IMG/VR virus record: IMGVR_UViG_3300037449_000119
Coordinates: 282-64,281 of that record
Reading direction: 5' to 3' (one strand)
DNA length: 64,000 nt
Source: a virus
Taxonomy: Duplodnaviria > Caudoviricetes
A program made the position numbers and the translations under genes. The notes beneath the pieces were generated by a model. That model was not told the DNA's origin, ran no database searches, and worked only from the letters and a program-made list of their open reading frames with translations. How positions within the stretch are numbered: the first letter of the stretch is position 1; the number at the start of each line of letters is the position of its first letter. Of the stretch, positions 1 to 64,000 are shown piece by piece.

Positions 1-1
1 T

Positions 2-172
2 GTGCCTGAGTGGGGTAATATCATAACCCCGGCCTTTCTTTATTTTGCGTTGGTTAGACTTGCGATCATATCCACGGTCTTACTTTTCCTTTTGTTGGTT
101 GGAATGGCGGTGGAACAAGTACGCAGATGGGCTAACCAATGGAGGAAACGTAGCCAGAAGGAGTCAGTCTGA
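2..172 (+). CDS. membrane protein, 5'-truncated at window edge
   Basis: Open frame from base 2 (VPEWGNIITPAFLYFALVRLAIISTVLLFLLLVGMAVEQ...), hydrophobic helix; TGA overlaps the next ATG (TGATG). Confidence 0.55.
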   Translation: MPEWGNIITPAFLYFALVRLAIISTVLLFLLLVGMAVEQVRRWANQWRKRSQKESV

Positions 173-336
173 TGGACGCGATTCAAAACGTGTTTGACTG
201 GCTGGACACCGTATCCGCTATCGTACTTTGCCTTGCGTGGTTTGCGATTGCGCTTGCGCTGGCAGGAGTAGCCGTGCTGTGCGGATGGTTTGGCGCAAGG
301 ACGAAACGCATGGCGAAGAAACACCAAACCAAGTAA
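172..336 (+). CDS. small membrane protein (54 aa)
   Basis: GAAGGAG SD upstream; MDAIQNVFDWLDTVSAIVLCLAWFAIALALAGVAVLCGWFG plus basic tail; below the ORF-track cutoff. Confidence 0.65.
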   Translation: MDAIQNVFDWLDTVSAIVLCLAWFAIALALAGVAVLCGWFGARTKRMAKKHQTK

Positions 337-343
337 CGCATCA

Positions 344-361
344 CAACCCGCAGCAAGGAGA
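344..361 (+). repeat. 18-bp direct repeat containing SD, copy 1 (CAACCCGCAGCAAGGAGA)
   Basis: Identical copy at 592-609. Confidence 0.9.
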
Positions 362-365
362 CGCA

Positions 366-578
366 ATGGCAAAGACTCAAACGGTAGAGAAGGTTCCGCA
401 GAAAACCTTCAACGTAACAGCACGAATCACTGTCGATGTGACAATGCCCGTGGCTGCACATGACTTCAAGCACGCCGCCGAGCAAGCCGCCGAGTTTGGT
501 ACCGATAAGTTCATCACTATACTTGGTGAATGCCTAAATGAACTTTCTATCCAAATCCAAGGTATTTGGATAGAATAA
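366..578 (+). CDS. hypothetical protein (70 aa)
   Basis: AAGGAG SD then ATG at 366, in frame with ORF 228..578. Confidence 0.7.
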   Translation: MAKTQTVEKVPQKTFNVTARITVDVTMPVAAHDFKHAAEQAAEFGTDKFITILGECLNELSIQIQGIWIE

Positions 579-591
579 CCGCCGTAAGGCG

Positions 592-609
592 CAACCCGCA
601 GCAAGGAGA
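592..609 (+). repeat. 18-bp direct repeat containing SD, copy 2
   Basis: Identical to 344-361. Confidence 0.9.
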
Positions 610-613
610 ATTG

Positions 614-1348
614 ATGTTCAAGCTCGGACGTAAAGCGGTAAAGACTGATTCGCGAACCTTACGAATGGTGCGGTACCTCACGCCAACCCTTCCGCCCCCA
701 CCTGCGCGTGTGGACTGGACCAAAGGGCAGACAGCATGGCTGATGCTGATGAATGACTCCTTGGGTGATTGCACAATTGCCGGAGCCATGCACTGCATCA
801 TGGGCTGGAGCCTTAACACGGGCAGCGAATCCAGCTTCGGCGATAATGATGCACTCGACTATTATGAGACGTTTGACGGCTACAATCCCAACTACCCTTC
901 CACAGACAGCGGGGGAATTCTTCTTGATGTGCTGAAAGACTGGCAGAAACAGAGTATCAACGGCCACACAGTTGAAGCCTATGCCTTGGTGAATCCCGCC
1001 AACGTGACGCAGGTAAAGCAAGCCCTGGCGCTCTTCGGACCGCTCTATTGCGGACTGGCATTTCCAAACTCTGCAATGGACGCGCCGACCTGGGAACTCA
1101 CGCAAGATCGAAGCCTTGCCGGCGGGCACTGCGTCGTGATGATCGCCTACAATGAGATCGGACCAATTTTCATCAGTTGGGGGGCGCTGTATCAAGCGAC
1201 ATGGGCGTTCTTTAACTTCTTCTTCGCTCCGAATATGCAGGGCGAGATTTACGCAGCCATCAGCCCGGATTGGTTCGCGGATTCCGGCGTGGACCCAACC
1301 GGCCTCAACCTCGATCAACTCAATGTCGATCTCACGGCCATCAAGTAA
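614..1348 (+). CDS. papain-like (clan CA) cysteine peptidase
   Basis: NDSLGDCTIAG (catalytic Cys), GGHCVVMIAY (His) and ISWG (cf. papain NSWG); SD at 602-608. Confidence 0.75.
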   Translation: MFKLGRKAVKTDSRTLRMVRYLTPTLPPPPARVDWTKGQTAWLMLMNDSLGDCTIAGAMHCIMGWSLNTGSESSFGDNDALDYYETFDGYNPNYPSTDSGGILLDVLKDWQKQSINGHTVEAYALVNPANVTQVKQALALFGPLYCGLAFPNSAMDAPTWELTQDRSLAGGHCVVMIAYNEIGPIFISWGALYQATWAFFNFFFAPNMQGEIYAAISPDWFADSGVDPTGLNLDQLNVDLTAIK

Positions 1349-1374
1349 CCCCGCGCTGAGGAGGCGCAAACGAA

Positions 1375-1896
1375 ATGTGTACAAACGCAGTCAAAACCGC
1401 AGAGAATCTGATGGAAGCTATCGAGCCTACCATCAAGTCGTTTCTGACCGAAACCGGCCTTATCGACACACCCGCAGCGCAGACGGTACTCACGTTGTTT
1501 GACAACGCGCTCACTGCTATCGAGAATTGGCAGAGTGGGACACCGGCACAGGAAGCTATTGAGGCCATCGGAATCTTCCAGACGGCGCTCAGTGCGCTTC
1601 CCATTCCGACCCTGTACATCACGCTGCTCAACATCATCCTTGCTGGTGTGGAGACGGTGATTGGCGTCCTGTCGGCCAATTCCCCCGCTCCGGCGGCACC
1701 AGCAGACTCCACGGCCTCAGCAGAGGATGCTCAGGTAGGCCACCAGTTGCAGGTTGCCGCTGAGACAACCGCGAAGGTCCAGGCGCTCGTTCCGGGATTC
1801 AAGCGGAGCATCTGGCACTCAGCAGCGAGTCAGTACAACAACGCCTGGGACAATGCGCTCCAGGCTGGGGGCTTCCCGCCGAGCATGGCGGTCTAG
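1375..1896 (+). CDS. hypothetical helical protein, possible membrane segment
   Basis: GAGGAGG SD; 173 aa; hydrophobic LYITLLNIILAGVETVIGVL. Confidence 0.7.
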   Translation: MCTNAVKTAENLMEAIEPTIKSFLTETGLIDTPAAQTVLTLFDNALTAIENWQSGTPAQEAIEAIGIFQTALSALPIPTLYITLLNIILAGVETVIGVLSANSPAPAAPADSTASAEDAQVGHQLQVAAETTAKVQALVPGFKRSIWHSAASQYNNAWDNALQAGGFPPSMAV

Positions 1897-2024
1897 CTCC
1901 GGCGAGGCTGTAACCAAGTTTGCGCGGGGAAGTCCGTTCCAGCATCACCTAACGGGATCACCTGGAGAATTATTAAAGGCTCACTGGAGAGAGTCTCCCG
2001 CGCAATCAACCTACGGAGGAACCC

Positions 2025-2270
2025 ATGGCAAATAAGGCTCAAACGTGGCAAGTGACACCGGCGCAGTATGCAGCGATGGAGGCCGAAGTAGCGGCGGCTG
2101 GCTACCCCATCAGCGGAGACTCAGGAACAGCAGAGATTCGCCACTGTACCGTGAGTTGGGCCTATGACGGGGCTACGCTCAGCATCACCGTTGACTCCGC
2201 GCCGATGTTCTTCACAGGCGTAGCTGAGCGCGAGATTGCGGAAGCGGTCAACAAGGCGCTGGCCGGGTAG
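2025..2270 (+). CDS. hypothetical protein
   Basis: GGAGG SD; 81-aa ORF followed by hairpin. Confidence 0.7.
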   Translation: MANKAQTWQVTPAQYAAMEAEVAAAGYPISGDSGTAEIRHCTVSWAYDGATLSITVDSAPMFFTGVAEREIAEAVNKALAG

Positions 2271-2283
2271 CAGCCAACACAAA

Positions 2284-2325
2284 CACCAAGGGCCGCCTCT
2301 CCGTAAGGATTGGCGGCCCTTGGTG
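2284..2325. terminator. hairpin between convergent gene blocks, likely bidirectional terminator
   Basis: Perfect 14-bp stem CACCAAGGGCCGCC / GGCGGCCCTTGGTG; no clear U-tract. Confidence 0.65.
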
Positions 2326-2387
2326 CGTCAGGAGACGTTGCCATCTTCCAGGTTTGATTTTAGCGCAAACTACTCGCCAAAAGCAAC

Positions 2388-2837
2388 CTACTCTGCTCCG
2401 GCACTGTACTTCGCCTTCAGCTCGTCGTGTTTGGTCTGCGCCTTTTCCAGCGCGGCCGTAGCCCGCACAACCTCCTTCTCCAGCTCACCAAGGTAGGCAG
2501 TGGCCTCCTTGACGGTCTGCCTGGCCCCGCCGATGGCTTCCTTGGCCTTGGCGGCCTTGGCCCTCTCGCGCGCCTTGGCGGCCTGTTTGGAGAGCTTCTC
2601 GGCCAGCTTCAGCAGCTCAGTGACGGATGGCGCCTTCCGGGGCTCCCCAGCGGCCTCGCGGGGCTTCCTGGGCTTCCGCTTGGTCTTCTCCGGCGCTGTC
2701 TCAACAACAGGTGCCTGGGGCTGCGGGGAGGGGTTTCTGACAAAGCGCCGGCGAACGGGGGCAGGATCCTGCTCGAGTTCTGCCTTGGGGCGGCGCCCAC
2801 GGGGCTTGGTTTCTTCGACTGCGGTTTCTTCGGTCAT
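2388..2837 (-). CDS. Lys/Ala/Arg-rich coiled-coil protein, possibly DNA-binding
   Basis: 149 aa; KTKRKPRKPR, AAKARERAKAAKAK; GGAG SD. Confidence 0.7.
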   Translation of the reverse strand: MTEETAVEETKPRGRRPKAELEQDPAPVRRRFVRNPSPQPQAPVVETAPEKTKRKPRKPREAAGEPRKAPSVTELLKLAEKLSKQAAKARERAKAAKAKEAIGGARQTVKEATAYLGELEKEVVRATAALEKAQTKHDELKAKYSAGAE

Positions 2838-4384
2838 TTGGTGCTCCTTGTTTTTCTGGTTAATTGGTTGAGGTTTCCCACTTCGTGCCCTCTGTGCTCC
2901 CCGTACTCACGGAGGGCGTTGAGCAGCGAGCGTTGTGAGGCATCCTTACGAAGAAGTGCCGAGTCCATCGCCTCGTCCACTGTGCCCCTCGTAATGATGC
3001 GGTGAACGCGGCATACTTGGTGGGCGTTACCTTGCCGCATTACACGCTTGTTGAACTGGATGAATAGCTCCAGGTCGTAGATCATAGAGTGCCAGGCAAC
3101 ATCATTGCCAGCCCCCTGCAAATTCAACCCGTGTGCAACAGACGCCGGGTTGCCGAAAAGCATGGGCAACTCTCCACGGTTCCACTGCGCCTCTAACATC
3201 AAATCCCGCTTCATGGCCGCTGTGGTGCTGCCACTACCCCCTAAGATGGGAATATCCTTGCCAAACCGTTTGCGCAGCCGGTCAAGGTCGTGCTTCCACC
3301 AGTAGGCAACCAACAACGGCTTGTACCCAAGCTCTTCGTGCAGCAACTCCAGCGCGTCGGTCTTGGCGTTGTGAAGCTGCACAGTCTCGCGCGCCTCGCC
3401 GATGGTGCGCAACAAGCCGGTTGTCTCGTCCATCTCCGGGTCGATGTATACACCGCCGCAGGCGATCTGAGAACACTTGGTCATGGCCGCCGCGGCCGAC
3501 AGCGCGGTTACGGTGCGGCTGTTCTCCAGCTTGGCGAACATGACCGCCTCCATCTGGTCATACAACACGCGAATCTTCGGGGGCAGGTCTACGTAGATGT
3601 AGTTGGGAACCTCGGTGGGTATGTGAACGAAGTCACTCATGTCGATGCGGCACACAATAGGTTTTAGCCGCCTCTGAATAAGTTGCTCGCTTCCCTGCCG
3701 CAAATCCCAACCGTAAAGCCCAGCCGCGTCGAAGTACGTGTTGCGGTACGCGGTAATGTAGGAGCCGAGCGCGGCACCCATGTCGGTCACATACGCCTGT
3801 CCGAACACGTCCAGGTATCCGTTGGAACTGGGTGTGCCGGTCAAGGTCCACCGTCGCGCAAAGGTGTCTAGCTTCTTCTTCAGGTCACTGAAACGCCGTG
3901 TATCTGTCCGTTTGTATTGAGAACTTTCATCGACGCACAATGTATCGGGTTTGGCCCTAGTGAAGAAGCCGGTCTCAAGCAGCCACGGGATGCCATCGGG
4001 GTTGACCACGTAGATGTCAGCGTTTTGTTTGACCAACTCATCCTTATCAGTGCCATGCAGGACGACCACCTTCAAGGCCGAGAAGTCGCTCCATTTCTGC
4101 TGTTCTTTGGGCCACACCAGGTAACAGGGCCGCAGTGGCGCGATGACCAGCATTTTTCTTGCCAGCTTCTCTTTTTTGAGAATCTTGAACGCCGCGTACA
4201 CGCACGCTGTTTTTCCGAAGCCCGGATCGCCCCACAACGCTACACAAGCGTTTGCTAGCAGACGCTTCAAGGCTACAGCTTGCTGCCGCTGCGGAGTCCA
4301 CTTTTGCGGCACCACTTCTGAGTCCGCCCATGCAGTCGTCGATGAGCCTCTTGCCGTCTGCCGTGCTGTCGATAACTTGGACAT
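2834..4384 (-). CDS. SNF2-family (SF2) helicase; start uncertain, possibly GTG near 4315
   Basis: GDPGFGKT (Walker A), CVDESS (Walker B), LTGTP, HGLNLQ, QFNKRVMRQG. Confidence 0.9.
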   Translation of the reverse strand: MSKLSTARQTARGSSTTAWADSEVVPQKWTPQRQQAVALKRLLANACVALWGDPGFGKTACVYAAFKILKKEKLARKMLVIAPLRPCYLVWPKEQQKWSDFSALKVVVLHGTDKDELVKQNADIYVVNPDGIPWLLETGFFTRAKPDTLCVDESSQYKRTDTRRFSDLKKKLDTFARRWTLTGTPSSNGYLDVFGQAYVTDMGAALGSYITAYRNTYFDAAGLYGWDLRQGSEQLIQRRLKPIVCRIDMSDFVHIPTEVPNYIYVDLPPKIRVLYDQMEAVMFAKLENSRTVTALSAAAAMTKCSQIACGGVYIDPEMDETTGLLRTIGEARETVQLHNAKTDALELLHEELGYKPLLVAYWWKHDLDRLRKRFGKDIPILGGSGSTTAAMKRDLMLEAQWNRGELPMLFGNPASVAHGLNLQGAGNDVAWHSMIYDLELFIQFNKRVMRQGNAHQVCRVHRIITRGTVDEAMDSALLRKDASQRSLLNALREYGEHRGHEVGNLNQLTRKTRSTK

Positions 4385-4622
4385 CGTAGCCTAGCGCGCG
4401 CAGGCGCTTGATCCTTTCTTCTTGCAGCGGTGTTGGAAATTCGCCAGGTCGTTTGAACTCAATCAGCAGTGGGCGCCCCCCAGGCAAGTAGAACTCGTAA
4501 TCTGGATGCGAGGCGCCGCCCATCCCCCCGCTGTGCTTAACCGCGAGCAGTCCATAGGTTTTGCGCGCGTGCTCCACAACGGTCTTCTGCACACCTTTTT
4601 CAAGAGGTCTACGTTTAACCAT
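4047..4622 (-). CDS. VRR-NUC domain nuclease with long C-terminal read-through over the helicase gene
   Basis: LEKGVQK...HPDYEFY...LIEFKRPG...LRALGYDVQVID; ATG at 4622 lies in the 25-bp repeat. Confidence 0.8.
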   Translation of the reverse strand: MVKRRPLEKGVQKTVVEHARKTYGLLAVKHSGGMGGASHPDYEFYLPGGRPLLIEFKRPGEFPTPLQEERIKRLRALGYDVQVIDSTADGKRLIDDCMGGLRSGAAKVDSAAAASCSLEASASKRLCSVVGRSGLRKNSVRVRGVQDSQKREAGKKNAGHRATAALLPGVAQRTAEMERLLGLEGGRPAWH

Positions 4623-4639
4623 GTTCACACGTCCCTCCC
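4615..4639. repeat. 25-bp direct repeat, copy 1 (TTAACCATGTTCACACGTCCCTCCC)
   Basis: Identical copy at 5126-5150. Confidence 0.95.
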
Positions 4640-5133
4640 GCACAGTCCACATACAACATCCTCTCAGTGTGCAGCTCCAGCCCATCAAGGGAGCTTTTGA
4701 AAACTCCTCCGCGTAAAGTTTTGTACACCGGCGACATGCGCAGGCAAGTATCTGCGTACCGATAAAAAACCGCGCGCGTGCGCAAACATTTGATGGGGTA
4801 GTAGTACCCGCGCGGCACTCCGTGCGTTGTACAGAACATCTTTGTGAATGCAGCAAGCGGCAGAAGACAACGATCAAATTCAGGCATCCACTGGGAAAGA
4901 GTCACATAGTCAAGGCAAACTGCTTGAACAACACGCACGTCGGAGTTGCTGACCAGGTTTGAGTACACAAACTCATCAACATCCTGCGCGTGCTTACAAT
5001 TCACAGCAGCAATCTGCGCAGCGTCACTAGGTTTCTGCACCGACAAGCGCCACTGCTGCTTCAAAGGATCATAGGCCACCACCTGTAGGCGCACATCGCG
5101 CCCCCACGTGGTGCTTGTACCAGGCTTAACCAT
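4615..5133 (-). CDS. hypothetical protein (172 aa) flanked by 25-bp direct repeats
   Basis: SD and ATG come from one repeat copy, stop from the other; in frame with ORF 4615..5454. Confidence 0.65.
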   Translation of the reverse strand: MVKPGTSTTWGRDVRLQVVAYDPLKQQWRLSVQKPSDAAQIAAVNCKHAQDVDEFVYSNLVSNSDVRVVQAVCLDYVTLSQWMPEFDRCLLPLAAFTKMFCTTHGVPRGYYYPIKCLRTRAVFYRYADTCLRMSPVYKTLRGGVFKSSLDGLELHTERMLYVDCAGGTCEHG

Positions 5134-5150
5134 GTTCACACGTCCCTCCC
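5126..5150. repeat. 25-bp direct repeat, copy 2
   Basis: Identical to 4615-4639. Confidence 0.95.
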
Positions 5151-5878
5151 TTCGACACCCCAAAATTGCACCAAGAGCAGTGACCCCCTGGCGTAGCCAT
5201 AAACCGCGTATCCGCGAGCATGGGCTCGACCTTCGCCTCCCACTGCTTCTGCATCGCCAGCCGCGCACTGTACTCGTACTGGTAGACCACAACCTGTTGT
5301 TGGTCCACATACCACAGCTCAACGCGCACAGTGCGCGCCTGCGGGTATTTGATGAAGGCGCCGATGGCGTAGAGGTCAGCCTGGTCCTTGTGGTCATCGG
5401 GGTAGATTTTCCCGCTCTTGTAGTCGATGATTCGTACAGTCTTCGACTCCGCATTCCAGGTGTGAGTATCCACCTTGATGCGGCACCAGACGAACCCCTT
5501 GGCGAAGAAGTCGCACAAAGTCCACTGCCGCGTCAGCCCCCATGCGAACTTGGCAAACTCCTTGCTCTGCTTCCACGGGTCACAGTCCCACTCGGCAATC
5601 ACCTGAAGAGGTGAGCTGCGCAGAGCTTTGAACTCTTCCGCAAAGGGTCTTAGAACCACAGGTATTACCTGCATATCAGACGGCAGCCCCTTGCTGGTGC
5701 GTTTGGTTGCCCACTCAGCCGCCAGCTCGTGCATGGAGCTACCACCGGCCTGAGCGAAGGTGTCGGCCACCTTGATCTTGTCGATGCACTTGAACTTCGC
5801 CATCAGAGGGCAGCGTTTCCAGTCCTTGTACCGGCTAACGCTCCACTCAGAAATTCGCTTCACCAAAGGTACGACCAT
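5126..5878 (-). CDS. Cas4/AddB-like PD-(D/E)XK exonuclease with probable Fe-S cysteines
   Basis: SVSRYKDWKRCP, KVD...IIDYKSGK, QADLYA, C-terminal HCSWCNF...TC; ATG at 5878 overlaps the upstream TGA. Confidence 0.85.
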   Translation of the reverse strand: MVVPLVKRISEWSVSRYKDWKRCPLMAKFKCIDKIKVADTFAQAGGSSMHELAAEWATKRTSKGLPSDMQVIPVVLRPFAEEFKALRSSPLQVIAEWDCDPWKQSKEFAKFAWGLTRQWTLCDFFAKGFVWCRIKVDTHTWNAESKTVRIIDYKSGKIYPDDHKDQADLYAIGAFIKYPQARTVRVELWYVDQQQVVVYQYEYSARLAMQKQWEAKVEPMLADTRFMATPGGHCSWCNFGVSKGGTCEHG

Positions 5879-6087
5879 CACTTCACAACCTTTCTTTTCA
5901 CAACACCGCGAGTTGAACATTCGCTGCACGGCTTTCCAAGAATGAGGCCACACCCTTCGCACTTGGGGCACACTGTGGTTCGGGCGCACTCTTCCGTGGC
6001 CATGAACTCGTTCTGATACACGGCGCGTTTTTCTGCCGCCGCCACAGCGATTGCATAGTTCCGCGATTCTTGCTCTGTCTGTTTCAC
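5878..6087 (-). CDS. small Zn-finger protein
   Basis: CPKCEGCG...CSECSTRG. Confidence 0.65.
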   Translation of the reverse strand: MKQTEQESRNYAIAVAAAEKRAVYQNEFMATEECARTTVCPKCEGCGLILGKPCSECSTRGVVKRKVVK

Positions 6088-6338
6088 ACAACCTCCTTAC
6101 GTACATTTACAAACGCTACACTGAGAATTTTACAGAGCTTGGCTGCTGCTTTTTCTGGATTACTCCAGCCAAGGCCACGTGCAGCGAGAACTCGCTCAAC
6201 ACGCAGATCACTGCCTGCTCTAACACCAAACTCCCTATCCAGAGCTGCATGGCACAGATTATATTGTAGCCCGTAGTCTGGATCACCAAAATCTATCCCC
6301 GCCGCAGCAAGAATTTCGCGCGGTAAATCAGGCATCAA
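6084..6338 (-). CDS. hypothetical protein
   Basis: 84-aa ORF coupled to neighbours by overlapping stop/start codons. Confidence 0.6.
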   Translation of the reverse strand: MMPDLPREILAAAGIDFGDPDYGLQYNLCHAALDREFGVRAGSDLRVERVLAARGLGWSNPEKAAAKLCKILSVAFVNVRKEVV

Positions 6339-8236
6339 TGAACCTCCTTCAACTCACTCCACCGCGGACCAACAGCAGGCTCGGCCACCATGGGTGGGTC
6401 GATCTCGATTGATTCCATGCACTCCTTGAGAATGCCAAGTTCCTGTTTCACGCGACTCTTTGGAATGGACACGTCCAATTCATCGTGGACACTCAACAGG
6501 AATCGCGCTTCTCTTTTGGGATGCTCGTTGTAACGAATGATGGCCTCTTTAGTAACATCCGCCGCCGATCCCTGAATCAGATAGTTGGTCAACTTATACT
6601 CCATCGACATCACACGACCGTGCTCAGGGGAGTATCGTGCAGGCTCGCAGAAGTATTCCCGGCCGCCCCACGTAACGATGGGCCTGCCAGCACGACCCTC
6701 GGCCTTCACAGCCTTGTCCACGGACTCGTAGCCAGGGAGTGCCTTGAGCATGATGGCGATGAGACGCTCCGCAACTTTGGCCGGACAGTGCAATCCATCA
6801 GAGATCGCCGGCACACCGCCGCCGTACACCTTCTTGAACACCAGATGCCGCTTCAGGTCATTGCGCAGGTCTTTGAAGGAGCGTTTGGCAAAGAAGTCCA
6901 GGCGCTCCGCTTCTACAGCGTGTGCCATGAGTCCGTGAATATCGAGCTTGGGGTTCTTCGCGTAGCCGATGCTGCCCTCAGCAAAGTAATCCAACAGCCG
7001 CAACTCCTGTTGGCTGTAGTCGGCTTTGCCCCACACGCAGCCCTTGTCGGGCAGCATGTACTTGCGCATCAAGGGAAGGTCAGGCAGCGAAGCAACAGTT
7101 TTTTTCACCAGCGGCATGTCCAAACCATCACGCCCTGATAGGTCCGTGCTGATGTTCTGAAAATTCGGCGATGACGACATTCTAGCGGTGGACGCCCCAC
7201 TCTTCCGGTCGGTGTTCCTGACCTGGCTCCAGTCAGTGTGAATGGTGCCACCCGTAACCTGCGCCTGCCGCAACCAGGGCAGCATGAAAGTCTTCAGGCA
7301 GGTTGTGACCTTGTTACGGTAGGTGAACATGGAGGAGACCTTGGGGTCTCGAATCATCTCCGGGGTGAGATTTTCCTTGCTCACACTCCGCTGCCCACCT
7401 GGATGGGACTTCGATGGCTTGGTGTAAACCCACGCACCAGGGTCCACCAGATTGCACTTCTCCAGTGCGTCGGCCACTTCTTCGTTGGAGTCAAAATTCA
7501 GGTTTTTGGTCTTCAGCCTCTTGCGCAGCCAGTTGTCGGCGGCCGCCAAAGCGCGCGTGTACATCTCCACGTCGTGCTCCAAGAGCGGTACGTCAACACA
7601 CACCCCCTCCTGCTCGTTTTGCAGCAGAATGGGCATCAAACGTCGCTCGCGGTCGTAAGCCGAAAGCATCCCCCGCTCAGCGATGATGGGATAGAGATGG
7701 TTGAACAGTGCAATGGTGCGGTCAGTATCGCCGTTCTGGTAAGGACCGACAACAGAGCCAGGAGCAGCACAGGTCCACGCCGACCACCTATCACCTTTGG
7801 GCTTGTCCTTGAAGTTTGCTTTGAGCCAATCCTCCACCGCATCACGCTCTTCAGGCTCCCATCCCAGCAGCCGCTCTGCGGAGGGCTTCAAACCTAGTTC
7901 AGCGTGCGGCTCATTCAGGAACGTCAAGAACATGGTATCATGAATCCGGTCCCATGTTGGCATCTTCAGGCCCATGTGTTTGACAGCCAAGTCGAGATCG
8001 AACTTCATATTTTGCCCCAGGAGATCCCAACGCGAATCGTTGCACACGCTGAGAAGTGCGGCGCGCCCCTCTTCAAAAGTGCAGTTGTTTCCCGATGGCA
8101 GACCCCACATATAAGCGCGGGACTTCCGCTCACCGGGCCTGCGGATGCTCACGCTCACCGGCTTGGGCGGATAGTCGGGGCGTCGTTTGATCGGCAGACT
8201 TTCAAAATCAATGACAGCCACCTTAGGAATTTTCAC
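6335..8236 (-). CDS. family A DNA polymerase with 3'-5' exonuclease domain
   Basis: Exo motifs IDFES, QNMKFD, DTDRT; motif A DYSQQELR; motif B ...KVYGG; NYLIQGSAAD; motif C VHDEL. Confidence 0.95.
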   Translation of the reverse strand: MKIPKVAVIDFESLPIKRRPDYPPKPVSVSIRRPGERKSRAYMWGLPSGNNCTFEEGRAALLSVCNDSRWDLLGQNMKFDLDLAVKHMGLKMPTWDRIHDTMFLTFLNEPHAELGLKPSAERLLGWEPEERDAVEDWLKANFKDKPKGDRWSAWTCAAPGSVVGPYQNGDTDRTIALFNHLYPIIAERGMLSAYDRERRLMPILLQNEQEGVCVDVPLLEHDVEMYTRALAAADNWLRKRLKTKNLNFDSNEEVADALEKCNLVDPGAWVYTKPSKSHPGGQRSVSKENLTPEMIRDPKVSSMFTYRNKVTTCLKTFMLPWLRQAQVTGGTIHTDWSQVRNTDRKSGASTARMSSSPNFQNISTDLSGRDGLDMPLVKKTVASLPDLPLMRKYMLPDKGCVWGKADYSQQELRLLDYFAEGSIGYAKNPKLDIHGLMAHAVEAERLDFFAKRSFKDLRNDLKRHLVFKKVYGGGVPAISDGLHCPAKVAERLIAIMLKALPGYESVDKAVKAEGRAGRPIVTWGGREYFCEPARYSPEHGRVMSMEYKLTNYLIQGSAADVTKEAIIRYNEHPKREARFLLSVHDELDVSIPKSRVKQELGILKECMESIEIDPPMVAEPAVGPRWSELKEVH

Positions 8237-8409
8237 CTGGACACCCCGGACAAGAACGGTGATGGGTAGCGGGGGTCTTGCGGAGCGGTGATAAAGCCAC
8301 AGCGATCACAACTTGTAACCCCAAACTGAAGTTGTTCCAACTCACCACCACATACAGATTTATACAGCCACAGCACCCACCATTTACGCACAACACGAGA
8401 ACATTTCAT
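8233..8409 (-). CDS. small Cys/Trp-rich protein, paralogue of 25132..25344
   Basis: GGAG SD; MKCSRVVRKWWVLWLYKSVCGG...SCDRCG. Confidence 0.6.
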   Translation of the reverse strand: MKCSRVVRKWWVLWLYKSVCGGELEQLQFGVTSCDRCGFITAPQDPRYPSPFLSGVSR

Positions 8410-8429
8410 TTCACATCTCCTGACAGAGA

Positions 8430-8642
8430 TTACTTGGTTGAGGTTAGCTCGCGCAGTTCGCGGCTCCGGCGCAGCCGGTTGTACCGCTTCTGGATGCGCA
8501 CAAGCATGTTGGAAGGCCACCCTGACTCTTTGGCGCGCGTCAGCAAGTCGCAGGCAAACGCTTCCTTACACTCCCGAAGATCGTCATTCAACGCAGCCCA
8601 CGTAGGCTGCGGAAGCAGAACCAAAAATTTCTTTTTAGCCAT
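8430..8642 (-). CDS. hypothetical protein
   Basis: AAAGG SD; MAKKKFLVLLPQPTWAAL... Confidence 0.6.
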   Translation of the reverse strand: MAKKKFLVLLPQPTWAALNDDLRECKEAFACDLLTRAKESGWPSNMLVRIQKRYNRLRRSRELRELTSTK

Positions 8643-8660
8643 GGACACCTTTCAAAGTGC

Positions 8661-8722
8661 TGCACAAGACGGCTAGGGTCAACAACCCATAAATGTGGAC
8701 TTCTACCACGCCGTCCTGTGCA
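8661..8722 (-). other. candidate structured RNA element (three-way junction)
   Basis: 13-bp outer stem with one G-U pair on the - strand, enclosing two 4-bp hairpins; intergenic. Confidence 0.4.
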
Positions 8723-8727
8723 ACTTG

Positions 8728-9573
8728 TTACCGCCGGCCTTTCACAACAGCGGCGGGTTGACGTGTGAAGCGCGCCGGCCCCTTGGCCTTGGGCGCGCGT
8801 GAGGCGGCGCGGTCTTCCACCGACATGGGCTGGTAGGGGAAGCCGATGGCTTCTTCCACCAGCAGATGCTTCGACTCCAGGTCAGCGAAGGTCTGCTCGT
8901 CAACACCATCCAAATCCTCCACACGCTTCTTCAGCTTGATGTCGAAGCGGAAGCCCAGTTTTCCGGGCGGTGGGGGCACCAGCTTGATGGATGTGACCAG
9001 CGCAAAGGGCGGGCGGTGCAGGGTGTCGGCCATCTGCTTCACGTACTGGTCCCACGCCGCGAGGCTGGTTGGAGGCACCTTCAGATAGTGCACCGCGGCC
9101 TCGGTCACGCCGGTTTCCACCGCATCGGACGGAATGATACCGATGCGCCGGCCGTTCTTGCACGCCTTCCCACGGCCCTTCTCAGAACTGCCGTACTCGT
9201 TGTTGGGGCACTCCGCGCAGCATGTCGCCTCGGGGTTGGGGCTGCCCTTGCCGACCTGCGGTTCTTCGGACATCTCGTGGGGCTTCAGGTCGGCCTCGAC
9301 GGTGCCCAGCGCGAAGCAGATGGGGGGTTGGGGATTGTCGGAGCTGAAGTCGCCCTCGTACAACGCATTCTCGAAAATGTGCGCCATAGCGATGCACTCC
9401 AGCTCGTTGTTGGGCACAGGCACCTTGTCAACGGTCAGGGTACCCCCTTGGGTGCCCACAAACTGCCCGGTGGGTGTGCCGGTGACGGCCTTGGCTTCGG
9501 TTGCGTAACGCCCAAATTTCTCATCCCACGGCACCAGGGCCGTGGACTTGGTTCTTGCGACTGCTTTTGGCAT
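8728..9573 (-). CDS. conserved phage replication-module protein, putative ssDNA-binding protein
   Basis: CAECPNNEYGS...GKACKN motif; position upstream of the polymerase; function inferred. Confidence 0.55.
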   Translation of the reverse strand: MPKAVARTKSTALVPWDEKFGRYATEAKAVTGTPTGQFVGTQGGTLTVDKVPVPNNELECIAMAHIFENALYEGDFSSDNPQPPICFALGTVEADLKPHEMSEEPQVGKGSPNPEATCCAECPNNEYGSSEKGRGKACKNGRRIGIIPSDAVETGVTEAAVHYLKVPPTSLAAWDQYVKQMADTLHRPPFALVTSIKLVPPPPGKLGFRFDIKLKKRVEDLDGVDEQTFADLESKHLLVEEAIGFPYQPMSVEDRAASRAPKAKGPARFTRQPAAVVKGRR

Positions 9574-9586
9574 GTGGTTCTCCTGA

Positions 9587-9979
9587 CTACTTCTTGGTTA
9601 CACTGACCACGAGAGCGGTGAACTTGCCCACTCCGGGTACAGCCTTGTTAGCGGTCCAGCGTTCTTTCACAGCGCCATCGTTCAGGCGCCGCTGCATGAG
9701 CGAAAAGTCTTTGGTTTTGAGTACGTGCCGGTAGAACGCCGGCCAGTCGTTGACCTGCGGGATGATCTTCTTCTCGATCTCCGCGTGTGCAATTCGGCCC
9801 GTGATCCCCGATGCCTGGGACTTGGGCAGGTTTTGGATGATGAACTCGCGCAGAGCGGACTCCTGCTCGCCCATTGCGTCCACTTCTTTTTGCAGAGCGA
9901 GGCGCTCTGCACGCAGCGTGTAGAGCTTGTCCGCTGCCCCTGCTAGTGACGATGGCAGCTTGAACTTCGGTGTTGGCAT
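9587..9979 (-). CDS. conserved phage protein (coiled-coil N-terminus)
   Basis: GGAG SD; ...VNDWPAFYRHV...FSLMQRRLNDGAVKE. Confidence 0.65.
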   Translation of the reverse strand: MPTPKFKLPSSLAGAADKLYTLRAERLALQKEVDAMGEQESALREFIIQNLPKSQASGITGRIAHAEIEKKIIPQVNDWPAFYRHVLKTKDFSLMQRRLNDGAVKERWTANKAVPGVGKFTALVVSVTKK

Positions 9980-10033
9980 TGCGATTCTCCTGACTCTTGA
10001 ATTGTACATGAACGGTTGGGTTGGACGCAAGGG

Positions 10034-10306
10034 CTACAAGCCCACAAACACCTCCTGTAAAACACGGTCAAATTCCACGTCTGGATCGTCTTCAGTCTCC
10101 CGCCTGATCTCCGGCGAGCCGAGTTTCTTAAGCACCGCTGCCACCTGATCGCCCTGGTGGACAGTAAGCGCTTCTCTGCTTACCAGAATGCGACCGTGGG
10201 GCAGGTATACCCCACTCATGTGGACGCCCTGAAACGGCTCCTCCACGCTCACACGCAGCGTGTCCACGTAATCGTGGCCTGCGTCTTCGATTACAAGTGC
10301 TCTCAT
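10034..10306 (-). CDS. hypothetical protein
   Basis: ATGA overlap with ligase stop; 90 aa. Confidence 0.6.
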   Translation of the reverse strand: MRALVIEDAGHDYVDTLRVSVEEPFQGVHMSGVYLPHGRILVSREALTVHQGDQVAAVLKKLGSPEIRRETEDDPDVEFDRVLQEVFVGL

Positions 10307-11262
10307 CTGTCCCTCCGATCTCTGAAGCCCAGGAACACGGGCAGCCGTGGCGCGTCGATGGTGCCCACCGCTTGATACTTGAGTTTGATGACCTTCCCCC
10401 TTAACCTTTTGCGGTTGGCCCACAGGTTCGCGCGATACAGCGCAGTAAGCCCCACGCCGGTGCCCACGTTGAATGGTCTGCCATCACCACTGTCGATGCC
10501 AGAGCGCAGAATACACACGGTGAACCCGCCCAGTGTGTCCTTGCCCACCATGCCCTCCTGCGCATGGCTGCGCTTGGACCGGCCCAACTCGTTCGTCTCC
10601 TTGGGATTCTCGTTTGACATTTGCTCGTAGGTGTCGAGAATCACCGCCTCGGCATCCACGAACCGCTTGACGGCAACCAGGCCGCCTTCGCGCACCGTTG
10701 AGCGACCCTCCTTGTACACACCGCGAGGATCACGTAGAATGACGCCCTCATACCCCTTGGCGACGCACTGGGCTTCGTATTCCTGAACCTCCTCCACAGA
10801 GCGCAGCACCACCTGGTCAACGGACACCACATCCAGGTGTGAGTAGCTGCGTACCGTGCGCTGTGCGTGCCGGGTGCGGGCCTCAAAAAACTGGTTGGGG
10901 GCCAAGGCAAAGTCGAAGACGCGAAACACTGCTTGCGCGATGTCGGCATCCCGCGACATGACCACGGATGTGGTTTTGTTAAAGACATCCACGGCCGTAG
11001 GCGGACCAGAGGTGATCTCTCCGTCCAGCCCATCCAGCTCAGGAAAGCCCCACTTATCTTGCAGGTCCAGGTTGGGGATGAGCTTCAGGCTGCGGCTGTA
11101 GAGCTTTCCACTCTGCACAGTGCAGCGAATCCCGTCCAGTTTGGTCGAACCCAGCACCGGGTAGTGAAGCCCGGCGATGGCAGCATCAAGCGCCGCGTTG
11201 AGGCCGGCCCCGGTGTCCTTGGGGTGTGCGGCAAGCATGGGGTGAAAAAGGCTTTGAATCAC
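10303..11262 (-). CDS. ATP-dependent DNA ligase
   Basis: TKLDGIR (adenylation Lys), LDGEI, FRVFD, YEGVILR, VKRF, C-terminal OB fold (PRLPVFLGFR). Confidence 0.92.
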   Translation of the reverse strand: MIQSLFHPMLAAHPKDTGAGLNAALDAAIAGLHYPVLGSTKLDGIRCTVQSGKLYSRSLKLIPNLDLQDKWGFPELDGLDGEITSGPPTAVDVFNKTTSVVMSRDADIAQAVFRVFDFALAPNQFFEARTRHAQRTVRSYSHLDVVSVDQVVLRSVEEVQEYEAQCVAKGYEGVILRDPRGVYKEGRSTVREGGLVAVKRFVDAEAVILDTYEQMSNENPKETNELGRSKRSHAQEGMVGKDTLGGFTVCILRSGIDSGDGRPFNVGTGVGLTALYRANLWANRKRLRGKVIKLKYQAVGTIDAPRLPVFLGFRDRRDR

Positions 11263-11621
11263 GGTTGCACCTCCGAGACCTTCATAGCTGGCAGGCCCAA
11301 GTCCTCAAACCACTCCCGCCCGCATTGGCCGCAGCCCCGCCCGGACTGGTCCGGTACGCCTTCGAGCGGTGTAGACGGATTACCGCACCCAGGACAGACA
11401 TCGTGGGCGAAGTGCTCCACAACACGAAGCGCACAGCGGCAACCCAGGCCGCAATCCTCATCAGCAAGGGTCAGCTCTTCGCCGAGAATGGTATCGTACA
11501 CATCAACGGTGAACGGCTTGTGACACACCGCCCGTTCAACCTTTGCACCATCTTCATCGGACACTTCGATGATTCGGCGATCATCGGGTTCAGGCTGATT
11601 ACCAATCCAAAATTTCAACAT
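11259..11621 (-). CDS. Zn-ribbon protein
   Basis: CRC, CPGCG, CGQCG. Confidence 0.65.
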   Translation of the reverse strand: MLKFWIGNQPEPDDRRIIEVSDEDGAKVERAVCHKPFTVDVYDTILGEELTLADEDCGLGCRCALRVVEHFAHDVCPGCGNPSTPLEGVPDQSGRGCGQCGREWFEDLGLPAMKVSEVQP

Positions 11622-12322
11622 TAAACCTCCTTAACTGGTTGAACTCCGTTTGCGACGATGAAGTCGATGATGTGTTTATACTCTACGATCTGCGCAGGTG
11701 TGTAATTTTCACGTGCGCAGACTTGCTCATACGTAGCAAGCCACACCCCAAACGTCTTAGTGCAACAGCCGATTTGAAGTGTGCCTGGGCCTGTGTTGAT
11801 TGCTAGGTGTCGCGAACCCTGCACAGCCAAAGGGCTGTTCTGGAAGCACACGTAGTTGCCGATCTCCGCGCCGTTGCCAATCTTCGCGTAGTTGCCGATC
11901 TCCGCGTAGTTGCCGATCACCGCGCCGTAACCGATCTCCGCGCTGTAACCGATCTTCGCGCCGTAACCGATCTTCGCGCCGTTGCCAATCTTCGCGCCGT
12001 AACCGATCTCCGCGCCGTTGCCCATCTGCGCGCCGTAACCGATCTCCACGCCGTAACCGATCACCGCGCGGCTGCCGATCTCCGCGCCGTAACCGATCTC
12101 CGCGCCGTAACCGATCTCCGCGCCGTAACCGATCTCCGCGCAGCTGCCGATCTTCGCGCCGTCACCGATCACCGCGCGGCTGCCGATCACCGCGCGGCTG
12201 CCGATCTTCGCGCCGTAACCGATCTCCGCGCCGTCGCCGATCTTAAACCAGTTACCGTTCGGCAAAATGCGCCAACCAGCACCATTTACCGGGATCGCAT
12301 AAAGCTCTTCTGTGTACGTCAT
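11621..12322 (-). CDS. left-handed beta-helix (hexapeptide repeat) protein
   Basis: About 22 tandem A[EKV]IG[YNSD][GYR] hexapeptides. Confidence 0.8.
   Translation of the reverse strand: MTYTEELYAIPVNGAGWRILPNGNWFKIGDGAEIGYGAKIGSRAVIGSRAVIGDGAKIGSCAEIGYGAEIGYGAEIGYGAEIGSRAVIGYGVEIGYGAQMGNGAEIGYGAKIGNGAKIGYGAKIGYSAEIGYGAVIGNYAEIGNYAKIGNGAEIGNYVCFQNSPLAVQGSRHLAINTGPGTLQIGCCTKTFGVWLATYEQVCARENYTPAQIVEYKHIIDFIVANGVQPVKEV
11855..12245. repeat. 18-bp coding tandem repeat (consensus GCCGTAACCGATCTCCGC)
   Basis: About 22 near-identical units encoding the hexapeptides. Confidence 0.9.
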
Positions 12323-12372
12323 TTGAAACCTCTTGCCGCGGTCTACGCGCCACGGCTCGCGGTTGAACCCTG

Positions 12373-13440
12373 TTAGAAGTTGATCTCCATGAGCTTGCCG
12401 GCCGCACGATCCACGGCAACGCGCGCATCGGCATACTGCAAGGTCTGCGAGTGCCTTGTCAGACCGTTGACCATTCCCCACACCGTGTTTGCCCCGCCAT
12501 CGCCGATGGCAACAGCGTCGTAGCCTGCGTCCAGCGTCTTGCGGCTGAGCTGCAAAGAGCGAATGCCAAACAGCTTGTCTAGCACCTGCTCCTTGGTACC
12601 ACCGAGCACCTCACGCTTCGCACTGGCAATCCTGCTCTCATCCTCCAGAGCGCTCTGGTTTGCGTAACGCCGCAGCTCGCCCTCATACCGGCTCCACCGC
12701 TGCCGCGCATCGCCCACGTGGCGCACCGAGATTTCCATGACATCGGATGCGCCCCAAATAATGTGGTTGCTGCACAGGGCGCGGTACAAGAACCGCGTCA
12801 GCTTCAACGCACTCGCGCCAACCTCGGAGTTCTCCACAATGACCCCGCGCATCAAGCCATCGGGGTTACCTGGCTCGCGGATGATCGCCGAGTCATTCGT
12901 CACAAAGGCGAACATATCGTGATCGCTGGCGTAAAGCGCCGGGAAGTCATGCGCTGTCTTATTGATGGTGGGCATGGCCGGCTTCCAGCCTTTGCCCTCC
13001 AAATCGAGCAACCGCTCAGCAACCTCGAAGTTCCAGATCCGCTCGTACTTGTCGCTGGTCAGAGCGCGCAGCAACAGGCCGCCGTTCTGATGAAAGAGCA
13101 GGTTCGCTGTGTCGTGCTTGTCGGCGTACTTCGCCAACCCATGATTGAGGTTCTGGCAGGCAAGCGTTGCAGGCAGCTCGCGCAGATAGTTGGCCGGAGC
13201 GCCAACACGCGCCGCCACCTGCCCGAAGGCCCAGTGCGTGAACTTCGCCGGGTTATTCTTCTTGCCCACAAGCTGCACATCGCCCTCGATGGCCTCCACG
13301 CGAAGCTCGCTCACCGGCACCAGCTTCTCCCCGGCCGTGGCGCGATACGCGCGGGTTGCGGTGTACAACTCCTGTACGCTTGCGAACCGCTCATCAGCGG
13401 GGCGCGTTGACCATTGATTGTGCGCTTTGAAAAGTTCCAT
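12373..13440 (-). CDS. DUF932-family protein
   Basis: WAFGQ...APANYL, LRALTSDKYERI, LYASDHDMFAF, NSEVG...RALCSNHIIWG...VRH. Confidence 0.75.
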   Translation of the reverse strand: MELFKAHNQWSTRPADERFASVQELYTATRAYRATAGEKLVPVSELRVEAIEGDVQLVGKKNNPAKFTHWAFGQVAARVGAPANYLRELPATLACQNLNHGLAKYADKHDTANLLFHQNGGLLLRALTSDKYERIWNFEVAERLLDLEGKGWKPAMPTINKTAHDFPALYASDHDMFAFVTNDSAIIREPGNPDGLMRGVIVENSEVGASALKLTRFLYRALCSNHIIWGASDVMEISVRHVGDARQRWSRYEGELRRYANQSALEDESRIASAKREVLGGTKEQVLDKLFGIRSLQLSRKTLDAGYDAVAIGDGGANTVWGMVNGLTRHSQTLQYADARVAVDRAAGKLMEINF

Positions 13441-13569
13441 GTGATTCATCCTTGGCTCGACTGTGGCTTTCGCCCACCGTGAGCTAGTGGTTGCGTTACG
13501 TTTTAATTACGAAGAGCATCGCGACCAGCGCGACGATCTCCGGTGCTGCTGGAACGAGGAGCCAGAGAG

Positions 13570-14583
13570 TCACTGCGACACCGACTCCCAGCAGTTCTCT
13601 TCCAGAGTTGTGATCCTGTTGCGAGCCTTGGCCGACGCAGCCTTACACCGCGCAAGCCCTTGCCGAAAACCCAGCGACAAAGCAGGGAAATCCTGTTGGC
13701 AAGCAGCCGCGTCAGGGTGCCACCTGTACTGCGCCGGCTTGCGTCCAGAGTTCAAACGCCGGCCCTTCTTGAGAGCCCCAAGCTGTTTCAACATCTGTCG
13801 CCACTCGGCAAGCATCTGCCGACGCTCGTGGCGCGCAAAGACGATCTCCTGCTTCGCCTCTTCGATCTGCTGCGCCGCTTTCTGCTCGGCAGACTCCCTG
13901 GCCCTCTTCTCACAGACCGTGCCGACCGCCAGCCCTTCTTGTTTGCAGTAGTCGAAACCGTAGAAGCCCCAGCAGGATTCCACATTTTCGCCGTCGCCGT
14001 CTTCCACCACATAACCGTACACGTCGCCGGTGAGGTACTGGTCGTACTCCTCCACCTCGCCGGTAAGATACTTCTCCGCACACTTGCGCACCGCGTCAGG
14101 GTCGCCCAGCACCTTGTAATGCTCGTGCGTCTTCTCACCGCTCCACTCCTCGCGAGCTTTCTTCATGGTGCAGTAAATGAAACCCACCTGCCCCGAGTCC
14201 CACGGGTCACCGAAGCTGCCGGTGCTCATGGTAATACCAGAGTGGTCGAGCAGGTAGCACGGCAGAATTACGTAGTGCTTGTCGAGAATCTTCTGCAAAA
14301 TGTCACCCACCGCGTCGTCATACTGCGCAGTGTCCCCCATCCTCTCAAACAGGGCGTTCTCGATGTAGTCCTCAAGCTCCGGGTGAATCTCGAAGACCAG
14401 TTGACGCCGGTACTCTTCCGGCGAGCACTTCGGCTGCTCATCGCCCAGGTTGTACCGTCCGTGCCAGCACACCATCTTCCCCACGTGGTCGAAATCCTCG
14501 CGCGGGTCTTGCACATCTGTATCCTGCTCGATGCGCACCGTGAACGTTCCAACTTCGATAGTCTCAACACTGTCACAAGCCAT
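13570..14583 (-). CDS. conserved hypothetical protein of phages/mobile elements
   Basis: DPREDFDHVGKMVCWHGRYNLGD, LPCYLLDHSG, WDSGQVGFIY, YDQYLTGDVYGY, SCWGFYG; GGAG SD. Confidence 0.75.
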   Translation of the reverse strand: MACDSVETIEVGTFTVRIEQDTDVQDPREDFDHVGKMVCWHGRYNLGDEQPKCSPEEYRRQLVFEIHPELEDYIENALFERMGDTAQYDDAVGDILQKILDKHYVILPCYLLDHSGITMSTGSFGDPWDSGQVGFIYCTMKKAREEWSGEKTHEHYKVLGDPDAVRKCAEKYLTGEVEEYDQYLTGDVYGYVVEDGDGENVESCWGFYGFDYCKQEGLAVGTVCEKRARESAEQKAAQQIEEAKQEIVFARHERRQMLAEWRQMLKQLGALKKGRRLNSGRKPAQYRWHPDAAACQQDFPALSLGFRQGLARCKAASAKARNRITTLEENCWESVSQ

Positions 14584-14614
14584 TTTGTTCTCTCCTTTGC
14601 ATTCTGCACTACGG

Positions 14615-14968
14615 TTATGCTGCGAAGGCGATCTTCATCTCAGCCTTGCGTCGTTGCCGGTCGAGTATTGCGGCAGCAACCGCATCCCCAACAACAATAA
14701 GATTGTGACGTATTACGCGGTTTGCCTGTGATCCCGTCTTGACCATCAGGGACCGCCTGCGCTTGCACCACCAGTACGATTCTGTAGCTTGCCAACCTGG
14801 CAACAGAGGGCCAACGTAGGCAATGAGGTTGTGTTGGCTATGGTCTGGCTCATCAACGTCGAGGGCCGATGTGTCTACCGTCATGGTCATGTGGATGACC
14901 CGCTGTTGCAGCAAGAGCGTGACTGTTAGCATTGCGCCCTGTACGTCGTATGTCCGTGTATCTGTCAT
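14615..14968 (-). CDS. hypothetical protein
   Basis: ORF in the early-gene array. Confidence 0.5.
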   Translation of the reverse strand: MTDTRTYDVQGAMLTVTLLLQQRVIHMTMTVDTSALDVDEPDHSQHNLIAYVGPLLPGWQATESYWWCKRRRSLMVKTGSQANRVIRHNLIVVGDAVAAAILDRQRRKAEMKIAFAA

Positions 14969-15004
14969 GGCGATACAATCCTTGTGCAACTACTCCGTTG
15001 CCGG

Positions 15005-15316
15005 TTATGCTTCGTTGACTCTAGCCATGGTTGTGTCATCGAGCCGGCCATACTCGATGTAGTAAACGCAGTCCGTGCAAATGGTGAACCGCACCACCTT
15101 GCCAGACGCATTGCGCGCGTAGAGATATTCTCGATCTCCGCCCAAGTGCGATCCGCAGCACTCGCACGGATGCCAAGAGAACCACGGATCTTGGTTGCCG
15201 TCACTTTGACCCGCGTCGTTCACCCCCTCCGTAGTGGTGCTTAGGAAGGACAGTCCTTCGCGAGCGATGAACGCTGCGACGGCTGCTTCGTAATCCGCGT
15301 AGTCTTGCTTGCTCAT
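15005..15316 (-). CDS. Cys-rich hypothetical protein
   Basis: FSWHPCECCGSHLGGDR...ICTDC; ATGA overlap. Confidence 0.65.
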   Translation of the reverse strand: MSKQDYADYEAAVAAFIAREGLSFLSTTTEGVNDAGQSDGNQDPWFSWHPCECCGSHLGGDREYLYARNASGKVVRFTICTDCVYYIEYGRLDDTTMARVNEA

Positions 15317-15705
15317 TCGGCCCACACCTTTCCGTCCGTGCCAACACACAAGTCTACCGCACCGAACTTATTGCTTGCCGCGGTGAGTGCGCCGCCAGTC
15401 TCAGGCCAATCACCGTCCCAAAACCCCGCGCCGTGCCCGTTGCGCGTCAGCCAAAAGTCGTGACCGGCTTGCGCTTCGATGGGATACGCGCTGCGGCGAG
15501 TGCAGCCACGAAGCAACGGTGCATTCTCAGCTTGGAACTTGCGGCAGTCTTCCACCATCTGCACAAGTGTTTCCTCGGCGATGTCCTCTGCACCGTAGTT
15601 ATTTTCAAGAGGCTCGCCGCCTTGAGGCGTCGATTCATCGTTGGACGACCAGAGCGCAGCTTCGATGTACGCTCTGGTAAAAGTGTCAAGTGTCGGTTTG
15701 TCCAT
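15313..15705 (-). CDS. conserved hypothetical protein
   Basis: FTRAYIEAALWSS...AGHDFWLTRNGHGAGFWDG. Confidence 0.7.
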   Translation of the reverse strand: MDKPTLDTFTRAYIEAALWSSNDESTPQGGEPLENNYGAEDIAEETLVQMVEDCRKFQAENAPLLRGCTRRSAYPIEAQAGHDFWLTRNGHGAGFWDGDWPETGGALTAASNKFGAVDLCVGTDGKVWAE

Positions 15706-16058
15706 CAGTCTTCCCCCGCTCTAGCGCGAACGTGAGCCTTGATATGCTCCGGCAGGTCGTTCCACCGGATGCGCCTGTGGTGATTGTTGTAGCGGTACGC
15801 GGCGGCTTCGTAGGCTTCCATCTCGCCCCACATACTGAAGCCTTGCGGGTGCGTCGGTGCGCCGCTCATGCCGAGATACTGCACATAAGTGTTGGCAAAG
15901 GTTTTCTCTTTGCCAGAATACTCAAGGAACCGCCCGGTGAACATGACCGTGTAGCGGTCGCAAGCGCGCGGGTAGTCGAACACATCCAGCACGTAGTCGG
16001 GCGCGTCTTGCAGCCAGCGTTTTAGGCCGGCGCGACGAGGGGTGTAGGGTTTCACCAT
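15705..16058 (-). CDS. hypothetical protein
   Basis: GGAGG SD; DRYTVMF...GMSGAPTHPQGFSMWGE. Confidence 0.65.
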   Translation of the reverse strand: MVKPYTPRRAGLKRWLQDAPDYVLDVFDYPRACDRYTVMFTGRFLEYSGKEKTFANTYVQYLGMSGAPTHPQGFSMWGEMEAYEAAAYRYNNHHRRIRWNDLPEHIKAHVRARAGED

Positions 16059-16774
16059 GTCTTCACCTCCGCTTCGATCTCTGCCGGGAGAGGTTCGACC
16101 AGCCAAGCAGAGCCGTACTTGTAGCCGCAGGTAGGGCAAGCCTTCGAGAGAATCCCGTCAGGGTGTTCGTCTTCGCGCAACCATCCGAGCATCTTCTCTT
16201 CGGTCGGCCTGCTGTAAGTCGTAGCCTTCTCCGGCTCGTAGAACGGAGACAACGGTCCCGGCAGCGTCACCGGACGGCCCTTGAGGCTGTGAGACAAGGA
16301 GAGAAGTGTGATCTGGTTAGCGGTCAACGTCACAGTCTCGCCGGCCACGAGCGCCTTGATTGCGTTCTTTTCGGTGTCGCGCTTCAACGCCGCCGTGGTG
16401 CTTGTCAGGGTCCAGTTGTAGATCGTCACTTTCCGCGCCGCGACCTCCAACCATCCCGCCGCCCGCTGGTGCTCACAAGCCGCACACATTCCGTTCAGGT
16501 GCCAGCGGTCCCACACTTCCACAATTCGCTGCACCTTCGGATTGTTGGGGAACAGCTTGGCGATGGTGTCGCCGTTCTGGCCGCCGCTATGGGTGTCGGT
16601 GTGTTGGTGATTCCAGATGTTGCCGCAGATGGAAAGCTCGTGCTGACCATCCTTGTTTTCCATCACACGAATTTCAACCTCCACATCCACGGCGCAATCA
16701 CACCGTCCTCTGTTGTTGAAATCCACCTTCCCAAGATGGATTGTCTTCTTGTACTCCACTGTTTTCGCGCTCAT
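16052..16774 (-). CDS. hypothetical protein
   Basis: LSICG...SGGQ...WDRWHLNGMCAAC; C-terminal CPTCGYKYGSAW. Confidence 0.7.
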   Translation of the reverse strand: MSAKTVEYKKTIHLGKVDFNNRGRCDCAVDVEVEIRVMENKDGQHELSICGNIWNHQHTDTHSGGQNGDTIAKLFPNNPKVQRIVEVWDRWHLNGMCAACEHQRAAGWLEVAARKVTIYNWTLTSTTAALKRDTEKNAIKALVAGETVTLTANQITLLSLSHSLKGRPVTLPGPLSPFYEPEKATTYSRPTEEKMLGWLREDEHPDGILSKACPTCGYKYGSAWLVEPLPAEIEAEVKTW

Positions 16775-16808
16775 TTGATTCTCAATTCTCCGCGTGTGAC
16801 GCGGACTG

Positions 16809-17333
16809 TTAGAGTGTTTCGAGGGGCTTCAAAATTGTTCTTGCGGCCAACTCCCCACGCTGCTCCCTGGTGTATATCAACGGATAGGCGTCGAAGTTCT
16901 CCCACCCATGATACTCAGCAAGCGTCAAGTAGGCATAAGCACGCAGCACCGGGTTCTTCGATAACAACCAGCGCAGCATGGAGAACGCCGTCGTACCCAT
17001 GTTCGCTGCCACATCGGGTAGACTCTTCACGAACCACTCGTTGTACCAGTGCCAAGTTACGCCGCGCTCGGATTGTGGCAACTCAAGCGGACGCACCATT
17101 TGCTGCTTTCCTAGCTCGGTCAGTGTCTTGAACCTCGGAGGATCAAGCGCTACACGATACACTAGCCACGGACCAGCATCACCGGAACCATCATCCTGCG
17201 ACTGGATGTACTCCATCTCCGGTGGGTAGACTTCGGTCTCGTCCGCGTACACAAACCCACCACCACAGTCCAGCGGGTTCACGTCGCCCACGGAACCAAC
17301 TTTCTTCCAGATCGGTTGCTTCGTGTCGCTCAC
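16809..17333 (-). CDS. hypothetical protein
   Basis: GTGA overlap; GDVNPLDCGGGFVY...YHGWENFD. Confidence 0.65.
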   Translation of the reverse strand: MSDTKQPIWKKVGSVGDVNPLDCGGGFVYADETEVYPPEMEYIQSQDDGSGDAGPWLVYRVALDPPRFKTLTELGKQQMVRPLELPQSERGVTWHWYNEWFVKSLPDVAANMGTTAFSMLRWLLSKNPVLRAYAYLTLAEYHGWENFDAYPLIYTREQRGELAARTILKPLETL

Positions 17334-17626
17334 AGCAACCCCCTTATGTAGTTGCAAGCGTCCTGCCCATACTTGCGAACGATGGCCTGCGCCGTGGACT
17401 CGTTCTTGCGTGGCTTGATGAACGTGTCGAACTTGACTACGTCCAGCTTGAGAATCCCTTCCCAGTAGTCCTTCAACTCCACGCCGAAGATGCTCTTGAA
17501 TCGTTCGGCGTCCGCAGCGGGTGGAGGCGCGCCCAAGAGGGCTTTCTCACTCCGTGCGCGAAGCATCTCCAATGCCTCAACTCGACGAGCTTCTACCGAT
17601 CTTGCGTGCTGCATTTCGTGGGTCAT
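17330..17626 (-). CDS. hypothetical protein
   Basis: ATGA overlap; 98 aa. Confidence 0.6.
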   Translation of the reverse strand: MTHEMQHARSVEARRVEALEMLRARSEKALLGAPPPAADAERFKSIFGVELKDYWEGILKLDVVKFDTFIKPRKNESTAQAIVRKYGQDACNYIRGLL

Positions 17627-17922
17627 CGCTTCCCTGCTTTCTTGGCGCGTTTGGGCTTGCGTGGATAAGGGCGCGAGTCTAACGGGTGCTTTGCCTCCGG
17701 GGCCCATGTGCCCACCGCCGGACCCTCATCATACTTGGCAAGCATGTTATCCACCAACCGCTTGGCAATGGCTCGCCGTGTTTTGTCGGCCTCGTACAAA
17801 TTAAGCCGATGGAAAGCGTAAACCACAGCCACGTTTGCCAAGAGCACAACTACAAACGCCCACTGCCAAAATGGAACGCGGCTCAGCCGCCACAACACTT
17901 CGGTGAAAAAATCGTAGTTCAT
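17623..17922 (-). CDS. membrane protein
   Basis: GGAG SD; TM segment WQWAFVVVLLANVAVVYAF. Confidence 0.65.
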   Translation of the reverse strand: MNYDFFTEVLWRLSRVPFWQWAFVVVLLANVAVVYAFHRLNLYEADKTRRAIAKRLVDNMLAKYDEGPAVGTWAPEAKHPLDSRPYPRKPKRAKKAGKR

Positions 17923-17932
17923 AGTGCTCCTC

Positions 17933-18070
17933 TCACAATGCAAGGCCGATTGCAAACACCGTGACCGCTGCCAAGTACCAGAGCAGGCGATACACTCGAC
18001 GGTCCAGGCTATACTTCGCCCAGGCCAAAACAAATGCAAGCACGACCACCAAACACCATCCGAGTTTCAT
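17933..18070 (-). CDS. small membrane protein
   Basis: Two hydrophobic segments in 45 aa. Confidence 0.55.
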   Translation of the reverse strand: MKLGWCLVVVLAFVLAWAKYSLDRRVYRLLWYLAAVTVFAIGLAL

Positions 18071-18074
18071 TGGC

Positions 18075-18626
18075 TCACCGCCTCCCGTAACTCCACAAGT
18101 GATTATCGTTGACCGCATACACAGGATACGGAGCCCTGCCACCCTCGAACCACGTGGGGTCGAGGCAGTAAGTCTTCGTGCCATCCGCCATGGGAGTGTC
18201 CAGATTGCCGGCCCCAGGAACGCAGGGAGAGCAGAACTGCGCGAAAGTGTAGTAGTTGGACTTCAACACGAAGATGTCGGAGTCCAGGCACTGCGTCAGC
18301 TTGTAGCCGTCACTGTCGTAGGTAAACCCCTTCGGTTCGGCGCCGAACACGTCGCTGGAATCGAGTGTGTGCTTGCAGGTGTGGCAGATGTAATCCGCAC
18401 AACCATGCTTCGTGTACTGCGGATAGTCTTCGTCGGAGTCGCTCTCCATTGTCAGCTCAACAACCTTGTTGCAGCACTGTGGGCACGCCGGCTCCCCATA
18501 GTCCGGCTCCAAGTCATTCAGCGCGTCGCCGCTGACACTGTGTAGTGCGATCACGCCGAAGCGAATCCCGGTTTCCAGGTCGATGTTTGTAACACATCTT
18601 CCGTAATCAATACCAGCGTTTCCCAT
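18075..18626 (-). CDS. conserved hypothetical protein with Zn-ribbon
   Basis: GGAGG SD; NIDLETGIRFGVI, CPQC, CHTC, FCSPCVPGAGNL. Confidence 0.7.
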   Translation of the reverse strand: MGNAGIDYGRCVTNIDLETGIRFGVIALHSVSGDALNDLEPDYGEPACPQCCNKVVELTMESDSDEDYPQYTKHGCADYICHTCKHTLDSSDVFGAEPKGFTYDSDGYKLTQCLDSDIFVLKSNYYTFAQFCSPCVPGAGNLDTPMADGTKTYCLDPTWFEGGRAPYPVYAVNDNHLWSYGRR

Positions 18627-18843
18627 GCCAATACCTCCGTCTTGCCGCGCCCAACTCCTTGGCGCGGCTGGTTCGTGTTGAGTCAGGATGCTTCGCGTGG
18701 TCAAGTGCGCGACGGACAGCGGAAAGAATAACCTCTCTCAGCCGTCGCTCATGCCTTGCCAACAGGACACGCGCTTTTTTCACGGCGCTTCCACAGACCT
18801 CTGCTATTGCGCATACGCCACCGCCTACGTCAAGTCTGACCAT
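18607..18843 (-). CDS. hypothetical protein
   Basis: Fills the gap between neighbours; weak SD. Confidence 0.35.
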   Translation of the reverse strand: MVRLDVGGGVCAIAEVCGSAVKKARVLLARHERRLREVILSAVRRALDHAKHPDSTRTSRAKELGAARRRYWHGKRWY

Positions 18844-19487
18844 GCCATCGGCACGGCCTGTACGAATGAGACGCCGCCGCGAACGCCGGCACGAAGCTCG
18901 ATCAAGGTGCGGCCAATCTTGATCAGTGCTTTGAAGGTCCGGCCGCACCGCACGTTGATGACCTGGATGCGGTACCACTTCCACGCCTTGTCGCGGAAGA
19001 AGTTTGCGTAAGCCTTGTACCGAGTCTTCATCGCCAGGCTCAGGGTGCGCTTCAAGCCGGGCGTGTGCTTGAGCAGGAAAGGGTCAACCGTCTCAGGAGT
19101 CCACGTCGCTTGCTCGCGCAGCGTTGCCAGCAGACCACCGGCCTTGGAAACCACGCGGTCTGCGTCAATGACCGGGGTTATCTTCTCAAGTGTGGGCTTG
19201 GCCGGGGCGGGGAGCGTGATTGAAGGGATCAGCTCGAAGGCCATGCGGCGACGGGCGTGGGCCTCGTTGCGCGCGGCTCTCAGTGTATCGTCGTCCACGA
19301 ACTTGCGTGTGCAGCGCGAACCGCGGCGGACGTTGATGCCCCGCTCTTTCAGCAAGTCTTGCAGAGGTACCAAGTGCGCGCTGGTCTGGTCTGTTTGCAG
19401 CGCGTTCCACAACAAAACCAGCCGATAGTTGGAGTGATTCTGCATCTGGGCTTTCAGCTGCTCGTAAGTAGTTTGCCTATTCTTCAT
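18825..19487 (-). CDS. basic hypothetical protein, first gene of the early array
   Basis: GAGGA SD; 220 aa. Confidence 0.65.
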   Translation of the reverse strand: MKNRQTTYEQLKAQMQNHSNYRLVLLWNALQTDQTSAHLVPLQDLLKERGINVRRGSRCTRKFVDDDTLRAARNEAHARRRMAFELIPSITLPAPAKPTLEKITPVIDADRVVSKAGGLLATLREQATWTPETVDPFLLKHTPGLKRTLSLAMKTRYKAYANFFRDKAWKWYRIQVINVRCGRTFKALIKIGRTLIELRAGVRGGVSFVQAVPMAWSDLT

Positions 19488-19840
19488 GGTACGATTCCTC
19501 GTTTTCTGCCTTGCGGCGGGTTGCAGTTTCGACTCTAAGCTGTGAGTCTTCATCAGCGATGGAGCATTACCATCGGACTGCCATGGGGTTTTGTGTCTAC
19601 TCTACAACCGCTCGCTCAAGTTGTCGGCTCTGAATTAAACTTCGCTGGTCGTATAGCCCACCCTGTCCTCAGTTTCATTTTCTGTCTCACGACAGTGCCG
19701 ACAGTATCGAACTCCAGCGCCGCATTTAATTTGTATTGTCCTAAAGAGTAGGGGTTTACTTTGTGCCCCATGCCTTGCAGTATTTCAATCAACTTTAGGT
19801 GCTTGCCTGGGCAAGTCTGAGCTATTGCTCAACTATGAAT

Positions 19841-19870
19841 AGTGTACCATAACCAAACGGTTATGAACAA
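19841..19870 (-). promoter_or_regulatory. sigma70-like promoter with palindromic operator in the spacer
   Basis: TTGTTC-18-TACACT with TG extension; CATAACC-N4-GGTTATG at 19848-19865. Confidence 0.55.
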
Positions 19871-19955
19871 CTAAATTTGAACTATTTTCACCTTTAGAAT
19901 CAACAACTTACAGGCATTTTGCCTAAAAAATCAGCCAAATACGAGATTTTCCCGC

Positions 19956-20288
19956 TCAGGCACGGCCTCTACCGGCACATGACCGGCAGGGCGACTCTTC
20001 GCGGTGCGTGAAGTTGCGCATCTGATAGACCACGCCGGACCCCTCACACTCAGGGCAGGCAGCGGTCAGCAGCGCCAGGGTGGCGTCGTAGGCGCGACGG
20101 CGGTCAGGGTCTTTCAGGACGGCGTAGGCTTCCGTAACATCGGCGAAGAGGGCTGCGTTCGACGCAGAGCCGGTGTCCGGGTGGTGCTTCAGCGCCAGGG
20201 CCAGGTACGCCGCCCGGAGGTCTGAGACCAAAGCTCCGGGCGGGACACCAAGCACGTCGTAATGCGTCTTCTCGATCACGGTTTTCAT
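19956..20288 (-). CDS. J-domain (DnaJ-like) protein with Zn finger
   Basis: HYDVLG...LKHHPD...AYAVLKDP..RR.YD; CPECEGSG, CRSCAGRG. Confidence 0.85.
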   Translation of the reverse strand: MKTVIEKTHYDVLGVPPGALVSDLRAAYLALALKHHPDTGSASNAALFADVTEAYAVLKDPDRRRAYDATLALLTAACPECEGSGVVYQMRNFTHREESPCRSCAGRGRA

Positions 20289-20364
20289 CACTGTCCTTTG
20301 CAGATGTTGTCGATCTGGCGAGCTTCCGGCGCGATGTCCTCGTACAACACAGGCTGTACGATCT

Positions 20365-20703
20365 TCAATCCAACTCATCCTTGCCCTTCACCACGCGGCC
20401 AGAAATCAGCGCGGCCCCCGGCGACCCGCTCTTGTCTGTCGGTTTGAAGTATGCCTTGCGGTCGTTGGGGTATGTAAACTCCAGCATGGCGTAGTTCGCA
20501 GCGTCAATGAGGTTCTCCGTGTTGTGCGTCTCCCGGTAATGTGTAAGCCGCATCCTGAGAGACTTCATCCAGTTGTAGCCGCCCTTCTTAGCCGGCCCGT
20601 AGTTGTGATAGCCCACAGCAACACGATTCAGCATCCCTTGCAGGAAGTCCTTGCTGAACTGAGTTTGCGGAATCGACGACGGCCAATTGAGTTCAATCTT
20701 CAC
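20365..20703 (-). CDS. conserved phage protein, possibly all-alpha NTP pyrophosphohydrolase-like
   Basis: RVAVGYHNYG...ENLIDAANYAMLE. Confidence 0.5.
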   Translation of the reverse strand: MKIELNWPSSIPQTQFSKDFLQGMLNRVAVGYHNYGPAKKGGYNWMKSLRMRLTHYRETHNTENLIDAANYAMLEFTYPNDRKAYFKPTDKSGSPGAALISGRVVKGKDELD

Positions 20704-20978
20704 TTCGCACTAACCTCCTCACGAACAGCGTACCAGCGGATCTGACCACGATTGACAGACACGACGGTGTGCACCACTGGCGAGTTGGCAAGCCCGTTGG
20801 CAAGCTCGCGCAACTTTAACTGCACCTCATTGGCGCTCCTTTCGACTTCAACTACGCTGCCGAACGTCTGCGCGCTCCCGTCGGTGAAGACAATCTTGGC
20901 GCTCTTCACGCTGGGCTTCTTTTCCTCCGGTGCCTTGAAGTTTGCAGGCAGCGGGGCTTCTCCAATGTTGCTTGGCAC
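20700..20978 (-). CDS. hypothetical protein
   Basis: GGAG SD plus GTG. Confidence 0.55.
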   Translation of the reverse strand: MPSNIGEAPLPANFKAPEEKKPSVKSAKIVFTDGSAQTFGSVVEVERSANEVQLKLRELANGLANSPVVHTVVSVNRGQIRWYAVREEVSAK

Positions 20979-20989
20979 TGTGATTCTCC

Positions 20990-21427
20990 TTAGTTGACGG
21001 TGTACTTCTTCACAAGCGCCCTGGCAGCGGCGATCCAGTTTCCGTCCTCTTCCACGGTAAGTGGCCGGCGAGGCATCCTCATGGCGACCCACTTATCGTG
21101 CAGCAGCCTGGTGGTGACGTGATTCGCCAGAGCAACGGGCATGGTAACGCGGTAGGCGCACATTTCCTTGGTCTCCGCGTTGATCATGTGATCTTCGTGC
21201 GCAATCTCATGCCGCATCTGTATCCCAAGATGACAGATGCGGCACGTTCCCTGCCCTGGCCTCTTCTGCTGATCCGGCTGTTCCTGATACGACGAGCGCA
21301 GATCCGTGCCGCACACCGGGCAAAAGAACGTAGGAATGGTGTAGTCGTGAATGCTGCGAATGAAAGCCTCAAGCCTGTTTCGCAGACCATCACACCGCGT
21401 GTGTTGCAGCGCCTCCATGAGGTTCAT
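20990..21427 (-). CDS. Zn-ribbon hypothetical protein
   Basis: CPVCG...CRIC; GAGG SD. Confidence 0.65.
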   Translation of the reverse strand: MNLMEALQHTRCDGLRNRLEAFIRSIHDYTIPTFFCPVCGTDLRSSYQEQPDQQKRPGQGTCRICHLGIQMRHEIAHEDHMINAETKEMCAYRVTMPVALANHVTTRLLHDKWVAMRMPRRPLTVEEDGNWIAAARALVKKYTVN

Positions 21428-21582
21428 TGCTTCCTCACCTCCCGCTCTTCCCGCAGCTTCCGCTGAACTGCCGCCACCTGCTGCTCGACAACCGCCATGT
21501 ACGCAGGGCGTTCTGCTGCGGGCACAGCTTGAGGAGCGGGCGGCGGTGTTTGCATAGGGTGGTCGTCAGGAAGGATGCTCAC
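21424..21582 (-). CDS. hypothetical protein
   Basis: GGAGG SD; GTGA overlap. Confidence 0.5.
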   Translation of the reverse strand: MSILPDDHPMQTPPPAPQAVPAAERPAYMAVVEQQVAAVQRKLREEREVRKQ

Positions 21583-21797
21583 GCACCCTCCTTGGACTCC
21601 GGTTTGCGCAGCGCGAGCATCAACTTTGACATCCTCATGGAGAGTTTGCGAACGTCTGTTACGTTGCGAGTGTTGCGCAGCGGTGTACACAGATCCCCGC
21701 TGCTGCGGTCAACCGTCTGCTCGTCGAGGCACTGCCGTGCTTGCGTAGCAAAAACATCGGCGAGTTTCATTGCATCTGCCAAATCAGATCGTTTCAT
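21579..21797 (-). CDS. hypothetical protein
   Basis: 72-aa helical ORF. Confidence 0.55.
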   Translation of the reverse strand: MKRSDLADAMKLADVFATQARQCLDEQTVDRSSGDLCTPLRNTRNVTDVRKLSMRMSKLMLALRKPESKEGA

Positions 21798-21801
21798 TGA
21801 A

Positions 21802-23892
21802 TCACCCTTTCACAAACTTCGGTTTTGGCTGCCCCTTGCGAGACCGCTCCTGGTTGTACATCTCGCCGGCCTGCTTCGCAGACAAGCTGGCGAACTTATC
21901 CGGGGTGCGGACTGCCCACACCCGCTGCTTCCTGCCCTTGGTGGTCTCCACCGTCGCACCATCAGCGACCAGCCTGAACCCAGCATCCTTCAACGCCGCG
22001 CTCATTGCTTTCCCGCTCAACGGGTACTTGTGGCGGCTCACTTCATTCTCCGGCTGATAGAACGCCAGCAGATCATCTGTTGTATACAGCGCGTAAGGCA
22101 CCACCACGTCGCCCGCCCGCAGCTTGTTGTCCGGCAGCTCTCGCAGCTCGGTACACCAGGCCAGATGCTCGCTCTTGCCCGCGTCCACCATCTCACTCCG
22201 CGCCTTGGTCCTTGGCGCTTCGGCCATGGGGTTGAAGCCCTTCAGGTCGATGCTCAGCAGGTAGTCGAAGAGCGCGTCGGTCGCCGCCTGGGTTTTGAAC
22301 CACTTGTCGTACCGGGCAAAGAACCCATCGGGCGCCTTCTCTGACACCTCATGGATGAAGTAGCGACGGTCCTCCGTGGTAATGAAGAACGCATCCTGAT
22401 GCTGTGAGGTGAACATGTAGTTGCAGTGGTTCTCAACGGAATACTCCGGCTTGAACTTCTCATTCACCGTGACCACGGGGGCGGTGATGATGCTCTTCAA
22501 CTGGTCGGCAACCTCACGGCTGTCGCCCCCGGTGATCTCGTCACCCAGCACAAACTGCTTGTTGGCTTGCCAGGCGTTGAATGACCCAACCAGGTTGGCT
22601 TTGCTCACCTCAATATAGTTCCGGCCGTAGATCCGCCCCAGCGTGTAGCCCAGCAAACTCTTCCCCACGCCCTGCAACACAGACCAGAAAACTACCGCGG
22701 TATTCAACTTCACGCCTGGATGCTGCACCGGGTAGGCGCACCACTGCAAAAACCACTTCCGGTGCCCTGCGTCGGCGCCAGAGAAAGCATAATCGAGCAG
22801 CTCAACGAACAGGCTCACGTCACCCTTGACCGGCTTCGCACCCCAACCTTCCCACAAATTATATTGCAGGTTGTTTACGAACAGCTCAGAGCCGGGCGAA
22901 TAGGCGATGGAATCAAACGCGCGACGCGCCGGCCACTTCATCCAGCTCTCCGCCGTCTGGTGGAGCGTCAATTTCCCGTTTGTCTCTGTGGCGAGGTGCT
23001 GCCTGTCTGCGTAGACCTCATTCTTGAACGATGCCACCAGCATCATCCGATTCTGCGGCTGGTCCACCGGACGATGCGGCTTTGGCAACTCCACCACCAT
23101 TGATGGGTGGCGGATGTATACCACCTCCGTGTTTAGTTGGTGGAGCGCCTTGCTGGCTGAATACTCATCGGAATCGCTCGCCAACTCGTCCAGCTCCTTG
23201 GGGCCGTACTTCAGCAGGTAATCGTCAAGGCCAATCTTTTCCTTACCCACTTGGGGCAACCGAACGATGAAGACCACGGCCCCTCGGTCAGTCAACGCCG
23301 CCGCCAGCCGCATCTCGGCCAGCAAGACCTGCGGATTGGTGATGGCGTCAGAGTCAAACACGATGGACACCGACCGGCCATCCCACGCAAACTGCTCCAG
23401 CGCAGGCACCAGCACCTGATGCTTCGCCTTGGACCCGAAGTTGAAGACGCCACCCAGCCCGAGCGTGGGCAGATACAGCTTGCAGCCACACGCTCCTTTT
23501 TTCTCTCCTTCGGTTATCAGTATTGGTTTAGTGGGGTCGCCGATGATTGCCGGCCAGTCGAGCAGAGGCGGCAGGTAAATTTCCGGCGCCGTGTCCTTTG
23601 GCTGATCATACTTCCGCAGCTTCTCGCCCTTCGTAAAACCCGTGGCGACGGCGGTGTCACGAAAGCGGTAACGAAACATCTTGAGAGGCGCGCCGTCTGC
23701 GTCGCAGTAAGGAATGACGTACCCAACGCCAGGACGGGAGAGGTTGAGCTTTACAGAGTCGGCCTCGGTACAGGGTTTGAAGCCGAGTGTTTTTGCGTCA
23801 GCCGCGTCAAGGCCGGATTTGGCAAGGTCTGCCAGCATCCAGTCGCGAGGGGATAGAACTTCGGGTGTAGGTGTTGCAGCTTTCTTCTTCAC
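21802..23892 (-). CDS. primase-helicase (Toprim/DUF3854-like N-terminus + SF3/DUF5906-like NTPase)
   Basis: ILITEGEKKG, IVFDSD, GLDDYL; QGVGKSLLG (Walker A), LGDEI (Walker B), NEKFKP. Confidence 0.88.
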   Translation of the reverse strand: MKKKAATPTPEVLSPRDWMLADLAKSGLDAADAKTLGFKPCTEADSVKLNLSRPGVGYVIPYCDADGAPLKMFRYRFRDTAVATGFTKGEKLRKYDQPKDTAPEIYLPPLLDWPAIIGDPTKPILITEGEKKGACGCKLYLPTLGLGGVFNFGSKAKHQVLVPALEQFAWDGRSVSIVFDSDAITNPQVLLAEMRLAAALTDRGAVVFIVRLPQVGKEKIGLDDYLLKYGPKELDELASDSDEYSASKALHQLNTEVVYIRHPSMVVELPKPHRPVDQPQNRMMLVASFKNEVYADRQHLATETNGKLTLHQTAESWMKWPARRAFDSIAYSPGSELFVNNLQYNLWEGWGAKPVKGDVSLFVELLDYAFSGADAGHRKWFLQWCAYPVQHPGVKLNTAVVFWSVLQGVGKSLLGYTLGRIYGRNYIEVSKANLVGSFNAWQANKQFVLGDEITGGDSREVADQLKSIITAPVVTVNEKFKPEYSVENHCNYMFTSQHQDAFFITTEDRRYFIHEVSEKAPDGFFARYDKWFKTQAATDALFDYLLSIDLKGFNPMAEAPRTKARSEMVDAGKSEHLAWCTELRELPDNKLRAGDVVVPYALYTTDDLLAFYQPENEVSRHKYPLSGKAMSAALKDAGFRLVADGATVETTKGRKQRVWAVRTPDKFASLSAKQAGEMYNQERSRKGQPKPKFVKG

Positions 23893-23895
23893 ACT

Positions 23896-24921
23896 TCATC
23901 CCCTGACGAGGTTGCTGTTTGCTATTCTATGCCGCGCCATCGCCGCGTACTTTGGGTTCAGATCAATTCCGATGAAGTCACAACCCCACTTCTTCGCTAC
24001 TACACCCACCGTACCTGAACCACAGAACGGATCAAGCACCGTGCTGCCCTCTCCCGTCCCGGCAAGCAAGCAAGGCTCGACCAGCTTCACGGGGAAGGTG
24101 GCGAAGTGCGCTTCTTTGAAAGGTTGTGTGGCGATGGTCCACACATCACGCTTGTTGCGAGTCTCTTTCGCAGGAATCCCCAAAGACGACCGCTCGGTGC
24201 CCCCACTTATTAAGCCTTCTGTGCGCACGATAGCCTGTTCTGCCAATTTGCGCGAGGCGGGGCCACCTACGGCCTTCATCGGGCCGTTGGACTTGCCCGG
24301 AACCCGGTCAGACCCTCGCTGGTTCTCTACATCCTGATCCCAGCGCGCCACCGACGAGGCCGCCGCCGGCTCTTTGATCGCCTCCGCGTCGTAGAAGTAT
24401 CGCGCGCTCTTGGTCAACAGGAACAGGTACTCGTGGCTCTTGGTGCAGCGGTCGGTCACGCTCTCCGGCATCGGATTCGGCTTGGCCCAGATAATGTCCT
24501 GCCGCAGATACCAGCCATCGGCGCGCAGTGCGAAGGCTAAGAGCCAGGGGATGCCTACGAGGTCTTTGTTCTTCAATCCATGATCTCTAAGTCCTGCGCC
24601 GGGTTCGATGTACTTCCGCGCTTGCTGGCGCTCTGTCTCAAGTCCAGTACCGCGCTGGTTTGCCATGTAGCCGTTGTACGAATCCCCGATATTCAGCCAC
24701 AACGTTCCATCGTCGCGCAGCACGCGCCGCACTTCCGCGAACACGGCTACCATCTTGGCTACGTACGCATCTGGCGTTTTCTCCAAACCGTACTGACCCT
24801 TCACTTGATAATTTCTTAATCCCCAGTAGGGGGGTGATGTTATGCAGCATTGAATCGAACGGTCAGGCAACTCCCCAAGCCGCTTTAGAACATCTCCGGT
24901 CAACACACGGCTTGTCATCAC
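23896..24921 (-). CDS. amino DNA methyltransferase (beta class; SPPY suggests N4-cytosine)
   Basis: ITSPPYW ... HFATFP ... VLDPFCGSGT. Confidence 0.92.
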   Translation of the reverse strand: MMTSRVLTGDVLKRLGELPDRSIQCCITSPPYWGLRNYQVKGQYGLEKTPDAYVAKMVAVFAEVRRVLRDDGTLWLNIGDSYNGYMANQRGTGLETERQQARKYIEPGAGLRDHGLKNKDLVGIPWLLAFALRADGWYLRQDIIWAKPNPMPESVTDRCTKSHEYLFLLTKSARYFYDAEAIKEPAAASSVARWDQDVENQRGSDRVPGKSNGPMKAVGGPASRKLAEQAIVRTEGLISGGTERSSLGIPAKETRNKRDVWTIATQPFKEAHFATFPVKLVEPCLLAGTGEGSTVLDPFCGSGTVGVVAKKWGCDFIGIDLNPKYAAMARHRIANSNLVRG

Positions 24922-25169
24922 TTGCTCCTGTAAACCCGAATACTGGATTTGCTGACGCGCAGAACCGAGAACTTCCGCCCCATTTGCCGCCCGCGCAGAC
25001 AGGCGTAAGAAACCATGGAGCGCAGCGTGGGAGTCCCGTCCCGCACCGGCACGTTGAACCCTTCGCCGCGCTTCATTGTTGCGAAGGGGTACTTTGGCTT
25101 GGGCCCGCGGCGAGGCTTCACGAAAGGCTGCTTAGTTGGTTTGAGCACGGCCCCTCCCGTCAACAACAC
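24918..25169 (-). CDS. small basic putative DNA-binding protein
   Basis: PKYPFATMKRGEGFNVP...RKFSV...IRVYRSK. Confidence 0.6.
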   Translation of the reverse strand: MLLTGGAVLKPTKQPFVKPRRGPKPKYPFATMKRGEGFNVPVRDGTPTLRSMVSYACLRGRQMGRKFSVLRVSKSSIRVYRSK

Positions 25170-25344
25170 CCCACGAAACAGGTTTCGCAGATGGGTCTTC
25201 TACGTGACTACAACGCCAACAAATAGACATGAACTCCCATTGGCGCTTTTCACGCACAGACTTGCAGCGCGTCAAGGGCGTGCCACCACACGAAACCTTG
25301 AACCACAAAGACCACCACTTACGAACTCTATTCTGACAACCCAT
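25132..25344 (-). CDS. small Cys/Trp-rich protein, paralogue of 8233..8409
   Basis: GGAGG SD; MGCQNRVRKWWSLWFKVSCGG...CWRC. Confidence 0.55.
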   Translation of the reverse strand: MGCQNRVRKWWSLWFKVSCGGTPLTRCKSVREKRQWEFMSICWRCSHVEDPSAKPVSWGVVDGRGRAQTN

Positions 25345-25633
25345 CAACAACCTCCACAACGATCTTCGTCGCAGCAACAACAGGGAACACCCTCTTCGCC
25401 AACAGTGCGTCATAGAACTCGTTCAGCTCGCGATGCCCGCAGTCCTGCCCGCAGAGCAGCACCACTCCAGAGGCGCCCAGCAGCCGACGACGCACGGCGG
25501 CAGCCCAAGGAATAAACTCTAAGACAACCCCACGCCGTCGCGCTACGGTCCAGTGGTTCGTCGTCTGCTTGCGCTTACCGCACTTACAAAACCACGGGTG
25601 TGCTTCGATCTGCTCAATCTCCTGCTGCTTCAT
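25328..25633 (-). CDS. Zn-binding hypothetical protein
   Basis: AAGGAG SD; CKCGKRK...NHW...LCGQDCG. Confidence 0.65.
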   Translation of the reverse strand: MKQQEIEQIEAHPWFCKCGKRKQTTNHWTVARRRGVVLEFIPWAAAVRRRLLGASGVVLLCGQDCGHRELNEFYDALLAKRVFPVVAATKIVVEVVDGLSE

Positions 25634-25635
25634 TG

Positions 25636-25893
25636 CTACTCCTTGGTCGCCGCTGCGAAGTCTTCCGTGAGATGCAGATGACTTGATCCTTCGATGAGCC
25701 TTCGTGTACGCAGTGCTGACAGCGAGTTTGAAAATCCGCTGCTGGTAATGCTGTAGCCGCTGCGCTCAGCCACCTCGCCGCGACTCAACGCCGCACCCTG
25801 CACAGCCAACACAGAGAGAATCGTACGTTCAGCTTTGCCCAGTTTGCCGTACCAATACTCAAGCAGCGCACGACCACTCCGCTGATACCGTGT
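25636..25893 (-). pseudogene. winged-helix domain frame lacking an N-terminal start codon
   Basis: SGRALLEYWYGKLGKAERTILSVL...RGEVAERSGYS...FSNSLSALRTRRLIEG; in-frame TAA immediately upstream. Confidence 0.45.
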
Positions 25894-25899
25894 TTATGT

Positions 25900-26103
25900 T
25901 CACTTGCTCTCCCCCACGTTCTCTGCGTAACAGGAGCCGGGAGCAGCTTGCGTTATCGCCTGACGCAGCGTTCTACAAACAAATCCTGGGCGTAATCCCA
26001 AACCTAAGATGTGGTATGGGTTCGATTTCCCGTCGTGCAGTAAAATCGCTCCCTCTTTGTTAATCACCGCTTCCAACCAATCAATCATCTCAGTATCGCT
26101 CAC
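25900..26103 (-). CDS. hypothetical protein
   Basis: GAGGAGG SD plus GTG; SDTEMIDWLE...TLRQAI. Confidence 0.6.
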   Translation of the reverse strand: MSDTEMIDWLEAVINKEGAILLHDGKSNPYHILGLGLRPGFVCRTLRQAITQAAPGSCYAENVGESK

Positions 26104-26267
26104 ATTCCCTCCTCTGGCGCATCGTTGCCGCCCGCCTGCGCCTTCTCCGTGGGATCCGGTGTGCTGGTTTCCTCGCCATCTCCCTCGTCGTATGGAAGAG
26201 GGCCATCGTAGATTGAATGGCAGGTGTGGCAAGGATAATTCCATCCCTCACATAAAGTGCATCTCAT
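26100..26267 (-). CDS. small Zn-finger protein with acidic tail (55 aa)
   Basis: MRCTLCEGWNYPCHTCH...DEGDGEE; not in the ORF track. Confidence 0.55.
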   Translation of the reverse strand: MRCTLCEGWNYPCHTCHSIYDGPLPYDEGDGEETSTPDPTEKAQAGGNDAPEEGM

Positions 26268-26268
26268 T

Positions 26269-26775
26269 TCATTCCCCCTTGCCCTCTTTTTCAGGCGTCA
26301 AACCCCACACTCGCCGGTAGCTGTGAGTGTGAAGCTCCAGCTTCTCAGCCGGCGCCACCACACCAGCCTTCTCTAGCGCGTCCAGCATGTGCGCCGCCTC
26401 GGTGTAGGAGATCGCCATACGTTCCATGAACAGTGTGGTGTAGGCGATACCCCTCTCGGTGACCAGCTTGATGGCGTTCTCAAGTGTGGCGTCGAGAGTT
26501 GGAAGCTCTTCGCGGAAGAAGGTCTCGGCGGTGGGGCGCGCGGCCTGCTTCAACTCCGGCGAGTCGTCGATGTCACACACAGGGAACCTTGTGGTCTCAA
26601 TGCGCCTATGCTTCGGGTTCTCCGGCACCACGGTATTCGACGCGTGGACCACCTTGGTCTGTATGAGCACTCTGTGCACCGGCTTGTGTTTCACGGGCAC
26701 GGCCTGCTTTTTCAACGCTGCAATCTTCGCTTTGATGTTCAACGAACCCTCCCATATCTGCGCCATATACACCAC
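26269..26775 (-). CDS. FtsK-gamma-like winged-helix domain protein
   Basis: LENAIKLVTERG...AISYTEAAHMLDALEKAGVVAP matches the FtsK-gamma pattern. Confidence 0.6.
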   Translation of the reverse strand: MVYMAQIWEGSLNIKAKIAALKKQAVPVKHKPVHRVLIQTKVVHASNTVVPENPKHRRIETTRFPVCDIDDSPELKQAARPTAETFFREELPTLDATLENAIKLVTERGIAYTTLFMERMAISYTEAAHMLDALEKAGVVAPAEKLELHTHSYRRVWGLTPEKEGKGE

Positions 26776-27098
26776 TCACCGCCGACCACGATGTCCTGGC
26801 ACCCATAAGGCACGAGCTTCCGCCACTGACGGCGGAGCCAAAGCACCAGTCGGCCGCGCTCCGCCGTAATGCCCAGCCCAACGAGCCGAGTCAGACCCGC
26901 GTATTCCGGCAACTCCTGCCGCACCTGAGTCAGCTCCTTGAAGCGGTAGCCCTTCTTGATGAGGGGCAGGGTCCACCTGACCAACCGCTCATTGTCCTCG
27001 CGGCGCCGCGCTTCGACCTCCGTTGTGTGGGTGTGGACCCCAGGCTCGTTGTTGGGGCGCGGCTTGAACGTGAGCAGCTTCGGTGTTTCATTGTCCAT
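26739..27098 (-). CDS. hypothetical protein
   Basis: AAGGAG SD. Confidence 0.6.
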   Translation of the reverse strand: MDNETPKLLTFKPRPNNEPGVHTHTTEVEARRREDNERLVRWTLPLIKKGYRFKELTQVRQELPEYAGLTRLVGLGITAERGRLVLWLRRQWRKLVPYGCQDIVVGGEWCIWRRYGRVR

Positions 27099-27789
27099 TG
27101 TGGGTCTCCTTGCGCGCGGCGAGCAATAATTCACTCACAAGTTCATCGCTGGGTTGTAGCTTGCTCCCGCTGATATAGACATGCTTTATAAGCACATCTT
27201 TAACGCGCTCTTCCGCTGTCTTCGGCTTCGACTTGGGATGGAGGCAGCCAAATAACAAGCTGAGATTATAATCCTGTCGCGCTCTGTCGTCAGTGTAAAA
27301 CTCTTTTCGATACGCCGCCTCAATCTGCTCCAACGTATACGACGCGGGGCGCTTGGCGAGTACGGCTGCAATGTCTACTCTTACCATGTTCAGGTTGTAT
27401 TCGACCAGTGGTGTGTTACCGTAACGCTGCCAGATGTTTATTATTTCGATTAGCTCCTCGTTGCTCAGCGTCCCATTCGCGTGCTGCTCAGTTGTCATGT
27501 GGTGCCTCCTGTTTGTGTTCCATGAACCATCAGCGGCGTACCCAACTTTCTCTGGTCCGATGTGGTGCTCCACCTGTACGATGGTTGACGCTCGCATCGC
27601 GTCCAAGTACCTGTCCACATCGGCAAACGGAACGTGAATCGTTGTCACCGCTTCAGGCACTTCAGGGTTGCCAATGGCGGCCATCGGCACACCGCCCCCA
27701 ACGTGGTACACCTGTCGAAGCTGGACCACGTAACAAGTTCCGTGAACGCCGGTGAAGGATTTAACCGCAACTACAACGTGGTCGACCAC
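27088..27789 (-). CDS. hypothetical protein with internal SD/ATG at 27498
   Basis: GGAGG plus GTG at 27789; AGGAGG plus ATG in the same frame at 27498. Confidence 0.5.
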   Translation of the reverse strand: MVDHVVVAVKSFTGVHGTCYVVQLRQVYHVGGGVPMAAIGNPEVPEAVTTIHVPFADVDRYLDAMRASTIVQVEHHIGPEKVGYAADGSWNTNRRHHMTTEQHANGTLSNEELIEIINIWQRYGNTPLVEYNLNMVRVDIAAVLAKRPASYTLEQIEAAYRKEFYTDDRARQDYNLSLLFGCLHPKSKPKTAEERVKDVLIKHVYISGSKLQPSDELVSELLLAARKETHNGQ

Positions 27790-28991
27790 TTCACGCCTCC
27801 ATCCGTAAGCCGCAGCCCGGCCGGCTCCGGCAACGCGCTGCCCGCGATGCCTTGCAGGTCGCCAAGCATCCCCGATGTCGAGGTCAGCACACGCTCGATC
27901 TGCACGGCGCGCTTGGCCCACTGCCTCTGCGCGGCCTTCTGCTCAGCGGTGAGGTCTTCCTGCATGGCGGTGAACGCCTCCACCAACGCCTCGACCCGAT
28001 GCCGGAACTGTGAGCCGGTAACATACTTGTACACCTCTTCGGCGGTGGTTGCCATACCAGCCTGCACCTGCTTGGTGTTGTGCACCGCAAGCAGAATGGA
28101 GCGCAGCGCCACAGCGACAGGCAGCGCCGTCTTGGGGGAGCACACCCACACGTTGTCGGAGAAGTCGAAGGTCTCAACGCTCTCAGGCAGCGCAGCGGAG
28201 ACGATGACAAGAATGTCGGCCTGGGCCTTGCGCCCGTCCTCACGGAGCTTGGCGAGCCAGCCGTCTGACCAGTGCTTGGTACGCTTGGACTCCCACAGGA
28301 TCAACCCGGTGTGGTGACCCGATGAGGCGCAGACGTTCTGTGTGATGTCAGCGCCGTTCACGCCCTTGGCCACTTCGCCGATCACATCGAAGGGGAACTT
28401 CGCGCGAAGCTGCTGCTCCAGGTCGAGTTCTTGCACCTCACCCTGAAGTTGCTGACTGCCCTGCTCGGCTTTCTGCTTCAGCTCGTCGATCTTGGTCTGC
28501 ATGGATTGGAGCAGTGTGTCCTTCTCCAGCAGCTTGAGCCGGTTCGCCTCATCAGCATCGCGGCGCGCCGCCTGCCGGGCTGTGTCGATGCCGAGAGAGA
28601 CCTGCTTCTCAATGGTAAGGTTCAGCTCACGCTCACGGTCACCCAACTCACGCTCGTGTTTGACCGCGGCGGCCTGGGCCTGTTGGGCGGTGGCGAGCTT
28701 CACCTCAAGCTGGCGGTGTGAGTCTACCGCCGCATCGGCCAATCGACGGGCCTCTTGAAGTTCGTCGGCTGCGCGCTTGGCCGCATCCTCTGTCTTCTTC
28801 AACTTGTCCGCCACACGCGCGGCGGCAGCCTCGTACTGCGCAGTCTGAGCATCAGCCACAGCGGCTTCCACGGCCAGCTTCAACCGCTTCTCATTCTGTT
28901 GTTCAACTTGTTTCAACATAGGTGCCGCGAGCGCGGCATCAAGGGCGAAGGCTGCCCCGCACTTGGGGCAGTTAATAGTTTGATCCGGCAT
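27771..28991 (-). CDS. DUF2130-family protein
   Basis: INCPKCG, long coiled coil, SQQLQGEVQELDLE, GADITQ, ILWESKRTKHWSDGWLAKLRED. Confidence 0.8.
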   Translation of the reverse strand: MPDQTINCPKCGAAFALDAALAAPMLKQVEQQNEKRLKLAVEAAVADAQTAQYEAAAARVADKLKKTEDAAKRAADELQEARRLADAAVDSHRQLEVKLATAQQAQAAAVKHERELGDRERELNLTIEKQVSLGIDTARQAARRDADEANRLKLLEKDTLLQSMQTKIDELKQKAEQGSQQLQGEVQELDLEQQLRAKFPFDVIGEVAKGVNGADITQNVCASSGHHTGLILWESKRTKHWSDGWLAKLREDGRKAQADILVIVSAALPESVETFDFSDNVWVCSPKTALPVAVALRSILLAVHNTKQVQAGMATTAEEVYKYVTGSQFRHRVEALVEAFTAMQEDLTAEQKAAQRQWAKRAVQIERVLTSTSGMLGDLQGIAGSALPEPAGLRLTDGGVKWSTTL

Positions 28992-29022
28992 GTTGTCTCC
29001 TGACAGGTGACGCTGATTTCAG

Positions 29023-29051
29023 ATACTACTCTATAGCAATTACTGTGTCAA
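29023..29051 (-). promoter_or_regulatory. sigma70-like promoter for the DUF2130 gene
   Basis: TTGACA-17-TAGTAT. Confidence 0.55.
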
Positions 29052-29776
29052 GCGGGCGGCTTGGAGCGCTTCCTGGGCGCGGGCTTGGACTCCTCAACCT
29101 CTTCAACGATTCTCTGCTGCAACAGAGCGTGAAGCTCCGCCGCTGCCTCTAGTTGCTCAGGGGTGTCGGGCTTGGCATCCGGCTTGGCATCCGGCATGGG
29201 CGTGCGATGAAAGTGGTGCTTGGCCCAGTGCTCCTCGTTCATTCTGAGTGTCGCCTCTACGGCCAACCGCTTGCGCGCCATGATACGCTCCACAGGAGTG
29301 ACAGCAGCGAACTCGGCACGACGGCCGGCGCGCTCCTCTTTAAATGCTTGTGCCTCTACTACTCGCAACACAGACGCAGGGGTGGTGTTGAACTGTTCCG
29401 CAATCGCCTCGTCGCTGATACCCTTCTTGTGGGCATCTACTATAAGAGGGTGCAGGTGCGTTTTTACGTTGCTCAGCACGCGCGGCTTTGAGTTGTCGAT
29501 GATGCGCTGCACAGAATCCGCGCGCAGCCGCAGGCGCTCGCCGATCTCCCCGGCTACGACACCCTTGGCGTGGAGTGCGACGATCTCCGCCTTATCGGCG
29601 TGAAGCACGTTGCTGCGTGCGGCGCTGGTCGCGCCAACCTTCCACCCGTAGCGATGACAACGAGGGCACTGCACAGGGTTCGGCTTGCGAGGCGCCCAGT
29701 AAGCAGCGCAAAATTGGCACGGACCCACCTCTCCAGGCTGAGTTTTATGCGCCTCGAGTTTCGGCTTTACACTCAT
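29048..29776 (-). CDS. Zn-ribbon + tandem HTH putative transcription regulator
   Basis: CQFC...CPRC; EIVALHAKG...EIGERLRL; KGISDEAIAEQFNTTPASV; GGAGG SD. Confidence 0.6.
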   Translation of the reverse strand: MSVKPKLEAHKTQPGEVGPCQFCAAYWAPRKPNPVQCPRCHRYGWKVGATSAARSNVLHADKAEIVALHAKGVVAGEIGERLRLRADSVQRIIDNSKPRVLSNVKTHLHPLIVDAHKKGISDEAIAEQFNTTPASVLRVVEAQAFKEERAGRRAEFAAVTPVERIMARKRLAVEATLRMNEEHWAKHHFHRTPMPDAKPDAKPDTPEQLEAAAELHALLQQRIVEEVEESKPAPRKRSKPPA

Positions 29777-29813
29777 GTTGAGGCCTCCTTTTGGGCTGAA
29801 ATGCCCAGAAACC

Positions 29814-29842
29814 AATTTAACAGAAAAAGTTGCAAAAGTCAA
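29814..29842 (-). promoter_or_regulatory. sigma70-like promoter
   Basis: TTGACT-17-TAAATT with TG extension. Confidence 0.7.
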
Positions 29843-30140
29843 TATAGGAGGAGCGACGACTCCAAGCTAATAGTATAAATTTTCAAACAAAATTCAAAAA
29901 ACACAACTTTTCACCGAAAACGGCGTTTCGAGCTTGGGCAGCAACACACCCCGCACCACAAATACCCCAAGCAGGGATGCCGTTTCACGACTCCACCATC
30001 GCGCCCAAACCCCAGGTACAATACAGTACAAAATAAAGTGTAAATAAATAAAAAATAAATATAATATCAATAACAACCATAATAGTAATATACATATATT
30101 TATTTTTTTCTAAAGAAATTTCTCAATAATATAGCTTCCA
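29843..30140. other. AT-rich divergence region, candidate replication origin
   Basis: Almost pure A/T at 30020-30130 in an otherwise GC-rich genome; lies at the strand switch. Confidence 0.45.
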
Positions 30141-30440
30141 CCATATAGCGTATTACACAACCAGTAAACATCGCCCGAAGCCCTATGCCTGTTGGCCGTT
30201 TCTATTTTACCCTCCAACATCGCCTACTCCCCGGCGGAGATGCGCCGCACAGGGCTCAAAGGTGCGTGAACACTGGCGATTCGTTGTGGTGTACGCTTGA
30301 AGTACCATGATGCTGACAAAATTCGGGTGTTGTACAATTGGTAAACAGCAAAGCGCGTGGTTCGTAGACCATAAATTGAGCGCATCTCGTTGTGCGGCGG
30401 CTAAAAAGCCGCGCACTCCGCAGTTTGAATTGCAACCCTT

Positions 30441-30450
30441 GTGCTATCCT
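30441..30450 (+). promoter_or_regulatory. extended -10 promoter
   Basis: GTGCTATCCT (TGn-TATCCT) upstream of the 30502 peptide. Confidence 0.4.
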
Positions 30451-30501
30451 GTTTTTGTCCGGCACTCGCCGGCACAACATGTTGTGAAAGGACAGAACAC
30501 C

Positions 30502-30609
30502 ATGGCAACAAAGAAAAAGCCGACCGTGAAGAAGGCCGTTCCCAAGAAGGGGAAGAAAGCCCCCAAGCGCGGGGTCCGTGGCAAGAAGCCGCAGGCACCC
30601 GGCACCTAA
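30502..30609 (+). CDS. 35-aa Lys-rich peptide
   Basis: AAAGGA SD; MATKKKPTVKKAVPKKGKKAPKRGVRGKKPQAPGT. Confidence 0.7.
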   Translation: MATKKKPTVKKAVPKKGKKAPKRGVRGKKPQAPGT

Positions 30610-30673
30610 GCAGCACACCACCAAAACATCGCGCCTCACACCTAAGTGTGAGGCGCTTCGTTTAAGGAGCACA

Positions 30674-31483
30674 ATGGCGATCACGGTAAACCTCGAACTC
30701 ACCACCGCCTGCAACTTCGCTTGTTTCTGCTGCCCGCTTCCCGCCCTGAAGCGCAAGCCTGCCACACTCCCCACCGCCAAAGCGATTGCACTCATCAAGG
30801 AAGTCGATGAGGACAAGCTGGCCGTGGGCTTCTCGTTTCATCAAATGGGCGAGGCTCTACTCCATCCTGACTGCGTGAAGATCGTTCGCCGCGCACACGA
30901 ACTTGGGCTGCACACACGCCTCGTGACCAACGGCTCACTCCACGACAAGCGCAAGCTCACCGCTCTGTTCGATGTGTTGGATGTGCTTGACATCAGCTAT
31001 CGCTATGAGGGCGGCGCCGCGAAATCCGGCAACTTGACCGCAGCACAATATAAGAAGTCTATGGAGTCCACCATCGAGCTTCGGCGCAGCCTGCCCGGCG
31101 CCATCACCGCGATTAGAATGCGGGTGTTTGACGACGCCAACAACCTCGCCGCGCCCTGGTGGAGGATCACCGACCCGTGGTTCGTTCTGGTGCGCGACCA
31201 GCAATTCGTGTGGCCCAGCGCCGTGGGAGAAGTCCGGCCGCCTGCCCACCCAGTGAAGTGCGCACGCATGGATACCCGCATCTCCATCTTGGCTGACGGG
31301 TCTGTGACAACTTGTTGCTGGGACGCGGAAGGCGGGAACACATTCGGAAATATATTCAATGCTCGCTTGAAGGACATACTCAGCGGACCTGTGCCCACTG
31401 AGTATGCTCGCTTGCTGCGACGGGGCGTGATGCCCACCGCGACTTGCCGTGCCTGCGTGGCCGAGTCGTCAGATGATGCCTAG
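30674..31483 (+). CDS. radical SAM protein with SPASM/twitch domain
   Basis: CNFACFCC (CxxxCxxC), HQMGEALLHP, VTNGSL; C-terminal C...ILADGSVTTCCWD...FGNI...CRAC; AAGGAG SD. Confidence 0.88.
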   Translation: MAITVNLELTTACNFACFCCPLPALKRKPATLPTAKAIALIKEVDEDKLAVGFSFHQMGEALLHPDCVKIVRRAHELGLHTRLVTNGSLHDKRKLTALFDVLDVLDISYRYEGGAAKSGNLTAAQYKKSMESTIELRRSLPGAITAIRMRVFDDANNLAAPWWRITDPWFVLVRDQQFVWPSAVGEVRPPAHPVKCARMDTRISILADGSVTTCCWDAEGGNTFGNIFNARLKDILSGPVPTEYARLLRRGVMPTATCRACVAESSDDA

Positions 31484-31945
31484 CTCGTTCGCCCAACTGG
31501 AATCGTTGCGCGAGACTGACCACTTCACCCGCGGCGACTTCATTTGAATGCCCAGCTTCTTTGCCAGCTTGAATCCGCTTACGAACATGGTTCGTTCGTC
31601 AACGTCCATGGACACGTTCAACTTCTTCAGGAACTCGGCTTTTTGCTCTGAGTTCTCGAAGATGACGCAGAAGTAAAACCCCACGTCCATGATCTCTTCA
31701 CGCTGTGCCGTCTCTCGTTTGCGCGCGATTCTGAATGTTTGTTGCGTGGCGGTCAGCTCAGCGCGCGTGTCGTGCTCCGCCTTGCCGGTGTACTTCACAT
31801 TCTTGAAGTGCTTCACATCGTCGCCACCACCGTCAATTCCAAGTCCATCCAACGCGTCCGTTTTGTCGGCCGCGCCTTTGGACAGCCCGTCGAGTCCGTC
31901 GAGAAAGTTGTACTCGCCAATGTTTAAGTCGTCCTTCTTCTTCAC
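31469..31945 (-). CDS. acidic hypothetical protein, partner of the PP-loop gene
   Basis: GTGA coupling; ...FYFCVIFENSEQKAEFL...VSGFKLAKKLG. Confidence 0.7.
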   Translation of the reverse strand: MKKKDDLNIGEYNFLDGLDGLSKGAADKTDALDGLGIDGGGDDVKHFKNVKYTGKAEHDTRAELTATQQTFRIARKRETAQREEIMDVGFYFCVIFENSEQKAEFLKKLNVSMDVDERTMFVSGFKLAKKLGIQMKSPRVKWSVSRNDSSWANELGII

Positions 31946-32697
31946 AGATGCCTCCGTACAAGGTCCAGGTTTGCAAGTGGAAACCAGTCGAGGATTCGCT
32001 GGTAGTCTTTCGGGAAGTGTTCTTTGATGGGCGCCAGGTACTCCAAGTGCACGCCGTCAAAGCTGCGACCGAACATGGTGTAGTCAGCCGGCAGCCTCAG
32101 ACCGCTCTGCTTGAGGCGCTCCATCAGGTACGCCTTCTTCCAATCCCAAATGGGGTAGAAGGTTTTAGTGCGCTCGATAATCACACCATGTTTTCGCACC
32201 GTGGTGTAGCGCACCAGCCCATCGGTTGCGCGTATGCCGATGGCGTTGTAGATGCTGGTGGGATCTTTCACATTGGTGTCGTGCTCCAGCACCAGCGCGC
32301 GCATCTCTTCTTTCGTGGCGGTTGGCAGTTGCAGCTCATCAATGATGCTCCAACGCTCGGGTGGTTGAAGCGTGTAGCTGCTGAGTGCTTTGTACAACCC
32401 TGGGTGCGGCACCGAGTAGATGCGGGTTTTGAATGCGTTCTGGTAGTAGTCAAGCGCCTCGTCCACAAAGCTCAAGTCCGGCACCAGATAAAAGTGAACA
32501 GGGATAATTCGCTTGAACTTTCCCCACAAAGCCAGCCACGCACCAATGCTGTCCTTGCCACAAGAGAAGCTCAGGGACACGGTGTCGTATTTGCGCGCAA
32601 GAGACCTTATGACCTCTTCACCGCTGGGCACCATGGTGATCTGTCCGATCTGCGGTTGCTTCGCTGCCACGACTTTAGTGATGCACAATTTGCTCAT
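31942..32697 (-). CDS. PAPS-reductase-like PP-loop (adenine nucleotide alpha-hydrolase) protein
   Basis: LSFSCGKDS PP-loop, GIRATDGLVR, YPIWDWKK. Confidence 0.8.
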   Translation of the reverse strand: MSKLCITKVVAAKQPQIGQITMVPSGEEVIRSLARKYDTVSLSFSCGKDSIGAWLALWGKFKRIIPVHFYLVPDLSFVDEALDYYQNAFKTRIYSVPHPGLYKALSSYTLQPPERWSIIDELQLPTATKEEMRALVLEHDTNVKDPTSIYNAIGIRATDGLVRYTTVRKHGVIIERTKTFYPIWDWKKAYLMERLKQSGLRLPADYTMFGRSFDGVHLEYLAPIKEHFPKDYQRILDWFPLANLDLVRRHL

Positions 32698-32703
32698 AAG
32701 TAT

Positions 32704-32732
32704 ATTATAACTCAACGACTTGCAAAAGTCAA
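32704..32732 (-). promoter_or_regulatory. consensus sigma70 promoter, probably leaderless transcript
   Basis: TTGACT-17-TATAAT; ATG 7 nt downstream. Confidence 0.8.
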
Positions 32733-32748
32733 TGTGGTAAAACCCCAG

Positions 32749-32774
32749 TGTTTACGGGGTGTTTACGGGGTGTT
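32749..32774. repeat. tandem 11-bp repeat (TGTTTACGGGG x2 plus partial)
   Basis: Directly visible between divergent promoters upstream of terS. Confidence 0.75.
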
Positions 32775-32789
32775 CGGTTGTGCTATTAT
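32762..32789 (+). promoter_or_regulatory. promoter for the packaging genes
   Basis: TTTACG-16-TATTAT with TG extension; GTG 7 nt downstream. Confidence 0.5.
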
Positions 32790-32795
32790 TCTGTT

Positions 32796-33362
32796 GTGCA
32801 AGCGAAGAAGAAAAAACCCGTGTCTAAGCAGGCTGCGCTAAAATCCGCGCTGGTTGCGAAGAGCGAAGCCAAAGGGCATACCGCGGTGAAGCCCCCACCC
32901 CCGAAGAAGAACAACGGCAATACATCGAAGCGCGGAGTTGTCGGCGAGGGGCATCCGTTTGTCAAAGTCGATGTGGACCAGCTCGCGCTCCTGGTGAAGA
33001 TCGGCTGCACCATGGACGAGATCGCCGAAGTTCTCAAGGTTGCCAAGGACACCATCGAGCGGAATTATATGCCTGTGGTCGTAGCCGCACGCAAAGAGCG
33101 CAACGTCGCCATTCGCCGCAAGCAATATCAGCTTGCAATGGACGGCGACCGTACCATGTTGGTGTGGCTTGGCAAGCAGTGGCTCGGGCAGACCGATCAA
33201 CTTCAACTGGGCAACAACCCTGACAATCCTCTAACGCCAGGGGGTTCGGTGCCAGTCATTGAGATTATCTTCGTCGAGTCCGATGGCGATGGGCACCCGA
33301 AAACCATAGAAGGCATTGTTGAACCAAAGAAGCTGACGGGTGGTAGCAATGCTTCAAAGTGA
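32796..33362 (+). CDS. terS: terminase small subunit (HTH type)
   Basis: GCTMDEIAEVLKV...IRRKQYQLAMDGDRTMLVWLGKQWLGQ; directly upstream of terL; start uncertain. Confidence 0.75.
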   Translation: MQAKKKKPVSKQAALKSALVAKSEAKGHTAVKPPPPKKNNGNTSKRGVVGEGHPFVKVDVDQLALLVKIGCTMDEIAEVLKVAKDTIERNYMPVVVAARKERNVAIRRKQYQLAMDGDRTMLVWLGKQWLGQTDQLQLGNNPDNPLTPGGSVPVIEIIFVESDGDGHPKTIEGIVEPKKLTGGSNASK

Positions 33363-34662
33363 ACAAGCAGTGCGCGATGAACAGCGGTTTCAAGAGCAGC
33401 GCGAAGTTGTCGGCAACCCTCGCGCCTACTTCCCAGCAAAGTTCAAAGCGTTGTTCCAGCCTGCACGCTACAAATCCATGCACGGCGGTCGTGGTTCAGG
33501 AAAGTCGTGGGCGGCTGCGCGCGCACTGGTTTTGCTCATGGGGAAGAAGCCATTGCGCGTGCTCTGCGCCCGTGAGTTGCAGAACTCCATTGCGGAATCA
33601 GTGCATCGGCTGATAAGCGACCAGATATTCGACCTGGGCCTGCTCGGCAAATTCATCATTACAGAGAAGTCCATCCGCTGTATCAACGGAGGAGAGTTCA
33701 TCTTCGCCGGCATTCGCTCCAATCCAATGAAGATCAAGTCCATGGAAGGTCTTGACGTGTGTTGGGTTGAGGAGGCATCGGTCATCTCGGAGCGAAGCTG
33801 GGAGTTGCTCACCCCCACCATCCGCAACGGCAAGGTTTACACGGGACGCGACGGTGTGCGGGAGCCGGAGATCTGGCTGACGTGGAATCCTGACCAGATG
33901 GACGACCCTACCTACGTTCGTTTTGCCAAGAACTTGCCACCAGGCTGCGTTGACATTGTTGTCAACTGGACAGACAATCCATTCTTTCCAAACGTACTCC
34001 GCCGTGAGAAGGATTACGACTACAGCCGCGACCCTGACCTGGCAGCTCACGTGTGGGGCGGCGAGTGCCGCGTCAACAGCGAGGCACAGATTTTCAAAGG
34101 CCGCTACATTGTCGATTTGTTTGCACCACCAGATGATGCCCGCTGGTATCACGGCATGGACTTCGGGTTTGCCAACGACCCATTCGCGCTCACCAAGATG
34201 TACATTACCGGCGACGAACCCACGCTTCAAGAGTTGTGGGTTTACGACGAGCGCAGCGGCGTAGGCATTGAACTAGATGATTTGCCCACACACGTTCGCT
34301 CTATGCCCACGGCTCTGAAGTGGCCGTGCAAAGGCGACAACTCTCGGCCGGAAACGATCAGCTACCTGAAGCGCGTGGTGCCAATGAATCTCGTCGCCGC
34401 TGAGAAGTGGGGCGGTTCAGTCGAGGATGGCATCACGCACATGAAGGGCTTTCGTAAGATTCACGTGCATTCAGTGAACTGCCCACGCGGTCAAAAGGAG
34501 TTCCGTCTTTACCACTACAAGGTGGACCCGAAGACAGAAGAGGTTCTGCCGATCATCGTCGATGCCTGGAACCACACCATTGACGCCGACCGCTACGGCC
34601 TGGATGGCCTCATTCATCGTCGCGGCGCCGACAAGGTTTGGTCGCGGTTTGCAGGGCACTGA
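33340..34662 (+). CDS. terL: terminase large subunit (PBSX-type)
   Basis: HGGRGSGKS, CAREL, CWVEEA, TWNP, GMDFGFANDP, NHTIDADRY. Confidence 0.95.
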   Translation: MVAMLQSEQAVRDEQRFQEQREVVGNPRAYFPAKFKALFQPARYKSMHGGRGSGKSWAAARALVLLMGKKPLRVLCARELQNSIAESVHRLISDQIFDLGLLGKFIITEKSIRCINGGEFIFAGIRSNPMKIKSMEGLDVCWVEEASVISERSWELLTPTIRNGKVYTGRDGVREPEIWLTWNPDQMDDPTYVRFAKNLPPGCVDIVVNWTDNPFFPNVLRREKDYDYSRDPDLAAHVWGGECRVNSEAQIFKGRYIVDLFAPPDDARWYHGMDFGFANDPFALTKMYITGDEPTLQELWVYDERSGVGIELDDLPTHVRSMPTALKWPCKGDNSRPETISYLKRVVPMNLVAAEKWGGSVEDGITHMKGFRKIHVHSVNCPRGQKEFRLYHYKVDPKTEEVLPIIVDAWNHTIDADRYGLDGLIHRRGADKVWSRFAGH

Positions 34663-34718
34663 GCGATAATCGCTTGTATTTGGGTTGGGCTAGGGTATAC
34701 TGATTTCGAGGTTTGGGC

Positions 34719-36668
34719 ATGACCGATAAGCTCAGCATCAAATCCTTGGTGCGCGACACCAAACGCGAAGAAGCGCAATCCCGCAAGGCAATCACCAAGG
34801 ACTCCTTCCAAAATTTCAGCGCCAAGCTGGGCATCGGCACCGACAATCTCTCCTCAACATCTACCTACGGCTTCAACCCCATCACCCGAATACGCATCAT
34901 GCTGGAGTGGATTCACCGCGGCTCCTGGCTAGGTGGCGTTGCGGTGGACGCTGTGGCCGATGACATGACCCGCGCCGGTGTGAAGATTGAAAGCGAACTA
35001 GAGCCAGACCAGGTTGAGCGCATCGAAGAGGTCGCCACAGAGCTTCACGTATGGGACGAGATCAGGGACAACATCGCATGGAGCCGCCTGTACGGCGGCT
35101 CTATTTGCGTCTTCCTCATCGAAGGGCAGAAGATGTCCACGCCACTGCGCGTCGAGACCGTGGGCAAGGGGCAGTTCAAGGGGTTGGTCACGCTTGACCG
35201 CTGGATGGTGGAACCCTCGCTGGGCGACCTGGTGACAGATTACGGCCCTAACCTGGGCAAGCCAAAATTCTACACCGTCAACGCCAACTCCCCCGCGCTC
35301 ATCGGCGAGAAGATTCACTACTCTCGCGTGATTCGCATGGAGGGTGTGCGCCTGCCCTTCCAGCAGCGGATGACGGAAAACCTGTGGAGCATCTCGATCT
35401 ACGAACGCATATACGACCGTATGGTGGCCTACGACTCAACCACCACGGGCATGGCGCAGTCAGTCTACAAGTCGTACCTGCGCACCGTGCGCATGAAGGA
35501 CTTGCGCGAGAACATCGCTGCCGGGGGCAACCAGATGGATGGCGTTGTCCAGTATATGCAGATGATGGCCCGCTTCCAGTCTATCGAAGGCATTACCCTG
35601 CTCGACATCGAAGATGAGTTCCAAGAGGGCGGCGCGCAGAACTTCGCCGGCCTGCGCGAAGTTCTCATGTCCGTGGGCGAGCAGATCGGCGGCGGCATGG
35701 ACCCCGCCATGCCGCTGGTTCGCCTCTTCGGTATGAGTCCAGCAGGGTTCTCCAGCGGCGACGCTGATCTTCGGATGTGGTACGACTCTGTGAACAAAAT
35801 GCAGAAGACCAGGCTCCAGGTGCCGGTCACTGCCATCTATCGCTGCATCGCGCAGAGCGAAGGCTACGAAGTGCCCGAGGGTTTCGCAATCGAGTTCGTT
35901 CCGTTGTGGCAGCTCACCGATGTAGAGAAGTCGCAGATCGCCAACACCGTCACAACATTCGTTTCACAAGCGCGAGAGCAGGGTGTAGTGAAGCCAGATC
36001 TTGCGCTCCAGGAGTTGAAGCAGAGTTCCAAGACCACGGGTTACTGGTCCAACATCACCACCGACGATATAAAGGAAGCGGAGGAACAAGGCCCTCCGCA
36101 GCCTGCCAACGTCGAGACTGCTGAGGCTGGTCAAGGTGTTGCACCAGGGGAGAAAGCTCAACCGGGCAAGGCTGCGCCGCAAAAAGCGAAAGCTCCCGGC
36201 GCGTCAAAGGACTCTGCTTCAACAGTTGCCGAGCTGCACCGCTTGTACGGGTTGCAGGTGGTCATCGAGAATATGGCCGGCACTATCCGCCGCGGCGTCG
36301 GGTGGGAGTCGCTCATGCCCGACGACTACGGATACATTCGTCGTCACGAGGGCGCTGATGGAGATGCTGTCGATTGCTTCGTGGGCAAAGACGCACGTGC
36401 TCTCAATGCCTACGTCATCGACCAGAGAGATTTACGAACGGGTCTATTTGACGAGCACAAGGCCATGCTTGGATTCAAGACAGCCGGTGATGCCGTTGAA
36501 ACCTACCTGCTCGCCTATGACAGTGGAGACGGCGACCCCCAGCGCATCATGGCCTGCACTTCGATGACGGTGCCGGAGTTCCGGTTATGGCTGGAGTCGA
36601 GTGACAAGACTGTTCCCTGCATCGAGGGCGTGCGCGATGTTCCTGGCGTTGAGGCCATTGACCTGTGA
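34719..36668 (+). CDS. portal protein (DUF1073 type) fused to a C-terminal inorganic-pyrophosphatase-like (InPase) domain
   Basis: Position after terL; VDAVADDMTRAG, SRLYGG, HYSRVIR, PLVRLFGMSPAGFS; C-terminal DYGYI...GADGDAVDCF...DQ...FDEHKAMLGF. Confidence 0.85.
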   Translation: MTDKLSIKSLVRDTKREEAQSRKAITKDSFQNFSAKLGIGTDNLSSTSTYGFNPITRIRIMLEWIHRGSWLGGVAVDAVADDMTRAGVKIESELEPDQVERIEEVATELHVWDEIRDNIAWSRLYGGSICVFLIEGQKMSTPLRVETVGKGQFKGLVTLDRWMVEPSLGDLVTDYGPNLGKPKFYTVNANSPALIGEKIHYSRVIRMEGVRLPFQQRMTENLWSISIYERIYDRMVAYDSTTTGMAQSVYKSYLRTVRMKDLRENIAAGGNQMDGVVQYMQMMARFQSIEGITLLDIEDEFQEGGAQNFAGLREVLMSVGEQIGGGMDPAMPLVRLFGMSPAGFSSGDADLRMWYDSVNKMQKTRLQVPVTAIYRCIAQSEGYEVPEGFAIEFVPLWQLTDVEKSQIANTVTTFVSQAREQGVVKPDLALQELKQSSKTTGYWSNITTDDIKEAEEQGPPQPANVETAEAGQGVAPGEKAQPGKAAPQKAKAPGASKDSASTVAELHRLYGLQVVIENMAGTIRRGVGWESLMPDDYGYIRRHEGADGDAVDCFVGKDARALNAYVIDQRDLRTGLFDEHKAMLGFKTAGDAVETYLLAYDSGDGDPQRIMACTSMTVPEFRLWLESSDKTVPCIEGVRDVPGVEAIDL

Positions 36669-38356
36669 CCGACTACCCGCCAACTCGGTTCTGCTCCACC
36701 CGCGCTGCGCTTGCCAATGGGGTGACGCGGGACGCGCGTTTTGTGGAGCAGGAGCTGCCCCGCGTGCGCAAGAGCCTGCACGATAGGATGTTGGAGGCCA
36801 GAGACGAAGTAGGCATGGCCGAAGATTCTTTGTTTGACACACACGACAAGAAAGACGCCGAGGGCCGTGAGCACGTTCCCGCAGGCAGCAGTAAGGGTGG
36901 GCAGTTCGGCAAGGGTGCAGGCAGTTCGTTTTCTAAAGCGCCGATGGAAGCACGGAAGAAGGCTGTGCTGAATCAGATTGAAAGCAAAGGGTTCTCGGAG
37001 ATTTCCGGCAACGCGGGAAAAGAACTGATCGCCGCAATGCGCGAAGATGGCTACAAAGTGGAGAGCGCGGGAAATGGTGTTGTTCGCGTGACCGCCAAAA
37101 AAGCAACCCCAGCCCCTCCATCGCAGCGCGCGGCTAAAGTCACCATGACCCCTGCGCAGAGCAAGAATAACATCGCGCAGCTTGAGAAGTTGTCGGGTGT
37201 TGTCGCTAAGAAAATGTCAGCCATCTACGAGCGAATGGAGGCGGCAAAGCCTAACAGCGCCGAGTACAAACAAGCAGTGCGTGAGTATGAGGCAGCAGGG
37301 CAAGAGCCAGGCGCTGAAGTAGGGTACGGGAACCCTGGTGCAAGCGAGGAGTCGCAGAAAAAAGCAATGGCGCGCGTTGCCGCGAAGGACAAAGAGCGCG
37401 GTTTTGATTGGGATAAGGACTGCCAGCGGTTTAACGTAATCGCTCCCGAAGACCGCAGTACGTGGCCCGCGCACTGCCTTCGCATCCCAGCCAAAGCGAA
37501 AGGCCCAATCTATTTGGGAATCTATCCTGAGAGCGCTTTTTGGGGCTCGTACATGCCGTATAACGGCGGCCCACGAAAACCGCTCTATAATCCAGCCTAC
37601 AGAATAGAAGGTAACTCAGGTAAGTTGGCCCGTGGAAGAAGTCTGCGCAAAGATGAGAAGGCGATTGACGCTGCGCTTGAAAAGGCGAACGCTGATCCGA
37701 GCAGCATAGCGTTCATGTATGCTTCGGCAATGTGGGCTTTGGCTATTCGCAGCGGCGCAAAAGAAGGCAAGTCTGCGAATAAAGTTGACTACGAAACCGG
37801 CGAAGTAGAAGAGACGAACGAGCTGACCTTCGGTACGCTCACCATGCGCGGAAAACACATTCGTGTGCGACAGGGCGGGGTGTACATCGCCATGCCGGGC
37901 AAGAAGGGCTCTGTCATTGATCTGCGTGTGCCTGACAAATTCGCAAAGGGATACTCAAACAGTGATCCAAAACACCCCGGGCTTAAAGAGAAGGCCGGCT
38001 CTAATGGCAAGGTGTTCGGCGATCACATTTCATACAGCGCACTGCGCAAGTGGATGGACTCTGTGAAACTTGGCGAGGGTCGCGCCCTGGGAGACTACAT
38101 TCCGCACGACGTGCGTATGCTGCGCGCAACGAACGAGGCCAAGCGCGTGATTGCGGGGATGAAGCCGCCTGAAGGCTATGTGCAGTGGAAGATGCACTTC
38201 AAGGCAGTGAAGGCCGCGGTTGGCAAGGTGCTAACCGATACACCAGGCGCTTTTATGTCGTACATCGACCCTGGTGTATGGAAGCCTTGGGCGAAATGGC
38301 AGGACAAAAAGACAATGGAAAAGATTGCGAAGTTTTGGGGTGGAGACGATGAGTAG
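36665..38356 (+). CDS. type IB DNA topoisomerase with N-terminal head-protein-like extension
   Basis: IRSG (R362), FGTLTMRGKHI, PGKKG (K413), PHDVR (R484), LTDTP, SYIDP (Y533) are collinear with vaccinia/bacterial TopIB motifs. Confidence 0.8.
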   Translation: MTDYPPTRFCSTRAALANGVTRDARFVEQELPRVRKSLHDRMLEARDEVGMAEDSLFDTHDKKDAEGREHVPAGSSKGGQFGKGAGSSFSKAPMEARKKAVLNQIESKGFSEISGNAGKELIAAMREDGYKVESAGNGVVRVTAKKATPAPPSQRAAKVTMTPAQSKNNIAQLEKLSGVVAKKMSAIYERMEAAKPNSAEYKQAVREYEAAGQEPGAEVGYGNPGASEESQKKAMARVAAKDKERGFDWDKDCQRFNVIAPEDRSTWPAHCLRIPAKAKGPIYLGIYPESAFWGSYMPYNGGPRKPLYNPAYRIEGNSGKLARGRSLRKDEKAIDAALEKANADPSSIAFMYASAMWALAIRSGAKEGKSANKVDYETGEVEETNELTFGTLTMRGKHIRVRQGGVYIAMPGKKGSVIDLRVPDKFAKGYSNSDPKHPGLKEKAGSNGKVFGDHISYSALRKWMDSVKLGEGRALGDYIPHDVRMLRATNEAKRVIAGMKPPEGYVQWKMHFKAVKAAVGKVLTDTPGAFMSYIDPGVWKPWAKWQDKKTMEKIAKFWGGDDE

Positions 38357-38492
38357 TCCAACAATGAAAGAAGCTGCCGAGTACGGGCGTACGCACGCCT
38401 TCGACCCTGATTTCGCGGAGCAACTGGAAGAAGACTGCGACAATGGCGGTCTTGATTTTGAAGACGACGACGAAGAGACAGACGAGGACTGA
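38349..38492 (+). CDS. small highly acidic protein (47 aa)
   Basis: GGAG SD; ...LEEDCDNGGLDFEDDDEETDED. Confidence 0.6.
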   Translation: MSSPTMKEAAEYGRTHAFDPDFAEQLEEDCDNGGLDFEDDDEETDED

Positions 38493-38494
38493 CC

Positions 38495-38761
38495 TTGGCA
38501 AAGCGCGGCGTGAAGAGCTACGAGGAGAGCACCACAGCCAAAGTGGTTCCATTCCGCGTCATCGCTGCTCAGCTTCACACGTCGCCGCGCGTGGTGGAGC
38601 GTGAGTTCCACTCAGGCGTGAACAAACTGAAGGCCGTGCCAGGCGCGTTTGATGCCATGCTCACCCTGCTCCGCATCAAATCTGTTGAGCGGCGAATGGG
38701 CACACGATGCGGCTCGGTGGAGTGCAACCAGGATTTTATCAGGGAGAACGGAGGTCGCTGA
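38495..38761 (+). CDS. sigma70 region-4-like HTH protein
   Basis: FRVIAAQLHTSPRVVEREFHSGVNKL. Confidence 0.55.
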   Translation: MAKRGVKSYEESTTAKVVPFRVIAAQLHTSPRVVEREFHSGVNKLKAVPGAFDAMLTLLRIKSVERRMGTRCGSVECNQDFIRENGGR

Positions 38762-39201
38762 CGCTCTACACAGACGAAGCAGGACTTGATTTTATCGCAG
38801 CCAATGAAGGGCTGGTGCTAACCATTAGCAACGACAACGGACACCCTGTCATCGGCCACGGCCACGACCTCACTCATCAAGAGATTGCCGGCGGTATATA
38901 CGCCAACGGAATCACCACACTCCAAGCACAACTGATTCTTGAGCGTGACTGTCGCGAGTGGGATGCTGCGATCAACGCTCTCAACTGGCCCTTGAACCAG
39001 AATCAACATAACGCCCTCTGCGACTTTACACACAACCTGGGAGTGGGCAAGTTGCAACGGCTCGCGGCGCATGGACAAGAGCAGGTGTGTGTTCAGCTGC
39101 CGCGCTGGGTGTATGAGAAGCAGAACGGTGTTGAGGTGGTGAGCAAGGGGCTCGTCGCGCGACGCGCAAAGGATGTAACGCTGTATCAGACTCCATGCTG
39201 A
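38758..39201 (+). CDS. GH24 phage lysozyme (muramidase), apparent CTG start
   Basis: FIAANEG...D...IGHGH, LNQNQHNAL..F.HNLG, WVY, GLVARR; GGAGG SD precedes a CTGA overlap. Confidence 0.75.
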   Translation: MTLYTDEAGLDFIAANEGLVLTISNDNGHPVIGHGHDLTHQEIAGGIYANGITTLQAQLILERDCREWDAAINALNWPLNQNQHNALCDFTHNLGVGKLQRLAAHGQEQVCVQLPRWVYEKQNGVEVVSKGLVARRAKDVTLYQTPC

Positions 39202-40985
39202 AAACCGAAGACGCCAAGCCGGTGAAGCCCACGCCACAGCAACTACGCAAGCTGGGGCGTGAACGGTTTATCCGCGCACGCCGCGCCGGCTCCGCCTTTC
39301 AGCGTCAGCTCTCCAAGCTGGGCAACCACATCGGCGCGCTTGTAAAGAAGCACGCTCCTGGTGGCGTGGTTTCTGACTGGCGCGCTTTGCGCAAGGCGCT
39401 CAACGATTACGCCGCGCAAATTCGCCCCTGGGCAGAGTCCATCACAGAAAGCCTGCACACCGAAGTCGCGCAACGCGATGCACAGGCGTGGTTCCAGGCT
39501 GGCCGCGAGATAGGGCAACACCTACGCGAAGAGATTGCCTCCGCGCCCACAGGCAAGATGATGAAGTCGCTGCTCGCGGAGCAGGTAGACCTAATCACAT
39601 CGCTGCCCACTGAGGCGGCAGAGCGTGTGCACAAGCTCACTCTGCAGCGCATCGCCCAGGGGCGCAGGCCGGAGTCCTTGGCTCAGGAGATTCTGAAGAC
39701 CGGCGAAGTGACCGTCGCGCGCGCCCGTATGATCGCGCGCACCGAGACTGCACGCACAGCAGCGGCGCTCACTGAGGTTCGCGCAAAGCACATCGGCAGT
39801 GAAGGATACCTGTGGCGCACTGCAAATGACAGCGACGTTCGTCCCGCAATCGGCACACCAGGATTTTCGCAGCTCAACACCCTTGCGATGGGAAGCCATC
39901 GAAAACTTGAAGGTACTTTTCACCGTTGGGACGAGCCGCCTATCGCAGCGCCCACTGGCGAGCACGCACACCCAGGAAGCATATGGAACTGCCGCTGTTT
40001 TTCGTCTGATACGCTTGTGACTAAAGTCACAGGAATTGAAAAGTTATATCGGTCGTACTACCGAGGTGATCTTTGCCGCGTTACAATTGGAGACGCCGAG
40101 TTTACAGCGACACCGAATCACCCGATGCTCACGCAACGTGGTTGGGTGCATGTATGCGAACTCCAAGACAGCGATTACCTCGTTCAGGTGCTCCGTGATC
40201 CACACATCTTCGTCGAAGCCAACGTAGATAGTTTTCACGCCACATTTGGCGAGTTGTTTGGATCGTTGCCTGGACGCGTGGATGTGGCACCGGGAATTTT
40301 GTTTGATCTCTATGGCCGTGTTCCCGATGGCGATGTCCACACAAAGATCATCAATCAACTTCTGACGTGTGACAACGTAGCCAAGAGTCTCAAGCGCAGT
40401 GGCAATTTCACACTCGCCAAACCCAACAGCGGGGTTGAAGGTGCCATTTGTGGCGGCGGTGCGCATGTTGCTGAAACGTCGAGAGCGTGCAGCAGCGACG
40501 CGCTTCTTTCGCCGTTCCAAAGTCATTCTCCCCATGCTGATTTCGTTGGCACTGCTGACGCCTCTTCGAGTGATGCCGGCCTCATTGAGTCGCTGAGTGA
40601 TGGTCCAACGATTGACGTGGTAGAGCGCAGCGAGTTCGAGTTCGCTAATTCCAGAAAGGTACTTGGCGACGATCTTTTCAGCGGGGAGGTTTTTGCGCCC
40701 GTTGCCATGACCGACCGCAGGCGCCCAATGTTTGACGACGCCACCAGCAGCACGAATCGCTTTGCTGAGATTGTCCGGGCTAACTTTGAGCAAGGCCGCA
40801 ACGTCTTTAAGACGGGTGCCGGCATCTATGCGCTGCTTCCCTTCAGAAACGACTTCATTCGTAAGTTTCCGTTTTCGGGCCATGTTTACACGCTCCAAAC
40901 TGACGTTGGTTGGTATGGGGTATCAGCTATGTCTATTATAGCACAAAACTGTTGGGCAGAGCCAGTTTTACCGGATCGTATTTGA
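39195..40985 (+). CDS. MuF/SPP1 gp7-like head morphogenesis protein containing an intein
   Basis: RARMIARTET, YLWRTANDSDVR, H..LEG.F.RWDEPP, HPG..WNCR|C.AEPV. Confidence 0.88.
   Translation: MLKTEDAKPVKPTPQQLRKLGRERFIRARRAGSAFQRQLSKLGNHIGALVKKHAPGGVVSDWRALRKALNDYAAQIRPWAESITESLHTEVAQRDAQAWFQAGREIGQHLREEIASAPTGKMMKSLLAEQVDLITSLPTEAAERVHKLTLQRIAQGRRPESLAQEILKTGEVTVARARMIARTETARTAAALTEVRAKHIGSEGYLWRTANDSDVRPAIGTPGFSQLNTLAMGSHRKLEGTFHRWDEPPIAAPTGEHAHPGSIWNCRCFSSDTLVTKVTGIEKLYRSYYRGDLCRVTIGDAEFTATPNHPMLTQRGWVHVCELQDSDYLVQVLRDPHIFVEANVDSFHATFGELFGSLPGRVDVAPGILFDLYGRVPDGDVHTKIINQLLTCDNVAKSLKRSGNFTLAKPNSGVEGAICGGGAHVAETSRACSSDALLSPFQSHSPHADFVGTADASSSDAGLIESLSDGPTIDVVERSEFEFANSRKVLGDDLFSGEVFAPVAMTDRRRPMFDDATSSTNRFAEIVRANFEQGRNVFKTGAGIYALLPFRNDFIRKFPFSGHVYTLQTDVGWYGVSAMSIIAQNCWAEPVLPDRI
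40044..40883 (-). CDS. HTH-HTH + Vsr/DUF559-like PD-(D/E)XK endonuclease encoded antisense inside the intein
   Basis: GTRLKDVAALLKVSPDNL; YLSGISELELAALYHVNRWTI..RL...G; GECEIATALETLGYVVTRQ...CVDIAIGNTAIEIK...LAKCGVKTIYV; GGAG SD at 40893-40896. Confidence 0.75.
   Translation of the reverse strand: MARKRKLTNEVVSEGKQRIDAGTRLKDVAALLKVSPDNLSKAIRAAGGVVKHWAPAVGHGNGRKNLPAEKIVAKYLSGISELELAALYHVNRWTITQRLNEAGITRRGVSSANEISMGRMTLERRKKRVAAARSRRFSNMRTAATNGTFNPAVGFGECEIATALETLGYVVTRQKLIDDLCVDIAIGNTAIEIKQNSRCHIHASRQRSKQLAKCGVKTIYVGFDEDVWITEHLNEVIAVLEFAYMHPTTLREHRVIRCRCKLGVSNCNAAKITSVVRPI
40935..40945 (-). promoter_or_regulatory. extended -10 promoter for the antisense nuclease
   Basis: TGTGCTATAAT on the - strand, within the block G codons (ATT ATA GCA CA). 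Confidence 0.65.
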
Positions 40986-41083
40986 GGGTTAGGTGCTGCC
41001 GGACAGAATATAGGTCCGCCGTGGTATCGTGAAAAATGAAGTGAAACCTGTGCTGGCGAGCCCAGCGCAACAAGGGAGAAAAT

Positions 41084-41887
41084 ATGAACAGTCGCATCTT
41101 TCGAGTTCTGACAGCGGCGCTCGTGGCGCTTGGGCTTGCGAGCTTCGCTTCAGCGCAGTACACTCCCGGCGCGCAGCCGGTTGTGTACCCCACGTACCAG
41201 CCCGCCGCGTCAGCGTTCACGGCCGCCAGTCAGACTGGCACCGCCTTTACCAGCTCAGGGCTTCGTAGCGCGGTGATTGTGGCCGTGCAGAACGGGCCAA
41301 CCCCCGCCGCACTGACCGGAGTTGTTTCGGGCACCACCACATCGGTTGAGACCTGGACGCTCGCAGGCACCGCAGACACTTTCGGCGGCACCATCAATGT
41401 CACGCCCTCAACGAAATCGTTATGTTCGATTACCATTCCTCCGTACACAACGCTGGCTGCGGCGGCCACCCTTTTCAACGCCAACACCACGTGCTTCACC
41501 ACCGATGGGCTTACAGCAACTACAGGCTCCGGGACGTTCATTCTCACGCAGGGCGGTGTCAGCCTAACCATCACCGATAACGGCAGCACGCTGGTGGACT
41601 ACAAGGCATCCACTGCAACGTGGAATCTGCAAGGCAGTATCGACGGTGTGAACTGGTTCTCCGTGCCGACCGCCGCCCTGCCCACCACATCGGTGCCGAT
41701 TACAACCACCGCCATTACGCAGGCCACGGCCACCACCACACAGACGGCGGCAACGATGGGGTACGCTTACGTCGCAAATGTGGCCGGTTGGAATCATTTC
41801 AGGCTCAGCACCACGTCGGCTACGTTCACGGCAACCTCTACACTTTCGCTCGCGTTCTCCGGTTCGCCGCTTCAGTCTTTCTTTTAA
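41084..41887 (+). CDS. Thr-rich protein with Sec signal peptide; shares a domain with the tail sheath
   Basis: MNSRIFRVLTAALVALGLASFASA-Q; AAGGGAG SD. Confidence 0.75.
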   Translation: MNSRIFRVLTAALVALGLASFASAQYTPGAQPVVYPTYQPAASAFTAASQTGTAFTSSGLRSAVIVAVQNGPTPAALTGVVSGTTTSVETWTLAGTADTFGGTINVTPSTKSLCSITIPPYTTLAAAATLFNANTTCFTTDGLTATTGSGTFILTQGGVSLTITDNGSTLVDYKASTATWNLQGSIDGVNWFSVPTAALPTTSVPITTTAITQATATTTQTAATMGYAYVANVAGWNHFRLSTTSATFTATSTLSLAFSGSPLQSFF

Positions 41888-41896
41888 GGAGCTTCC

Positions 41897-43294
41897 GTGG
41901 AAGCCACAGCATTTCGTGTAAGCGAGAAGATCGGGCCAAACATGGCGTGGACAGATGAGCGGTTTCTCGTCTGCTACGGCGTGCCGATTGCTCGCACCGG
42001 AGTGCTGATCTACGGAGCCGGCGAACGCCCCGAGGTGCAGCCTGGGCCTGACGGCCTCATTCGCATCGAGCGACTGGACGAGGATGTGTTTGCAGAGGAG
42101 AGTCTCAAGAGCCTGCAAATCAAGCCGCTGCTCAACGAGCATCCCGCGTTCGACGTGAACCCTGAGAACTATCAAGAGCTAACAGTGGGGTCCGTTGTCA
42201 ACCCTCGTCGCGGAGAGGGCATCTTCGATGATTGCATCATTGCCGATGTAGTGGTAATGGATCGGCAGGCTATTGAGGATGTGCTCAGTGATAAGCGTGA
42301 GGTAAGTTGTGGGTACGACTGCAAGTATTTTGACCTGGGCGAAGGCCGAGGGCGGCAGACCAACATCATTTACAACCACGTGGCGCTGGTAGAAAGTGGT
42401 CGCTGTGGCCCACGTTGCAGCATCAAGGACCACGCCATGCGAAAGGAAACAACGATGAAGACGAACAGAGTGCGTCCGTGGTTGGACAAGCTGCGCTCGC
42501 TGGGCAGCGCCATTACACAGGACAAGAAGGCCACCTTTGACGAGGCTGTCGAGGAGGCGGAGCGCGAAGCCAAAACCAAGGATGCCGAGGAAGAGGCCGA
42601 AGAGCGCGAGAAGAACAAAACCAAGGACGACGACCTGTCGAAGCGCATGGAGGAGCTGGAGGCCAAGCACGAGGAGCATGGCAAGCAGCTCGAAACCCAC
42701 GACGCCAAGCTGAAGACCCACGACTCTGACATCGCCGAGCTGAAGGACAAGATCGGTGAAGGCGACAAAACAGCCGACGCCGAAGAGGACAAGGAGATCG
42801 AGGGTGAGCTGAAAGAAGAAGCTCCTCCGGGCAGTGGCGACAGCGCCATGAAAGCCAAGGACTCGGCGTACCTCGCTCCGACCTGGCAGAGCACCAAAGC
42901 TCTGGCCGAGATCCTCGTTCCCGGCATTCACATGCCCACCTTCGACAGCAAGGGTGACCCGAAGATCACATACAAGGGCATCTGCGACTTCCGGCGCCGG
43001 GCGTTGAGCATGGGTCTGCTGACCGCGGACACCAACCAGGTCATCGCCGAAGTTCGCGGTGGCCGCACCTTGGACTCCAAGGACATCGCAGCCATGAAGT
43101 GCGGCGAAGTTCGTCAACTGTTCTACGCGGCCGGCGCGGCCAAGAAAGCAGCCAACACCAGCGACGCGCACTCCGCAGGGCACTTCACCAATCTCGAAGG
43201 TTCAGGCGGCGGAGTTGGCGTTACCAGCAAGCTGAAGACGCCCGCCGACATCAACGAGGAAAACCGCAGGCGGTACGCCGCTGGCGACAAGTAG
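41897..43294 (+). CDS. DUF2213 prohead protease/scaffold protein
   Basis: VPIARTG, LLNEHP, REVSCGYDC, YNHVALVESGRCGPRCSI; acidic coiled-coil C-terminal half. Confidence 0.88.
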   Translation: MEATAFRVSEKIGPNMAWTDERFLVCYGVPIARTGVLIYGAGERPEVQPGPDGLIRIERLDEDVFAEESLKSLQIKPLLNEHPAFDVNPENYQELTVGSVVNPRRGEGIFDDCIIADVVVMDRQAIEDVLSDKREVSCGYDCKYFDLGEGRGRQTNIIYNHVALVESGRCGPRCSIKDHAMRKETTMKTNRVRPWLDKLRSLGSAITQDKKATFDEAVEEAEREAKTKDAEEEAEEREKNKTKDDDLSKRMEELEAKHEEHGKQLETHDAKLKTHDSDIAELKDKIGEGDKTADAEEDKEIEGELKEEAPPGSGDSAMKAKDSAYLAPTWQSTKALAEILVPGIHMPTFDSKGDPKITYKGICDFRRRALSMGLLTADTNQVIAEVRGGRTLDSKDIAAMKCGEVRQLFYAAGAAKKAANTSDAHSAGHFTNLEGSGGGVGVTSKLKTPADINEENRRRYAAGDK

Positions 43295-43308
43295 GAAGGG
43301 AGCCACAG

Positions 43309-43920
43309 ATGTTTCGACTCATTCGCAATTTGTTTCACAAGACACGTGAGGTGGGGTCGTATGTGGGCACTTTCCGTACCCATGACGCCGCGTTCGCGTT
43401 TCGCATGAATACAGGCTTTCCGGGCACTGTGAATCGCACACACCCGGCAAGCATCGAGCCTTGCCTCATCGACCCTAACGCCACCATCGCTGCTTACGGG
43501 ATGGGTGTGATTGTGGACTCGGCGACGCAGGGCGTTCGCACACTCGTCGCTGGCGACGGTGCTGTGACCAACCTTTACGGAATCGCCGCGCGCCCCTATC
43601 CGGTGCAGGCAGCCTCCGCGTCAAGCTACGGAGCCACCACATTCGGCTCCGGCGCGCCGCCCCCAAGCCAGCCTCTCGACGTTCTCAAGGGCGGCTACAT
43701 TCTGGTCGCGCTCAACAACTTCGCCGTGAACAACTCGGTCAAGAACGGCCCAGTGTACGTCAACATCAGCACCAGCACAACCAACCACGTGCAGGGTGGC
43801 TTCGAGGCCGCAGCGAACTCGGGCTGCACCACCATCGAGATCACCAACGCGTATTCACAAAACTACTTCAACGGTCCTGCCGGTCCCGATGGTGTCGTTG
43901 AACTCGCGTTCAACCTGTAG
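43309..43920 (+). CDS. capsid decoration/cement protein
   Basis: Position between protease and major capsid; RM..GFPG.V.R, G.AARPYP, GGFEAA, VVELAFNL. Confidence 0.7.
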   Translation: MFRLIRNLFHKTREVGSYVGTFRTHDAAFAFRMNTGFPGTVNRTHPASIEPCLIDPNATIAAYGMGVIVDSATQGVRTLVAGDGAVTNLYGIAARPYPVQAASASSYGATTFGSGAPPPSQPLDVLKGGYILVALNNFAVNNSVKNGPVYVNISTSTTNHVQGGFEAAANSGCTTIEITNAYSQNYFNGPAGPDGVVELAFNL

Positions 43921-43935
43921 GAGAGGGAGTCTTTC

Positions 43936-45003
43936 ATGTTGACATTCGATAACAGCCACCAGACGCAGGATTCGCAAGGCAACCAGCTCGGCGTGAGGCT
44001 TCCGCACGCTTGCACAACCCATGACGGGCGCACCGTGGACTCCACGGGCGCTTTCATGGTTGGTGAGTTGGAGCGTTTGGATCAGAAACTCCACGAACCG
44101 TTGGTATCGGTTACGTGGGGTCGTGACATCGACTTGCGCGAGGATGTAACCATCGCGGACGAGGTGTCGTCATTCACCATCAGCACCTATGGCTCAGCCG
44201 GCTCGCTCGGCGCTGGAAACAGCATCGGCAACGGCAAGGCGTGGGTAGGCAAGACCACCAACCAGATCGGTGGCGTCGATCTGGACATCGCCAAGACCAC
44301 GCATCCGCTGCTCCCCTGGGCGCTCGAACTCAAGTACACCATCATGGAGCTTGAGTCGGCGGCCAAGATGGGCCGCCCCATCGACCAGCAGAAATTCCAG
44401 GCGCTCCAACAGAAACATCAGATGGACATTGACGAGCAGGTGTACATCGGTGACACGTCGATCAACGCTACGGGACTAATCAACAGCACTGCGGTTACGC
44501 CGCAGAACGTGGTGAAGAGTCCGGTGTCAGGTTCGACTTTGTGGGCGCAGAAGTCTCCAGACGAAATTCTGCTTGACTTCAACACCGCGCTTACTACCGT
44601 GTGGGCGGCTTCGGCCTGGGCTGTGCTGCCCAGCCGGGCGCTGATTCCTCCGGCGCAGTTCGGTCTGCTCTCGACGCAGAAGGTGTCTCAGGCTGGCAAC
44701 ATATCGACGCTGAAGTACATTCAGGAGAACAACGTCCTGACAGCATCGGGGCAGGGCAAGCTGGACATCTTCCCGTTGAAGTGGTGCATCGGCGCCGGCC
44801 AGGGTGGCACGCTCGGAACCATTGGCGTTGACCGTATGGTGGTCTACACCAAGGACCAGGAGCGAGTTCGCTTCCCCATGACCATGTTGCAACGCACCCC
44901 GGTGCAGTACGACGGGCTTTACCACAAGACGACTTACTTCTGCCGCTTGGGGCAGGTGGAGGTTGTCTACGGGGTTACATTGGGGTATTTTGACCAGATC
45001 TAA
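43936..45003 (+). CDS. major capsid protein (DUF2184 family)
   Basis: GAFMVGELERLD..LHEPL..VTW.RDI, ELESAAKMGRPID, YIGD; 355 aa. Confidence 0.9.
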   Translation: MLTFDNSHQTQDSQGNQLGVRLPHACTTHDGRTVDSTGAFMVGELERLDQKLHEPLVSVTWGRDIDLREDVTIADEVSSFTISTYGSAGSLGAGNSIGNGKAWVGKTTNQIGGVDLDIAKTTHPLLPWALELKYTIMELESAAKMGRPIDQQKFQALQQKHQMDIDEQVYIGDTSINATGLINSTAVTPQNVVKSPVSGSTLWAQKSPDEILLDFNTALTTVWAASAWAVLPSRALIPPAQFGLLSTQKVSQAGNISTLKYIQENNVLTASGQGKLDIFPLKWCIGAGQGGTLGTIGVDRMVVYTKDQERVRFPMTMLQRTPVQYDGLYHKTTYFCRLGQVEVVYGVTLGYFDQI

Positions 45004-45074
45004 ATTTGTGTTCCGCACCAGCCCGCGTTGTTCGGCGTGGGCTGGTGCGCCCACATTTGAGAGAGGAATCAAGC

Positions 45075-45587
45075 ATGGCAGTCGATGAAAAAACAACACA
45101 GCCTTTTGGCCTAGGCCCAAGGGATTTACCAGCCAAGCCCGGCGAGGTGCTCGGCAAGGGCGAGGGAACCATCACCATGGTCTTCCCCCGCAAAGTGATT
45201 CTCAACACCGACGACGGCAAGCGCGTGGAGTTCCTGCCTGGCGTGCAGGAAGTTCCGGCGCACCTTGCCGGCCATGACTGGCTGCGCCTCAACGGAGCCA
45301 CAGGGTACAGCGCAGAGGCCGCCGCGAAGGTAGTGGAGCAATCGGTACAAGAAGCGCAGACGGCGTTTGATGTTGCCCTGGAGAACCTCAACGCAGCCAA
45401 GCAGCGTGTGGCTGACGCGAGACCGGCTCCGGCAGTGTTAAATGATGCCCCGGTAGATCTCTCCACCATGACCAAGGCACAGATCATCGCACACGCCGCT
45501 GAGGTTCACGACCTGGATCTGGACCAGCGCAACAGCAAGGATGAACTCATCGCTGCGGTCGAGGAAGCTCGCGCAGCCAAGGAGTAG
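45075..45587 (+). CDS. head-associated protein with C-terminal HeH/Rho-N-like motif
   Basis: LSTMTKAQIIAHAA...KDELIAAV. Confidence 0.6.
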   Translation: MAVDEKTTQPFGLGPRDLPAKPGEVLGKGEGTITMVFPRKVILNTDDGKRVEFLPGVQEVPAHLAGHDWLRLNGATGYSAEAAAKVVEQSVQEAQTAFDVALENLNAAKQRVADARPAPAVLNDAPVDLSTMTKAQIIAHAAEVHDLDLDQRNSKDELIAAVEEARAAKE

Positions 45588-45590
45588 TCC

Positions 45591-45959
45591 ATGCCACTTG
45601 AGAAGGGCGATACGCCCGCGATCATCGGACACAACGTGAAGATCGAGGAGCGGGCAGGCAAGCGACCTGATGTCGCCCAAGCCATCGCCCTTCACACGGC
45701 TAAGGACAGTAGCCTAAGCGCACCAGCGTACACTGACCACTACGAGGAGCAGAGCGAGATGGGTGCAAACAGCAATCACATCAAAGTGAATGTGGAGCCT
45801 GTCGCCAGCGACTCCAAGGACTCCGATTACGCGACGGCCACAACCGGAATGACCATCGCGGAAATCAACGCCAAGAATCGCTCCTACTGGGAGCGTGGCG
45901 GCAAGAGTCCAGAAGTAAAGGACTGCGCACGGACCGACAAGATGCAGAAACGGGGGTAG
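45591..45959 (+). CDS. small head protein
   Basis: MPLEKG...IIGHNVK.E..AGK...AQAIAL pattern typical of phage head-module proteins. Confidence 0.65.
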   Translation: MPLEKGDTPAIIGHNVKIEERAGKRPDVAQAIALHTAKDSSLSAPAYTDHYEEQSEMGANSNHIKVNVEPVASDSKDSDYATATTGMTIAEINAKNRSYWERGGKSPEVKDCARTDKMQKRG

Positions 45960-45962
45960 TCG

Positions 45963-46478
45963 ATGTCATCACCTACGTGGCCGCCGACTCCCGCTCCGCT
46001 CGCCGCCGTTACCTACGCATCGTTCATTGTTGACTATCCAGAGTTCTCCAACGCCGCCACCTACCCGGAGGCGGCGTTCACCTTGTTCGCCAACGAAGCG
46101 GCAACCATGATGAACGTCGGTCGTTGGGGCGCCATGTACAACGACGGCTACGAGTTGTTCGTCGCCCACAAGCTCATGCTCTACAAGCGCCGGCAGGATA
46201 CCGCCGCGCTCAACGCTTACCCCGGGCTGGGAAAGGGCGTGCTGAACAGTGAGTCTCCGGGGCAGGTCTCTCTCAGCTATGACACCACTGCCAGCACAGA
46301 AGAGCGTGGCGGCATGTACAACGAGACCGAGTACGGACGCGAGTTCTTGCGCAAGGCGCGGCTGGTGGGCATGGGCGCTGTACAGGTCAACCACGGCAAC
46401 CCTGCTGGAGCAGTGGGCCAGGTGCAGAGCTTCATGGCATGGCCAGGACCGCCGACCGGAAACGGATATTCATTTTGA
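45963..46478 (+). CDS. head-tail adaptor (DUF4054 family)
   Basis: F..DYPEFSN, L.VAH.L, GQVSLSYD, YN.T.YG.EF. Confidence 0.8.
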   Translation: MSSPTWPPTPAPLAAVTYASFIVDYPEFSNAATYPEAAFTLFANEAATMMNVGRWGAMYNDGYELFVAHKLMLYKRRQDTAALNAYPGLGKGVLNSESPGQVSLSYDTTASTEERGGMYNETEYGREFLRKARLVGMGAVQVNHGNPAGAVGQVQSFMAWPGPPTGNGYSF

Positions 46479-46780
46479 TGAAGACACTCGCTGAGATCAA
46501 TGAAGCAAATCGCGCTCGTTGGGGGCAGACCAGTGATGCGTTCAAGGAGAGCGAGCACCCGCGCAAGGGAAACGGAGAGTTCGGCAGGAGTTCTGAAGGG
46601 GGGTACTCGACCAAGTTCTTATCGGAAAAAGCGAAAGTCGAGGGCCGTATAACAAACTTAAAAGCTAGGGCAGAAAAGTTGAGGGGGAAAGCTGGTTACG
46701 CTGATGCAGTACACGCGTGGATTTCTGCTATAAAAGCAGGCGAGAACCAGGGGTATTTTTTTGAGCGGAGCAGCAAATGA
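46478..46780 (+). CDS. small putative capsid-internal protein
   Basis: TGATG overlap; TSDAFKESEHPRKGNGEFG. Confidence 0.65.
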   Translation: MKTLAEINEANRARWGQTSDAFKESEHPRKGNGEFGRSSEGGYSTKFLSEKAKVEGRITNLKARAEKLRGKAGYADAVHAWISAIKAGENQGYFFERSSK

Positions 46781-47307
46781 ACACGAGTGTGAACGTCCAC
46801 CTGCATATTCCTGTGAGTAACCTCGACTCGCTGCGCTCTGCGCTCGACGCGCTGAAGGAATACTCGTTGCTGGTAGGTGTACCCGCCGACGAGGACCGCA
46901 CTGGCGAGGGTGGGCCAGGGAGCACCGCGCGCGACGATGGAGAGATCAACAACGCCGCGCTGGCCTACATCCACAACAACGGCAGCCCTTCGCAGAACAT
47001 CCCCGCGCGGCCAACACTTGAGCCGGGGATCTTGGATGCCAAAGACAAGATCACCCACCGCTTCGAGGATGGGGCCAAGGGCGCGCTCGACGGTCGCAAG
47101 ACGGCCGTGATCGACAACATGACCGCGGCAGGGCTTGAGGCACAGACCGCGGTGCGCAATCGCATCAGGTCGAACACCCCGCCCCCGTTGAAAGAAGCAA
47201 CACTTGCAGCGCGTCGCCGGCGCGGGCACACCAGCACGAACACGCTTCTGGAAACGGGCGCGTACCTGGCGAGTCATTCGTTCGTTGTGCGAAAGAATCG
47301 AGGCTGA
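46777..47307 (+). CDS. neck/tail-completion protein
   Basis: LLVGVP, INNAALAYIHNNG...IPARP.L, PPLKEATL.AR, L.ETG. Confidence 0.75.
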   Translation: MNTSVNVHLHIPVSNLDSLRSALDALKEYSLLVGVPADEDRTGEGGPGSTARDDGEINNAALAYIHNNGSPSQNIPARPTLEPGILDAKDKITHRFEDGAKGALDGRKTAVIDNMTAAGLEAQTAVRNRIRSNTPPPLKEATLAARRRRGHTSTNTLLETGAYLASHSFVVRKNRG

Positions 47308-47309
47308 CC

Positions 47310-47717
47310 ATGCCGATGATCGACATGCGCGTGGCGCTCCTGAATCCGTACACCGTGGATTACTTCAACGTGGTGCGTCGCGTGGAGGTGGTAAACAGTT
47401 TAGGCGAATCGGTGCTCACGTCTACCACGACCGCTAACGTGCCGGGCGTGGTGGTCGCTGCACCCGAGTCCGCGCTCGACCGCCAGGCGAACATGCAGGT
47501 TGCTCCGAAGTGGATCGACATTGACACCACGTTTTTGCTGCGCTCTGAAAGTGAAAACGCTGCACACTCTGAGTTTCAACCAGACATTATTCAGTGGCGC
47601 GGTAACAACTATATTGTGCGCACGCTGGGCGACTACTCTTCATACGGCGCGGGGTTCGTGCACGCCGGTTGTGCAATGACCGACTCGCAGGCAGCACCAC
47701 CGGGGAACTCAATATGA
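47310..47717 (+). CDS. head-tail joining (closure) protein
   Basis: Position; PDIIQWRGNNYIV...YGAGFV. Confidence 0.7.
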   Translation: MPMIDMRVALLNPYTVDYFNVVRRVEVVNSLGESVLTSTTTANVPGVVVAAPESALDRQANMQVAPKWIDIDTTFLLRSESENAAHSEFQPDIIQWRGNNYIVRTLGDYSSYGAGFVHAGCAMTDSQAAPPGNSI

Positions 47718-48316
47718 GCAACAACTCAGCAACAGGCGGCTATCTCGCTCCCACAACAACCAATGGGAACACAGAGGACGTGCTATTCTCGCAGTTCCTT
47801 CAACCCATCATTGTTGGCATCACGGGGCTGCCCGGCGCGATGGTGCGCCCCCGTTGGCAGCCTGAGCCGCCCAACCTTCCTGACTACGCTACTGACTGGT
47901 GCGCTATCGGCACCGTGAAACGCACCCCCGACACACACGCCTTCGAGAGCCACGCCAGCGGTGCGGGCGAGACACCAGGCTCCGACAACGTATTCAGGGT
48001 ACAGGAGTTGAGCCTTCTCGCCAGCTTCTACGGGCCGAACAGCGATGCCAACTCCGATCTGCTGATTCAAGGCTTCTCGCTTTCGCAGAATCGCGAGGCT
48101 ATGCTGTTGGCAGGGTATGCTTTTATTGGGTGTGATTCGCCTATAATGACAGCAGACCTTTTGAACGAGAAGTGGACGCGCCGCGTGGATGTGAGTTTCC
48201 AAGTTCGCCGCGGACAGACCTACACTTACCCGGTGCTCGATTTGGAGGGGGCACAGGTCACAATCGTAACCGACAACGGGCTGCCGCCTATCGCGGTGCT
48301 CGCGGAAGAGGAATAG
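47714..48316 (+). CDS. tail terminator/neck protein
   Basis: SATGGYL, GLPG.MVRPRWQ.EPP, SFYGP, W.RRVD. Confidence 0.7.
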   Translation: MSNNSATGGYLAPTTTNGNTEDVLFSQFLQPIIVGITGLPGAMVRPRWQPEPPNLPDYATDWCAIGTVKRTPDTHAFESHASGAGETPGSDNVFRVQELSLLASFYGPNSDANSDLLIQGFSLSQNREAMLLAGYAFIGCDSPIMTADLLNEKWTRRVDVSFQVRRGQTYTYPVLDLEGAQVTIVTDNGLPPIAVLAEEE

Positions 48317-48325
48317 GAGAGCGTC

Positions 48326-50143
48326 ATGGCCGTGTCCACATTACCGATTTCAAGGCTCATCAAGGTGTCGATCAGCCTGGCACCGCAGGCTGCGCAAGCG
48401 CAGAACCTTAACAGTCTGCTCGTGTTGGGCAGCTCAGTGGTCATCGACCCTGTGACCAGAATGCGTTCTTACTCTTCTTTACAAGCGGTGGGCGCGGACT
48501 TCGGCACGACTGCACCGGAGTACCTAGCAGCGGTGTTGTGGTTCGAGCAAAATAGCTCGCCATCTGGTTCACCGGCCAGCATCCTCATCGGGCGCTGGGT
48601 GAACGCCGCTGCTCCTGCGCAACTCTTCGGAGCTCCTCTCACCACAGCCCAGCAAGCAGCATCAAACTTCTCCGGCATCGCCGCAGGGTCGTTAGCCATA
48701 ACCACCAGTAAACCTGTTCCAGCACCGACGATTGTCGCATCAGCAGTCGCCACCTATTCCACGGCGACGTATACACTGGCCGGCAGCTCAGACACGTTTT
48801 CAGGTTCATTGAATCTCCAGGTGGGTGCGGGTGGGACGCCGTTCTCGGTGTCCATCCCCGCTGGCACAACTTTGGCCGCTGCTGTGACGCTGCTGAACGC
48901 CAACACAGCATTTTTCACCACGAACCTGCTCACAGCATCGACCGCTGGGGCGACGCTCATCATTACTGGTGGCGCCTACGGCACGGGTGGCACGAAGACC
49001 ATCATTGATACCTCAGTGCTGGTGGACGCAAAAGTGCAGTTGGTGACAGGCATTGTGCTGACCGGCGTGGGGAACATGAATGCGGTGGCATCAGCCATCA
49101 CTACTGCACTGAGCGGCGTGACCTGCACATGGAACGCAGTTTACGGTCAGTTCGTATTCACTACCACAGCAACGGGCGTGAATGTTGGGGTCTCCTTTGT
49201 ATCGGCGGCAGGAAGTGGCACGGACATCAGTACGCTGCTAGGCTGTTTATCGACGAACAGTGGTGCGTATGTAACGCCAGGGGCGGCAGCAGAGACCGCC
49301 TTGGCCGCCGTGCAGCTCTTTGACGCACAGTTCGGGCAGCAGTGGTTCGGCCTCACCGTGATCGGCGCTTCGGACTCCGACCTTGAAGGTATCGCCCCCT
49401 ACATCGAGGCAGACGCGAACTTCCACTACCACTTCGTCACCACACAAGAAGCGGGTGTTCTGGTTGCCAACTACACCACCGACATCGCCTCGATTCTCAA
49501 GGCTGGCGAGTACAGCCGCACGATGGTGCAGTTCTCGTCCACCAACCCCTACGCCGCGGTAAGCGCGGCGGCCGTGATTCTCACCACCGACTACACCGCC
49601 AACAACTCCGTCATTGACTTGATGTACAAACAGGAGCCGGGCATCACGCCGGAGAACCTGAACATTAACCAGATCGCCACTGCTGAAAGCAAGAACGCTT
49701 CTACGTTCGTGGCCTACGACAACAACACGGCGATCATCGACGGCGGAAACTCCTGCAATGGTCTGCCTGCTGCGCTTGTGATTGGCGCTATGGCGTTTGG
49801 CGTGACGCTCCAGACTGACCTGTACAATGCTTTGTATCTCGCGCCGACGAAGATTCCGCAGACTGATGCGGGGATGCACACACTGGGAACCATCATCACC
49901 AACGACTGCATCGAGTTCGTCAACAACGGATTCTTCGCACCGGGAACGTGGACAAGCGACTACCTGTTCGGCACTTTGACGCTCGATCAGTATCTTGCCA
50001 AGGGGTACTACCTGTACACGCCGGCCGTAGCAACACAATCGCCGTCTACGCGCGCGGCCAGTCTGTCGGTGCCCTTCCAGCTTGCAGCGAAGTTCTCCGG
50101 CCAAGTCCGCGAAGTGAACCTTGCCGTAACCATCAACCAGTAA
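48326..50143 (+). CDS. contractile tail sheath (DUF3383 family) with inserted domain
   Basis: LPISRLIKVSISL, YSSLQAVGADFG, MYKQEPGI, KIPQTDAG, GYYLY; 605 aa. Confidence 0.88.
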   Translation: MAVSTLPISRLIKVSISLAPQAAQAQNLNSLLVLGSSVVIDPVTRMRSYSSLQAVGADFGTTAPEYLAAVLWFEQNSSPSGSPASILIGRWVNAAAPAQLFGAPLTTAQQAASNFSGIAAGSLAITTSKPVPAPTIVASAVATYSTATYTLAGSSDTFSGSLNLQVGAGGTPFSVSIPAGTTLAAAVTLLNANTAFFTTNLLTASTAGATLIITGGAYGTGGTKTIIDTSVLVDAKVQLVTGIVLTGVGNMNAVASAITTALSGVTCTWNAVYGQFVFTTTATGVNVGVSFVSAAGSGTDISTLLGCLSTNSGAYVTPGAAAETALAAVQLFDAQFGQQWFGLTVIGASDSDLEGIAPYIEADANFHYHFVTTQEAGVLVANYTTDIASILKAGEYSRTMVQFSSTNPYAAVSAAAVILTTDYTANNSVIDLMYKQEPGITPENLNINQIATAESKNASTFVAYDNNTAIIDGGNSCNGLPAALVIGAMAFGVTLQTDLYNALYLAPTKIPQTDAGMHTLGTIITNDCIEFVNNGFFAPGTWTSDYLFGTLTLDQYLAKGYYLYTPAVATQSPSTRAASLSVPFQLAAKFSGQVREVNLAVTINQ

Positions 50144-50158
50144 CAAGGAGATCACACC

Positions 50159-50623
50159 ATGCAGGGAAACCCGGTTTACTCATTTCTTGATACCTATGCC
50201 AGCCTCACCGGCCCTGGCGGAGTGGTTGCACTTGCGAACGGCTCCGGCGCTGCGGAAGAAGGTGTGACCATCGAGCCGGTCGAGGACAACGTGGCAACAC
50301 AGTACGGCGCGGACGGTTCTTGGGCACACAGCCTCAACCCTGTCAAGGCGTATCGCATTACTTGCCGGCTGTTGAAAACGTCGCCCACCAACGCACTGCT
50401 CGACGCCATGTACGCGCTGCAGAAAACTTCATCGCTGCTCACAGGACAGAATTTTTTTCACCTGAACAACGTGTCCTCTGGCGACGTGTTCACGGGCGTG
50501 GGCGGGGCGTTCGGCAAGCATCCGGCCAACTCTTATGCCAAGGTGGCAGGGATGCTTGACTGGGAGTTCATCGTGGGCTCGGGCGACTGGACCTTGGGCG
50601 CCGGTGTAGGAGTGGGAGCGTGA
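50159..50623 (+). CDS. tail tube protein (DUF3277 family)
   Basis: YSFLD, AEEGVTI, GADG...HSL, LLKTSPTNA.L. Confidence 0.85.
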   Translation: MQGNPVYSFLDTYASLTGPGGVVALANGSGAAEEGVTIEPVEDNVATQYGADGSWAHSLNPVKAYRITCRLLKTSPTNALLDAMYALQKTSSLLTGQNFFHLNNVSSGDVFTGVGGAFGKHPANSYAKVAGMLDWEFIVGSGDWTLGAGVGVGA

Positions 50624-50624
50624 C

Positions 50625-51029
50625 ATGGACGAATCAAGAAAAATCACAATCGGTGAGCGCACCTATCTGATCGGCTCTCTGGACTGCTTTCAACAGTTTC
50701 ACGTAGCACGCCGGCTAGGCCCGATGCTGCTCTCTGTACTTGCAGCGGCGGCGCAGGCTCCTGACGACGCAGATTTTGAGAGCCTGCTTTCTGGTCCTTT
50801 GGTCGAGCATCTTGCAACGATGAACCAGGAAGATGTGGATTTTGTTCTTTGCACGTGCCTCGGAGTTGTTCGTGTGCAGCTATCTGATAACGGCACCGCG
50901 CCGCTCTGGGACAAGACATCAAAACAGCTTCGCTACCAGGATTTGCAGATGCCTGCCATGCTGCAACTTACTATCGCAGTTTGCAAGGACAATCTAGGAA
51001 GTTTTTTTCCTACCAGGCAACCAGAGTAG
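50625..51029 (+). CDS. tail assembly chaperone
   Basis: Position between tube and tape measure; QQFHVARRL. Confidence 0.75.
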   Translation: MDESRKITIGERTYLIGSLDCFQQFHVARRLGPMLLSVLAAAAQAPDDADFESLLSGPLVEHLATMNQEDVDFVLCTCLGVVRVQLSDNGTAPLWDKTSKQLRYQDLQMPAMLQLTIAVCKDNLGSFFPTRQPE

Positions 51030-51220
51030 CATCAAGGCTGGATGAGTTGCCTTTGTTGTCGATGGCGAACGGAGAGGATTGGTTGTTGCGGCCAGTGTTG
51101 AATGGTTTGTGCCGCTACGAGTCGCTGAAGAACGGAGAACTGGATCTCGGTGACATTGCGCGTATGAACGACGCGCTTAACGTATCGAACGAGAATCAGG
51201 CGCGCATGGTTGCCGGATAA
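50999..51220 (+). CDS. C-terminal extension of the tail chaperone via -1 frameshift
   Basis: Slippery G-T7 run at 51001-51008; -1 frame encodes GEDWLLRPV...YESLKNG..DL.DIA.MNDAL. Confidence 0.65.
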   Translation, partial: KFFSYQATRVASRLDELPLLSMANGEDWLLRPVLNGLCRYESLKNGELDLGDIARMNDALNVSNENQARMVAG

Positions 51221-51231
51221 GCGAGGACACA

Positions 51232-53022
51232 ATGGCTACAGCGACGCCGCAGGACATGCTAAAAGAATACTTGATTGGTATTGGCTTTCAGGTTGATGAG
51301 CCAGGCCACAAAAAATTAGACGAGGGAATAAAGAAGCTCGACAAGGGAATTTTACAATATCGTGACGACATCATTCTCACAGGAATAACTCTTGCCGCTG
51401 AAGTAAAGAGCATAGCGGGCGATTTGCAAAAGCTGTACTTTGCATCGCAGTTGACAGGCGCAAGCGCCACAGAACTAACGTCGTGGGGTTTGGCGGCACA
51501 GGCAGCGGGAATAAGCGCTGATGCCGCGGCACAAGCAACCAAGAACTTTGGCTCGTCGATGCGCTCTCTGGGCAATCGTACTCTGGTGAGCATGATTCTA
51601 GGGCCAGGCAACATAACAGGCGACTCAGTAAAAGACCTGAATACGTTTCTAACCAAAATGGGGAAGATGGGCGCTCCGGGCTCGGTTGGATTTGAGGCCG
51701 CCAAGGGGATGGTCCAGCGTATAGCTGGGATGAACCCAGACGATTTTTACTTGTGGTTGAAGAATAAGCCTGCGCGCGACGCGCAGGAGAATGCCTTGGC
51801 AGCATCCAGAAAACGCGAGGGTTTATCGAGCACTACCTACGACAAAACTAACGCGGAAGCCAATGAATTTCTTCAGAAGCTCACTCTCATAGACACGGAG
51901 TTTGGGGATTTGAAGATGGTTCTTGAGTCCAAACTCTTGCCGCTGGCCCCAAGAATTTTGGATTTCATGGAGAATTTTGTGGCGTGGGTCAACAAGGCGG
52001 ATGCAGGTTCTATGGCATGGGCAGCAGGGATTACTGCTATTGTGTCGTCGCTGGGCTTGCTTGGGGCGAGTAAACTTGCTCTGGGATTTGTCGGCCGTAA
52101 TCTGGGTTTGCGTGGCGGCGGCGCGGCAGCGGTTGGTGAGGGCGAGGCTGTGGCGGGTGGCGGTATCGGCTTGTTTGGCGTTGCAGGAGCGGCTGCGGTG
52201 GGTGTGGCCGTTGGCATGGCTTTGGACTGGGTTGGACAGCACAAAGATGAGGTGCGAAAGGCTGTAGGAGCGCAGGTTTACACTGCCACAGGAGGCGCGT
52301 TGGGGCGTGAGCCTGGTTTGGGCGGTGGCGCAGCTGTAACACCGAAGCCGGGTGAGAAGTGGTACTTTCCCGTTGCACACAACACAATGCAGGCCGACAC
52401 ACGCGGTTGGTGGCGCCGGCACTGGGACGCCACCAACTCGAAGCTGTTCGGCCCCTCTTACTCTGAAGCTGCTGCTTGGGCAGCTACAAACACCAGAGGC
52501 AGCGGTGCTAGCGGCGATCCTTCTGGTTTGGCGGACATTGTGCGTGGTGTTATTGGCGCTGAGTCCAACGGACATCAGACAGACGCCCACGGCCACACGC
52601 TCACAAGTAGTGCAGGAGCCCTCGGCCTGATGCAGCTCATGCCGGATACTGCTAAACAGTTGGGGGTGGACCCTAACGATCCGAAGCAAAACGTGGCTGG
52701 GGGTACCGCGTATCTTAAGCAGTTGTACGCCAAGTACGGTAACTGGAACCAGGCGCTCGAAGCGTATAACTGGGGTCCGGGTAAACTGGACGATGCACTC
52801 AAACACGGAACGCTGGTACCTAGTGGTGTGGTGGCCTACGCGAACGATGTTCAGGCGCGCGCAGGAGCCGCGCAACCGACCGCACAAACCGCCAATGTTG
52901 TTATCAACGGCGTGCCGGCAGGCGACGAACAAAAAGTTGGCGATGCGGCTAAGCACGGAACCATGAGCGCCTTTTCAGAGTTGTTGCGCAACAATAACGA
53001 CCTTGGGGCGGTGCCAGGATGA
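51232..53022 (+). CDS. tape measure protein with C-terminal lytic transglycosylase domain
   Basis: LKEYLIGIGFQVDE; AESNG...GALGLMQLMP.TA...N..GG..YL...YGNW..AL.AYNWGPG. Confidence 0.88.
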   Translation: MATATPQDMLKEYLIGIGFQVDEPGHKKLDEGIKKLDKGILQYRDDIILTGITLAAEVKSIAGDLQKLYFASQLTGASATELTSWGLAAQAAGISADAAAQATKNFGSSMRSLGNRTLVSMILGPGNITGDSVKDLNTFLTKMGKMGAPGSVGFEAAKGMVQRIAGMNPDDFYLWLKNKPARDAQENALAASRKREGLSSTTYDKTNAEANEFLQKLTLIDTEFGDLKMVLESKLLPLAPRILDFMENFVAWVNKADAGSMAWAAGITAIVSSLGLLGASKLALGFVGRNLGLRGGGAAAVGEGEAVAGGGIGLFGVAGAAAVGVAVGMALDWVGQHKDEVRKAVGAQVYTATGGALGREPGLGGGAAVTPKPGEKWYFPVAHNTMQADTRGWWRRHWDATNSKLFGPSYSEAAAWAATNTRGSGASGDPSGLADIVRGVIGAESNGHQTDAHGHTLTSSAGALGLMQLMPDTAKQLGVDPNDPKQNVAGGTAYLKQLYAKYGNWNQALEAYNWGPGKLDDALKHGTLVPSGVVAYANDVQARAGAAQPTAQTANVVINGVPAGDEQKVGDAAKHGTMSAFSELLRNNNDLGAVPG

Positions 53023-53597
53023 CAGTCGTAGCCGAAACCTCAACGCAGCCCACGGCGATCACCTTTAAGCGGTCGATGAGCACTTTTGTCGCCGATTGTG
53101 TGGTGGAGGAGCGCCACGACGATTCGTGGGTCATCACAGATCATCCAGTGGAGCAGGGCACTACGGTCTCCGATCACGTGTACAAGCTGCCCGCCAAAGT
53201 GGTGCTCACCTATGTGTGGTCAATGTTGAGTCGGGTTAGTACGACGAAGCCTAACAACAAAACCAGCACTACATTTTTGCAGCAGCTTTACCAGCAGCTT
53301 CTCCAAATCCAAGCAGCGAACGCGGCAGGGATCGTGAGTCCGTTCAGTGTGTACACAGGCAAGCGTGTCTACCAAAGTATGCTGCTCGAAAATCTTATGG
53401 TGACAACCGACGCGAAAAATGAAAATGTGTTGTCGATCAGAGCATCGTGCAAAGAGCTGATTATGGTTTCCACAACGCAGCCAAACAGCGGGACACCAGC
53501 CAACCCGAACAATAATGCGGCGCCAGTAAGTCAAGGTCCGATGGCCCTTCTTCCAGCGCCAACTTACACGCCGTCTATGGAAGGTGTCACCGGATGA
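53019..53597 (+). CDS. baseplate/distal tail organiser
   Basis: VEERHDD...ITDHPVEQG...DH.YK.P; VYTGKRVY..M. Confidence 0.75.
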   Translation: MTVVAETSTQPTAITFKRSMSTFVADCVVEERHDDSWVITDHPVEQGTTVSDHVYKLPAKVVLTYVWSMLSRVSTTKPNNKTSTTFLQQLYQQLLQIQAANAAGIVSPFSVYTGKRVYQSMLLENLMVTTDAKNENVLSIRASCKELIMVSTTQPNSGTPANPNNNAAPVSQGPMALLPAPTYTPSMEGVTG

Positions 53598-53911
53598 GCA
53601 CACCCTACACCATTCCGTTGATCGCCGCTCCGCAGACACTCGCGGTGACGCTGGGAGGAAATCAGTACAACCTTCGCGTGCTCTGGAACAGCGCGGCATC
53701 GTGTTGGGTGCTGGACATCTATGACGCGTCGAATAATCCAGTGCTGTTAGGCGTAGCCATCGTGACAGGCGTGGACCTGCTAAGACAGTTCGGGTATTTG
53801 AACTTCGGAGGGAAGCTCATTGCGCAGACCGACTTCAACACACTCGCACCACCCACGGCGGAAAACCTGGGAACAAACAGCAACCTGTACTTTGTGGTGG
53901 TGAGCGCATGA
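53594..53911 (+). CDS. baseplate protein
   Basis: IPL...PQT..VTLGG..Y, WVLDI, GVDLL.QF.YL. Confidence 0.75.
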   Translation: MSTPYTIPLIAAPQTLAVTLGGNQYNLRVLWNSAASCWVLDIYDASNNPVLLGVAIVTGVDLLRQFGYLNFGGKLIAQTDFNTLAPPTAENLGTNSNLYFVVVSA

Positions 53912-54885
53912 GCGGCGGAACACAATTCGGTCGCGCGTACAAGCTCATTGTGAGCAACAACGTCGTCGAGCTAGACCTGTCCGCACTGCATTTTAAGTTC
54001 CTCGTAAAGAGCATGGACATACCAACACCCAACACACTGAGTGTTCGTGTCTACAATCTCACACCAACCACAAGCGCCAGGATACGCGTTGGTGAGTTTT
54101 CAAAGGTAACACTCTCGGCAGGCTACCAAGCAGGCGTGAACTACGGACAAATCTTCACTGGTGACATCAAGCATGTTCACATCGGACGTGAGCGCAACGT
54201 GGACAACTACGTGGAGATTTTGGCGGGTGACGGCGACTCTCTGTATAATTTTGGCCTTAACAATACAACAGTTGGGGCGGGGGCTTCTCCGGCTGATGTC
54301 TTCAATGTAGTGAGCCAAGCTGTTACACAGTTCGGCGTGGACATCGACGACCACGCGGCTGATGTGTTTAATAAGATGGGGGGCATCCTTCCTCGCGGTG
54401 CTGTAATATCAGGGTTGTTTCGTACAGAGATGTCGGGACTGTGCCGCACAGCGGACGCGCGCTGGTCGATTCAACAAGGAAGGCTGATCGTGGTTCCAAA
54501 TACAGGCTGCCTTCAAAGTCCAATCGTTAAACTCAACTCGAAAACTGGTTTGATAGGTGTTCCAGAGGCTACCGACAATGGCATAAACATCCGAATGCTT
54601 TTGAACGGCAACTTGCAGATCGCTGGCCGCGTTCAAGTCAACGAAGGTGACATCAACGCTCAAATCGTTCAGCAGCAAAGCTATCCTAACCCTGGAGATG
54701 TTTACTTTCCGGCGCAAGTAACAACAGACGGGGTTTATCGTGTTGTTGTGCTGAATCATTCAGGCGACACGCGAGGTCAAGAATGGTACACAGACATTGT
54801 TGGTTTGTCGCTGGACGCTCCGACCAACACAACACAACAATATCCGGGCTCTACAAACGCGCCGGACGGCGCAATGATGGGGTAG
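53908..54885 (+). CDS. baseplate hub protein
   Basis: QFGRAYKLIV, VRVYNL, LSAGY, IFTGDI, GLIGVPE, GDTRGQEWY. Confidence 0.8.
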   Translation: MSGGTQFGRAYKLIVSNNVVELDLSALHFKFLVKSMDIPTPNTLSVRVYNLTPTTSARIRVGEFSKVTLSAGYQAGVNYGQIFTGDIKHVHIGRERNVDNYVEILAGDGDSLYNFGLNNTTVGAGASPADVFNVVSQAVTQFGVDIDDHAADVFNKMGGILPRGAVISGLFRTEMSGLCRTADARWSIQQGRLIVVPNTGCLQSPIVKLNSKTGLIGVPEATDNGINIRMLLNGNLQIAGRVQVNEGDINAQIVQQQSYPNPGDVYFPAQVTTDGVYRVVVLNHSGDTRGQEWYTDIVGLSLDAPTNTTQQYPGSTNAPDGAMMG

Positions 54886-54889
54886 TTAC

Positions 54890-55570
54890 ATGGACCAGCG
54901 AGAGAAGATCGGCGATCTCGAAGAAGCTGTCAAGTCTTTAGTGCAGACGACGCTGCTTGAAACCTGGACCTGTCTTCCCGGCGTCATCCAGAGCTATGAC
55001 CCTGTGAAGAAGTTGTGCGTTGTTCAGCCAGCAATAAAACTGCAAACGCTGACAATAAATCCGACGCCAACGACAACCGAATCCAAAACCACGCCAACCA
55101 CTATCTCTATGACACCCATCCCAAATGTGCCGCTTGTGTTCATGGGGGGTGGGGGTTTGGTTCTGGAGACAACACCCCAGAACGGCGACGAGTGCCTGCT
55201 TATATTTGCGTCGCGCAACATCGACGGTTGGTGGTCAAAGGGCGGTGTACAAAAACAGCCCATTCAGCGGCACCACAACTTGTCAGACGGTTTTGCAATC
55301 GTTGGTCCTTGGTCTACGCCGCGTCTTTTCGGCAGCTTGGGCGCTGGGATGCGGATGCGTACCGTTGACGGAACCGCGTACATCGAGCTGTTGCCCACTG
55401 GGGTGGTGAACATCTGCGCACCGGGTGGTGTGAATATCATCGGCAACCTCGTCGTAACCGGAGATGTGGTGGCCGACCTTACCGGCAGCACCTTCAACGG
55501 CATCCCGTTTGCCACACACGTGCACACAGGAGTGACGACGGGTGGTGGGAGCACAGGAGGCCCAGTATGA
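54890..55570 (+). CDS. baseplate spike (Gp138/gpV-like)
   Basis: TCLPGVIQSYDP, GDECLLIFASRNIDGWW, R.HNLSDGFAI, C-terminal HVH. Confidence 0.85.
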   Translation: MDQREKIGDLEEAVKSLVQTTLLETWTCLPGVIQSYDPVKKLCVVQPAIKLQTLTINPTPTTTESKTTPTTISMTPIPNVPLVFMGGGGLVLETTPQNGDECLLIFASRNIDGWWSKGGVQKQPIQRHHNLSDGFAIVGPWSTPRLFGSLGAGMRMRTVDGTAYIELLPTGVVNICAPGGVNIIGNLVVTGDVVADLTGSTFNGIPFATHVHTGVTTGGGSTGGPV

Positions 55571-55980
55571 GAGTTCGCGCGCTGAGTCCGAGTGGTGATT
55601 TCCTGTTTGGTAACGGGGTGCAGAACTATCTGGTCAACAGCCCACAAGCAGTCGCGCAGTGCGTGTATACCGCGCTTCGTCTACTCCTTGGGGAGTGGTT
55701 CTTGGACACCACGGCTGGCGTTCCCTGGCTGACCAAAGTCATCGGTTTCGGAACTGAAAGCACACAGGACACGGTGGTCCGCAACGCCATTCTCGGCGTG
55801 CAGGGGGTAACTGAGATTCTCAGCTATAATAGTGAGCGAGTAGGTACGGTGTTCACCATCACCGACCTAGTGGTGGCTACGCTCTACGGGCCTGCCACTG
55901 TTCCCCTGGTGGGCCTTCAAATACCACTAGGACCGGGCTACGGCGTAAGTAGTTCTGGCAACAACGGGTACGGAGTTTAG
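55567..55980 (+). CDS. baseplate wedge protein
   Basis: GDFLFG, AVAQ...T.L.L..GEWFLD...GVPW. Confidence 0.8.
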   Translation: MRVRALSPSGDFLFGNGVQNYLVNSPQAVAQCVYTALRLLLGEWFLDTTAGVPWLTKVIGFGTESTQDTVVRNAILGVQGVTEILSYNSERVGTVFTITDLVVATLYGPATVPLVGLQIPLGPGYGVSSSGNNGYGV

Positions 55981-55982
55981 CC

Positions 55983-57206
55983 ATGCCAACATATCCACTG
56001 CCGACACTCGCCGTCACAGTTGCTCCGCAGGGGCCAAGCGCGCCCTCGTTCTCAGATATTCTTGCGTCGGCTTGGACCACGCTGCAAAGCATATTTGGAA
56101 TCGACGTTATAAACACAGCAGACCAACAGGATACCGAGCTTGTCAGCCTGTTTGCGGAGGCAGTGAACGACTCCAACAACGCCACCATCGCAGGCATTAA
56201 CAACTTCAATCCCGCATACTCGCAAGGCTCGGGCCAGGACACCACCTACATCATCAACGGCATTCAACGCGAGGCGTCCACCAACAGCACCATGCCTGTG
56301 ACGCTCGTGGGCGTGGCCGGCACTGTGGTCGCATCACCAAACAACGTGGTGCAGGACGAGAACGGCTATCTCTGGAACCTCCCGGCCACCACCACCATCC
56401 CCAACAGCGGCGCCATCGGCGTAACGGCCGCAGCGCAGCAGCAGGGAGCCATTGCAGCAATCGCGCAGCCGCTCATCATCTACACCCAAGTGCTCGGCTG
56501 GCAGTCAGCCACAGCCACGGCATCTGCCACGCTGGGAGCGCCTGTAGAACAGGACGGAGCTTTCCGGCAGCGGCAGCAGATCAGCACAGACATCACCGGC
56601 GAAGGTATTCTGGCGGTGGCGGGCGCGCTGGCAAATCTGACAGGGGTCATCAGGTCCATCGTCTACGAGAATGACACCAATGCTTATGGGACAGGCGCCG
56701 AAACGCCGCCGTTGGTGCCCCTGCAACCGCCGCACAGCATTTGCTGCGTCGTAGAGGGTGGCGACGAGACGGCTATTGCGCAGCTCATCGAACAGACAAA
56801 GGGGCCGGGATGCAGCACGTGTGAAGGCATGGCAGGCATCACCACAGTGCTTGTCTACGACACAAAGGGCGTGCCCATAAACATCAACTTTTTCAACTTG
56901 GGCAGCGTGCAAGTTTACGTCTCACTAACGGTGAAGCCTCTCAACGGGTGGTTAGCATCTACGACAACGGCGATCAGTGTTGCGATCATCGCGTACCTGA
57001 ACGCGCTCGCCATCGGCAGCACCGTGTGCTACACATCGTTGTTCGGGCCAGCTTCCTTGTACGGGTCATCGCTCAACGGAACTTTTGAGGTCACTGCACT
57101 CACGCTCGGGTTCACGCCAACACCACTGGGCACGACAGACCTTGTGGTCAACTTCAACCAAGCAGCCGCAAGTGTGGCTGGCAACGTAGTTGTTACGGTG
57201 CTCTAA
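55983..57206 (+). CDS. baseplate J-like protein
   Basis: NG..RE.ST.ST..V.L.G..GT, G..VE.D..FRQR, ...PPHSICCVVEGG. Confidence 0.85.
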   Translation: MPTYPLPTLAVTVAPQGPSAPSFSDILASAWTTLQSIFGIDVINTADQQDTELVSLFAEAVNDSNNATIAGINNFNPAYSQGSGQDTTYIINGIQREASTNSTMPVTLVGVAGTVVASPNNVVQDENGYLWNLPATTTIPNSGAIGVTAAAQQQGAIAAIAQPLIIYTQVLGWQSATATASATLGAPVEQDGAFRQRQQISTDITGEGILAVAGALANLTGVIRSIVYENDTNAYGTGAETPPLVPLQPPHSICCVVEGGDETAIAQLIEQTKGPGCSTCEGMAGITTVLVYDTKGVPININFFNLGSVQVYVSLTVKPLNGWLASTTTAISVAIIAYLNALAIGSTVCYTSLFGPASLYGSSLNGTFEVTALTLGFTPTPLGTTDLVVNFNQAAASVAGNVVVTVL

Positions 57207-57796
57207 TGCCACAGCTCTCAGACTATTTGTCGAAGATCCCCAGCCAGCATCGGCAGCAGCCGAAGTTCTTGGCGATAGTTTCCCTGTTCGTGCAGCCGTT
57301 CATCGACAATCAAAATCTGTGGGCGCAGATTCCAGCATACTTCAACCTCAACACAGCGCGTCAATGTGCTTGGCCGGAGACGAACTTCGTTTTCGATTGG
57401 ATCGGAAAGTGGGTAGGCATCGCGCGCAATGGGTTGACCGACGCCGAGTACGCCGTCATTCTCAAGTTGCAGATCGCCCTCAATCACTGGGACGGGACAA
57501 CGCCGGGAATCTATGCTATATGGAACACGGTATTCGGCGACGCCGTGTCACTACTGGTGCAGGATAACCAGGACATGACTATGTTCGTCACCTACGTCAC
57601 GCTGCCGGCGATATTCAACAGCGTAGTTTTGGCCCTTCTTATTTCTGGGCAGTTTGACCTTCGCCGGCCGGGAGTAAAAATGCTGGGCCACTTTCAACCA
57701 AGCGTAGCAGGGCACCCGGTGTTTGGTTTAGACGTAGAGAACGACTCGATTTCAGGGATTGGCGTGGGCTACTTCGTAGAGCCCATCACAGCGTGA
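57206..57796 (+). CDS. baseplate protein (DUF2612 family)
   Basis: IPSQHRQQPKF, D.IGKWVG..R, I.LNHWDGT, QDNQDMTM. Confidence 0.8.
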   Translation: MPQLSDYLSKIPSQHRQQPKFLAIVSLFVQPFIDNQNLWAQIPAYFNLNTARQCAWPETNFVFDWIGKWVGIARNGLTDAEYAVILKLQIALNHWDGTTPGIYAIWNTVFGDAVSLLVQDNQDMTMFVTYVTLPAIFNSVVLALLISGQFDLRRPGVKMLGHFQPSVAGHPVFGLDVENDSISGIGVGYFVEPITA

Positions 57797-57806
57797 GGAG
57801 TGAAGC

Positions 57807-58424
57807 ATGGCAGCAGAAAATGACTTTTTGCCGATAGCGGCGACGCCCACCGCTAATGTGGACACGCAGGCGGACTACGCAGGCGCGGGCTACCAGTTGA
57901 ACGGCTTCACGCCTGGGCAAACGCTGTCCACACAGTTCAACAAAACTCTGCGGCAGGGCTCCATGGGCATGGCTGTACTGGCGCAGTTCATTGTCAATGT
58001 TTTGAACGTGAATGTCCTCGACCAAGGTTATGCGAGCGCGGCTGCTGAGGTGTCCGCGCTCGTGGCGCAATTTGAGGCTGCGCTAACAACGTACATCAGC
58101 GGCGCGGGGGTAACGCCGTCAGTTGTGGTGGTGGCCTATTCGACTACGCCAGCGTTCAACGCCGCAGCAGGGAGCATACTCACCCCGGTTTTTCAAATCA
58201 CGCTCACCGGCAACGTGGTGAGTTCCACGTTGACGGGCGTGCTGCCTGGGCAGTTTGTCACGTTCATCATCAAGCAGGACGGCTCAGGAGGTCATACGTT
58301 CGCGTGGCCTGCCGGGGTCAACAACTCCGGCGCCATCGACGCAACCGCTGGAAGCGTCAGTGTGCAGTCGTTTGTAGCCGACAGCACTGGAGCACTGCAA
58401 GCAGTCACCGGGATAACCGGGTAG
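57807..58424 (+). CDS. tail fibre anchoring (proximal) protein
   Basis: NDFLP.A...ANV..Q..Y......GF..G...S.QFNK.LRQ.S...A.LAQFI. Confidence 0.75.
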   Translation: MAAENDFLPIAATPTANVDTQADYAGAGYQLNGFTPGQTLSTQFNKTLRQGSMGMAVLAQFIVNVLNVNVLDQGYASAAAEVSALVAQFEAALTTYISGAGVTPSVVVVAYSTTPAFNAAAGSILTPVFQITLTGNVVSSTLTGVLPGQFVTFIIKQDGSGGHTFAWPAGVNNSGAIDATAGSVSVQSFVADSTGALQAVTGITG

Positions 58425-58432
58425 GAGAGCTT

Positions 58433-58933
58433 ATGTTTAAGAACGGAAATTGGAAAGCGTTGGTCGTTGCCGTTGTGTTGCTCGTGGGCATTGCCTGGGC
58501 ATCCACGAAGATGCAAGACCTGATTATCGTGAACAGCAGCGGATCATTTTATTCGCTGGCAGACACGGCACTCGGCTCTTCACCAACACCCATCTGCACC
58601 ACCACAGGGGGCGTACTCACCAACAGCGGTTGCACGGCTTCACAGACTCTTGCGCGTGTTTACTTCACAAGCTGCCTGGTGGGCGACGATGGAAATGCGG
58701 GTGAGGGGTGCACGGAGAGTAATCATTCGTGGGGAACAACGCTGCCAAGTACGTACTACATTCACTGCCAAACAAGTGGCTGGCCTAGCGGCCCCACTAT
58801 GGCTAACAGGGATGGTTGGTCCATAAACATTGACAGCCAGACAACCACAACCTTCACGTACACGATTGATAATCGTAACGACGCAGGCCGTGGCTACGCC
58901 ACGCTACAAATCACCTGCTGGGCCACCAACTAG
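58433..58933 (+). CDS. Cys-containing protein with signal peptide in the tail fibre region
   Basis: MFKNGNWKALVVAVVLLVGIAWA-S; GGAG SD. Confidence 0.7.
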   Translation: MFKNGNWKALVVAVVLLVGIAWASTKMQDLIIVNSSGSFYSLADTALGSSPTPICTTTGGVLTNSGCTASQTLARVYFTSCLVGDDGNAGEGCTESNHSWGTTLPSTYYIHCQTSGWPSGPTMANRDGWSINIDSQTTTTFTYTIDNRNDAGRGYATLQITCWATN

Positions 58934-58941
58934 GAGGAGTG

Positions 58942-61900
58942 ATGAAACGACTTTTGGTTTTTGCAACCATGCTGACCGCGGCGCTCTCGATGGGTGCGCA
59001 GAGCTATACGCCCAACTGCAACTTATTCTTGCCGCCCCAAGGCTATCAGCCGTGGACAACGCCGATGAACGAGAATCTCACTCTCATCGACGACTGTCTG
59101 GGTGTGCTGCAAAATGCCTATCAGGGTGTGTGGTCTGGGGCTACGATCTACGCAGAGTACCAGCAGGTATCATACAACGGGGCGATTTACATTTCGCTGC
59201 AAAACTCCAACTACAACCAAGACCCTGCCACAGCAACAACGTACTGGCAATACTTCACGGGATCTGGCGGAGGCGGAGGCGGCACTCTCAGCGTGGACGG
59301 CACGGTAGTATCCAGCCCCAACCTGGACAGCACAACGCCGACGGCAGACTCAGGCTACGTGCTCGGCACGTGGAAGCACAGCGGCAGCAACATCAGCGTG
59401 CAATTCCCCACTAGCGGCGGCAGCACCGGGCTGCTAGCTGGCGCGAACGTGGTGTTTACCTTCGACTCACAGGGGTTCGATGACAGTCTAAATACCGAGG
59501 GCGCTACCACAACCGTAACGGCAGTCAGTATTAGCTCATCCGGGGTTGCAACGCTCACCGGGACCAACACACTCACTGCGGGGCAGTGGATAGATGGCAG
59601 CGGTATTTCTAGTCCAAATATCAACGGTTGCGGAACCCTCGGATATTACGGCACCGGAAACAAGATTTATCAGGTACTTTCTACTGGATTGAGCGGGTCA
59701 CAGTTTGAGATTCAGACCTTATGCACAACCTCGACCGGATCGGGCGGCACGGTAGAAGATGCTACTTATATTCTCCCCGTTCAGACTGCGGCTAAGCCTG
59801 CGTTTTCCGGTATAAACTCCTGGTCAGTGCGCAACGGTGTAGACGTAGCTTCAATCTATGGCGGCTACACAGGATTGGTCTGTGAACAGGCGACAAACTT
59901 CGCCGCGATGTTTGGCGACTTGTTCCCATCGGTCACAGGGAAGCCTTTAATCTTATTGTCAGGTGCGGGTGTCAATGACATCTACTCCGGCGATTCAGCG
60001 GGGACAGTGGAGGGGTGCTTTCAATCTTTCTGGTCGCAGGCTCATGCGGTGGGGGCAGTAATAGTCCAGAACATGATTGGCTCACATCCTGGGTGGTGGG
60101 GAACCAATACCGATCTGGTTACTAAAGCAGTGAATGACTGGCTCATTCTGCAAGGCAAATCCACCACTAACGCAGCAAGCGGCCAGTACTGGGACTACAC
60201 TGGTGTAGATATGAGGCCCTATGGAGAGATAGACAGTCCTCTTGCTGCTGGAATACCAGCTAGGTACTCTCTGGCATGGAACGCGGCACTGGAGACTCCT
60301 GGCACGTCAGGATTTACTCAGTTTGCTTGCAACGGCTATACTGACTGCGTGACGCTTGATGGCGATGGACAGAGCATTTCAGGTAGCATCTATCTTCAAC
60401 GACCTTTTATAGAAAACAGTGACCCAAGCATTCGATTCAATAACGAGAATGGTTACTGGCTTATACACATGACTGCGTATGACGCAAATCCAGGTGAGTT
60501 ATTTTTTGGCAACAGCGGTTACCTAGATGGAGTCTTAGTATTTACCGGGGCTATTGGACCAAGTACTGCGCCTACAGGTTCCTGTGGCACAGGAGTAGCA
60601 ACCGGATTTACTGGTGAGTGGGTCCATTCGCAGGATGCAAAGATTACCTACTGCAACGGGACAAACTGGGTGGATAAAACGCCGAGCGGCGGTGGCACAA
60701 CCACGAACGCGCTCACGGCGGCAGCTACAGGCGGCGCGGCTCCCGGCACTACGTTTGACGGCTCGGCGGCGCGGACGTTCGATTACCATTCGTTCGGCGC
60801 TCAGGCAGCTCTGAGCCTCCTTGCAGGAACTTATGCGGACGGCGATATGTGTACCTACGCCGCAACGGGAACGCTGCTTAATTGCAACACGGCACCCTAC
60901 TCCCTGCCCACGGCAACCAGCAGTGTACTGGGTGGTGTCAAGCCGGATGGGACTTCGATACTCAATACAGCAGGCGTGATCTCGGCGACGCCAGCGAGTA
61001 TCGGCGCTCAAGTCAACCTTGGCGCAACGCAGACAGGGGCCATCGGGGCTAGTGGCACGGCCACGTTCCCAGGTACCGTCTCGGCTGGCAGTGAGACGCT
61101 TGGATCGCCATTGCTTCCGGCGTCGGGCGGCACAGGTGCAACTACGGCTGCGGCGGCATTGACAAGTCTAGGCGCGGCAGGAACGGGGATTGCCAACACG
61201 TTTACAGAGAATCAGTCCATGACCGGCCTGACGCTGAGCACAGTTGCCAACGCAGCAGCGCCAACAGGCGTAGCGACAAACTCCGGCCAGTCTGTAGGCG
61301 CAAGCACCACGAACGAAGCTGCGGTAACGTGCATTGATTCTAGCGGAGCAAACACAACGCTCGGCGTTGCATCCGCCAACGTCACTACAACCGGCGGCTC
61401 AAGCTACATCGTCTGGAGCTATACGCTGCCGAGTGGCTGCACGACGGGCTACATTTGGATGAAGAATACCGGATCGTTCGCTTACTACTCAGTAGCGACC
61501 GGAACGAGCTTCCGGCAGAACGCGGCGGCTACTACCTACACAGCAGCGGCAAGCTACCCGGCAGGTGGGGCGTATCCTACCGCGAATACAACGGGGTATG
61601 TCAACGCAACAACTTTTGCCTCCACTGTACCACTGGGTATGGGTATACCAGCATTCTCAGTTACCGATAATAGTACCCATAGTGGAAGTATAAGTATAGC
61701 TGGGGGCGGCGATAATCGTTTTGAGATAAATGGTAGCTCTGGCATTCTTATAGAGAGTAATGGTAATGGCATATCCTTTCATTCTTCCACGGGCGGCTTC
61801 AACGGCTCGTTGATGATTCCAGTTGAAGTATATGCAGGATCGGACGCAAACGCAAACGGAGGTAAGGCTGGGTTTAGTTTCATGCTTCCAACTTCCACAC

Positions 61901-62310
61901 AGAATTCTACCGTACAAGGAGAAGTCTCTGCCACAACTACTGATTACCGTCAAGCAACTCTGAGTGCGGATTTAGTTTTCCGAACTGTATTGAATGGCAC
62001 ACTGGGAGAGGCTTTTAGGATCAAAGGTGGGGGCACAATATCGCTCACAGCCACAGCCCCAACAGCCTCAGCAGGAAGCGTAGCCGCTTACAGCAGCAAC
62101 ATGGGCGGAGAGATCACTGGCCTGAGCGCAGCTACAAGTGTGAATATCACCTTTGCCAACTCCGGCTGGACCAATGCGGCGTTCTGCGTGGTGACACCGG
62201 ATAATGCGACGGCCATTCCCTACATCAGCGCCATCAGCAAGACGGGGTTCACGATCACATTCACGGCAGCGGAAACAGGCGTAGTTTTCTATCACTGCGA
62301 CGGAAACTAG
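58942..62310 (+). CDS. large fibre/adhesin-like protein with signal peptide, CBM5/12-like module and SGNH-like domain
   Basis: MKRLLVFATMLTAALSMGA-Q; WSGATIY...VSYNG.IY...W; VVFTFDS, GVND; Gly/Thr-rich beta segments; GGAGG SD. Confidence 0.7.
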   Translation: MKRLLVFATMLTAALSMGAQSYTPNCNLFLPPQGYQPWTTPMNENLTLIDDCLGVLQNAYQGVWSGATIYAEYQQVSYNGAIYISLQNSNYNQDPATATTYWQYFTGSGGGGGGTLSVDGTVVSSPNLDSTTPTADSGYVLGTWKHSGSNISVQFPTSGGSTGLLAGANVVFTFDSQGFDDSLNTEGATTTVTAVSISSSGVATLTGTNTLTAGQWIDGSGISSPNINGCGTLGYYGTGNKIYQVLSTGLSGSQFEIQTLCTTSTGSGGTVEDATYILPVQTAAKPAFSGINSWSVRNGVDVASIYGGYTGLVCEQATNFAAMFGDLFPSVTGKPLILLSGAGVNDIYSGDSAGTVEGCFQSFWSQAHAVGAVIVQNMIGSHPGWWGTNTDLVTKAVNDWLILQGKSTTNAASGQYWDYTGVDMRPYGEIDSPLAAGIPARYSLAWNAALETPGTSGFTQFACNGYTDCVTLDGDGQSISGSIYLQRPFIENSDPSIRFNNENGYWLIHMTAYDANPGELFFGNSGYLDGVLVFTGAIGPSTAPTGSCGTGVATGFTGEWVHSQDAKITYCNGTNWVDKTPSGGGTTTNALTAAATGGAAPGTTFDGSAARTFDYHSFGAQAALSLLAGTYADGDMCTYAATGTLLNCNTAPYSLPTATSSVLGGVKPDGTSILNTAGVISATPASIGAQVNLGATQTGAIGASGTATFPGTVSAGSETLGSPLLPASGGTGATTAAAALTSLGAAGTGIANTFTENQSMTGLTLSTVANAAAPTGVATNSGQSVGASTTNEAAVTCIDSSGANTTLGVASANVTTTGGSSYIVWSYTLPSGCTTGYIWMKNTGSFAYYSVATGTSFRQNAAATTYTAAASYPAGGAYPTANTTGYVNATTFASTVPLGMGIPAFSVTDNSTHSGSISIAGGGDNRFEINGSSGILIESNGNGISFHSSTGGFNGSLMIPVEVYAGSDANANGGKAGFSFMLPTSTQNSTVQGEVSATTTDYRQATLSADLVFRTVLNGTLGEAFRIKGGGTISLTATAPTASAGSVAAYSSNMGGEITGLSAATSVNITFANSGWTNAAFCVVTPDNATAIPYISAISKTGFTITFTAAETGVVFYHCDGN

Positions 62311-62400
62311 GGCATGAAATCAGAACACGGACGCGCTGCACCCAGTAATCGGGGCGGCGCAACAACGGGCCAGATGGTACGAGCCGCGAGATAAAGGGGA

Positions 62401-62661
62401 ATGGATATGAACTGGGCTGCGGTATCTGCAATCATATCGGCTATCACGCTGATCGGCGTGGTTGGCATCGGCGGCATCATGTGGGGCAAGATGAGTGAGC
62501 AGGTTGCGGGACAAACCAAGCGGCTTGACAGCCACAAAATCGAACTCGCGGACCACGCCACTCATCTAAGCCAGCACGATGTACAACTTGGTCGGCTCGA
62601 AGAGTGGAAGGCTGGCTACAATGCAGCCGCCCGCATCGGCGGACATATGGCGGAAGTGTGA
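62401..62661 (+). CDS. holin-like membrane protein with coiled coil
   Basis: One TM segment (AAVSAIISAITLIGVVGIGGIMW) followed by a heptad region. Confidence 0.55.
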   Translation: MDMNWAAVSAIISAITLIGVVGIGGIMWGKMSEQVAGQTKRLDSHKIELADHATHLSQHDVQLGRLEEWKAGYNAAARIGGHMAEV

Positions 62662-62710
62662 TCCGCAACCCGCGAAGAAATAAGGGCTTGCGAATTTGTG
62701 CAGAATCCGA

Positions 62711-62739
62711 TTGACAAGTGCGGGGAGATGTGGGACACT
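62711..62739 (+). promoter_or_regulatory. sigma70-like promoter
   Basis: TTGACA-17-GACACT; ATG 7 nt downstream. Confidence 0.5.
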
Positions 62740-62745
62740 ATGCCC

Positions 62746-62934
62746 ATGATAGTCAGTTCACACGTTCGCATGGAAGAAGAGAGTCTACGACAGGCAAAAG
62801 TCTGGGCTGCAAAGCTCGGAATGTCCTATAGCGACTTCGCCGGTCACGCTATTGCGTCTGAGTGCATCAACCGCGATCTCGCCGAAAGGGCCGCACTCCG
62901 GCGCAAGCCCAAGGCGCGGAAGGAGCAAGCATGA
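62746..62934 (+). CDS. ribbon-helix-helix-like DNA-binding protein
   Basis: SSHVRMEEESLRQAKVWAAKLGMSYSDF..HAI. Confidence 0.6.
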   Translation: MIVSSHVRMEEESLRQAKVWAAKLGMSYSDFAGHAIASECINRDLAERAALRRKPKARKEQA

Positions 62935-63272
62935 AGCGCATCTGTTTTGGGCTAGCTATGGCGTTTTTATTTGCGGGATGGTTGCTGATCGCGGAAGGAC
63001 TCTACGCACAAACGGTTAAGCCTGCACTGCCGACCATAACGGTACCTCCGGCAAGTTTGCTGCATTCTGACGACTTCTTCGGTTTTTCTCCCATTACGTC
63101 GTTTGTTGTTCCGTTGTGCGGGTGGCAGGGTAGGCAGCGAGACGATGGCCAGTGCGAGATTATGATAACTGCTCCACCTGATTACGAAAACTTCAAATGC
63201 ACAGTCAATCAACATAAGCAGGGTGAACTGTACGTGGTCACCTGCACATGGAAACCGAAGGAGCCGAAATGA
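62931..63272 (+). CDS. secreted protein with signal peptide
   Basis: AAGGAG SD; MKRICFGLAMAFLFAGWLLIAEGLYA-Q; four Cys. Confidence 0.65.
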   Translation: MKRICFGLAMAFLFAGWLLIAEGLYAQTVKPALPTITVPPASLLHSDDFFGFSPITSFVVPLCGWQGRQRDDGQCEIMITAPPDYENFKCTVNQHKQGELYVVTCTWKPKEPK

Positions 63273-63592
63273 AGATTCTCGTAGGAAGTGACTGGAAATC
63301 AACTGCCGTCGGCTGTTTATCGGCATTTGCCGTGACCGTGGGACCGCTCTCTGGATTTTTGGCTTCGCTCACAAATATCCAGGCGCAGATACCGGGCCAC
63401 GGGCCAGCCAATTACACGCTTGCAATCATCGGTGCCGGACTGACGTGCGCTGCTGCCATTGCCCGCCTCTGGATTGGGAAACTGACGAATTACGTGCAGA
63501 GCGATCCAAGCATCGGAACCTTGTCAACCCCGGCAGTGGTCAACGTGACGACGACCGGTCCGGTTCCCACGCCAGCGCCGGACGCTCAGTGA
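63269..63592 (+). CDS. membrane protein, holin-like
   Basis: AAGGAG SD; two hydrophobic segments. Confidence 0.6.
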   Translation: MKILVGSDWKSTAVGCLSAFAVTVGPLSGFLASLTNIQAQIPGHGPANYTLAIIGAGLTCAAAIARLWIGKLTNYVQSDPSIGTLSTPAVVNVTTTGPVPTPAPDAQ

Positions 63593-63599
63593 GGCGACA

Positions 63600-64000
63600 A
63601 TGGCAGAGTTGACAGAGACGGTTGATGAACTTGTTGGATGGTGCAGTAGTTGTGACAAACTCTGCTATCAATCGGAATATCCTATCGTTGGTTTTGACGA
63701 TGAGTACGCCACTTGCTCCTCGTGTGGAGATACGCAAATCGTGAAAGCTGACGAGTATCACGGAAAACTAATCGAGCACATCGCCCGCGCAGAGGCCGAG
63801 AGCCAAGAACTAGCAGATGATCTTCTTGACGCAAACATGGCGTGGGCCAGCAAGTGTGAAGAAGTCGCCGCGCTCAAGGCTGAGGTCGAGCGGCGGTCAG
63901 CGCCGGTGAGTTCAGAAGAGAAAGAGAAATACTTCAAAATCTGTGGGGAGTATCAAGTGAATTTAATGCTTGCCGAACGTGCATCAGCGCCCGCAACCGG
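63600..64000 (+). CDS. Zn-ribbon + coiled-coil protein, 3'-truncated at window edge
   Basis: MAELTETVDELVGWCSSCDK...CSSCG; frame open to the end of the window. Confidence 0.6.
   Translation, partial: MAELTETVDELVGWCSSCDKLCYQSEYPIVGFDDEYATCSSCGDTQIVKADEYHGKLIEHIARAEAESQELADDLLDANMAWASKCEEVAALKAEVERRSAPVSSEEKEKYFKICGEYQVNLMLAERASAPAT

Follow-up and report, generated by a model that had tools for sequence, protein, structure and literature searches.

A very divergent, apparently intact type IB topoisomerase encoded in the head module of an uncultured phage

A gene located between the portal and MuF head genes of a complete, uncultured 64-kb phage genome (positions 36665..38356 of the 64,000-nucleotide window, which is the whole stretch of DNA analysed) encodes a very divergent, apparently intact type IB topoisomerase (TopIB), as judged from sequence comparison and a structure model. 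All features described below lie on the plus strand of this window. The best explanation, to which we assign a probability of about 0.55, is that a divergent, catalytically competent TopIB would enter the head by means of its N-terminal leader and reach the host together with the DNA.

The reading frame is open for 563 codons and its GTG start shares the sequence GTGA with the TGA stop of the portal gene, both as originally predicted. The production of a portal-TopIB fusion by frameshifting is unlikely because the TopIB frame contains a TGA two codons before the GTG and a slippery heptamer is absent. The TopIB is a separate ORF, covalently fused to neither MuF, portal nor any other cargo domain. 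The 563-residue protein is basic (pI 9.5), and its AlphaFold model (mean pLDDT 78.9) is confident from residue 160 onward. The N-terminal leader (36731..36922), with two half-copies of a leader motif at residues 23-33 and 69-86 as located by regular expression, is disordered, with pLDDT below 50 at residues 1-31 and 52-93. The topoisomerase is preceded by a clade-conserved helical region (37145..37399, residues 161-245) of three helices, 163-193, 199-211 and 228-244, all with pLDDT above 90. This region is kept in relatives P0002-P0004 after a 'KATPAPP' linker; a fold search with it returned coiled-coil-like matches only, and residues 90-250 had no usable match in an Atlas search. The TopIB N-terminal beta-sheet domain (37412..37594, residues about 250-310, strands at 257-308 in the model) is followed by the catalytic domain (37595..38299, residues about 311-545), which includes the codons for R362 (37748-37750), K413 (37901-37903), H481 (38105-38107), R484 (38114-38116), D525 (38237-38239) and Y533 (38261-38263).

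Direct searches of the protein against Pfam, PHROGs, NCBIfam and PDB sequences gave no match, and the homology was traced instead through remote relatives, profiles and fold. A set of 177 remote relatives carries PF01028 and PF21338, the latter at the position of the beta-sheet domain, and in phmmer the query matches PF01028 carriers at 1.8e-12. Comparison by hhalign of the query clade with canonical phage TopIB gave a probability of 99.9% (E 8e-36), so that the homology to the TopIB family is statistically significant through both the relatives and the profiles. The family profile matches D. radiodurans TopIB at 1.9e-48, while the match of a profile built from the query clade alone to variola TopIB is no better than E 0.02. 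The best 20 Foldseek matches of the AlphaFold model are all TopIB. By VIA-align, TopIB structures score Z 15-18 over 260-283 aligned residues, including the N-terminal beta domain; residues 1-291 of the variola enzyme are matched by 255-549 of the model, and D. radiodurans TopIB, at Z 16.4, superimposes on 186 residues with an rmsd of 2.3 A. The model thus has the two-domain TopIB fold, and the identity first proposed from the sequence is backed by transitive sequence links, profile-profile comparison and structure. The same fold comparison goes against the other identity that had been suggested, a tyrosine recombinase: recombinases score Z 9-11 over the catalytic domain only, far lower than TopIB, and the N-terminal beta domain matches residues 1-80 of variola TopIB. 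A protelomerase as primary identity was rejected on the same grounds.

The query clade is rare, with three further members in a set of about 15 billion proteins; a search for close relatives in contig collections of viruses, metagenomes and genomes found none, and the query had no tblastn match among 50,697 phage records. A tblastn search of the same records with the canonical relative P0005 detected a single case, top1E of Bacteroides phage BS162P1, located outside any recognisable head module. In motif scans, TopIB was found on more than 150 uncultured viral contigs, compared with one among the 50,697 cultured phage records.

The genes around the TopIB are aligned in the order TerL, portal-InPase, TopIB, lysozyme, MuF, protease/scaffold and major capsid protein. 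The portal protein (34713..36668; PF06381 4e-88, PF18823 9e-31, phrog_146) carries a C-terminal InPase domain; a phage lysozyme (38707..39201; PF00959 7e-19, phrog_7) and a MuF-like minor head protein (39195..40985; PF04233 1.5e-12, phrog_324 3e-50) lie downstream, and the TopIB is accordingly encoded within the portal-terminase head module. No plus-strand terminator was detected from the portal to the MuF gene, and the matches in the promoter and terminator scan were not above chance. At the nearest locus examined (L093), the MuF gene overlaps the start of the TopIB gene. In relatives, TopIB is fused to InPase (P0006), MuF (P0011), ADP-ribosyltransferase (ART) plus MuF (P0012), ART-PolyVal plus GNAT (P0042) or NUDIX (P0049), and the order of InPase, leader and TopIB is the same here as in the fused P0006. 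The TopIB looks like capsid cargo because its relatives are joined to such domains, and we infer packaging and injection from these fusions and from the gene position.

The leader motif has the consensus [FW]-x-E-x-[ED]-H-P-R-x(2-7)-G-x-F-x-x-G-x-G and was matched 43 times in 151 relatives, with no match in shuffled sequences, by regular expression. The original prediction had singled out the N-terminal HVPAGSSKGGQF as resembling head proteins. This held for the motif, which is real and recurrent in the relatives, and less well for the copy in the query, which is degenerate and split into two halves. A perfect copy, FKESEHPRKGNGEFG, is present at residues 35-55 of a small ORF of the same head module (46439..46780), which has no Pfam or PHROG match and is flanked by DUF4054/phrog_302 and phrog_939 head genes. 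The motif is common to polyvalent-type relatives and to a second head-module ORF of the same phage.

Directly downstream of the TopIB gene, an ORF for a 47-residue acidic protein (38349..38492; 19 Asp/Glu, pI about 4.05) begins with an ATG that overlaps the TopIB stop, with GGAG 4 nt upstream. A relative of this protein, P0153, has 71% identity and keeps the core HAFDPDFAEQLEEDC, and gene calls on several contigs yielded the same peptide. Downstream of canonical phage TopIB genes, an acidic 'GFDP' ORF was found in 70 of 80 cases. Because the HMM of the GFDP partner scored -4.5 on the 47-residue ORF, below shuffled controls, homology to the GFDP family is not claimed. Until loading, the acidic protein most likely stays bound to the basic TopIB, acting as a chaperone or as an inhibitor that mimics DNA.

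The position in the head module, together with the partner gene, suggests a capsid-borne enzyme by analogy with poxviruses. For the activity, packaging, ejection and target of the enzyme and the role of its partner, we infer the following course. The TopIB would be made together with the head proteins, held by the acidic 47-residue protein until loading, and brought into the procapsid by its disordered, motif-bearing leader. After entering the host along with the phage DNA, it would use Tyr533 to cleave a single strand, with formation of a 3'-phosphotyrosyl link, allow the duplex to swivel and reseal the strand, a reaction expected to need neither ATP nor Mg. Supercoils would be relaxed in the incoming genome, the host chromosome or both, in a role akin to that of the poxvirus virion topoisomerase in backing early transcription. 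Two points stand against delivery as cargo: the enzyme of this phage lacks a fusion to portal or MuF, and its copy of the leader motif is split and degenerate.

The same observations allow for an ordinary late enzyme that stays unpackaged in the cell, eases torsion in late replication, concatemer processing or terminase packaging, and merely shares the head operon. With PolA, helicase and primase encoded by the phage itself, a replication-linked swivel is plausible; the TopIB is a separate gene, unfused to portal or MuF; and in the only cultured phage with a TopIB, BS162P1, the gene is outside a recognisable head module. This explanation is nevertheless unlikely. The relatives are repeatedly fused to MuF, InPase, ART and NUDIX cargo domains, a soluble enzyme has no use for a long disordered leader with a polyvalent-type motif, and the dedicated acidic partner suggests that the free enzyme needs restraint.

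Less probable again is a toxin-immunity pair of the MuF type, with TopIB as a DNA-damaging or nucleoid-relaxing toxin against the recipient cell and the acidic peptide as immunity protein. A small ORF is located directly downstream of 89% of MuF toxin genes (PMC5576092), as it is here, and in relatives ART toxin domains are present in the same polypeptides. Against this, TopIB, which reseals the DNA, has no intrinsic toxicity, the genome looks lytic as judged from its own replication genes whereas MuF toxins have been described in temperate phages, and a topoisomerase is not listed by Jamet et al. (PMC5576092).

The catalytic Arg, Lys, Arg and Tyr are present in the conserved order and motifs, and R362, K413, R484 and Y533 are invariant in alignments of 75 and 149 sequences; even within the query clade, which forms a long branch, the four residues are kept down to 38% identity. 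All the residues named in the original prediction, including H481, D482 and D525, were found at the positions given there, and the alignments bear out its variant active site, with His481 for Lys, Asp525 for His or Asn and a short Asp-Tyr spacing. Among the query and 74 relatives, position 481 is Lys in 63, His in 10 and Arg in 2, and position 525 is Asn in 67, Asp in 6 and His in 2. The fifth catalytic residue of the query is thus neither the His of eukaryotes and poxviruses nor the Asn of bacteria. Within the 149 relatives, Asp occupies this position in 11, ten of them with His481 and one with Lys, while 129 have the Lys and Asn pair. On these alignments the His-for-Lys and Asp-for-Asn changes mark a subclade rather than noise, since they co-occur across relatives. 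From Asp to Tyr, the query, P0002 and P0003 have a spacing of 8 where 9 is usual, and the loop is longer in P0004. In TopIBs, the His or Asn at the position of Asp525 hydrogen-bonds the scissile phosphate, and the negative charge of Asp525 at this phosphate-contacting site could lower the activity.

The sequence H481-D-V-R484 conforms to the H-x-x-R of recombinase box II, whose His is described as unique to tyrosine recombinases and absent from TopIBs (PMC2943603). With a probability as low as that of the toxin, the coupled His481/Asp525 pair might define a new catalytic TopIB subclass, intermediate with tyrosine recombinases, in which a virion-borne enzyme, more than a simple swivel, would attach covalently to, or join, the ends of the ejected genome for end protection or circularisation, while the acidic peptide silences it in the producer cell. 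Poxvirus TopIB is able to transfer strands to foreign 5'-OH ends. A site-specific strand transferase in place of a general swivel, cleaving at defined sites near the genome ends through the H-x-x-R plus Asp site and thereby protecting the ends covalently or joining them to circularise the genome, would be in agreement with this ability, with the restored box II His and with the covariation of His and Asp. The chance of this is slimmer still: the fold and the N-terminal domain are those of TopIB and not of a recombinase, no candidate target site was identified, and CCCTT, the cleavage pentamer of the poxvirus and Deinococcus enzymes, occurs without bias (98 copies where 99 are expected; rank 238 of 512). 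Least probable is a weakened DNA clamp, acting as a structural or DNA-pilot head protein that has lost topoisomerase chemistry, for which the Asp525 substitution, the Tyr533 loop one residue short and the long branch might speak, but catalytic loss is not expected because the four essential residues together with H481 and D482 are kept clade-wide down to 38% identity.

A virion-carried TopIB is a textbook feature of poxviruses. We found no paper describing a virion-carried or head-module TopIB in any phage. The present head-module locus is a divergent, stand-alone variant of phage TopIB, and its 47-residue partner ORF is new here. According to a proposal by Forterre and Gadelle (2009, PMC2647321), the bacterial enzymes derive from a group of viral TopIBs, extinct or undiscovered, for which the head-module phage TopIBs are candidates. 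The locus adds a TopIB subfamily invisible to standard annotation, and its coupled Lys-to-His and Asn-to-Asp changes, by restoring H-x-x-R, offer a natural test of the active-site relation between TopIB and recombinases. Its acidic 47-residue partner may be a naturally occurring protein inhibitor of TopIB.

Among known systems, the tyrosine recombinases (Cre, lambda Int, XerH) share the chemistry and a related catalytic-domain fold, and His481...Arg484 of the query matches their box II. The query differs in having a TopIB-type N-terminal domain and no equivalent of Cre Glu176, and recombinase architecture is not its best structural match. The TopIBs of D. radiodurans (PDB 2f4q/3m4a) and of variola and vaccinia viruses (3igc/2h7f/1a41) have the same two-domain fold, a similar size of about 315 residues and the motif order IR-x-G, G-K-x-G, x-D-x-R and S-Y-I-x-P; the poxvirus enzyme is carried in the virion, as is proposed for the query. 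In contrast to these enzymes, to which its identity is about 15-22%, the query lacks a direct Pfam match, has His for Lys220 (vaccinia numbering) and Asp for His265/Asn280 with an Asp-Tyr loop one residue shorter, carries a 245-residue N-terminal extension with the leader motif, and is encoded in the head operon of a phage, where the gene of an acidic partner accompanies it.

The closest system is the canonical head-module TopIB cassette of uncultured phages (P0005-P0016; L002-L081), which is of the same family by hhalign (99.9%) and shares the head-module setting, the leader or linker motif and a small ORF for an acidic protein immediately after the TopIB gene. K-D-F-R-T and L-G-N-T-P are retained in the canonical members, which pass the Pfam thresholds and are often fused to MuF, portal or effector domains, and their partner has the GFDP motif, whereas the query passes no threshold, stands alone and has a partner without an HMM match. 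Iyer et al. (2017, PMC5512222) and Jamet et al. (2017, PMC5576092) dealt with phage-type polyvalent proteins and effectors linked to MuF, for which delivery as cargo is predicted; a topoisomerase domain is mentioned in neither study. As in those systems, InPase, lysozyme, MuF and an enzyme domain adjoin in the portal-terminase module of this phage; relatives of the query join such domains in one polypeptide, while here they are encoded by separate, coupled genes.

The type IB topoisomerase (TopIB) gene (36665-38356, 563 residues) belongs to an IMG/VR record of 64,281 bp, rated 100% complete with terminal repeats, nearly all of which is covered by the window. It is located on the plus strand together with, in map order, genes for the large terminase (33340-34662), a portal protein with a C-terminal InPase domain (34713-36668; PF18823, 9e-31, residues 510-627), a 47-residue acidic peptide (38349-38492), an 88-residue protein (38495-38761), a T4-type phage lysozyme (38707-39201; PF00959), a MuF-like minor head protein (39195-40985), a 267-residue protein without assigned function, a DUF2213 protease/scaffold (41897-43294) and the major capsid protein (43936-45003). 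The lysozyme gene thus lies within the head module, downstream of TopIB and ahead of MuF, and is overlapped by the 88-residue ORF. The latter had no match in Pfam and PHROGs; by eye, its central IAAQLHTSPRVVEREFHSGVNKLKA resembles sigma-70 region 4 or a helix-turn-helix. Tail sheath and tape measure genes lie beyond the major capsid protein gene, and family A DNA polymerase, helicase, primase and DNA methyltransferase are encoded on the opposite strand. The phage is therefore of the myovirus type and encodes replication proteins of its own.

TopIB is co-oriented and coupled with the portal and head genes. In agreement with the original prediction of a GTGA overlap, its GTG start overlaps the TGA stop of the portal gene, and a consensus scan detected no plus-strand terminator between the portal and MuF genes and no signal exceeding chance. 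A portal-TopIB fusion by frameshift is unlikely because, two codons ahead of the GTG start, a stop closes the TopIB frame. With a G+C content of 55.9% in a window of 57.0%, the gene shows no sign of having been acquired recently.

Direct searches of Pfam, PHROGs, NCBIfam and PDB sequences with the protein gave no match, and a word-index search found three relatives only, P0002 (79-80% identity), P0003 (54%) and P0004 (36-38%), which form the query clade with it. Exhaustive phmmer against 1.84 billion representatives gave 177 relatives at E up to 0.001, aligned to residues about 260-543 and mostly at the C terminus of proteins of 160-2,513 residues; these bear PF01028 and PF21338, the families of the TopIB catalytic core and of the N-terminal domain of bacterial TopIB, respectively. 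A 75-member family profile matched Deinococcus radiodurans TopIB at 1.9e-48. The four-sequence query-clade profile alone reached variola TopIB at E 0.02 only; profile-profile comparison of this clade with ten canonical members gave 99.9% probability (E 8e-36, 266 columns). The AlphaFold model, which has a mean pLDDT of 78.9 and is confident for residues 160 onwards, showed a TopIB fold, and the top 20 Foldseek matches were TopIB without exception. By VIA-align, the human, variola and Deinococcus enzymes scored Z 15-18 over 260-283 residues, the match including the N-terminal beta domain (model residues 255-549 against variola 1-291), while tyrosine recombinases matched in the catalytic domain alone, at Z 9-11, and protelomerases scored Z 6-7. 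Judged from these profiles and the predicted model, the proposed assignment as TopIB can be regarded as settled.

Upstream of the enzyme, residues 1-115 are mostly disordered, a small alpha/beta unit is weakly predicted at 116-145, and confident helices at 163-244 are conserved within the query clade; an Atlas search with residues 90-250 gave no usable match. In the metagenome protein P0003 a GNAT acetyltransferase replaces the small unit, so that the N-terminal module is swappable before a fixed linker (KATPAPP) and TopIB. The relatives carry a motif of approximately D-A-x-F-x-E-x-[ED]-H-P-R-x(2-7)-G-x-F-x-x-G-x-G (43 matches in 151 proteins, 0 in shuffles), which precedes the TopIB domain or, in long proteins, separates one domain from the next; the copy in our protein is degenerate and split (FVEQELPR at 26-33, EHVPAGSSKGGQFGKGAG at 69-86). 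From where it sits, the motif could direct the loading or processing of head cargo. A perfect copy (F-x-E-S-E-H-P-R-x-G-x-G-E-F-G), of the form found at domain boundaries of TopIB and polyvalent relatives, is present in a 113-residue ORF (46439-46780, plus strand) among head-completion genes; this ORF had no match in Pfam or PHROG and possibly encodes another cargo protein of the capsid. No paper on a motif of the F-x-E-x-E-H-P-R type was found in the literature search.

TopIB relatives are fused to known cargo carriers, including InPase (P0006), MuF (P0011), ADP-ribosyltransferase plus MuF (P0012), ART-PolyVal plus GNAT (P0042) and NUDIX (P0049). The order of InPase, leader and TopIB across the GTGA junction is that of the single-chain P0006. 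With lysozyme and MuF adjoining, the region resembles a polyvalent protein divided among coupled genes. TopIB would be loaded into the procapsid and exit with the DNA and, needing neither ATP nor Mg, could work immediately on the incoming genome or the host nucleoid.

An acidic neighbour is conserved. Directly downstream of canonical phage TopIB, a short frame with [LMI]GF[DN]P and an acidic run was found in 70 of 80 viral contigs. The 47-codon ORF of our phage has an ATG overlapping the TopIB stop, GGAG 4 nt upstream, 19 Asp/Glu and a pI of about 4 (9.5 for the enzyme); the canonical-partner HMM scored -4.5 on it, under shuffles, and detected no homology. Even so, this ORF is a real gene: the peptide is called on several contigs, and the 60-residue P0153 is 71% identical, again starts with MxSPT and shares the non-acidic core (HAFDPDFAEQLEEDC, NG, LDF). 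A longer call, P0154, opens with SIGVQT, resembling the SFGVET obtained in our phage when the 3' end of TopIB is read out of frame, which hints at the same overlap. The acidic peptide might restrain or chaperone TopIB. In some canonical loci (L007 and L011) the GFDP acidic segment forms the in-frame beginning of a long protein in which F-x-E-S-E-H-P-R motifs recur, so that the partner can be the N-terminal part of another polyvalent protein. At the nearest H/D-type TopIB among the scanned loci (L093:4097-7613), a MuF gene (ending HPNCRC) overlaps the TopIB start, and the next gene, encoding 305 residues with a strongly acidic N-terminal stretch, is followed by a capsid-like gene.

A topoisomerase domain is mentioned neither in the polyvalent-protein survey (PMC5512222) nor in the MuF toxin paper (PMC5576092), and full-text searches for phage TopIB returned telomere-resolvase and giant-virus papers only. 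Forterre and Gadelle proposed that the bacterial enzymes derive from a viral TopIB group yet to be discovered (PMC2647321). Among 50,697 cultured phage records, our protein had no match and a canonical relative had one, in Bacteroides phage BS162P1, annotated DNA topoisomerase 1B among hypothetical genes. The close query clade was absent from the contig collections scanned, and neither enrichment nor avoidance of the CCCTT pentamer was found. Particular to this locus are a long-branch clade invisible to Pfam, a stand-alone TopIB gene with its own leader, an acidic partner differing from the canonical one and a coupled His/Asp active site.

Within the intact fold, R362, K413, H481, R484, D525 and Y533 all occupy the predicted positions of the 563-residue ORF, and all 149 aligned domains share the catalytic Arg, Lys, Arg and Tyr. 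The predicted replacements, His for Lys at 481 and Asp for His/Asn at 525, are present and non-random: the pair is K/N in 129 domains, H/D in 10, H/N in 4, K/D in 1 and other/other in 5. The Asp-Tyr spacing of our protein is one residue short, as predicted; this is specific to it, P0002 and P0003, unlike P0004 with its longer loop. The query clade sits on a long branch of the FastTree phylogeny (support 0.997), nested in an 11-member clade with His in 11 of 11. The basal members of the latter are H+N, so that Lys-to-His seems to have preceded Asn-to-Asp. H+D appears at two further places outside this clade; given the modest support (0.77) of the larger clade, about three origins may be proposed with caution. 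H/D-clade members beyond the query clade still exceed the Pfam TopIB threshold. His481 and Asp525 would constitute a putative hydrogen-bonded pair near the scissile phosphate. According to Gibb et al., His289 of Cre has no equivalent in TopIBs; Lys220 of viral TopIB faces the +1 phosphate, away from the active site, and water occupies the His289 position (PMC2943603). H481-D-V-R484 of our phage enzyme thus reproduces the box II pattern of tyrosine recombinases, but on a TopIB fold.

Follow-up and report, generated by a model that had tools for sequence, protein, structure and literature searches.

Full inteins whose endonuclease is encoded on the opposite strand have been described by Gosselin, Arsenault and Gogarten. 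They reported antisense VSR-like and LAGLIDADG endonucleases, including in inteins of actinophage minor capsid (MuF) proteins (bioRxiv 10.1101/2025.01.02.630785). In that work, the VSR-like protein matches 1CW0 with a Z score of 10.6 over residues 144–267 and has an HHpred match to 3R3P. Antisense LAGLIDADG ORFs in the inteins of Synechocystis DnaX and a Chloroflexus SpoVR-like protein (Gorbalenya 1998; Gogarten 2002) are cited there as earlier cases. In the "fractured genes" of Dassa et al. 2009, found mainly in phages, a free-standing Vsr-like or GIY-YIG endonuclease gene lies between the halves of a split intein (PMC2677866). Finally, I-Bth0305I is the prototype of the EDxHD family of homing endonucleases (Taylor et al. 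2011, PMC3239194; PDB 3R3P).

The stretch of DNA analyzed here, 64,000 nucleotides of a phage from peat metagenomes (hereafter the window), contains a further example of the antisense-nuclease intein. The original prediction, made from the sequence alone, had taken this architecture to be undescribed, which does not hold because antisense VSR-like endonucleases in full MuF inteins are already in the literature (bioRxiv 10.1101/2025.01.02.630785). Like those inteins, the window element is a continuous, non-split intein in a MuF gene, with an endonuclease ORF antisense within its interior. A Vsr-like core in the C-terminal half of the nuclease (here residues ∼155–250), a helical N-terminal half, and a sense center of no recognizable structure are also common to both. 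A tblastn search with the window protein yielded matches to the antisense strand of the MuF genes of Gordonia phages Angelicage, Fosterous, and Affeca, with E values of 9e-6 to 8e-5 and 85% coverage. On the other hand, most of the homologues found for this peat phage element lie outside actinophages, its antisense start and ribosome-binding site are inside intein block F while the tail of the gene runs through block B, and its insertion point is NCR^C rather than N^CRC.

The DnaX and SpoVR-like inteins, as cited in the preprint, also have an endonuclease on the strand opposite a continuous intein, but it is a LAGLIDADG enzyme in cellular genes, whereas that of the window is Vsr-like and in a phage gene. 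Fractured genes likewise carry a Vsr-like endonuclease as its own gene within an intein locus, and the model of a free-standing endonuclease gene invading an intein fits both. However, their endonuclease is on the same strand, the host gene is split in two ORFs and the product is made by trans-splicing, whereas the window ORF is unbroken and its nuclease gene is antisense and codon-aligned (PMC2677866). I-Bth0305I is also phage-borne, and in it, too, a DNA-binding region at the N terminus precedes a Vsr-like catalytic domain at the C terminus, but it is encoded in a group I intron and its DNA-binding part is NUMOD (PMC3239194), whereas the window nuclease is in an intein and its predicted DNA-binding part consists of helix-turn-helix (HTH) units. 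In canonical inteins with an in-frame LAGLIDADG or HNH endonuclease, such as PI-SceI and PI-PfuI, the HINT domain is interrupted at the same topological point and presence/absence polymorphism is shared with the present family. Their mobility module is part of the intein polypeptide, whereas that of the window is separate and the in-frame insert is an unconstrained linker.

Results

The MuF gene is interrupted by an intein whose center has no confident fold

The MuF ORF of the window matches Phage_Mu_F (PF04233, E 1.5e-12), phrog_324 (head morphogenesis, E 2.6e-50), and, over residues 119–586, phrog_15127 (E 2.3e-46). The intein boundaries were placed by alignment with 29 MuF-intein homologues, giving the following features on the plus strand.

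39195..40985, plus strand: MuF-like minor capsid/head morphogenesis gene, 596 codons, a single continuous ORF including the intein
39195..39995, plus strand: N-extein, 267 codons, ending ...GSIWNCR
39996..40949, plus strand: class-1 intein, 318 codons, Cys268 to Asn585 of the MuF ORF
39996..40205, plus strand: N-terminal splicing region (blocks A and B), intein residues 1 to ∼70, pLDDT 87–95
40400..40736, plus strand: intein sense center, residues 136–247, open and without a confident fold, pLDDT 29–44
40845..40949, plus strand: C-terminal splicing region (blocks F and G), pLDDT 87–96
40950..40985, plus strand: C-extein CWAEPVLPDRI (11 residues) and stop codon

The intein starts with Cys1 (39996–39998), which is invariant across the 30 aligned homologues, and contains TPNHP (block B, with the TxxH motif as T39-P-N-H42), FSGHVYTLQ (block F), and IIAQN (block G). 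Asn318 is followed by a Cys at position +1 (TGT at 40950). All the residues that are invariant in the intein alignment (C1, T39, N41, H42, P43, H296, V297, and N318) are present. In an AlphaFold2 (AF2) model of the sense product, the intein termini adopt a HINT fold like that of mini-inteins, with 1mi8 matched at Z 10.7 and an rmsd of 1.5 Å over 104 residues. This comparison returned 59 chains at a Z score of at least 8, including 8ubs, 4o1r, and 2imz, and those listed are inteins or Hedgehog/BIL HINT domains. The predicted 318-aa MuF intein with blocks A, B, F, and G is thus borne out by family-invariant residues and fold.

The center of the intein has different properties. A Pfam search found no match to LAGLIDADG, HNH, or any other endonuclease family in the sense center, and the pLDDT of residues 136–247 is below 50, in agreement with what had been predicted for this region. 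AF2 confidence is high for sense residues 80–125 and 250–282, although residues 76–120 have a sense dN/dS of 0.5–1.8 in homologues, i.e. no matching sense constraint. This confidence is possibly mirrored covariation from the antisense protein. The idea that the sense center is a hidden endonuclease was rejected, considering the lack of a Pfam match, the low pLDDT, and a sense dN/dS near 1.

The opposite strand encodes a predicted nuclease whose start lies in block F

The minus strand of the intein contains a long gene, for which the following features were recognized.

40044..40883, minus strand: antisense homing-endonuclease gene, 279 codons and stop, codon-aligned with the intein frame and wholly inside 39996–40949
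40893..40896, minus strand: GGAG resembling a Shine-Dalgarno sequence, 9 nt before the antisense start codon ATG (40883–40881)
40581..40859, minus strand: two HTH units, antisense residues 14–50 and 73–106 (P0002 numbering), AF2 helices with pLDDT ∼96
40149..40436, minus strand: Vsr-like/PD-(D/E)xK nuclease domain, antisense residues 155–250
41007..41035, minus strand: candidate σ70-like promoter TTTTCA-17-TATATT, recognized by its consensus match and facing the antisense gene from the 98-bp spacer that follows the MuF stop codon

Approximately 840 bases of the intein are therefore read on both strands. The antisense ORF would span 40898–40044 if begun at a TTG, but homologues support the ATG at 40883 as the start. 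Both initiation signals are carried by the complement of the C-terminal splicing region: the GGAG lies opposite the Leu-Gln codons of block F, and the ATG opposite CAT, which encodes the His of this block. At the other end, the stop TAA (40046–40044) faces a TTA codon for Leu in the sense frame. Among 36 distinct homologous contexts, this His is encoded by CAT in 33 and by CAC in three, which gives an antisense ATG or GTG, and GGAG/GAGG-like motifs are found at −11 to −13 in about two-thirds, mostly as GGAG or GAGG at −12/−13. The candidate promoter is a weak one, with nine of 12 consensus matches in a region that holds three such sites where 0.7 are expected, and a terminator scan of the region returned terminator-like matches only at chance level.

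The AF2 model of the antisense protein has a pLDDT of 88.4 and a pTM of 0.70. Its HTH part has profile matches to 2lvs (E 6e-5), the γδ resolvase HTH, and the PAI subdomain of Sleeping Beauty, and HTH_23 and HTH_7 are found by Pfam in 23 and 19 of 60 family members, respectively. The nuclease domain has family-invariant residues E162, Q179, D188, and E197, with K199 in close relatives. The best Foldseek matches are 3r3p, the catalytic domain of I-Bth0305I (probability 1.0, TM 0.66), and the DUF559-like 3hrl (TM 0.68). By profile comparison with the PDB, 3hrl is matched with an E value of 0.002 and 3r3p with one of 0.03, so that sequence similarity to I-Bth0305I is marginal. Moreover, the EDxHD composite motif of I-Bth0305I is not evident, as judged by sequence columns, in the window family, which has no invariant His and shows ExK in close relatives. 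Pfam found no match for the nuclease sequence of the window itself, and it identifies REase_MTES_1575 in 11 and DUF559 in four of the 60 family members. The gene is single-copy in the 64,281-bp phage genome. AF2, Foldseek, and profile matches are thus in line with the original prediction of a 279-aa antisense protein with two HTH motifs and a Vsr/DUF559-type nuclease.

Both frames are kept open in homologues, and selection acts on the antisense frame in the center

The antisense protein belongs to a family of 777 cluster representatives at 50% identity (phmmer, E ≤ 1e-3). A tblastn search with the window protein yielded matches in 25 GenBank phage records, of which we inspected 11 loci. In ten of these, the match is antisense within one continuous MuF ORF and in the same phase. 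In the remaining one, from an Acinetobacter phage, the homologue is free-standing; in such Acinetobacter phages it lies tail-to-tail behind a MuF gene without an intein, and the strand opposite the free-standing gene is full of stops. Searches for related loci returned none with the window protein alone (viral contigs), a 60-sequence alignment, or its closest homologue P0003 (metagenome contigs); IMG/VR loci were recovered using an eight-sequence alignment as query. In all 47 of these (35–65% G+C), the sense strand has no stop opposite the nuclease gene. The sense frame is thus open in ten intein-bearing GenBank phage loci and 47 IMG/VR loci covering 35–68% G+C, and also in relatives with C-exteins of 100–480 residues. 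Most of the homologues found come from phages that infect Gammaproteobacteria (Salmonella, Klebsiella, Edwardsiella, Pantoea, Vibrio, and Idiomarinaceae) or from IMG/VR contigs rather than from actinophages.

As predicted, the two frames are codon-aligned and the nuclease gene avoids TTA, CTA, and TCA codons, which keeps the intein sense frame open. There are none of these codons in the window gene, against 3.9 predicted by window codon usage (P = 0.028, synonymous resampling). The caveat made at the time, that this is easier in a GC-rich genome, holds for the window, which has 57% G+C, and within the window only, the absence of these codons is weak evidence. The same absence in homologues has P values of 5e-4 to 6e-9 at 42–52% G+C.

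The closest antisense homologue (P0003) is only 51% identical to the window protein, and blastn of the intein DNA against GenBank phages gave no match. Selection was therefore assessed in relatives rather than in the window's own lineage. Because NG86 dN/dS values are biased in overlapping frames, our argument is based on how they differ between the center and the exteins or splicing blocks rather than on their size. In homologue pairs, the sense codon position with the most substitutions is the third in the exteins and the first in the intein center. Between Salmonella L223 and Pantoea AH01, sense positions 1/2/3 have 66/45/143 substitutions in the N-extein (codons 1–240) and 51/9/19 in the intein center. 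Correspondingly, dN/dS in the center is 0.97 for the sense vs 0.13 for the antisense frame in this pair, 0.79 vs 0.14 in a Gordonia pair, and 0.84 vs 0.24 in the Edwardsiella/Klebsiella pair, and three further IMG/VR lineage groups (19 pairs) have antisense values of 0.08–0.37. Overall, the center in homologues has values of 0.5–1.0 in the sense and 0.08–0.37 in the antisense frame. The opposite is seen at the ends of the intein. Residues 1–50 have a sense dN/dS of 0.02–0.16 and an antisense dN/dS of at least 0.7, and blocks F/G have sense values of 0.05–0.31 in the pairs with enough substitutions (L007/L008, L004/L009, and L001/L002). The N-terminal splicing region is thus constrained on the sense side; the part of it beginning at 40044 is shared with the C-terminal tail of the antisense protein, which is unconstrained. 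As for the comparison that the original prediction had proposed, i.e. antisense-ORF conservation and dN/dS per strand in homologous MuF inteins, the ORF is conserved and the antisense frame is constrained in the center.

In four peat sequencing runs, the DNA contigs are identical to the window sequence, with no variants among copies from several peat metagenomes. In the one RNA run, we observed two 151-nt contigs in the intein center (40314–40463 and 40577–40727), unstranded, at a depth of 2 and with DNA carry-over possible, and no contig over the rest of MuF; these contigs do not count as evidence that the antisense strand is transcribed.

The element shows mobility in Jerseyvirus relatives

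Among MuF records of the Jerseyvirus type, 56 of 379 have an 816-bp intein. Those of the other records that were sampled (∼30 listed rows) align over only 52–57% of the gene, in two segments, which is what an empty site would give, and three intein-less alleles that were read show a precise junction, with AHPN|CRS contiguous. The insertion site is ...CACCCTAAC|TGTCGGTCA.... Pantoea AH01 and Salmonella L223 have 88.0% nucleotide identity in the intein and 65.8% in the exteins, and phages with the intein have their nearest extein relatives among phages that lack it, as judged by identities rather than by a tree. Precise presence/absence together with an intein more alike than its exteins is a homing signature, and these sequence comparisons indicate that the element has been transferred between diverged exteins in Jerseyvirus relatives.

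These findings bear on the alternative that survives best, namely that a genuine, conserved antisense protein is no longer, or never was, a homing enzyme. It might instead be a domesticated DNA-binding nuclease or regulator that the phage uses, for example, to compete with other phages in the same cell or to process DNA, and the intein would be vertically inherited in this lineage. According to the preprint, several groups of VSR-like inteins look vertically inherited (bioRxiv 10.1101/2025.01.02.630785). The family is large, Acinetobacter phages have free-standing homologues behind an intein-less MuF, and the window copy is without near relatives that could reveal mobility. In contrast, the Jerseyvirus element is precisely present or absent and far more similar than its exteins, the best structural match of the protein is a characterized homing endonuclease, and the gene lies within the intein at 47 of 47 IMG/VR and ten of ten intein-bearing GenBank loci. 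We therefore consider domestication unlikely.

The intein is predicted to splice

The conserved splicing blocks also have to be weighed against a loss of splicing, upon which MuF would work with a C-terminal extension or truncated, its frame being open only through recent ancestry and G+C. Several features of the window intein are compatible with this. The C-extein has just 11 residues, the stop-complement absence has a P value of only 0.028 in the window, the match to the Pfam motif Intein_splicing (PF14890, E 4e-4) scores 20.6 bits, under the cut-off of 35.8, and the penultimate residue of the intein is a Gln, the usual block G His being absent. Many sense homologues carry a precomputed PF14890 match. 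However, the penultimate residue is K, R, S, H, or Q across the homologue alignment, and a penultimate His is not universal among active inteins. Furthermore, the family-invariant C1, T39, H42, and N318 and the Cys at +1 are all present, and the splicing blocks are under strong purifying selection in the sense frame in relatives. The frame stays open in relatives with 35–42% G+C and in those with long C-exteins. The predicted ligated product NCRCWAEP, a motif present in relatives, would recreate the conserved NCRC motif. Loss of splicing is thus very improbable.

A last alternative is that the antisense ORF arose by chance, as the shadow of a gene rich in G+C and biased in its codons, and that the sense center is a novel in-frame domain, whether an endonuclease or of another kind. 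In its favor, chance does produce long antisense ORFs in the window (e.g. 42179–43183, 334 aa), the sense translation can also be aligned among homologues, and AF2 is confident for sense residues 80–125. Against it, dN/dS in the center is ∼1 in the sense vs 0.08–0.37 in the antisense frame, pLDDT is below 50 for sense residues 136–247 vs 88 for an antisense protein with a nuclease fold, the free-standing homologue has an opposite strand full of stops, and DFHGD and other conserved sense motifs exactly complement the antisense catalytic strand. Given the dN/dS of each frame, the folds, and the free-standing homologue, we dismiss this view as next to impossible.

Discussion

It is highly probable that the window contains a mobile class-1 intein in the NCRC motif of MuF, whose homing endonuclease is a separate antisense gene laid codon against codon. 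A dual-coding mobile element, with a sense splicing domain and a separate antisense nuclease gene, had been proposed for this locus, and it is supported by the folds of both products, by dN/dS in each frame, by conservation of both open frames at ∼60 loci, and by presence/absence and horizontal transfer in Jerseyvirus relatives.

On the sense strand, the ribosome reads through the whole insert. Selection on this frame is limited to the ∼70 N-terminal and ∼35 C-terminal residues that form the HINT fold, the ∼200-residue middle being a tolerated linker that needs only freedom from stops. We propose that the HINT ends would then join ...NCR to CWAEPVLPDRI and restore the NCRC motif. The opposite strand encodes a protein of 279 aa, in which two HTH units are combined with a Vsr-like PD-(D/E)xK nuclease. 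This nuclease would cut MuF alleles that lack the intein, near ...AACTGCCGC|TGTTGGGCA..., and the element would be copied into the cut allele when the break is repaired by recombination in co-infected cells.

A more tentative reading, which we consider possible but rather doubtful, is that the two strands are mutually dependent, the conserved block F (FSGHVYxLE/Q) doubling as the antisense ribosome-binding site and start, the nuclease gene having its own promoter and separate timing, and the NCRC target tolerating re-insertion at either Cys. In that case, it is the antisense gene rather than splicing chemistry that would maintain the near-invariant Gly-His of block F and the strong bias toward CAT as opposed to CAC. 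Transcription of the nuclease gene would occur at a different time from that of the late head operon; if true, a separate antisense promoter would uncouple homing from capsid assembly, as the original prediction had suggested. The insertion point is NCR^C in the window intein and one relative and N^CRC in nearly all others, and this two-codon slide would show that re-insertion at either Cys of NCRC is tolerated.

Relative to the accessible parts of the preprint, our analysis adds that the antisense Vsr-like gene is clearly under purifying selection while the sense center drifts, that, at 35–68% G+C, this layout is a common one among proteobacterial phages and metagenomic viruses, and that the antisense start codon is built into the His codon of intein block F. 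The insertion site shifted by two codons, NCR^C, is a new detail. Jerseyviruses can be cultivated, and alleles with and without the intein occur naturally among them, which makes them suitable for work on homing. There is a consequence for annotation as well. The antisense gene is almost never annotated, GenBank records giving only the head-protein ORF over the same stretch, and the whole nuclease family of 777 cluster representatives is at risk of being missed or mis-called. For the biology of inteins, the arrangement speaks for an invasion of pre-existing splicing domains by free-standing endonuclease genes.

The MuF gene contains an intein with a nuclease gene on its opposite strand

The source virus record (64,281 bp) has direct terminal repeats and is rated 100% complete. 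The window covers nearly all of it, and an identical sequence is present in peat metagenomes from several studies. Three features define the element.

39195-40985, + strand: MuF-type head morphogenesis/minor capsid ORF, 596 codons (PF04233, E 1.5e-12; phrog_324, E 2.6e-50)
39996-40949, + strand: intein insert, 318 codons, Cys268 to Asn585 of MuF
40898-40044, - strand: antisense ORF, from TTG 40898 to a stop at 40046-40044

The original prediction of an antisense nuclease gene within this intein was accurate in its coordinates and descriptions: both ORFs are present, and their frames are exactly codon-aligned. The intein starts with Cys1, contains block B (TPNHP) and block F (FSGHVYTLQ), and ends with ...IIAQN followed by Cys+1, Gln being the penultimate residue; the C-extein is only 11 residues long. 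On the opposite strand, the start position in homologues points to ATG 40883, which lies 9 nt downstream of a GGAG and gives a gene of 279 codons.

Each strand is predicted to encode a folded product

When folded from a 60-sequence alignment, the antisense protein is predicted with a mean pLDDT of 88.4 and a pTM of 0.70. The model comprises a pair of HTH units with three helices each (residues 14-50 and 73-106), one long helix and an α/β domain (about 155-250), and pLDDT drops to 54-68 in the last ∼25 residues, which lie over intein blocks A-B. Foldseek's best PDB match is 3r3p, the catalytic domain of the homing endonuclease I-Bth0305I (probability 1.0, TM 0.66), another top match being 3hrl, a DUF559-like putative endonuclease (TM 0.68). 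A profile search of PDB sequences again identified 3hrl and 3r3p (E 0.002 and 0.03), together with HTH proteins. A Pfam search with the window protein itself gave no match; among 60 family members there are matches to HTH_23 (23/60), HTH_7 (19/60), REase_MTES_1575 (11/60) and DUF559 (4/60). Four residues invariant in the family (E162, Q179, D188 and E197) are all kept in the window protein, which shares a D-x8-E-x-K motif with its closest relatives.

The sense intein, folded with 29 homologues in the alignment, is predicted at pLDDT 84-96 across most of residues 1-70, 80-125 and 250-318, and at only 29-44 in its centre (residues 136-247). The confident termini superpose on the Ssp DnaB mini-intein 1mi8 (Z 10.7, rmsd 1.5 Å, 104 residues), as well as on the NrdJ-1 split intein, NpuDnaB and Mtu RecA, and the score against the Pfam Intein_splicing model is under that model's cut-off.

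The opposite frame is kept open across homologous loci

An open frame opposite a gene may arise by chance, and the caveat in the original prediction about G+C content is fair. No TTA, CTA or TCA codon, each of which would read as a stop on the other strand, occurs in the window antisense gene, against 3.9 predicted from local codon usage (P = 0.028). Furthermore, a 334-codon antisense ORF (42179-43183, -) lies within the neighboring + gene for a Lys/Glu-rich protein (41897-43294). Its translation is low-complexity and Gly/Val/Leu-rich. This ORF probably arose by chance as a shadow of the + gene, so ORF length by itself means little in this genome. The case against chance from the window is thus modest, and decisive evidence must come from outside it.

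Searching GenBank phages with the antisense protein (tblastn) yielded 25 records at 25-32% identity, of which we inspected 11 loci. In ten (Edwardsiella MSW-3, Klebsiella KpTDp1 and P12620-1, Gordonia Angelicage and Fosterous, Idiomarinaceae 1N2-2, Vibrio PvVp04, Salmonella L223 and SGP009, and Pantoea AH01), the match lies opposite one long, continuous ORF annotated as head/MuF, the only one annotated there; the nuclease gene is unannotated in all ten. In all seven loci checked for it, an unbroken antisense ORF lies in the same phase. The probability of avoiding every TTA, CTA and TCA, given the synonymous usage of each locus, is 5e-4 in MSW-3, 2.6e-4 in KpTDp1, 3.5e-4 in Salmonella/Pantoea, 5e-7 in Idiomarinaceae, 6e-9 in the Vibrio phage (42% G+C) and 0.15 in Gordonia (68% G+C). 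Scanning IMG/VR with an 8-sequence alignment identified 47 loci of 35-65% G+C, several of them near-duplicates, with independent lineages numbering nearer 25-30. The codon-aligned opposite frame is stop-free across the nuclease match in 47/47, the open stretch being at least 398 codons in every locus and 514-876 codons in the 44 not ended by a contig edge. Most have the MuF NCRC junction.

The constrained strand switches within the intein

In related pairs, the substitution pattern switches cleanly between extein and intein centre, sense codon position 1 being antisense position 3. Indeed, between L223 and AH01, substitutions at sense positions 1/2/3 number 66/45/143 in the N-extein (codons 1-240) and 51/9/19 in the intein centre (codons 321-480). 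We estimated dN/dS in both frames by the Nei-Gojobori method; because such estimators are biased where frames overlap, the argument rests on the contrast between regions of one gene.

Nei-Gojobori dN/dS by region and strand
Salmonella/Pantoea, centre: sense 0.97, antisense 0.13
Gordonia pair, centre: sense 0.79, antisense 0.14
Edwardsiella/Klebsiella, centre: sense 0.84, antisense 0.24
19 more pairs (three IMG/VR lineage groups), centre: sense 0.48-0.97, antisense 0.08-0.37
All informative pairs, blocks A/B, blocks F/G and exteins: sense 0.02-0.31, antisense about 0.7-5

One boundary of the switch lies at intein residues ∼50-75 and the other at block F. Taken together, the folds of both products, the strand-specific dN/dS and the conserved open frames are independent lines of evidence that bear out the predicted structure. 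The feature is real: an antisense nuclease gene lies inside the MuF intein.

The claim of novelty does not stand, since antisense LAGLIDADG or VSR-like endonucleases of full inteins have already been reported in minor capsid, terminase, DNA polymerase and thymidylate synthase genes (Gosselin, Arsenault and Gogarten, bioRxiv 10.1101/2025.01.02.630785). The in-frame centre of those inteins is without recognizable structure, and the VSR-like product matches Vsr 1CW0 (Z 10.6, residues 144-267) and, by HHpred, 3R3P. That preprint cites antisense LAGLIDADG endonucleases from earlier work (Gorbalenya 1998, Gogarten 2002). The window copy is therefore another case of this recently described layout. 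In the split inteins of Dassa et al. 2009 (PMC2677866), a nuclease of the same type is encoded by a free-standing, same-strand gene between the halves, whereas the window gene is antisense and the MuF ORF is continuous. I-Bth0305I was characterized, and the EDxHD family named, by Taylor et al. 2011 (PMC3239194). Since the invariant residues of the window family differ and include no His, its membership of EDxHD is not established.

Both ends of the nuclease gene overlap the splicing region

The antisense gene starts in block F, and its tail lies over block B. Its ATG is complementary to the block F His codon (G-H-V-Y), and GGAG/GAGG to the Leu-Glu/Gln codons downstream. Across 36 distinct contexts from homologues, this His codon is CAT in 33 and CAC in 3, giving antisense ATG or GTG, respectively, and about two-thirds have a Shine-Dalgarno-like motif at -11 to -13, mostly GGAG/GAGG at -12/-13. 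Similarly, the antisense N terminus M-x-R-K is the complement of sense F-S-G-H, the conserved antisense C-terminal YWVIRC is that of block B (TPNH), and DFHGD, among other conserved motifs of the sense centre, exactly complements the antisense catalytic strand (VAVE).

Nuclease expression may be temporally uncoupled from that of the head genes, as originally proposed. A sigma-70-like match, by consensus only, faces the antisense gene at 41035-41007 (-), in the 98-bp spacer after MuF. In MSW-3, six small genes (gp12 to gp07, within 488-2348, + strand of that locus) lie directly upstream of the nuclease gene, on the same strand and against the head genes; the nuclease gene could be the last of an opposite-strand transcription unit. 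Separately, the sole MuF-region contigs in one peat metatranscriptome are 40314-40463 and 40577-40727, in the intein centre and covering nuclease/HTH coding parts, with none from the N-extein; both are strandless and of depth 2, with DNA carry-over possible.

Distribution and insertion sites of the intein

The window lineage is uninformative on mobility, its nearest antisense homologue being 51% identical and the peat copies identical to the window. Among Jerseyvirus relatives, 379 records have this MuF gene and 56 of those contain an 816-bp intein; in the other records sampled, the match is confined to the exteins, as two segments that span about 1044 bp. Three intein-less alleles read AHPN|CRS contiguously, exactly where intein-plus alleles read AHPN|C...AHN|CRS. 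AH01 and L223 have inteins 88.0% identical and exteins 65.8% identical, and by extein the intein-plus L223 and demigod are closest to the intein-minus f18SE (92.0%) and SS3e (93.6%), respectively. Judged from these sequences, presence/absence together with intein-extein discord is the expected signature of homing.

The window intein is inserted at NCR^C (39987-39998 and 40947-40955; ^, junction), a site shared, among 48 other sense homologues examined, with P0154 only (37% identical over the intein region). In the other 47, as in all GenBank and IMG/VR loci with a readable junction, the intein is at ARTE^C or, far more often, two codons upstream of the window site at N^CRC. Because splicing from either NCR^C or N^CRC is predicted to regenerate NCRC, the window intein seems to have either shifted by 6 bp or inserted anew at the second Cys. 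The third site, after a conserved (I/L)ARTE, is occupied by related inteins in P0174, P0177, P0178, P0181, P0185, P0192, P0196 and P0197, so the lineage has colonized at least three positions of one host protein. A 110-nt peat-metagenome contig matches MuF over 30 nt (39936-39965) and diverges at 39965, ∼30 nt before the intein site, where its sequence would close the MuF frame two codons later; a different MuF allele, an assembly chimera or a recombination junction could each account for it.

In the eleventh GenBank locus, Acinetobacter phage vB_AbaM_IME285 (39% G+C), the nuclease homologue is free-standing (1342-2055, -), tail-to-tail with MuF (455-1348, +) and overlapping its end by 7 nt. 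This MuF is intein-less (...MCKCRAKL...), and the strand opposite the nuclease homologue is full of stops. The free-standing gene may have given rise to the intein-embedded form or derive from it, an arrangement that fits a free-standing endonuclease gene invading an intein, or the reverse.

What the first reader, a model, noticed from the sequence alone, without database searches (positions are those of the whole stretch)
40881..40945. Intein splicing blocks F and G double as start codon, SD and promoter of the antisense nuclease
Seen: the His codon CAT of block F (GHVYTLQ, 40881-40883) is the antisense ATG. ACG CTC CAA (TLQ) gives an antisense GGAG SD 9 nt upstream. Block G codons ATT ATA GCA CA read TGTGCTATAAT on the - strand, a perfect extended -10; the same TGTGCTAT prefix occurs at phage promoters near 30441 and 32780. 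The ATA Ile codon looks unusual for this GC-rich gene set. Inference: the expression signals travel inside the intein, making it a self-contained cassette, and the antisense RNA could also dampen MuF expression.
Basis: partly seen in the sequence, partly recalled or inferred. Interest (0 to 1): 0.8.

Follow-up and report, generated by a model that had tools for sequence, protein, structure and literature searches.

The report
Promoter hidden inside intein splicing blocks
A self-splicing insert (intein) in a phage head-assembly gene carries its DNA-cutting "homing" enzyme as a backwards gene, and that gene's start codon, ribosome site and promoter are written into the codons of the intein's last two splicing motifs. 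Related phages keep these codons at silent positions, so the insert can probably switch on its own nuclease wherever it lands.

Summary
On the minus strand, CAT 40881-40883 (His of GHVYTLQ) reads ATG. GGAG lies at 40896-40893, 9 nt upstream. TGTGCTATAAT lies at 40945-40935 and is the only TGnTATAAT in the 64-kb phage.

The ATG opens a 279-codon gene (40883-40044), read codon against codon inside a 318-residue class 1 intein (39996-40949) at the NCRC motif of the MuF gene. Its product is a tandem-HTH plus Vsr/EDxHD-like nuclease (AlphaFold pLDDT 89.7).

- **Start codon:** 29 of 31 homologous His codons are CAT.
- **Ribosome site:** SD-like 4-mers are enriched (17 of 26 loci, 7.5 expected).
- **Promoter:** a perfect antisense TATAAT lies 28-51 nt upstream in 18 of 39 loci (4.5 expected, P about 4e-9).
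- **One clade** carries a complete TTGACA-N18-TATAAT inside the last 58 nt of the intein.

No transcript data exist, about half the loci lack a perfect -10, and dampening of MuF is untested.

The antisense layout was already published in a 2025 actinophage preprint, and this scan has met it in at least 20 other genomes. The overprinted, silently conserved expression signals are the new detail.

The parts
39195..40985 (+). MuF-like head-morphogenesis gene, precursor of 596 aa including the intein
   Evidence: Pfam PF04233 E 1.5e-12. phrog_324 E 2.6e-50. phrog_15127 covers residues 119-586.
39996..40949 (+). Class 1 intein of 318 codons, CFSSDTLV...SIIAQN, inserted as NCR|C in the NCRC motif. 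The +1 Cys is at 40950-40952.
   Evidence: C1, T39-x-x-H42, N318 and the +1 Cys are invariant in a 30-sequence alignment. In the AlphaFold model residues 1-121 and 250-318 are mostly confident (dips at 72-78 and 101-110) and 122-249 are below pLDDT 50. The top Foldseek matches are mini-inteins, probability 1.00.
40044..40883 (-). Antisense homing-nuclease gene: 279 codons plus a TAA stop at 40046-40044. It is codon-aligned with the intein frame. The product has two HTH domains and a Vsr/EDxHD-like PD-(D/E)xK core (E157, Q174, D183, E192, K194).
   Evidence: 779 cluster representatives match at E<=1e-3, and most begin at the same Met. pLDDT is 89.7. Foldseek matches 3r3p and 3hrl with probability 1.0. 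The profile hits 3hrl at E 7e-4.
40881..40883 (-). ATG start codon of the nuclease, which is the CAT His codon of block F (GHVYTLQ)
   Evidence: The homologues' N-termini align here. CAT is used in 29 of 31 homologous His codons.
40893..40896 (-). GGAG Shine-Dalgarno, 9 nt before the ATG. It is made by the Leu CTC and Gln CAA codons of block F.
   Evidence: SD-like 4-mers occur in 17 of 26 loci against 7.5 expected from synonymous resampling, P 2e-6.
40935..40945 (-). Extended -10 promoter element TGTGCTATAAT, made by the block G codons ATT ATA GCA CA(A). No usable -35 (2 of 6).
   Evidence: It is the only TGNTATAAT in the window. TATAAT recurs at this place in homologues.
40928..40928 (-). 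Predicted transcription start, about 7 nt after the -10 box, giving a leader of about 45 nt. Inferred, not shown.
   Evidence: Rule of thumb only. The leader has no significant fold, z -0.11.
40104..40127 (.). Doubly coding stretch. Intein block B (TATPNHPM) on the + strand is read on the - strand as nuclease residues 253-260 (HRVIRCRC), a predicted core beta strand.

Best explanation
The MuF gene carries a class 1 intein. The intein's homing nuclease is a separate gene on the opposite strand, read from the same codon triplets.

That gene is expressed from signals overprinted on the intein's C-terminal splicing region:
- a -35-independent extended -10 promoter, TGTGCTATAAT, in the block G codons (Ile-Ile-Ala-Gln);
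- a leader of about 45 nt;
- a GGAG ribosome-binding site in the Leu-Gln codons of block F;
- an ATG that is the complement of the block F His codon.

All of these lie between the nuclease ORF and the intein's last codon. They therefore move with the intein when it homes into an empty MuF allele, and host RNA polymerase can transcribe the nuclease in any new phage, even though it sits backwards inside a block of late genes.

**Shown:** the sequence elements, the reality of the intein and of the nuclease gene, and conservation of the elements at silent positions across many lineages.

**Inferred:** that the -10 box fires, where transcription starts, the timing of expression, and nuclease activity and target.
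For: 1. **The elements are present and unusual in this phage.** The TGnTATAAT is unique in the window, and the joint codon chance is about 1.7e-4.
2. **The nuclease is a lone minus-strand gene** among + strand head genes, so it needs its own promoter.
3. **The gene is real.** It has 779 relatives, intact catalytic residues, pLDDT 89.7 and an I-Bth0305I-like fold. The sense-strand middle of the intein (residues 122-249) is below pLDDT 50.
4. **The arrangement is conserved.** All 35 distinct loci examined that have a host ORF across the nuclease gene keep it antisense and codon-aligned in an open ORF: MuF-type (...N|CRC or NCR|C) in nearly all, three with other host ends (L032, L038, L041).
5. 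**Silent-site conservation.**
   - CAT is used in 23 of 25 His codons against 11.5 expected, P 3e-7. All 6 further loci also use CAT.
   - SD-like 4-mers occur in 17 of 26 loci against 7.5 expected, P 2e-6.
   - Perfect antisense TATAAT occurs 15-72 nt upstream in 17 of 33 loci against 3.5 expected, P 1e-12.
   - With uniform codon usage it is 18 of 39 against 4.5, P 4e-9.
   - At least four different codon contexts make the hexamer: ATT ATA, AAT TAT ATA, GAT TAT A and TAT TAT A.
   - 10 of 21 intein clusters at 45% identity carry it.
6. **It is position-specific.** 17 hits fall in the 100 nt before the start, against about 0.7 per 50-nt bin elsewhere.
7. **One clade has a full promoter.** The clade that includes the cultured Vibrio phage vB_Vp_PvVp04_M has TTGACA-N18-(T/C)ATAAT wholly inside blocks F-G. 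Codons GTG TCA (-35), GAT TAT (-10), CTC (SD) and CAT are invariant or nearly so, while neighbouring Asn, Cys, Arg, Val and Thr codons are scrambled.
8. **Loci that could do without a promoter lack it.** The two cultured phages without any -10 box here (Edwardsiella MSW-3, Klebsiella KpTDp1) have co-oriented genes just upstream that could supply transcription.
Against: - There is no transcript or start-site evidence of any kind.
- About half of the homologous loci lack a perfect TATAAT. In a small second sample only 1 of 6 had it, and the others had 4-5 of 6 matches.
- The window has no -35 (2 of 6), so activity rests wholly on the extended -10.
- The loci are related, so the P values overstate independence. 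The cluster-level count (10 of 21) is the safer figure.
- A weaker promoter-like site lies outside the intein on the same strand at 41035-41007, TTTTCA-17-TATATT, 9 of 12. It could contribute.
- Codon-usage backgrounds were estimated from only 0.4-1.6 thousand codons per locus.
Confidence: 0.72

Rival explanations
1. The start codon and ribosome site are real, but transcription of the nuclease in this phage comes mainly from outside the intein. Candidates are the intergenic region after MuF and antisense read-through. The block G TATAAT would then contribute little.
For: A minus-strand promoter-like site lies at 41035-41007, 9 of 12, in the MuF-to-next-gene spacer. MSW-3 and KpTDp1 lack an internal -10 and have co-oriented upstream genes. 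About half of all loci lack a perfect -10.
Against: The outside site is a weak match. The internal element is the only TGnTATAAT in the genome, and it sits where TATAAT is conserved at silent sites in 10 of 21 intein clusters.
Confidence: 0.15
2. The conserved codons serve the sense strand, not a promoter. Examples would be rare ATA codons that slow the ribosome while the intein folds, or DNA-level constraints near the homing junction.
For: ATA is a rare codon here, 12% of Ile. The conserved codons lie next to the splice junction.
Against: A pause model does not predict a consensus TTGACA and TATAAT 18 nt apart on the opposite strand. It also does not predict four different codon contexts giving the same antisense hexamer, an SD at 6-10 nt, or CAT at the exact codon where the antisense protein family begins. 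Where the nuclease starts elsewhere, the residue is not His.
Confidence: 0.05
3. The signals are a chance match and the antisense ORF is an unexpressed relic of a former invasion.
For: No expression data exist. In GC-rich DNA, long antisense ORFs arise easily in the codon-aligned frame.
Against: The catalytic residues are invariant, the fold is confident, and there are 779 relatives, including a free-standing annotated gene next to an intein-less MuF in Acinetobacter phage IME285. The comparative statistics also argue against chance.
Confidence: 0.03

Closest known systems
Inteins with an anti-sense VSR-like homing endonuclease in MuF-like minor capsid proteins of actinobacteriophages (Gosselin, Arsenault and Gogarten, bioRxiv 10.1101/2025.01.02.630785)
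   Same: The host protein family is the same, the nuclease gene is on the antisense strand of the intein, and the nuclease type is the same Vsr-like/EDxHD-like kind, with the same PDB relative 3R3P. A homologue lies antisense in the MuF gene of Gordonia phage Angelicage.
   Different: The word 'promoter' does not occur in that paper. [quoted passage not shown] Here the ORF starts inside block F and ends about 16 codons after block A, and its promoter, SD and ATG are overprinted on blocks F-G. This phage is Gram-negative-type: DNA similarity points to Burkholderia phages, and cultured relatives infect Vibrio, Edwardsiella and Klebsiella.
'Fractured genes': split inteins with a free-standing Vsr-like or GIY-YIG endonuclease gene between the halves (Dassa et al. 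2009, PMC2677866)
   Same: The nuclease family is the same. The nuclease is a separate gene at the place of the endonuclease domain. It brings its own control regions and overlaps the intein coding sequence by 6-69 bp.
   Different: There the host gene is broken in two and, as the authors' model implies (not checked here), the nuclease is on the same strand. Here the host ORF stays continuous because the nuclease is read backwards, codon against codon.
I-Bth0305I, the EDxHD homing endonuclease of a group I intron (PDB 3R3P; Taylor et al. 2011, PMC3239194)
   Same: The catalytic-domain fold matches (Foldseek probability 1.00, TM 0.62-0.64 on the target). It is also a mobile-element nuclease of phages.
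   Different: Sequence similarity is marginal (profile E 0.056). The N-terminal DNA-binding part differs: here it is a paired-like tandem HTH. It is carried by an intron, not by an intein.
Anti-sense LAGLIDADG inteins (Synechocystis DnaX and others; Gorbalenya 1998 and Gogarten 2002, as cited in the 2025 preprint)
   Same: The endonuclease ORF is on the antisense strand of a contiguous intein.
   Different: The nuclease family is different. I could not check whether expression signals were described for these, because the original papers were not read here.
Homing-endonuclease genes of phage group I introns with their own promoters (for example T4 td/I-TevI; my own knowledge, not checked here)
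   Same: A mobile element carries the transcription and translation signals for its own nuclease.
   Different: In introns the signals lie in non-coding RNA. Here they are written into codons that must also encode splicing-competent protein.

Membership tests
Class 1 intein (Hint domain) | Nucleophile (Cys/Ser/Thr) at intein position 1 and at extein +1 | tested here: met
   C268 of the precursor and C586. C1 is invariant in 30 sequences.
Class 1 intein (Hint domain) | Block B Thr-x-x-His | tested here: met
   TPNH. T39 and H42 are invariant.
Class 1 intein (Hint domain) | C-terminal Asn, usually preceded by His | tested here: met
   N318 is invariant. The penultimate residue is Gln here and Lys, Ser, Arg, Gln or His in relatives, so the usual His is mostly absent. 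This is a known variation.
Class 1 intein (Hint domain) | Hint fold | tested here: met
   In the AlphaFold model residues 1-121 and 250-318 are mostly confident, with dips at 72-78 and 101-110. The top Foldseek hits are DnaX and RecA mini-inteins, probability 1.00. Pfam found no Hint model at E<=0.1.
Class 1 intein (Hint domain) | In-frame insertion in a conserved host motif, with intein-less alleles existing | tested here: met
   It is inserted in the NCRC motif of MuF. The intein-less MuF of Acinetobacter phage IME285 reads ...CKC... uninterrupted.
Class 1 intein (Hint domain) | Protein splicing activity | not testable with these tools
   Needs expression and a gel or mass-spectrometry assay.
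Anti-sense VSR-like HEN intein (Gosselin et al. 2025) | Complete nuclease ORF on the antisense strand within the intein | tested here: met
   40883-40044, codon-aligned. The same holds in all 35 distinct loci with a host ORF across the nuclease gene.
Anti-sense VSR-like HEN intein (Gosselin et al. 2025) | Vsr-like/EDxHD-like nuclease fold | tested here: met
   Matches to 3r3p and 3hrl.
Vsr/EDxHD-like PD-(D/E)xK homing endonuclease | Conserved acidic and Lys catalytic residues on the alpha-beta-beta-beta-alpha-beta core | tested here: met
   E157, D183 and E192 are invariant or nearly so in 74 sequences, and K194 in the 11 closest. They lie on strands E172-195 of the model. Residue-by-residue equivalence with I-Bth0305I was not checked.
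Vsr/EDxHD-like PD-(D/E)xK homing endonuclease | Site-specific cleavage of the intein-less allele | not testable with these tools
   Needs an enzyme assay.
Sigma-70 extended -10 promoter | TGnTATAAT at a suitable distance upstream of a gene on the same strand | tested here: met
   40943-40935, 51 nt before the ATG, and unique in the window.
Sigma-70 extended -10 promoter | Evolutionary conservation beyond what the coding sequence demands | tested here: met
Sigma-70 extended -10 promoter | Mapped transcription start and RNA polymerase dependence | not testable with these tools
   No transcript data are at hand.

The most novel reading that the evidence does not exclude
Across this whole intein family, the C-terminal splicing blocks and the nuclease's promoter, leader and start have fused into one overprinted module. 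The block F His would then exist mainly because it is the antisense ATG. The intein would be a transcriptionally autonomous mobile unit, and its host-type promoter, firing head-on into the late MuF transcript, would also time or dampen MuF expression.
Probability: 0.2. Interest if true: 0.7.

Novelty: new member of a known kind. Interest (0 to 1): 0.5.

Why it matters
An ordinary intein needs no promoter, because its endonuclease is part of the host protein. An intein with a backwards nuclease gene does need one, and how such genes are expressed has not been described.

Here the answer can be read from the DNA. The promoter, ribosome site and start codon are packed into codons that also encode splicing residues, and they are kept at silent positions in many lineages. 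This has three consequences:
- It is a clean natural case of three layers of information in one stretch: a protein motif, transcription and translation signals, and further in, two structured proteins on opposite strands.
- It explains how the element stays mobile between unrelated phages.
- It warns annotators that hundreds of phage MuF genes hide an unannotated nuclease gene. Edwardsiella MSW-3, Klebsiella KpTDp1 and Vibrio PvVp04 are cultured examples.

For intein engineering, it means that 'silent' recoding of such inteins can remove a promoter.

Tried and rejected
- **Pfam on the antisense protein.** No family at E<=0.1. PHROGs gave only weak DNA-binding and HNH labels.
- **Word-indexed protein search.** One relative only. 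The exhaustive HMMER search was needed to see the family.
- **The search for related loci.** The single protein found nothing in viral contigs. Smaller alignments worked.
- **-35 box in the window.** The best match is 2 of 6, so a classical promoter was rejected in favour of an extended -10.
- **Folded regulatory leader.** The predicted 5' leader folds no better than shuffles, z -0.11. A structured leader reported by an earlier scan note for another genome is not supported here.
- **Terminator after the nuclease stop.** There is only a 5-bp hairpin at 40064-40049, and the number of such sites is no higher than in shuffles.
- **Shared TGTGCTAT 8-mer as evidence.** Three copies against 1.2 expected, and 11% of shuffles reach that. 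This is suggestive only.
- **TTG at 40898 as the start.** Rejected, because the family's N-termini align with the ATG and the TTG overlaps the SD.
- **Promoter presence against neighbour-gene orientation.** The pattern is consistent for MSW-3 and KpTDp1 but not clean overall.
Full report
**What is at the coordinates**

The window is a complete 64-kb phage genome with terminal repeats.

The + strand gene 39195-40985 encodes a 596-aa MuF-type head-morphogenesis protein (PF04233, phrog_324). Residues 268-585 (39996-40949) form an intein inserted in the conserved NCRC motif. It begins CFSSDTLV, has block B TPNHP and block F GHVYTLQ, and ends SIIAQN before Cys.

A 30-sequence alignment keeps C1, T39, H42 and N318 invariant. 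In the AlphaFold model residues 1-121 and 250-318 are mostly confident, with dips at 72-78 and 101-110, while residues 122-249 stay below pLDDT 50. Its best structural matches are mini-inteins with probability 1.00.

On the minus strand, an ORF of 279 codons runs from ATG 40883 to the stop at 40046-40044, using the same triplets as the intein.

**The antisense gene is real**

- An exhaustive HMMER search finds 779 cluster representatives at E<=1e-3. Most are 270-300 aa and begin at the same Met.
- The alignment shows two helix-turn-helix units and a PD-(D/E)xK core. G-x-G-E157, Q174, D183 and E192 are invariant or nearly so in the 74 sequences, and K194 in the 11 closest.
- The AlphaFold model has mean pLDDT 89.7.
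- Its nuclease domain matches the I-Bth0305I catalytic domain (3r3p) and the endonuclease-like protein 3hrl with probability 1.0. Profile search against PDB sequences agrees.

The same protein lies unannotated and antisense in the head or MuF genes of Edwardsiella phage MSW-3, Klebsiella phage KpTDp1, Vibrio phage vB_Vp_PvVp04_M, Idiomarinaceae phage 1N2-2 and Gordonia phage Angelicage. In Acinetobacter phage IME285 it is a free-standing annotated gene, convergent with an intein-less MuF.

All 35 distinct loci examined that have a host ORF across the nuclease gene have it antisense, codon-aligned, inside an open ORF. In nearly all of them that ORF is MuF-type and its intein ends ...N|CRC or NCR|C. 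L032, L038 and L041 show other host ends.

**The three signals in the window**

- ATG is the complement of CAT 40881-40883.
- GGAG lies at 40896-40893, with 9 nt to the ATG.
- TGTGCTATAAT lies at 40945-40935.

TGnTATAAT occurs nowhere else in the genome on either strand, against 0.35 expected. Every neighbouring gene is on the + strand, so this gene needs a promoter of its own.

There is no usable -35 (2 of 6). The element would therefore work as an extended -10 promoter. That also means everything needed lies inside the intein, which ends 4 nt beyond the TGTG.

Given the amino acids, this phage's codon usage gives a joint chance of about 1.7e-4 for ATT, ATA, GCA, CAT, CTC and CAA.

I took 33 non-redundant loci (the window, three cultured phages and 29 IMG/VR contigs) and later added 6 metagenome loci. 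For each I resampled synonymous codons while keeping the sense protein fixed.

| Signal | Observed | Expected | P |
|---|---|---|---|
| CAT among His codons at the start position | 23 of 25 | 11.5 | 3e-7 |
| SD-like 4-mer, 4-12 nt upstream | 17 of 26 | 7.5 | 2e-6 |
| Perfect antisense TATAAT, 15-72 nt upstream | 17 of 33 | 3.5 | 1e-12 |
| Same, uniform codon usage, all loci | 18 of 39 | 4.5 | 4e-9 |

Further details on the start codon:
- The two exceptions are CAC, which reads GTG. One locus has Gln CAA, which reads TTG.
- All 6 later loci use CAT.
- In seven loci the residue at this position is not His, and the nuclease starts elsewhere. In three of them (L029, L033, L036) the start is the complement of another His CAT three codons away.
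- The His therefore tracks the antisense start, not splicing.

Further details on the -10 box:
- The hexamer is made in at least four codon contexts: Ile-Ile ATT ATA, Asn-Tyr-Ile AAT TAT ATA, Asp-Tyr-(Ile/Thr) GAT TAT A, and Tyr-Tyr-(Thr/Ser) TAT TAT A. It sits at two preferred distances, 28 nt and 45-51 nt.
- Nine of 14 Ile-Ile pairs in block G are ATT ATA.
- The enrichment is local: 17 hits in the 100 nt before the start, against about 0.7 per 50-nt bin over the other 1.3 kb.
- Counting intein clusters at 45% identity in place of loci, 10 of 21 carry the hexamer.

**A clade with a complete promoter inside the intein**

Nine loci have TTGACA-N18-TATAAT (CATAAT in two of them), starting 2 nt inside the intein's last codon. 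They include the cultured Vibrio phage. The general promoter scanner finds the same site as 12 of 12 with TG in L025 and 11 of 12 in the Vibrio phage.

Within this clade the following codons are invariant or nearly so:
- -35: Val-Ser, GTG TCA
- -10: Asp-Tyr, GAT TAT
- SD: Leu, CTC
- start: His, CAT

The Asn, Cys, Arg, Val, Thr and Gly codons between and beside them use two to five synonymous forms. This within-clade contrast argues against simple shared ancestry as the cause.

**Limits**

- Nothing here shows transcription.
- About half the loci lack a perfect -10. In the second, independent sample only 1 of 6 had it, and the rest had 4-5 of 6 matches.
- MSW-3 and KpTDp1 have none, but they have co-oriented genes just upstream that could supply transcription.
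- A weak promoter-like site outside the intein (41035-41007) exists in the window.
- The predicted leader has no significant structure.
- The idea that the antisense RNA dampens MuF could not be tested.

**Comparison with what is known**

The layout itself is published. Gosselin, Arsenault and Gogarten (bioRxiv 10.1101/2025.01.02.630785) report anti-sense VSR-like endonucleases, possibly EDxHD with relative 3R3P, in minor capsid inteins of actinophages. They cite older anti-sense LAGLIDADG cases. Dassa et al. 2009 described the same nuclease family as free-standing genes in split-intein 'fractured genes', with their own control regions.

The word 'promoter' does not occur in the preprint. [quoted passage not shown] A full-text search found no paper on promoters of antisense intein endonucleases.

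This scan has met the arrangement in at least 20 other genomes, several with a note of 'its own promoter'.

The element is therefore a new member of a known kind. What this report adds is a quantitative demonstration that the start codon, SD and promoter are overprinted on splicing blocks F and G and kept by selection.

Noticed in passing
window 40104-40127 (both strands): Intein block B (TATPNHPM, with the catalytic Thr and His) is the exact complement of nuclease residues 253-260 (HRVIRCRC). This is the family's conserved (Y/H)(W/R)VIRC motif and a predicted core beta strand. Two functional motifs appear to be encoded by the same codons on opposite strands. The nuclease core (about residues 176-260) lies opposite the structured N-terminal Hint region, and HTH1 lies opposite the intein's C-terminal region.
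   Followed up: partly
window 39987-39998 and 40947-40955; L039: The intein here and in L039 sits between R and the second C of NCRC (NCR|C...N|C). All other relatives have it before the first C (N|C...N|CRC). Both give the same spliced NCRC product. This is a two-codon shift of the insertion point within one intein family.
   Followed up: partly
L003:399-457 (Acinetobacter phage vB_AbaM_IME285): The free-standing homologue next to an intein-less MuF has a TG-extended TAAAAT box ending 28 nt before its ATG. This is the same distance as in the full-promoter intein clade. Its leader ends ...ATGCAC ATG like that of Klebsiella phage KpTDp1. The complement reads HVHSLM-stop, which resembles block F. 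It could be a relic or chance.
   Followed up: partly
L001 (Edwardsiella phage MSW-3), L002 (Klebsiella phage KpTDp1), L004 (Vibrio phage vB_Vp_PvVp04_M): The GenBank records annotate only the long head or 'hypothetical' protein. The roughly 300-codon antisense nuclease gene inside it is unannotated in all three.
   Followed up: yes
window 30440-30450 and 32779-32789 (+): Two intergenic extended -10-like boxes share the TGTGCTAT prefix: TGTGCTATCCT and TGTGCTATTAT. The second is preceded by TTTACG at 16 nt and by tandem GGGGTGTTTACG repeats. They are plausible early promoters of the phage.
   Followed up: partly
L025:2356-2384 (-): A near-consensus promoter, TTGACC-17-TATAAT, lies on the MuF strand just after the MuF stop, back to back with the intein-borne nuclease promoter.
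   Followed up: no
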